Shown here one piece after another: positions 1 through 18,303 of a stretch of 18,303 bases of DNA; within the stretch, counting starts at the first letter, position 1, and every line of letters begins with the position of its first letter. The stretch is from Escherichia coli. GTDB lineage: Bacteria > Pseudomonadota > Gammaproteobacteria > Enterobacterales > Enterobacteriaceae. The position numbers and the translations under genes were made by a program. The DNA lies in NCBI RefSeq assembly GCF_003334815.1, contig NZ_QOWO01000054.1. The stretch is one strand, 5' to 3'. Below the pieces are notes generated by a model. It was given only the letters and a program-made list of their open reading frames with translations, ran no database searches and was not told where the DNA came from.

Positions 1-199
1 GACAGGCCGCTTCGTCGGGCTATTTCCCGAATCGACGCACCATCGCGAAAATGCCAGCGTCGAATTGCGCTCAATATCGCCACGTTTATCACTCCTTGAT
101 TTCTCCCGCCATATCCAGACGGGAAACAGTGTCATACGTGGGTCAAATTTCGACGCAAATCTTTACCCTAAGTGGGTCAATTTTAGATGCAACTCAACA
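1..199. mobile_element. Probable terminal region of an IS21-family element (IS1326-like, as in In2) abutting the 3' end of tniB
   Basis: Two direct repeats about 24 bp long and 20/24 identical (138..161 and 173..196, gtgggtcaa...gcaa), typical of the multiple subterminal repeats at IS21-family ends. The reverse complement of the sequence ending at 199 begins TGTTGAG. Tn21 In2 is known to carry IS1326 next to truncated tniB. The boundary is not verified. Confidence 0.3.
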
Positions 200-1063
200 G
201 GCCATGCTGAGTGTGCGATGGTTGATCGCTTCCTCGCCGCTCTCCACGGCGACGATGGCCGCCGCCATCAGCAAGTGCGCCAGTTCCCCTATGGTGCCCT
301 CGCTGCGTGTGAGCAGGTAGCGAGCCATGTCCAGCGTGGCAATTGGGGAAGGCCGGCGCAGCGGGAGCGAAGCGGCGAAGCTGGCCAGCAGTGAGCAGCA
401 ATCGTCGTTGGCCTCCCATACCGGCAGCATCATCGGCTCGAAGCGATTTTCCAACTGGTCATCGGAGCGGATGGCTAGGTAGGCGTCGCGCGTGCCTACC
501 CCAACCAACGGGATGCGCAGTTCGTTGCCGAGGAAGCGCAGCAGGTTGAGGAATTCCCGGCGGTTGACGCTGTTGCCGGCCAGCACGTTGTGCAGCTCGT
601 CGATCACCAGCATGCGCACGCCGACCTTGCGCAGCAGTGCCAGAGCCAGTTGCTCCATTTCCGGCAACCGTGGGCGTGGGCGCAGCGGCGCGCCCATCGC
701 GGCGAGCAGCGCGACGTAGAAGCGGATCACGGACGGCTCGGACGGCATCTGCACGACCAACACCGGGATGTGCTCCTGGTCGGCGTCGGAGCTGGCCGGG
801 TGGGTGCGGCGGAACTTCTCGACGATCATCGACTTGCCATTGTTGGTCGGGCCAACCAGCAGCAGGTTGGGCATGCGTTGCTTGTTTGGCCACGCATAAA
901 GGGCTTCCAGCCGGTTCAGCGCCTCGACTGCGCGCGGATAGCCGATCCAGCGGTCGGCGCGAAGGCGCTGGATGCGCTCGTCCGCCGGAAGACGGGCCAA
1001 GCCCTGGGCCGCCGGCAGCAGGTGGGACAGGTCGATGATGGGATATTCGTCCACGGCTACCAC
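194..1063 (-). CDS. tniB: TniB, Tn402/Tn5053-family transposition ATP-binding protein, probably the 3'-truncated tniB-delta form
   Basis: 289-aa ORF with Walker A motif GPTNNGKS and Walker B-like LVIDELH. It lies immediately downstream of tniA with a 7-nt overlap. The first codon at 1061..1063 is GTG. It is shorter than the roughly 302-aa full-length TniB I recall, and its stop falls inside the putative IS terminus. Confidence 0.8.
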   Translation of the reverse strand: MVAVDEYPIIDLSHLLPAAQGLARLPADERIQRLRADRWIGYPRAVEALNRLEALYAWPNKQRMPNLLLVGPTNNGKSMIVEKFRRTHPASSDADQEHIPVLVVQMPSEPSVIRFYVALLAAMGAPLRPRPRLPEMEQLALALLRKVGVRMLVIDELHNVLAGNSVNRREFLNLLRFLGNELRIPLVGVGTRDAYLAIRSDDQLENRFEPMMLPVWEANDDCCSLLASFAASLPLRRPSPIATLDMARYLLTRSEGTIGELAHLLMAAAIVAVESGEEAINHRTLSMAC

Positions 1064-2736
1064 TCCTCAATCTGGTCGAACGGTTTGGCGGGTGGCAAGT
1101 TGTCTGCCTGCGGGTCGGCAATATCCGTATCCGGCGGAACGGGCTTGTCCGGCCGAGCTGATGTCTTGAGGTGCTGGCGGCGATCCGCGTCACGCCGCGC
1201 CTTGCGTGTGGCCTTCTGCGCGCTGGTCACAATCTCACGCATCTGGCCGATCATGCGGAACAGCGCCGACTCATCCACCTGTTCGCGCCCTTGCTGCCGC
1301 AGTTTCGCCAGCGCCTGCCGTTGTTCCCAGAGGGTGACAGCCGGATGCGACAAGGTACGGTAGGGAATTTCCAGGTAATGCTGTCCCTCCGGTTCCAGGA
1401 CCCAGATACGGCTGATGTCGCGCGGATCGCGCCGGATCAGAAAGGACGGCCAGCGTTCACGCCGCGCAATCCACGGCTTGAGCGCATCGGCGTAGTAGTG
1501 GATGTGGTCGATGACAAAGCCGGTGCGGGTCAGCGTGCGCCGGAGGATCGGCAGAAAATCGACCAGGAACGAAGTAGCGCGTGTGACGACGGCCGGTACG
1601 CCGACACGCGCCACGGCCTCGGCCCAGCGCGCGGCCGGCGGTTGGAGCAGGCCGTTGTGCACCGAACCGTGGTAGGTGCCGACCGCCAATGTGAGCCAGC
1701 GCTCTAGCTCGCGCAGCGTCAGGGCGGCCTTGTTTTCGGAATCGTAGTCGCCGCGCTGGTCAGGGTTGGAGAAGGTCGTTCCCGGCAGTTCGTCGTGAAT
1801 CATCTGCATCGCCGTGCCGATGATCCGTTCCACGATGCCGCCATAGTGCGGCTGTCCCAGCGGGCGATAGTCCAGCCGGATGCCATGCTGCTCGCAACCC
1901 CGGCGCAGGGCCTCGCTCTTGAACTCGGCCGCGTTGTCTAGGTAGAGCAGCAAGGGCTTGCCGCTCATCTGCCAATCCATTTCCACGTTCAGTCCTTCCA
2001 GCCAAGGGCGCTTGTCGCAGGCGACATGCACGAGGCACAGGCCAACCGAAACGGCAGACGGCGCTTCCAGCGTGACGACCATGCCGAGCACGCAGCGGGT
2101 GAACACGTCGATGGCGAGGGTCAGGTACGGGCGGCCAATAGGTTGCCGGTCGCGGTCATCGACCACGATCAGGTCGATGACCGTATGGTCTATCTGCACC
2201 TGCTCCAGCGGCGCGGTCACGGCAGGAGGCTCGCCGCCCACACCTTGTAGGTCACGAGCGGCATCCTGGCCTTCCCGCCGGCGGATGACCTTGCGCGGGT
2301 CAAGGCTAGCGATCCGTAAGGCCACGGTATTGCGCGCCGGCACTCGCAGTTTTTGAGCCTTGCACACCTGAGTGACTTCGCGGTGAAAGGCCGCTAGGCT
2401 GCGCTTCTGCTTGGTCAGGAACCGCTTTTGCAGTAGCTCGTGGATGACGCGCTCGACCGGTTCCGGCAAGCGCCCCTTACCTTTACCTCCACCGGACTGG
2501 CCGGGCACCAGATCCGTCACGAGGCCGCTGCCTTGCCGGGCACGCCGGATCAGAACGTATACCTGGCGCCGAGACAAGCCCAGCGCCTGAGCCGCCATAT
2601 CGGCCGCTTCGTGCCCGACCGTCTCCGACTGCGCCAACGGACTGATGATCTCCGCACGACGGCGCGCACGCTCCCAAGCCTCATCAGGCAGAGTGGCCAC
2701 GCCTTGTTCTGGAATCCGTGGGGTGTCCGTCGCCAT
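1057..2736 (-). CDS. tniA: TniA, Tn402/Tn5053-family DDE transposase
   Basis: 559-aa protein starting MATDTPRIPEQ at the ATG at 2734..2736, preceded by GAGGTG. The longer 571-aa ORF in the track is an upstream extension. Position next to IRt matches Tn402-type elements. Confidence 0.9.
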   Translation of the reverse strand: MATDTPRIPEQGVATLPDEAWERARRRAEIISPLAQSETVGHEAADMAAQALGLSRRQVYVLIRRARQGSGLVTDLVPGQSGGGKGKGRLPEPVERVIHELLQKRFLTKQKRSLAAFHREVTQVCKAQKLRVPARNTVALRIASLDPRKVIRRREGQDAARDLQGVGGEPPAVTAPLEQVQIDHTVIDLIVVDDRDRQPIGRPYLTLAIDVFTRCVLGMVVTLEAPSAVSVGLCLVHVACDKRPWLEGLNVEMDWQMSGKPLLLYLDNAAEFKSEALRRGCEQHGIRLDYRPLGQPHYGGIVERIIGTAMQMIHDELPGTTFSNPDQRGDYDSENKAALTLRELERWLTLAVGTYHGSVHNGLLQPPAARWAEAVARVGVPAVVTRATSFLVDFLPILRRTLTRTGFVIDHIHYYADALKPWIARRERWPSFLIRRDPRDISRIWVLEPEGQHYLEIPYRTLSHPAVTLWEQRQALAKLRQQGREQVDESALFRMIGQMREIVTSAQKATRKARRDADRRQHLKTSARPDKPVPPDTDIADPQADNLPPAKPFDQIEEW

Positions 2737-2751
2737 GCTCACCTCGCTTTG

Positions 2752-2877
2752 GTGCACACGAGTATTGAGCATAGTCGAGATTGGTGCAGATCACTTCTGA
2801 TATTGAACTGTCAGGAGCTGGCTGCACAACAGCCATTACGCCCAATCAACTGGTGCAGTCGTCTTCTGAAAATGACA
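2752..2877. repeat. Tn402/class 1 integron t-end: 25-bp IRt at 2853..2877 plus subterminal TniA-binding-type repeats
   Basis: 2853..2877 reads gtgcagtcgtcttctgaaaatgaca, whose reverse complement TGTCATTTTCAGAAGACGACTGCAC matches the IRt sequence as I recall it. Similar g(g/c)tgca(c/g)-initiated repeats start near 2752, 2784 and 2822. Confidence 0.8.
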
Positions 2878-3518
2878 TCCATGCCCAGCCCGTGCGCGAG
2901 CTGGATCACCGCCCGCACGATAGTTTGGTCACGGGCATCATCCGGGAGCCTGGCGACAAAGGATTGGTCGATTTTCAATGTGGTGATGGGGCAGCATTTC
3001 AGATGTTGCAGGCAGGAATAGCCGGTGCCGAAGTCGTCGGCGGCGAAGCGCACGCCGATGGCGCGCAAGGCGTCGAAACTGGCGAACAGGGCTGGATTGC
3101 CGAATGCGACCGATTCGGTCAGTTCGATCTCCAGAAGCTCGGCGGGCAGGGCCATATCGGCCAGCACCCGCTTTACCTCGTCGTCGAACGTTGGCCCAAC
3201 CTGGCTGGCGGACACATTGATGGCAAGACGGAACGGTTGCCATGCCGGTCCTTGCCACTTGTGCATCTGGCGACAGGCCTCGCCCAGCACCCACGCGCCT
3301 ATTTCCGGCATCAGGCCGAACGACTCGGCCAGCGGCAGGAACTGGCCGGGCGGCAACAGGCCAAGCCTCGGATGCCGCCAGCGCATCAACGCTTCCGCGC
3401 CAGCGATCCGGTGATCGCGCAGATCGACCAGCGGCTGGTAATGCAGGTCAAGCTGTCCGCGCGCCGCCGCCTGCGCCAACTCGGCCGCCGTCCATCCGGC
3501 GGGCTGCGAACTCGTCAT
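2811..3518 (-). CDS. urf2: urf2 (urf2M), EAL-domain protein and putative c-di-GMP phosphodiesterase, 3' end disrupted by the In2 insertion
   Basis: EAL-domain motifs are present: YQPLV, GAEALMRW, ELTES, DDFGTGYS, LKIDQSFV. Homology ends after ...HGLGMD at the IRt boundary (2877/2878); the last about 21 codons are read from integron sequence. The ATG at 3516..3518 overlaps the merE stop as ATGA. Confidence 0.7.
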   Translation of the reverse strand: MTSSQPAGWTAAELAQAAARGQLDLHYQPLVDLRDHRIAGAEALMRWRHPRLGLLPPGQFLPLAESFGLMPEIGAWVLGEACRQMHKWQGPAWQPFRLAINVSASQVGPTFDDEVKRVLADMALPAELLEIELTESVAFGNPALFASFDALRAIGVRFAADDFGTGYSCLQHLKCCPITTLKIDQSFVARLPDDARDQTIVRAVIQLAHGLGMDVIFRRRLHQLIGRNGCCAASS

Positions 3519-3751
3519 GATCCGCCCCGGAAGGCGCGCAGCAGCCGCGTTACGGCCAGAACGAACAAGCCGGTCAGCGCGAGCGCGGCAACACCCCAAT
3601 GCTCGCCAAGGAAGGCACCGGCGGTCGTCCCGGCCAGCACGGCGGCGAGAATCGGCAGATGGCAGGGGCAGGTCAACACGGCCAGCGCACCCCACAGGTA
3701 GCCGGAAACGGGTTGGCGCGTCTCGGGCGGCAGTTTGTCAGGGGCGTTCAC
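3515..3751 (-). CDS. merE: MerE, small membrane mercury transport protein
   Basis: 78 aa, (V)[37 protein letters not shown]..., with a GTG start at 3749..3751 that overlaps the merD stop as GTGA. The longer ORF in the track is an upstream extension. Confidence 0.85.
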
Positions 3752-4110
3752 GGCAATGCCTCCTCGTGCGCCCGCTCGGCTGGCATGGAGGCCAGTTGCG
3801 CGTCCAGATGGGCCAACGCCGCGCGCCGCCGCTCGACCAACTGGCGCAGCACGGCAAGCTGCGCTGCGGCTTGTGCGCCGTCCGCTGCGTCGAGCGCACG
3901 GCACAGCCGCGCCAGGGCATCCAGGCCGATACCCGCCTCGAAGGCCGCGCGCACGAAGCACAGCCGTTGCAAGGCCGCATCGTCGAACACGCCGTAGCCG
4001 CCCGTGGTGCAGGCCACCGGCCGTAACAAGCCGCGCACCAGGTAGTCGCGCACGATATGTACGCTCACCCCAGCGTTATGGGCCAGTTGCGATACCGTGT
4101 AGGCGCTCAT
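3748..4110 (-). CDS. merD: MerD, MerR-family co-regulator of the mer operon
   Basis: 120 aa starting [29 protein letters not shown], with an N-terminal helix-turn-helix. Sits immediately downstream of merA. Confidence 0.9.
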
Positions 4111-4127
4111 CGCACACCTCCTTGTCC

Positions 4128-5873
<1,746 letters not shown>

Positions 5874-6296
5874 TCACAAGCGCTTGGCGGGGAGTTCGCA
5901 GCCGTCCGGTCCGCAACGGCGATGCGCCGGCGACACGAAGTCCCAGATCGACACCCCAATCATCAAGGCCAGGCCGACGTACATCAGGTTCGCCGTCCAC
6001 CAGTTGCCGAGCAGCCAGACCGTGGCCGCAAACACGATGGCCGGGCCGATCATGCCGAGCAGACTGCGCAGCCATTGCCGATGACTGAACCAACCCAGCG
6101 CGTTCGCCAGGAAGGCCAGCGCGGCAAACAGCGGCAGCAGGCGGCTGATGAACAGTCCCTCGTACTGGCTCAAGAAGCCCAGCCCGATGGCCGCGCCGAA
6201 GCTGGCGAGGGCTGGAAAGCAGGCGGCGCAGCCCATCGCGGAAACGACGCTGCCGAGCGCGCCGGTTTTATCGGCAATGCGTGTCATCAGTCCCAT
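5874..6296 (-). CDS. merC: MerC, inner-membrane mercury transporter
   Basis: 140 aa from MGLMTRIADKTGALGSV..., several transmembrane segments and a GCAAC motif. Located between merP and merA as in Tn21. The track ORF adds 13 upstream codons. Confidence 0.9.
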   Translation of the reverse strand: MGLMTRIADKTGALGSVVSAMGCAACFPALASFGAAIGLGFLSQYEGLFISRLLPLFAALAFLANALGWFSHRQWLRSLLGMIGPAIVFAATVWLLGNWWTANLMYVGLALMIGVSIWDFVSPAHRRCGPDGCELPAKRL

Positions 6297-6331
6297 GAAG
6301 CGGCTCTCGCTGTTGTCGTTGGCTTGCTGGC

Positions 6332-6607
6332 TCACTGCTTGACGCTGGACGGATAGCCGGCGTCTGCGGTGGCCTTGGTCAGCTTCTGTACGCTGGCCTT
6401 GGTGTCGTCAAAAGTGACGACGGCCTCGCGCTTCTCGAAGCCCACATCGACCTTGCTCACGCCTTCGACCTTGGAGAGCGCTTTCTTGACTGTGATCGGG
6501 CAGGCGGCGCAAGTCATGCCGGGAACCGCTAGCGTGACGGTCTGGGTAGCGGCCCACACCGGGGCAACAGCGGCGGCGAGGGCAAGGGAGGCAAACAGTT
6601 TCTTCAT
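6332..6607 (-). CDS. merP: MerP, periplasmic mercury-binding protein
   Basis: 91 aa, MKKLFASLALAAAVAPVWA signal peptide followed by the GMTCAAC heavy-metal-binding motif. The track ORF has a 16-codon upstream extension. Confidence 0.95.
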   Translation of the reverse strand: MKKLFASLALAAAVAPVWAATQTVTLAVPGMTCAACPITVKKALSKVEGVSKVDVGFEKREAVVTFDDTKASVQKLTKATADAGYPSSVKQ

Positions 6608-6620
6608 GATGAACTCCTGG

Positions 6621-6971
6621 TTAATAGAAAAATGGAACGACATAGGGAAATCCAAGCGCGACCAGGACCAGCACGGCCACGATCCAGAAAATCAGCTTGT
6701 AGGTGGCGCGCACCTGCGGAATCGCGCAGACCTCACCTGGCTTGCATGCCTGCACGGGCCGGTAAATCCGCTTCCAGGCGAAGAACAGCGCCACTAGCGC
6801 CGCGCCGATGAACAACGGTCGATAGGGTTCCAGCACCGTCAGGTTGCCGATCCAAGCACCGGAGAAGCCCAGGGCGACCAGTACTAGCGGCCCCAGGCAG
6901 CAGGTCGATGCAAGAATGGCGGCCAGCCCGCCGGCGAAGAGCGCACCGCGCCCGTTTTGTGGTTCAGACAT
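6621..6971 (-). CDS. merT: MerT, mercuric ion transport protein
   Basis: 116 aa from [28 protein letters not shown]..., with the vicinal Cys pair in the first transmembrane segment. The ATG is at 6969..6971. Confidence 0.95.
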
Positions 6972-7000
6972 ACGTTGGCCCTTTTGAATTTGGATTGGAT

Positions 7001-7042
7001 AGCGTAACCTTACTTCCGTACTCATGTACGGAGTCAAGCGAT
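7001..7042. promoter_or_regulatory. mer operator/promoter: MerR-binding dyad inside the PmerT spacer, divergent from merR
   Basis: On the minus strand, -35 TTGACT (7033..7038) and -10 TAAGGT (7007..7012) are separated by a 19-bp spacer that holds the dyad TCCGTAC-ATGA-GTACGGA (7015..7032). This matches the Tn21/Tn501 merOP architecture. Confidence 0.85.
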
Positions 7043-7477
7043 ATGGAAAATAATTTGGAAAACCTGACCATTGGCGTTTTTGCCAAGGCGGCCGGGGTCA
7101 ACGTGGAGACAATCCGCTTCTATCAGCGCAAGGGCCTGTTGCGGGAACCGGACAAGCCTTACGGCAGCATCCGCCGCTATGGGGAGGCGGACGTGGTTCG
7201 GGTGAAATTCGTGAAATCGGCACAGCGGCTGGGGTTCAGTCTGGACGAGATTGCCGAGCTGTTGCGGCTCGACGATGGCACCCACTGCGAGGAGGCCAGC
7301 AGCCTGGCCGAACACAAGCTCAAGGACGTGCGCGAGAAGATGGCCGACTTGGCGCGCATGGAAACCGTGCTGTCTGAACTCGTGTGCGCCTGCCATGCAC
7401 GAAAGGGGAATGTTTCCTGCCCGTTGATCGCGTCACTACAGGGCGAAGCAGGCCTGGCAAGGTCAGCTATGCCTTAG
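7043..7477 (+). CDS. merR: MerR, Hg(II)-responsive transcriptional regulator
   Basis: 144 aa starting [33 protein letters not shown], with an N-terminal helix-turn-helix and C-terminal Cys residues. Transcribed divergently from merT. The track ORF has a 45-codon upstream extension. Confidence 0.95.
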
Positions 7478-7510
7478 CGTGCTTTATTTTCCGTTTTCTG
7501 AGGTGCCCCC
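7473..7510. repeat. IRmer, the 38-bp terminal inverted repeat of a Tn21-family (Tn3-superfamily) transposon
   Basis: cttagcgtgctttattttccgttttctgaggtgccccc is the reverse complement of the GGGGGCACCTCAGAAAACGGAAAATAAAGCACGCTAAG terminus. It overlaps the merR stop as in Tn21. Confidence 0.85.
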
Positions 7511-7551
7511 TTGAAGATCAACTGGCGAAATCAGTTGCTAATATCCTGTAA
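7511..7551 (+). pseudogene. traT: Probable 3' remnant of traT (surface exclusion lipoprotein), truncated by the Tn21-family insertion
   Basis: The frame ending at TAA 7549..7551 encodes (L)EDQLAKSVANIL, matching the F/R100 TraT C-terminus ...EDQLAKSIANIL as I recall it. It lies 141 bp upstream of traD, where traT sits in F-like plasmids. Confidence 0.5.
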
Positions 7552-7558
7552 GACTTTC

Positions 7559-7579
7559 CGGGTGGCCAGCGGTCACCCG
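7559..7579 (+). terminator. Possible stem-loop after the traT remnant (weak terminator candidate)
   Basis: cgggtggcc-agc-ggtcacccg forms a 9-bp stem with a 3-nt loop, followed by T-rich but interrupted sequence. Confidence 0.25.
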
Positions 7580-7692
7580 TATTAAAACGCTTCTCTGTTA
7601 TTTTATTCTCCGCAGTAATCAGAATAAACTCGTTCTGTTTGTAAGGTTTTTTCTGAAGCACCTTCACTGAGTATTATTCTCCGGAAAATATT

Positions 7693-9924
7693 ATGAGTCT
7701 GAATCCTCGCGACTTAACGCAGGGTGGTCAGGTTGCTTTTATGCGCCTGAAAATGTTCCTGCAAATAAATAACCTGATTTCTTATTATGTCATCATGGGG
7801 ACAGTGTTATTTGGTATTGCCGTCCTGCTGATGCGAATAAGCATCCAGAATCTGACCAACGGTATTATTTACTGGTTTGTCCGGATGATTTCACCTTTTA
7901 CGGAAAAAATGGTGAGTCAGCCTGTCTATACCATCCGTTATTACGAACATAAGCTGCAGTACAGTGCACGTCAGATACTGAATGATGATTACACCGTATA
8001 TTGCGGTCAGTTGCTGAAGCAGGAGCTGATTATTGCTGGTTGCGCCGCGCTGCTGGTCGCCTTTGTGGCCACATTCGCCGTGTACTGGTATATCGGGCGC
8101 ACCGGTCGCCAGCAGAGTGAGGATGAAATCATCGGGGGCCGCGCTCTCAGTGAGTCACCAAAAGACGTTGCCCGGATGATGAAAAAACGTGGGGAAGCAT
8201 CCGATATCCGCATCGATGACCTGCCGCTGAAGCTGGATTCTGAAATACAGAATATGTCCATGCACGGTACTGTATCGACCGGTAAGTCCACTCTGATGCG
8301 CAAGATTATGAAGCAACTGCGCGACAGGGGGGACCTGGTCATTATCTACGACAAGGGCTGTACGTTCATTGAGGATTTCTACGATGAATCCCGGGATAAA
8401 GTGCTTAATGCGCTGGATGCCCGTTGCCCCAACTGGGATTTGTGGGAAGAGTGCCGTACGATTTCCGAACTGGAGAATGCCAGTGCAACCTTGATCCCGG
8501 CCAGCAGTGGTGAAGATCCGTTCTGGCAGGGCAGTGCGCGTACCATCTTTGCGGAAGGCGCAGAACGCATGCGCAGGGATGAAGACCGCAGCTACAATAA
8601 ATTCCTGCGCACTCTGCTGGCTATTCAGCTTGATCAACTGAGAACGTTTCTTGCCGGCACGCCCGCTTCCACCCTAGTTGACGGTAAGATTGAGAAGACC
8701 GCCATTTCCATCCGCAGCGTGCTGACTAACTACGTCAAGGCGATGCGTTATCTGCAGGGTATCGACAGGCCCGGACGCGAAAAGTTTACCATCCGGGAAT
8801 GGATGAAGGGCCAGGCCGATAAATCGAAAAATGGCTGGCTCTTTATTACCTCCGACGAACAGAACCATGAGTCTCTTAAGCCATTGATTTCACTGTGGCT
8901 AAGTATTGCAGCCACCAGTCTGCTGGCGATGGGGCCGAACCGCCAGCGACGTGTCTGGTTTTTTTATGACGAACTGGCTTCTTTACACAAATTACCGACT
9001 CTGCCACGAATTATTTCGGAGGCGCGTAAGTTTGGCGGCTGTTTTGTCCTGGGCTTCCAGAGCTTCGCACAGCTGGAAGAAATTTACGGCCCGAAAGCGG
9101 CGGCGGCGCTGTTTGACCTGCTGAATACCAAATTCTTCTTCCGCTCCCCGAGCGCCCAGATTGCGAAGTTTGTGGAGGAAGATATCGGTGAAACCTGGCG
9201 AAAAAAATTCAGTGAACAGACCAGCTTTGGTCATGAACAGGTGCGTGACGGGATTTCTTTTGGCAAGGAAGAAGAACGCGTCAGTATTGTCAGCTACTCC
9301 GATGTGCAGTCCCTGAACGACCTGCAGTGTTTTGTCACCCTGCCGGGAAGTTATCCGGTGGTGAAACTGACAATGAAGTATGAGGCGATGCCCAAAGTGG
9401 CTGACTCGCTGTTGTTGCGTGATGTACAGACCAGTCTGGATCAGATGCTTGAAGATGAAATTACCCGTCGCACTGAAGAAGAGAGGCATAAGTTTGCCGG
9501 CCTGTTCGAAGGGGCGTCGTTAATTCAGGCTGTTCCGGAGAGTAATCTGTCGAATACGCCCCCTCCTTCTGCCGGCCGGGTGGCTGCTGTTCTTGCGGAA
9601 ACAAACACACCTCCTGAGACGCGCACATTACAGACAGAAAACGCTGCCGGCGATGCAGATACCAAAAACACGGGATCCACTGCTGTTGCAGCGGAAGGTG
9701 GCTCCACCTCCACCGGAGGAACTGAGCGGGATATTGAACAGGATTTACCTAAGGACGTTCCTCCGGGTCTGAACAGCGATGGTGAGGTGGTGGATTCCGA
9801 AGCGTATGAGGACTGGGTTCAGGCTTCACATCAGACCCGCGATATGACCCGCAGGGAAGAGGTCAACATCAATCATGCGACAGATAAAGCGCGTGATTTT
9901 GATGACGACAGGGAGGTGTTCTGA
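7693..9924 (+). CDS. traD: TraD, type IV coupling protein of an F-like conjugation system
   Basis: 743 aa, collinear with F TraD (MSLNPRDLTQGGQ vs F MSFNAKDMTQGGQ), N-terminal transmembrane segments, Walker A HGTVSTGKST, acidic C-terminus ending DDDREVF. Divergent from F itself. Confidence 0.95.
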   Translation: MSLNPRDLTQGGQVAFMRLKMFLQINNLISYYVIMGTVLFGIAVLLMRISIQNLTNGIIYWFVRMISPFTEKMVSQPVYTIRYYEHKLQYSARQILNDDYTVYCGQLLKQELIIAGCAALLVAFVATFAVYWYIGRTGRQQSEDEIIGGRALSESPKDVARMMKKRGEASDIRIDDLPLKLDSEIQNMSMHGTVSTGKSTLMRKIMKQLRDRGDLVIIYDKGCTFIEDFYDESRDKVLNALDARCPNWDLWEECRTISELENASATLIPASSGEDPFWQGSARTIFAEGAERMRRDEDRSYNKFLRTLLAIQLDQLRTFLAGTPASTLVDGKIEKTAISIRSVLTNYVKAMRYLQGIDRPGREKFTIREWMKGQADKSKNGWLFITSDEQNHESLKPLISLWLSIAATSLLAMGPNRQRRVWFFYDELASLHKLPTLPRIISEARKFGGCFVLGFQSFAQLEEIYGPKAAAALFDLLNTKFFFRSPSAQIAKFVEEDIGETWRKKFSEQTSFGHEQVRDGISFGKEEERVSIVSYSDVQSLNDLQCFVTLPGSYPVVKLTMKYEAMPKVADSLLLRDVQTSLDQMLEDEITRRTEEERHKFAGLFEGASLIQAVPESNLSNTPPPSAGRVAAVLAETNTPPETRTLQTENAAGDADTKNTGSTAVAAEGGSTSTGGTERDIEQDLPKDVPPGLNSDGEVVDSEAYEDWVQASHQTRDMTRREEVNINHATDKARDFDDDREVF

Positions 9925-18303: not shown

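Follow-up and report, generated by a model that had tools for sequence, protein, structure and literature searches.

The window, by which we mean the whole 18,303-nucleotide stretch of Escherichia coli DNA that was analysed, begins inside istA of the IS21-family element IS1326, crosses the left tip of that element into a truncated tniB gene, and continues through tniA and the outer inverted repeat IRt of a class 1 integron into the mer side of Tn21 and an F-like plasmid region. Outside the window lie the cassette array, the 5'-CS, the 3'-CS, IRi, the right terminus of IS1326 and the remainder of Tn21. The features assigned at the locus were as follows.

1..199, minus strand: left end of IS1326 (IS21 family), 100% identical to records annotated IS1326; the rest of the element lies past the left edge of the window
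1..83, minus strand: first 27 codons of istA, with GTG at 83..81 and AAGGAG before the start, as annotated in JQ004407, NZ_CP104510 and R100
138..158, minus strand: inner direct repeat (putative L2-type), TTGCGTCGAAATTTGACCCAC from outside in, GTGGGTCAAATTTCGACGCAA on the plus strand, found by pattern search and script
171..173, no strand: empty IS1353 site, occupied in In2 of R100 by IS1353, which shows an apparent 2-bp duplication (AC); the window is contiguous
172..192, minus strand: outer direct repeat (putative L1-type), TTGCATCTAAAATTGACCCAC from outside in, GTGGGTCAATTTTAGATGCAA on the plus strand, found by pattern search and script
174..199, minus strand: IRL, the 26-bp terminal inverted repeat of IS1326, 22/26 identical to IRR in JQ004407
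194..1054, minus strand: tniB-delta1, 285 native codons followed by TGT (Cys) and TGA from IS1326; named tniBdelta1 in JQ004407
1057..2736, minus strand: tniA, intact, encoding a DDE transposase of 559 aa; identical to R751 and delimited as in annotated relatives
2855..2879, minus strand: IRt, outer inverted repeat (25 bp) at the tni end of Tn402/class 1 integrons, reading TGTCATTTTCAGAAGACGACTGCAC from outside in; identity to R751 runs up to 2879
2880..7510, minus strand: Tn21 backbone with urf2, merE, merD, merA, merC, merP, merT, merR and, at 7473..7510, IRmer (38 bp); matches R100 Tn21 at 100% identity

The segment 200..2879 was 100% identical to the tni module of Tn402 in R751 (tniB, tniA and IRt) and the identity stopped exactly at 199/200. 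BLAST against R751 gave one match, 196..2879, with 0 mismatches and a single gap; position 196 was rejected as the boundary after inspection, since it was an artefact of a gap-opened extension and base 199 differs between the two sequences. Directly after IRt the pentanucleotide TCCAT is found (2880..2884). On the other side of the boundary, BLAST of 1..199 found neither tniQ nor contiguous Tn402 sequence, and the whole segment, comprising the start of istA and the left end of IS1326, matched at 100% many records annotated as "IS21-like element IS1326 family transposase", in agreement with the preliminary description, which had placed the end of tniB inside an IS21-family terminus. The annotations under 1..1100, which was present at 100% identity in many plasmid records, were this same transposase label and "TniB family NTP-binding protein". 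In the program-made list the tniA reading frame extends over 1057..2772 on the minus strand (571 aa from an upstream ATG), and all annotated relatives start it at 2736 (559 aa).

Among PLSDB plasmids, 292, drawn from many genera, carried the tniB/IS1326 junction in full length (161-nt probe, window 120..280; match threshold at least 80% of the probe length). The description of this configuration as a known one was borne out; it is already textbook knowledge for Tn21-borne class 1 integrons and is carried by hundreds of resistance plasmids. Other PLSDB records matched the probe only from about 194-197 onward and presumably carry a full-length Tn402-type tniB, and at least one listed record matched only from 171 onward, which prompted a comparison with R100.

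Several further observations concern the surroundings of the integron. The urf2/EAL-domain reading frame (2811..3479, minus strand) crosses IRt and has its stop codon inside the integron, so that its end was created by insertion, in the same way as the end of tniB-delta1. At the other side of the Tn21 backbone, IRmer stops at 7510, where it meets the final 41 nt of traT from an F-like plasmid, traT being interrupted near its 3' end (7473..7552); this Tn21/traT junction was spanned by none of the PLSDB plasmids or complete E. coli genomes, and a search of PLSDB with the whole window found no record spanning it. The remaining part, 7511..18303, is an F-like transfer and leading region (end of traT, traD, traI, a DUF2726 gene, traX, an ANR-family regulator, a thermonuclease and a second DUF2726 gene) that is only 96.5-97.4% identical to its closest plasmids, and only two near-identical records, CP099216 and CP099212, matched through to 18303.

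Terminal anatomy of IS1326

The tip of IS1326 lies at 199 and reads TGTTGA from outside in, the plus strand of the window thus ending in CA-3' at this point. In JQ004407 the complete IS1326 is 2470 bp from tip to tip, and both of its ends start with TGTTGA and form a 22/26 imperfect inverted repeat, as is typical of IS21-family elements, which have imperfect terminal inverted repeats with 5'-TG...CA-3' tips. Only 27 istA codons of the element fall within the window; in relatives with identity throughout 1..199, both istA and istB are complete. The annotated start of istA in JQ004407 (7082..8596) maps to window position 83, and PGAP uses an alternative GTG at 92..90.

Inside the tip there are two 21-nt direct repeats, 18/21 identical and with starts 34 nt apart, which substantiates the two subterminal repeats mentioned in the preliminary description and places them at 138..158 and 172..192. 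A degenerate pattern fitting both repeats occurred at exactly 2 sites in the 18.3 kb, compared with 0.01 expected from shuffled sequences. Because the two copies had served to build this pattern, independent support has to come from elsewhere, namely from the opposite end of IS1326, where the motif recurs: the IRR end in JQ004407 also has two copies, giving a motif TTGCRnnnAAwwTTGACCC that is present twice per end. A generic repeat finder run on 1..400 did not report the pair. Ends of IS21-family elements have at least two direct repeats each (L1/L2 and R1/R2), and integration by IstA requires both repeats as well as the terminal CA (PMC10122671). At least two such repeats are present at the left end in the window and at the right end in JQ004407, and the two repeats in the window are putative IstA binding sites of the L1/L2 type. 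The resemblance to the ends of IS21 and IS5376 extends to the TG...CA tips, the imperfect terminal inverted repeats, the two direct repeats per end and an istA start about 115 nt inside the left tip; IS1326 differs in the spacing of its repeats, which is 34 nt from start to start at the left end and 24 nt at the right end.

The IS1353 site and the relation to In2

The preliminary description had regarded the element as In2-like rather than as an intact Tn402. Its interpretation was supported in essence: the three outcomes that would have refuted it (1..199 matching tniQ, 1..199 matching continuous Tn402 sequence, or a full-length TniB) were each checked, and none of them applied. That the element is not an intact Tn402 was upheld. 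Tn402 (Tn5090) of R751, which represents the intact ancestor type, is nucleotide-identical to the window in tniA, in tniB codons 1-285 and in IRt, whereas it has a 302-aa tniB, tniQ, res and tniR and is without IS1326 and 3'-CS; its order is intI1, cassettes, qacE, tniR, tniQ, tniB (302 aa) and tniA. The In2 label needed refinement on two points. The boundary between tniB and IS1326 is reportedly common to In0, In2 and In5 (Brown, Stokes and Hall in 1996), which means that it is not diagnostic of In2 alone, and the IS1353 site is empty.

In2 in Tn21 of R100/NR1 shares with the window the tniB-delta1/IS1326 junction, tniA, IRt, TCCAT, urf2 and the mer operon, and it differs by an IS1353 copy that interrupts the IS1326 left end just internal to the outer repeat. 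In the alignment with R100, 171..7511 showed 0 mismatches in 7341 nt and 1..176 matched about 1.6 kb further on. The intervening sequence in R100, about 1.6 kb between positions 7398 and about 9013, is IS1353 (TGGGGGTGCGGAC...GTCCGCACCCCA), which lies immediately inside the outer repeat of IS1326 and carries an IS3-family transposase gene between tniB-delta1 and istA. The window keeps the pre-insertion sequence ...GACCCACTTAGGG..., with L1 and L2 of IS1326 still next to each other. Of the hallmarks of canonical In2, the junction and the location in Tn21 beside urf2 were thus found, and IS1353 inside IS1326 was absent. That the element is nevertheless the canonical In2 of Tn21, with IS1326 interrupted by IS1353, is a reading for which the complete identity of 171..7511 to R100 Tn21 and the shared junction could be cited, but we consider it very unlikely, since the site occupied by IS1353 in R100 is uninterrupted in the window, which refutes it for this site. 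Judged by its sequence, the element in the window is the IS1353-free form of an In0/In2/In5-type boundary, located in an otherwise 100% identical Tn21.

Two further relatives have the uninterrupted arrangement. Both pHH3408 (JQ004407, IncP) and NZ_CP104510, an E. coli plasmid, carry orf5, IS1326 (istB, istA), tniB-delta1 and tniA in this order, as in the window, and were 100% identical to it over 1..1100; we take their arrangements to be of the In0/In5 type (names after Brown et al. 1996). The record of pHH3408 was annotated by hand and names the genes istA, istB, tniBdelta1 and tniA. In pHH3408 the integron lies in the IncP backbone and not in Tn21 as in the window. NZ_CP104510 combines the uninterrupted IS1326 end with the mer context of Tn21 and matched the window in one piece through 7521.

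Given that IstA needs two complete repeats at each end, IS1353 would be expected to cripple the left end of IS1326 in In2, and the corresponding end in the window is intact. The IS1326 copy in the window, with its repeats adjacent, unlike those of canonical In2, may therefore still be transpositionally active.

Absence of tniQ, res and tniR and a proposed deletion

Of the components of a self-transposable Tn402/Tn5053 module, the window has an intact tniA and the 25-bp IRt (IRi lying outside the window), and it lacks a full-length tniB as well as tniQ, res and tniR downstream of tniB; in their place IS1326 directly adjoins tniB. For the tniQ, res and tniR sequences of R751, blastn gave no match in the window, JQ004407, NZ_CP104510 or the first 50 kb of R100, and a tblastn search of the window with the TniQ and TniR proteins was likewise negative. 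In JQ004407, NZ_CP104510 and R100, all of which have the identical junction, orf5, sul1 and qacE-delta1 of the 3'-CS come next after the far end of IS1326. A target duplication of 4-8 bp around IS1326 was sought in JQ004407, the one relative checked, and none was present (flanks GTTGTCGATATC and GGCCATGCTGAG, i.e. ...CGATATC and GGCCATG...). The lack of a shared duplication implies an IS-associated deletion; it is what is expected after an adjacent deletion and is no argument against the identity of the IS. Since the window ends inside istA, both the deletion history and the absence of tniQ and tniR elsewhere on this replicon are extrapolated from the relatives, an extrapolation that we regard as safe because the junction is base-for-base identical in them.

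Taken together, the left end of IS1326 cuts tniB at codon 285 in a Tn402-type class 1 integron located in Tn21, and the arrangement very probably arose by insertion followed by an IS-associated adjacent deletion that left the integron non-autonomous. In the sequence of events that we propose, IS1326 would have inserted in tniB so that its left tip (199) abuts codon 285, and an IS-associated adjacent deletion would then have removed tniQ, the res site, tniR and the 17 final codons of tniB, joining the far end of IS1326 to the integron's 3'-CS with no duplication of the target. The integron would have retained tniA, IRt and presumably IRi and lost self-transposition, and it would be carried passively by Tn21 and the plasmid.

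A competitor to this history is a simple insertion of IS1326 in tniB, in which the rest of tniB, tniQ and tniR would be intact past the other end of the IS. That end does lie outside the window, as such a reading requires, but in 3/3 relatives (JQ004407, NZ_CP104510 and R100) the 3'-CS is found there with no tniQ or tniR, the flanks in JQ004407 share no duplication and, among the matches listed, none had tniQ beside IS1326. A simple insertion is therefore highly improbable, and insertion with adjacent deletion is the reading that we retain.

Tn402 is self-transposable (PMC3575428), and In0 and In2 transpose only with Tn502 tni genes in trans (PMC7765201). In line with the latter report, the integron in the window would probably also be mobile if a complete tni module were given in trans.

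Extent of the tniB truncation and its consequences

The minus-strand reading frame in the program-made list extends over 194..1063 (289 aa from an upstream GTG) and ends ...AINHRTLSMAC* with the stop at 194..196, exactly where the preliminary description had placed it. In annotated relatives tniB starts at the GTG at 1054, which gives 286 aa. When this product was aligned to the full-length TniB of R751 (302 aa), residues 1-285 were identical, codon 286 was TGT (Cys) where R751 has GTT (Val), and TGA followed as codon 287; the truncated gene thus has 286 codons and its native identity ends at 285. The last sense codon and the stop are supplied by the first six bases of IS1326, the stop being formed by bases 4-6 from the tip, inside the 26-bp terminal inverted repeat and 2 nt outside the outer direct repeat. 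The loss to TniB amounts to 17 C-terminal residues, VYTGPSERRRQFERELM.

Although the truncation of tniB was verified, its extent is therefore small. The Pfam TniB domain (PF05621) is intact at residues 27-214 of the tniB-delta1 product (E = 3.9e-78), and both Walker motifs, A (GPTNNGKS) and B (LVIDELH), are kept; in an NCBIfam scan of the TniB reading frame no family model matched, whereas the Pfam model did. Residues 36-282 of full-length TniB aligned with TnsC of Tn6677, whose structure is solved, which puts the cut shortly after the AAA+ core. PGAP labels the 286-aa product (WP_000344784.1) "TniB family NTP-binding protein" and sets no pseudogene flag. That label could be taken to mean that the reading frame is a naturally shorter, full-length TniB variant next to repeats that arose by chance, a notion with practically no probability, refuted by a nucleotide identity to R751 that is complete to codon 285 and gone at the next base, by the identity of the downstream sequence as IS1326 and by a repeat motif that recurs at the other end of IS1326 far above chance.

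The preliminary description had also ascribed the immobility of the module to the IS1326 insertion that truncates tniB. The truncation by IS1326 stands; the transposition defect, as we interpret it, rests mainly on the missing tniQ-res-tniR segment and less on the small cut in TniB, and the non-autonomy of the integron is a deduction from this loss. A defect based on TniB is countered by the fact that TniB-delta1 keeps the entire region that aligns with the AAA+ core of TnsC. It is conceivable, if rather unlikely, that TniB-delta1, retaining all of these residues, could still be a working ATPase.

The importance of these findings is limited to annotation and typing. Automatic annotation of the product as an ordinary TniB conceals the defect, and by its boundary the integron can be recognised as a defective Tn402 derivative in the IS1326 (In0/In2/In5) lineage. 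For typing, the empty IS1353 site separates this Tn21 variant from the R100 prototype. As a defective derivative of Tn402, the integron would depend for its spread on Tn21, a conjugative plasmid or the provision of tni functions in trans. If TniB-delta1 were indeed active, integrons of the In2/In0 type would need in trans only TniQ (plus a resolvase) and not the whole tni module.

Follow-up and report, generated by a model that had tools for sequence, protein, structure and literature searches.

Mrp1 and Mrp2 of Cupriavidus metallidurans and the product of Tn501 orf2 are proteins of about 329 aa in which an EAL domain is combined with DUF3330 (PMC6629876; PMC2663772), the Tn501 orf2 product itself having 329 aa (PMC2663772). 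Hg, Cd, Zn, and Pb induce the intact homologues of C. metallidurans, and one of these, the metal-induced Urf2.2/Mrp2, was shown by complementation of a rocR mutant to act as a phosphodiesterase (PMC6629876). The EAL nature of the corresponding Tn21 gene has long been known; according to a 2023 review, the function of the Tn21 protein has still not been demonstrated (PMC10333796). In2 is described in two articles (PMC6133989; PMC5052281), both citing Liebert, Hall and Summers 1999, as having split the ancestral gene, urf2M, into urf2 and tnpM and as having duplicated TCCAT, and Tn5060 is presented as an integron-free relative of the Tn21 ancestor in a preprint (bioRxiv 10.1101/2021.05.26.445724) and through an entry, Kholodii 2003, in the references of PMC2663772. 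Since both the In2 split of urf2M and the phosphodiesterase function of a homologue have been published, the truncation of Tn21 urf2 is already known, and has been textbook knowledge since 1999.

Identity and Setting of the Gene

A copy of this gene from Escherichia coli was analyzed in a stretch of 18,303 nucleotides (contig NZ_QOWO01000054.1), called here the window. Positions 171–7510 were 100% identical, with 0 mismatches, to Tn21 of R100/NR1 (NC_002134, 59–7398, reverse strand), in which the gene order is merR, merT, merP, merC, merA, merD, merE, “EAL domain-containing protein,” tniA, tniB. The identification as Tn21 urf2, which forms part of the best explanation given below, is close to certain. 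The gene, its mer neighbors and the outer end of the transposon are located as follows:

2811..3518, minus strand: urf2 (truncated urf2M), 235 aa plus stop codon; translation, Pfam EAL, 100% identical to R100 Tn21
3515..3751, minus strand: merE, directly upstream of urf2; NCBIfam MerE, 138 bits against a cut-off of 80, and R100 annotation
3748..4110, minus strand: merD, with a 4-nt overlap with merE; NCBIfam MerD, 240.6 bits against a cut-off of 170, and R100 annotation
3515..3518, minus strand: ATGA, overlap of the merE stop and the urf2 start; direct sequence reading, with two intact homologues (L003 and L004, see below) annotated alike
7473..7510, no strand: IRmer, 38 bp, outer end of the Tn21-type transposon bearing urf2; sequence reading

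The identity with R100 ended at 7510, and the match to an F-type plasmid backbone began at that same position. The sequence adjoining IRmer (7473–7510) is that found upstream of traD in the F-type plasmid. This IRmer/traD junction was not found in PLSDB or in complete E. coli genomes, and no plasmid in PLSDB covered at least 80% of the window.

The Junction with the Integron

The inner boundary of the gene was resolved to the nucleotide, and the following features were recognized around it, with the annotations of tniA and tniB carried over from R100 through the 100% identity:

2878..3518, minus strand: native part derived from urf2M, codons 1–213 and two bases (GA) of codon 214; colinear with L003 (NZ_CP040894) and with the R100 reconstruction
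2853..2877, minus strand: IRt, 25-bp terminal inverted repeat of a Tn402-type class 1 integron (In2-like); exact single match
2811..2877, minus strand: integron-derived tail of the reading frame, made up of the last base of codon 214 (hybrid, Asp), 21 further codons and TGA
2878..2882, no strand: pentamer TCCAT (ATGGA on the gene strand), one of the two copies produced by In2 at its target site
1057..2736, minus strand: tniA of the tni module, separated by 74 nt from the stop of urf2, which precedes it on the same strand; WP_000179844.1, “Mu transposase C-terminal domain-containing protein,” R100 annotation
194..1054, minus strand: tniB, shortened In2 copy; WP_000344784.1, “TniB family NTP-binding protein,” R100 annotation

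The IRt sequence (TGTCATTTTCAGAAGACGACTGCAC) gave one match, with 0 mismatches, at 2853–2877 on the minus strand, and none of 200 shuffles matched; in the R100 annotation tniA lies directly inward of it. The junction, ..GGCATGGA|TGTCATTTT, is the same as in R100. At the protein level it reads ...HGLGM up to codon 213, followed by an Asp from the hybrid codon GA|T, 21 codons (VIFRRRLHQLIGRNGCCAASS) and TGA. Codon 214 is composed of GA of the gene and T of IRt, the native codon being GAG (Glu). The pentamer ATGGA flanks both ends of the integron in R100, next to IRt on the urf2 side (4687–4691) and next to IRi on the tnpM side (15692–15696), and the corresponding TCCAT duplication was reported in PMC6133989. 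The window contains one copy, at 2878–2882; the other, like tnpM, falls outside it, and both are present in R100.

A first-pass annotation of this DNA, made from its letters, had described urf2 as an EAL gene interrupted within its domain by an integron end, and had concluded that the catalytic domain lacks its C-terminal part. The 100% identity with R100 upholds the name of the gene, and the position of IRt at 2853–2877 together with an incomplete match to Pfam EAL (PF00563) upholds the interruption. In the 235-aa product this match spans residues 12–217 and model positions 2–208 of 236 (E = 1.8e-55), leaving 28 C-terminal positions, 209–236, absent. The reading of “...HGLGMD” with a stop about 21 codons later was exact by translation and needed one refinement, namely that the D is not native and comes from the GA|T hybrid.

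The same tail (VIFRRRLHQLI...CCAASS) was found on other IRt-interrupted urf2M alleles, P0004 and P0190. Additionally, a 900-bp contig from a wastewater metagenome (L006) carries a urf2 allele of the pAKD4 type, about 85% identical to that of Tn21, which is cut by IRt at the same nucleotide as Tn21 urf2. A pAKD4-type urf2 allele joined to IRt was not found in PLSDB, where the best match had 91% identity.

The Uninterrupted Gene and Its Homologues

When In2 and one copy of ATGGA were deleted from R100, a single reading frame of 328 aa was restored. The reconstructed protein contains a complete EAL domain (residues 12–245, model 2–236 of 236, E = 2.1e-70) and a C-terminal DUF3330 (PF11809, residues 262–328, E = 5e-37), both by Pfam. 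A 488-bp query across the restored junction was present uninterrupted, at 100% identity, in 6 plasmids of PLSDB, and about 4,000 records of the same collection hold it only in pieces, with at least 99% identity. In the Leclercia plasmid pZ96-1_3 (L003, NZ_CP040894), merE is followed by a gene for a 328-aa protein (WP_016240397.1), which again overlaps merE by 4 nt, and then by tnpR; compared with the first 213 codons in the window, I100V is the only difference of this protein.

Homologues were sought with a representative-library search and with a search for DUF3330 only. Homologues on pAKD4 and on an IncC plasmid were 73–77% identical and had 329–330 aa, and the close relative P0001 was 78% identical. 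The uninterrupted homologues (L003, L004, L005, and P0001) have 328–330 aa, are colinear up to M213 and then continue with EVVAEGVE.... TnpM, of 116 aa (P0154, 640 member sequences), starts with MEVVAEGVE and corresponds to Urf2M residues 213–328, its ATG, that of codon 213, being part of the duplicated target site. The alignment to intact homologues, a check set beforehand, thus opposes 328–330 aa to 213 native codons. Because the uninterrupted homologues are longer, and are colinear up to codon 213, the possibility that the frame in the window is a full-length gene was ruled out.

The motif C-x2-C-x20-HFC-x3-C of DUF3330 is nearly invariant, and its cysteine spacing resembles that of TRASH/zf-FCS. 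A zinc ribbon of the TRASH/YHS/zf-FCS type was supported by no tool: the Pfam scan of the reconstructed protein contained none of these families down to E = 10, NCBIfam has no model, a profile search of the PDB gave no match, and neither did Foldseek with its AlphaFold model, which is helical and of low confidence (pLDDT 63). Another peculiarity of the Urf2M family lies in the loop-6 region, with three cysteines, C169, C175, and C176, in place of the S, R/T/Q, and F/L of other EAL domains.

Residues and Structural Elements Lost and Kept

The loss is larger than the first pass had claimed, as the second domain, DUF3330 (residues 262–328), is also gone from the 235-aa product; this part now belongs to tnpM, beyond In2 and outside the window. 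The product therefore lacks the C-terminal DUF3330 that belongs to the Urf2M/Mrp family. Within the EAL domain, four residues that are invariant both in the family and in an alignment of 17 diverse EAL representatives, E218 and E221 (EGVE) and Q238 and G239 (QG), all lie beyond the break and are absent from the truncated product.

Whether an EAL site counts as intact is judged by seven RocR positions: E175, N233, E265, E268, D295, K316, and E352 (PMC2952852). With the numbering taken from that article and the offset from the RocR row of the alignment, six of the seven catalytic and metal positions were kept: E42 (E175), N101 (N233), E132 (E265), E135 (E268), D161 (D295), and K182 (K316). The seventh, E218, is the equivalent of RocR E352 and was lost, so the 235-aa product has neither the complete EAL domain nor the full set of seven positions of a competent phosphodiesterase. 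All four positions for c-di-GMP recognition (Q28, R46, D162, and D184) were kept.

The AlphaFold model of intact Urf2M had a mean pLDDT of 86, mostly above 90 in the EAL part. It was superposed on solved active EAL phosphodiesterases (including BifA, TBD1265, MucR, MorA, and PdeA) with an rmsd of 1.4–1.9 Å over about 250 residues, and the target-normalized TM was 0.90–0.94 for chains consisting of the EAL domain only. After residue 213 this model has a strand (214–218), a helix (223–231), a second strand (236–238) and a second helix (248–260). Judged on the model of the intact protein, the truncation thus removes the last two of the eight barrel strands together with two helices.

Start Codon and Expression

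The ATG of urf2 occupies positions 3518–3516 and the TGA of merE positions 3517–3515. The ATGA overlap, to which the first-pass annotation had drawn attention, is present here and is kept in the intact homologues. A start that overlaps the merE stop, directly after merE, is the position of the Urf2M/Mrp family, and the urf2 of the window occupies it. A simple scan for promoters and terminators in 2500–3800, on both strands, found none, and no terminator-like site was thus seen from merE to tniA. This terminator-free interval and the metal induction of the intact homologues suggest that urf2 is probably transcribed with the mer operon from the mercury-inducible promoter. Similarly, the conservation of residues 1–13 and the annotation of intact genes from the same codon indicate that it is probably translated from the ATG coupled to merE.

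This start is not universally accepted, because RefSeq begins the truncated frame at an internal TTG. The record WP_001300294.1, “EAL domain-containing protein,” runs from that TTG (window 3479) to the same stop as urf2, and PGAP annotates it from R100 4090, which is window 3479. Should urf2 start there, the protein would have 222 aa and would be uncoupled from merE. We regard this as unlikely: PGAP itself begins the uninterrupted gene at the ATG overlapping merE (L003, 4013–4999, with the merE end at 4016), the pAKD4 gene is likewise annotated from the ATG overlapping merE, and residues 1–13 are conserved in homologues of 73–92% identity (M1, S4, P6, W9, and T10 invariant). Since the overlap with merE is only 4 nt, this conservation is not explained by a coding constraint of merE. 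This alternative bears on the start codon alone, and the other readings of urf2 do not depend on it.

Origin and Fate of the Truncated Gene

Taken as a whole, it is highly probable that the gene is the urf2 of Tn21, cut by In2 and left as a non-functional remnant. The product of the ancestral urf2M had 328 aa and combined an EAL domain (c-di-GMP phosphodiesterase) with DUF3330 at its C terminus. A Tn402-type class 1 integron (In2-like) transposed into codon 214 of this gene, with the 5-bp duplication (ATGGA) that is seen on both sides in R100. The present urf2 is the 5′ two-thirds of urf2M, reading into IRt and ending after a foreign tail of 22 residues, and the 3′ part (residues 213–328, “tnpM”) would lie about 11 kb away, beyond IRi and outside the window. 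The remnant would still be transcribed from the mercury-inducible mer promoter and translated by its ATGA coupling to merE. Its product should be unable to hydrolyze c-di-GMP, a stable barrel appears improbable, and the gene would simply be hitch-hiking on the very successful Tn21.

The inactivity itself, predicted from the missing residues and the missing barrel elements, is a little less firm than the overall explanation and still very likely. Because the last two strands, two helices, EGVE, QG, and DUF3330 have been removed, the truncated Urf2 is most likely a remnant devoid of catalytic activity, which owes its spread solely to that of Tn21. Its persistence would then be due to the extreme success of Tn21 and not to any usefulness of its own.

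Two other fates were weighed, and both draw on retained residues or on gene geometry and on no more than these. The truncated protein might be dead as an enzyme and folded enough to bind c-di-GMP, as a mercury-induced sink or receptor similar to FimX or LapD, or to bind thiophilic metals through its family-specific cysteines. Binding of c-di-GMP is conceivable if the fragment folds, because the four recognition positions (Q28, R46, D162, and D184) and six of the seven metal and catalytic positions survive; the family-specific C169, C175, and C176 of the loop-6 region and the ATGA link to merE are also kept, with no terminator-like site in between. Nevertheless, we consider such residual binding very unlikely, given that the barrel has lost two helices and two of its eight strands. 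The known degenerate EAL receptors, such as FimX and LapD, retain a complete fold, and the fold of the 235-aa product is incomplete. Ligand binding by EAL domains is reported to require the eight-stranded core barrel, with loops 7 and 8 taking part in the binding of pGpG (PMC3527489). Moreover, no sign of selection is seen, the sequence being simply identical wherever Tn21 occurs.

Alternatively, Urf2 (residues 1–213 and the tail) and TnpM (residues 213–328) could both be expressed and re-associate into a working phosphodiesterase, so that Tn21 would keep the activity. Such a re-assembly can be imagined because the break in Urf2M is clean and falls at a duplicated Met codon: TnpM begins with the ATG of this codon, 213, and supplies precisely the strands, EGVE, QG, and DUF3330 that Urf2 has lost. 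Read-through transcription into tnpM is conceivable as well, because intI1 of R100 points toward IRi and tnpM, and a TnpM phenotype has been reported (Hyde and Tu 1985, as cited in PMC10333796). Against this, the foreign tail of 22 residues on Urf2 would need to be accommodated, the two reading frames belong to different transcription units about 11 kb apart, tnpM is not in the window, and in many Tn21 derivatives one of the halves has been deleted, rearranged remnants being described in PMC5052281 and PMC6133989. We judge this purely inferential proposal extremely unlikely. Stated jointly, as a re-assembly of Urf2 and TnpM into a possibly metal-sensing phosphodiesterase, or a fragment that binds c-di-GMP or Hg(II) through the recognition residues and C169, C175, and C176, the functional readings are highly unlikely; if either were true, it would tie the disputed phenotype “TnpM modulates transposition,” and the most widespread resistance transposon, to c-di-GMP signaling.

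The dead remnant that we favor has a practical value as an annotation check only. The RefSeq “EAL domain-containing protein” found on thousands of plasmids bearing Tn21 is a truncated remnant and, because the essential catalytic glutamate is missing, it should not be scored as a phosphodiesterase in surveys of plasmids and resistomes.

Comparison with Known Systems

The closest system is Tn21 of R100, which shares with the window the junction at IRt, the ATGGA copy beside it and the gene order merE/urf2/IRt/tniA/tniB, without any difference in the gene itself. The In2 of R100 carries IS1353, whereas the integron of the window lacks that copy, and the transposon of the window adjoins traD of an F-type plasmid, whereas the Tn21 of R100 sits in the r-determinant. 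In the Tn5051-type and L006 alleles a Tn402-type IRt also lies within urf2M, with the same IRt-encoded tail in frame (cf. PMC6133989); the Tn5051-type site is near the 3′ end of urf2M and leaves both domains almost whole (P0190). By contrast, the integron-free Tn21 backbones of the Tn5060/Tn20 type, for example that of pZ96-1_3, have a urf2M with complete EAL and DUF3330 domains, followed by tnpR and with no IRt.

Among the active EAL phosphodiesterases, BifA (8arv), TBD1265 (2r6o/3n3t), MorA (4rni), and MucR (5m1t) were 43–45% identical, and RocR (3sy8) 32–34%. All of their signature residues are present in intact Urf2M, whereas the product of the window stops before the EGVE strand and lacks the equivalent of RocR E352 and QG. 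Finally, Urf2/Mrp1 and Mrp2 of Tn4378/Tn4380 (Tn501 family, C. metallidurans CH34) and orf2 of Tn501 belong to the same family and occupy the same position after merE. These homologues are intact, whereas the copy in the window has no DUF3330 at all and an EAL domain shortened by its final fifth.

Two parts of the interrupted gene

The ATGGA target site duplicated by the integron contains the ATG of TnpM, the 3' remnant of urf2M. Therefore, the Met213 codon is common to Urf2 and TnpM, and all of the residues of the intact Urf2M are present across these two products. The features of the 3' side are located outside the window, and their positions in R100 are as follows:

R100 14476-15489, intI1
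R100 15692-16042, tnpM
R100 15837-16042, DUF3330 (Urf2M residues 262-328), the C-terminal domain lost from Urf2

Since intI1 is transcribed toward tnpM and IRi, the integron end on that side, read-through is possible, and the 3' fragment could be expressed in this way. The alignment of DUF3330 (A3) revealed a nearly invariant core, C-x2-C-x20-HFC-x3-C, which we take to be reminiscent of the TRASH/L24e/zf-FCS metal-binding ribbons; this likeness was not supported by Pfam, a PDB profile search, AlphaFold or Foldseek.

Additional cysteines were found in the EAL part, in the loop-6 region DDFGTGYS-C-LQHLK-CC-P:

window about 2991-3014, minus strand, urf2 codons 169-176

C169, C175 and C176 are specific to the urf2 family, their positions being occupied by S, R/T/Q and F/L, respectively, in 16 of the 17 other EAL representatives. 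All three are still present in the truncated product and may act as thiol ligands for Hg or Cd.

The truncation also affects annotation. The start of the intact gene in RefSeq/PGAP is the ATG overlapping merE (window 3518 in the truncated copy), whereas an internal TTG (window 3479) is used for the truncated one (222 aa, WP_001300294.1), a mismatch due to the truncation itself.

Other interruptions and DUF3330 proteins

The same interruption was detected in L006, a 900-bp wastewater contig (ENA ERZ964788) with IRt at 785-809. Its urf2 allele is of the pAKD4 type (about 99% identity to pAKD4 and about 85% to Tn21), is cut by IRt at the exact nucleotide cut in Tn21 urf2, and encodes a 235-aa product of the same design (P0004). 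This coincidence could be the result of a separate insertion at the identical site, that is, a target hot spot for "res-hunter" elements, of very short-patch recombination or of chimeric assembly of the contig; a pAKD4-type urf2 with IRt at that position is absent from the PLSDB plasmids.

Two other proteins carry DUF3330. P0190 (Stenotrophomonas geniculata, 86 aa), with a C-terminal tail encoded by IRt as in urf2 (..LPVIFRRRLHQLIECSGCCAASS), marks a Tn5051-type insertion close to the urf2M 3' end, which is the second integron site known in this gene. P0249 (89 aa), with a MerT-like N-terminus fused straight onto DUF3330, is probably a deletion product.

Surroundings of urf2

Only 74 nt separate the urf2 stop from the start of tniA on the same strand (window 2736-2811), with no terminator-like site between them. 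Thus, mercury-induced mer transcripts could extend into the integron transposition genes.

At its IRmer end, the transposon adjoins an F-type transfer region (window 7511-18303), which IncF plasmids match at 96.7-97.4% identity:

window 7473-7510, IRmer, end of the Tn21-type transposon
window 7693-9924, traD
window 9924-15218, traI
after traI, within 7511-18303, traX and others

The exact junction had no matches among PLSDB plasmids and complete E. coli genomes, so the replicon carrying the window is not in those collections.

Finally, the integron was compared with that of R100 (NC_002134):

NC_002134 7399-9007, IS1353-bearing stretch jumped over by the window

Window 1-176 runs uninterrupted from tniB to the IS1326 end, matching R100 9008-9184. 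Therefore, whereas In2 of R100 carries IS1353 (~1.6 kb), the integron of the window is In2-like without this element.

Follow-up and report, generated by a model that had tools for sequence, protein, structure and literature searches.

A Tn21-type transposon in the 3′ end of traT of an F-like Escherichia coli plasmid: two junctions, a target duplication and an exact empty site

The window analyzed here is the whole stretch of 18,303 nucleotides of Escherichia coli DNA, corresponding to one entire draft contig (GCA_003334815.1, QOWO01000054.1; L013), in which the mercury-resistance end of a Tn21-type transposon abuts the distal part of a conjugative transfer region (Table 1). The last transposon gene, merR, points outward on the strand of traD, and its stop codon falls inside the terminal inverted repeat IRmer. 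Beyond this repeat come an orphaned 3′ end of traT, the intact genes traD and traI, and traX, which Pfam and NCBIfam assign to the TraX acetylases. The order traG-traS-traT-traD-traI-traX, read from Pfam and NCBIfam matches in the window and in two further contigs described below (L012 and L020), is that of an F-type (MOBF/MPF_F) plasmid.

Table 1. Features of the transposon end and of the adjoining transfer region (window coordinates; a dot marks a feature without strand)
Feature	Position	Strand	Basis or remark
IS1326 end, running off the contig	1..170	.	joins tniB-delta directly, without IS1353
tniB, truncated as in In2	194..1054	-	Pfam TniB/AAA_22; identical to R100 Tn21
tniA	1057..2772	-	Pfam Mu-transpos_C; identical to R100 Tn21
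urf2 (EAL-domain ORF), its end entering the integron IRt	2811..3518	-	Pfam EAL
IRt, 25 bp, outer end of the class 1 integron in the transposon	2853..2877	+	exact GTGCAGTCGTCTTCTGAAAATGACA
merE, merD, merA, merC, merP, merT	3515..6971	-	Pfam MerE, MerR_1, HMA/Pyr_redox, MerC, HMA, MerT
merR	7043..7477	+	Pfam MerR; outward toward IRmer and traD
IRmer, 38-bp terminal inverted repeat of Tn21	7473..7510	-	38/38 to R100 IRmer
Orphaned traT 3′ end: 12 codons, EDQLAKSVANIL, and stop	7511..7551	+	
TTGAA, right-hand copy of the 5-bp target-site duplication	7511..7515	.	
9-bp GC-rich hairpin just past the traT stop, in the native spacer	7559..7579	+	fold
traD, coupling protein, intact, 743 aa	7693..9924	+	Pfam TraD_N/TrwB_AAD_bind
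traI, relaxase/helicase, intact, 1764 aa	9924..15218	+	Pfam TrwC/TraI domains

Comparison of the transposon part with the Tn21 of R100 (NC_002134.1) yielded an exact match of window positions 171-7510 to Tn21 positions 59-7398 (7,340 of 7,340 bases), the mer operon (3515-6971) included. Positions 1-176 are 99.4% identical to R100 9009-9184, with apparent mismatches at 169-170 that correspond to the edge of the IS1353 site. For urf2, the NCBIfam matches to the EAL phosphodiesterase domain all lay under the curated cut-offs. The element displays three features of the Tn21 subgroup (Tn3 family): 38-bp terminal repeats that start with GGGG and are inverted with respect to each other (35 of 38 positions agree between IRmer and IRtnp), a 5-bp target duplication (TTGAA), and a mer operon (merR/merTPCADE) beside IRmer. 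It shares with R100 Tn21 both terminal repeats (IRmer and IRtnp), merRTPCADE-urf2, IRt, tniA, tniB-delta, IS1326 and the presence of a 5-bp duplication, and differs from it in two respects. First, the R100 copy carries IS1353 within IS1326, and the present copy does not. Second, as the original prediction had it, the placement is not that of R100, where Tn21 sits in the IS1-flanked r-determinant, next to catA1/IS1 and flanked by TATTA, whereas the target here is the 3′ end of traT and the duplicated sequence is TTGAA. With respect to the sequence itself, R100 positions 7398 and about 9009 are joined directly in the window, and IS1326 is uninterrupted by IS1353.

Of the putative In2-type integron, IRt, tniA, tniB-delta and the end of IS1326 are seen, identical to R100 and with IS1353 absent, whereas intI1, attI and the cassettes would lie outside the window. 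The proposal that a mercury-resistance and integron platform was planted inside the transfer region is confirmed for mer, and for the integron only as far as its tniA/tniB-delta/IS1326 end; the platform as such is reasonable to infer from the identity with Tn21, the tni/IS1326 end being the part in view. Overall, the element is represented by a 7.5 kb mer end and a 76 bp tnp end, with tnpA, tnpR, res, intI1 and the cassettes assumed, and a later internal rearrangement of the transposon is possible. The window stops within IS1326 on the left and within a DUF2726 gene on the right, and the contig with the other transposon end (L020) stops 38 bp beyond IRtnp; these end points suggest further copies of the contig-end sequences elsewhere in the genome.

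At the right junction, positions 7473-7510 read CTTAGCGTGCTTTATTTTCCGTTTTCTGAGGTGCCCCC, the reverse complement of which, GGGGGCACCTCAGAAAACGGAAAATAAAGCACGCTAAG, matches the R100 Tn21 IRmer exactly over 38 bp, so that this repeat does end at 7510 as originally predicted. The accompanying claim that the next 41 bp encode the last 12 residues of TraT and its stop proved correct as well, positions 7511-7551 being an exact TraT C-terminus. Translation of 7510-7551 (+ strand) gives LEDQLAKSVANIL followed by the stop, the same as the C-terminus of the intact 245-aa TraT of related plasmids, and 11 of the last 12 residues are those of F-plasmid TraT, a protein of solved structure (PDB). The C at 7510 is a base of the inverted repeat and coincides with the traT base at the same position. 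The distance to traD has to be amended: the 141 bp that had been assigned to the insertion is the spacer (7552-7692) between the traT stop, which ends at 7551, and the traD ATG at 7693, and 182 bp separate this ATG from the insertion point (7510/7511) upstream. The spacer is native, as the uninterrupted plasmid L012 also has 141 bp between the two genes (traT 6891-7628, traD from 7770).

Since the window comprises an entire draft contig, the other transposon end must lie elsewhere. A predicted chimeric TraT (…KPVLE joined to GVVSENGK and a stop, 242 aa) was built from the L012 allele and searched for by exact protein sequence. It was found exactly at the end of QOWO01000049.1 (L020) in the same assembly, where the contig end reads …CCTGTTCTTGAA followed by GGGGTCGTCTCAGAAAACGGAAAATAAAGCACGCTAAG, i.e., the 5′ 234 codons of traT and then IRtnp; the junction DNA is …aaacctgttcTTGAA joined to GGGGTCGTCTCAGAAAACGGAAAATAAAGCACGCTAAGccggttgcag… In this contig, IRtnp occupies 10703-10740 (38/38 vs. 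R100 Tn21), and the 38 bp between it and the contig end at 10778 are likewise identical to R100, so that all 76 bases of the transposon stub agree with the tnpA end of Tn21 in R100. TTGAA precedes IRtnp at 10698-10702. Both checks suggested along with the original prediction gave positive answers: 7511-7551 is the traT 3′ end, and the second transposon end exists, with the 5′ part of traT beyond IRtnp and the five bases of 7511-7515 repeated beside it. In the reading frame of this contig, the repeat (10703-10729) supplies eight codons and a TAA (GVVSENGK and stop); insertion of Tn21 in the same frame and orientation elsewhere would append the GVVSENGK tail to the target protein.

The TraI allele of the window, specific enough to find the source contig, was looked up by exact protein sequence and led to the contigs L012-L019. 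Among them, L012 (GCA_965212685.1, contig CBDBYT010000038.1) has an intact 245-aa traT and no transposon and represents the exact empty site. The left flank (L020, as far as the junction) agrees with it at 7,593 of 7,593 bases, the right flank (window 7511-18303, matched from L012 position 7588 onward) at 10,793 of 10,793. The two alignments share L012 7588-7592, a single copy of TTGAA, and the number of target bases lost is 0; the bases beside the duplication (C and G) match the tips of the repeats, and the count of 5 bp assumes the canonical 38-bp boundaries of the latter. The same procedure applied to R100 Tn21, as a positive control, recovered its TATTA duplication. The uninterrupted sister plasmids (L012 and L016-L019) share the TraI allele of the window and have 0 mismatches to its backbone on the compared stretches, which in L016-L019 amount to 7.8 kb with traT intact.

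We conclude that a Tn21-type transposon (mer and an In2-like class 1 integron remnant) entered traT at codon 234/235 in one event. Mechanistically, this was an ordinary replicative transposition: a Tn21-like element inserted and duplicated 5 bp of its target, as Tn21 usually does. A single clean transposition follows from the findings that 7511-7551 is the traT 3′ end and that the flank of the other transposon end is duplicated and contiguous in L012, the opposite of either of which had been named in advance as evidence against the prediction. The junctions lie on separate contigs, and we infer their linkage from the shared assembly, the matching duplication and the identical empty site. Identity over 7,340 of 7,340 bases to Tn21 and over 10,793 of 10,793 bases to the uninterrupted plasmid excludes chance as the source of the match. 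Taken as a whole, the explanation by a single Tn21-type insertion that duplicated TTGAA, altered TraT and separated the distal tra genes from the rest of the region is, in our estimate, very probably correct.

The insertion allele is predicted to encode an altered, not an intact, TraT. The 242-aa chimera keeps residues 1-234, and its last 11 residues (DQLAKSVANIL) are replaced by the eight encoded by the inverted repeat (GVVSENGK). It retains the PF05818 match, the lipobox and all transmembrane helices (234 of 245 codons kept), and falls short of a full-length TraT (signal peptide/lipobox, three membrane helices, beta-sandwich, helix alpha5) by the lost residues of the terminal helix. The original prediction of a disrupted traT is upheld insofar as the other junction does not restore the gene; with 234 of 245 codons remaining, 'disrupted' may be too strong a word. 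In the cryo-EM structure, TraT forms a decamer. Its protomers contain three membrane helices together with a β-sandwich and a pair of flanking helices, and the final helix, α5, hydrogen-bonds to the adjacent protomer (PMC11733297). The terminal helix was modelled at residues 226-244 by single-sequence AlphaFold (low confidence, mean pLDDT 40). Over the last 19 residues, the TraT of the window lineage agrees with that of F at 18, despite many differences elsewhere, a pattern that suggests constraint on the C-terminus. The lost residues form the distal half of the C-terminal helix, through which neighboring protomers are in contact, and surface exclusion is therefore probably weakened by the chimeric TraT, an expectation that we hold with moderate confidence.

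When traT was deleted from F, the exclusion index fell to 28, from about 474; viability and filamentation were affected slightly or not at all, and deletion of traS affected exclusion more than that of traT (PMC12445648). The gene at the traS position (L020 9263-9823) is intact upstream of the insertion; it was assigned by position and gave no family match. Entry exclusion by this gene should be untouched, and the traT lesion should be tolerated because the gene is intact. The insertion plasmid resembles the engineered F delta-traT plasmid (PMC12445648) in that the lesion is confined to traT and traS is kept. It differs in retaining most of TraT, and the engineered plasmid, a clean deletion with no 18-kb insert, has no polarity on traD and traI.

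This last difference concerns expression of the distal genes. About 18 kb of foreign DNA would lie between the tra operon promoter and traD, traI and traX; because of this separation, these genes would have to rely on read-through or on other promoters in or beyond the transposon (e.g., that of merR). As judged by gene orientations, transcripts from the main tra promoter would traverse tnpA/tnpR and the mer operon antisense. A consensus scan of 6900-7800 returned no σ70-like promoter and no canonical terminator, and the hairpin in the native spacer did not satisfy the T-tract rule of the terminator scan. Internal TraJ-independent promoters before traD and traI of F have been described in older literature; our literature search for promoters of F traD and traI found nothing.

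These considerations bear on the possibility that the insertion is functionally neutral, i.e., that the chimeric TraT still excludes, traD and traI are expressed from their own promoters, and transfer is unchanged. The presence of the lipobox and of all transmembrane helices within the 234 retained codons would be in keeping with neutrality, as would the intact 141-bp spacer before traD, the TraJ-independent promoters described for F, and the occurrence of the insertion in more than one dataset, which makes it at least tolerated. On the other hand, the residues lost belong to a helix that contacts the neighboring protomer, the C-terminus is near invariant with respect to F TraT amid divergence at many other positions, and the scan of 6900-7800 revealed nothing resembling a promoter ahead of traD. 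On balance, we consider neutrality possible and yet rather unlikely. At the other extreme, traD, traI and traX could have been moved off the TraJ-dependent promoter PY and onto merR read-through or an integron promoter, with TraT oligomerization and exclusion altered at the same time; if so, the DNA-transfer step of the plasmid would be uncoupled from its normal fertility control, an outcome that appears decidedly improbable.

With respect to the origin of the two junctions, the single insertion has to be weighed against ends that stem from different events, such as homologous recombination between two Tn21-like copies or a deletion or inversion ending at the inverted repeat. The interior of the transposon is unassembled, and the absence of IS1353 relative to R100 Tn21 indicates that the element has a history of its own, both of which leave some room for such a scenario. 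However, different events would give unrelated flanks and no duplication, whereas the observed flanks are contiguous in the empty-site plasmid, with 0 bases lost and exactly 5 bp duplicated, and we regard this alternative as very improbable. An assembly artefact, i.e., a chimeric contig fusing a Tn21 copy from elsewhere to the tra region, is scarcely credible. In its favor, the source is a draft assembled from short reads, the two contigs concerned terminate in repeated DNA (IS1326 in one, the tnpA end in the other), and sequences of the Tn21 type frequently occur in several copies. A misjoin would not, however, yield a matching duplication such as the exact 5 bp, as expected of transposition, present at the reciprocal junction. 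The right junction also recurs in an independent Logan assembly, made from another run (L015, SRR1060510_173): this contig opens with 29 bp of IRmer, directly followed by the identical traT tail. Another contig, from a third assembly (L014; GCA_012802195.1, DABDQN010000077.1), starts 2 bp past the junction.

The distribution of the junction was surveyed in several collections. No junction-spanning record was found in PLSDB (72,556 plasmids) or among 5,426 complete E. coli genomes; all traT/traD alignments in these two sets start at query base 211, which is window position 7510. A degenerate pattern covering both junctions had 0 matches in GTDB representative genomes. Its sole match in JGI metagenomes was rejected as a chance occurrence, having a non-traT flank and a different Tn21-family repeat (94%). 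This contig (Ga0209426_1007883; L022 3022-3062) carries the Tn21-family repeat GGGGTCGCCTCAG… flanked by TTCAA in a non-traT context, and the tnp end of its element is about 94% identical to Tn21. Exact-sequence lookup of the chimeric TraT gave two contigs and no others, and the equivalent chimera built on another common TraT allele gave none. An exact-protein lookup with TraD was uninformative on the insertion, since this allele is very common, and all ten matches listed have an intact traT. Literature searches turned up no description of Tn21 in traT, nor any paper in which the assemblies or runs with the junction are named. Transposons of the Tn3 family can insert at numerous sites, and it is nothing unusual to find resistance transposons in tra regions; the present case is a real but ordinary one, a further example of a kind of event that is very well understood, here at a site that none of the searched reference collections contains.

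The insertion leaves the understanding of Tn21 and of F-like plasmids unchanged. Its value is that of a clean reconstructed case of a resistance transposon in the transfer region of a conjugative plasmid, accompanied by an exact empty-site relative, and of a natural allele for asking whether the C-terminal helix of TraT matters to surface exclusion and whether traD and traI tolerate separation from the main tra promoter. A practical implication concerns the use of traT as a marker of serum resistance and virulence: the insertion allele would still score as traT-positive in most PCR and gene-presence screens despite its altered product.

The plasmid backbone itself is a diverged F-like lineage, for which reason nucleotide BLAST of window 7511-7692 against R100 gave no alignment. 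F TraT was compared as a protein instead of R100 nucleotides, and closer relatives of the plasmid served as the right comparators; the similarity to F TraT is close, the mature protein aligning over its full length (E 2e-120). In nucleotide sequence, traD/traI (window 7693-15218) are about 66% identical to R100, whereas the region after traX is back to 92% identity, and the backbone is therefore mosaic. A tblastn search for finO gave no match in the window or in L012. R100 has an alpha/beta-hydrolase gene and finO between traX and an ANR-family gene, whereas here an ANR-family ORF directly follows traX; thus, the lineage may be one without FinO at its usual place. The interval from traX to the nuclease gene is window 16530-17180. 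Two DUF2726 ORFs, one between traI and traX (15236-15802) and the other at the contig end (17931-18303), received no NCBIfam assignment. The 70-aa ORF at 16720-16932 (+) matches the ANR (AraC negative regulator) family narrowly, with a score of 33.5 vs. a curated cut-off of 32 bits, and R100 annotates the same ANR gene at the equivalent position.
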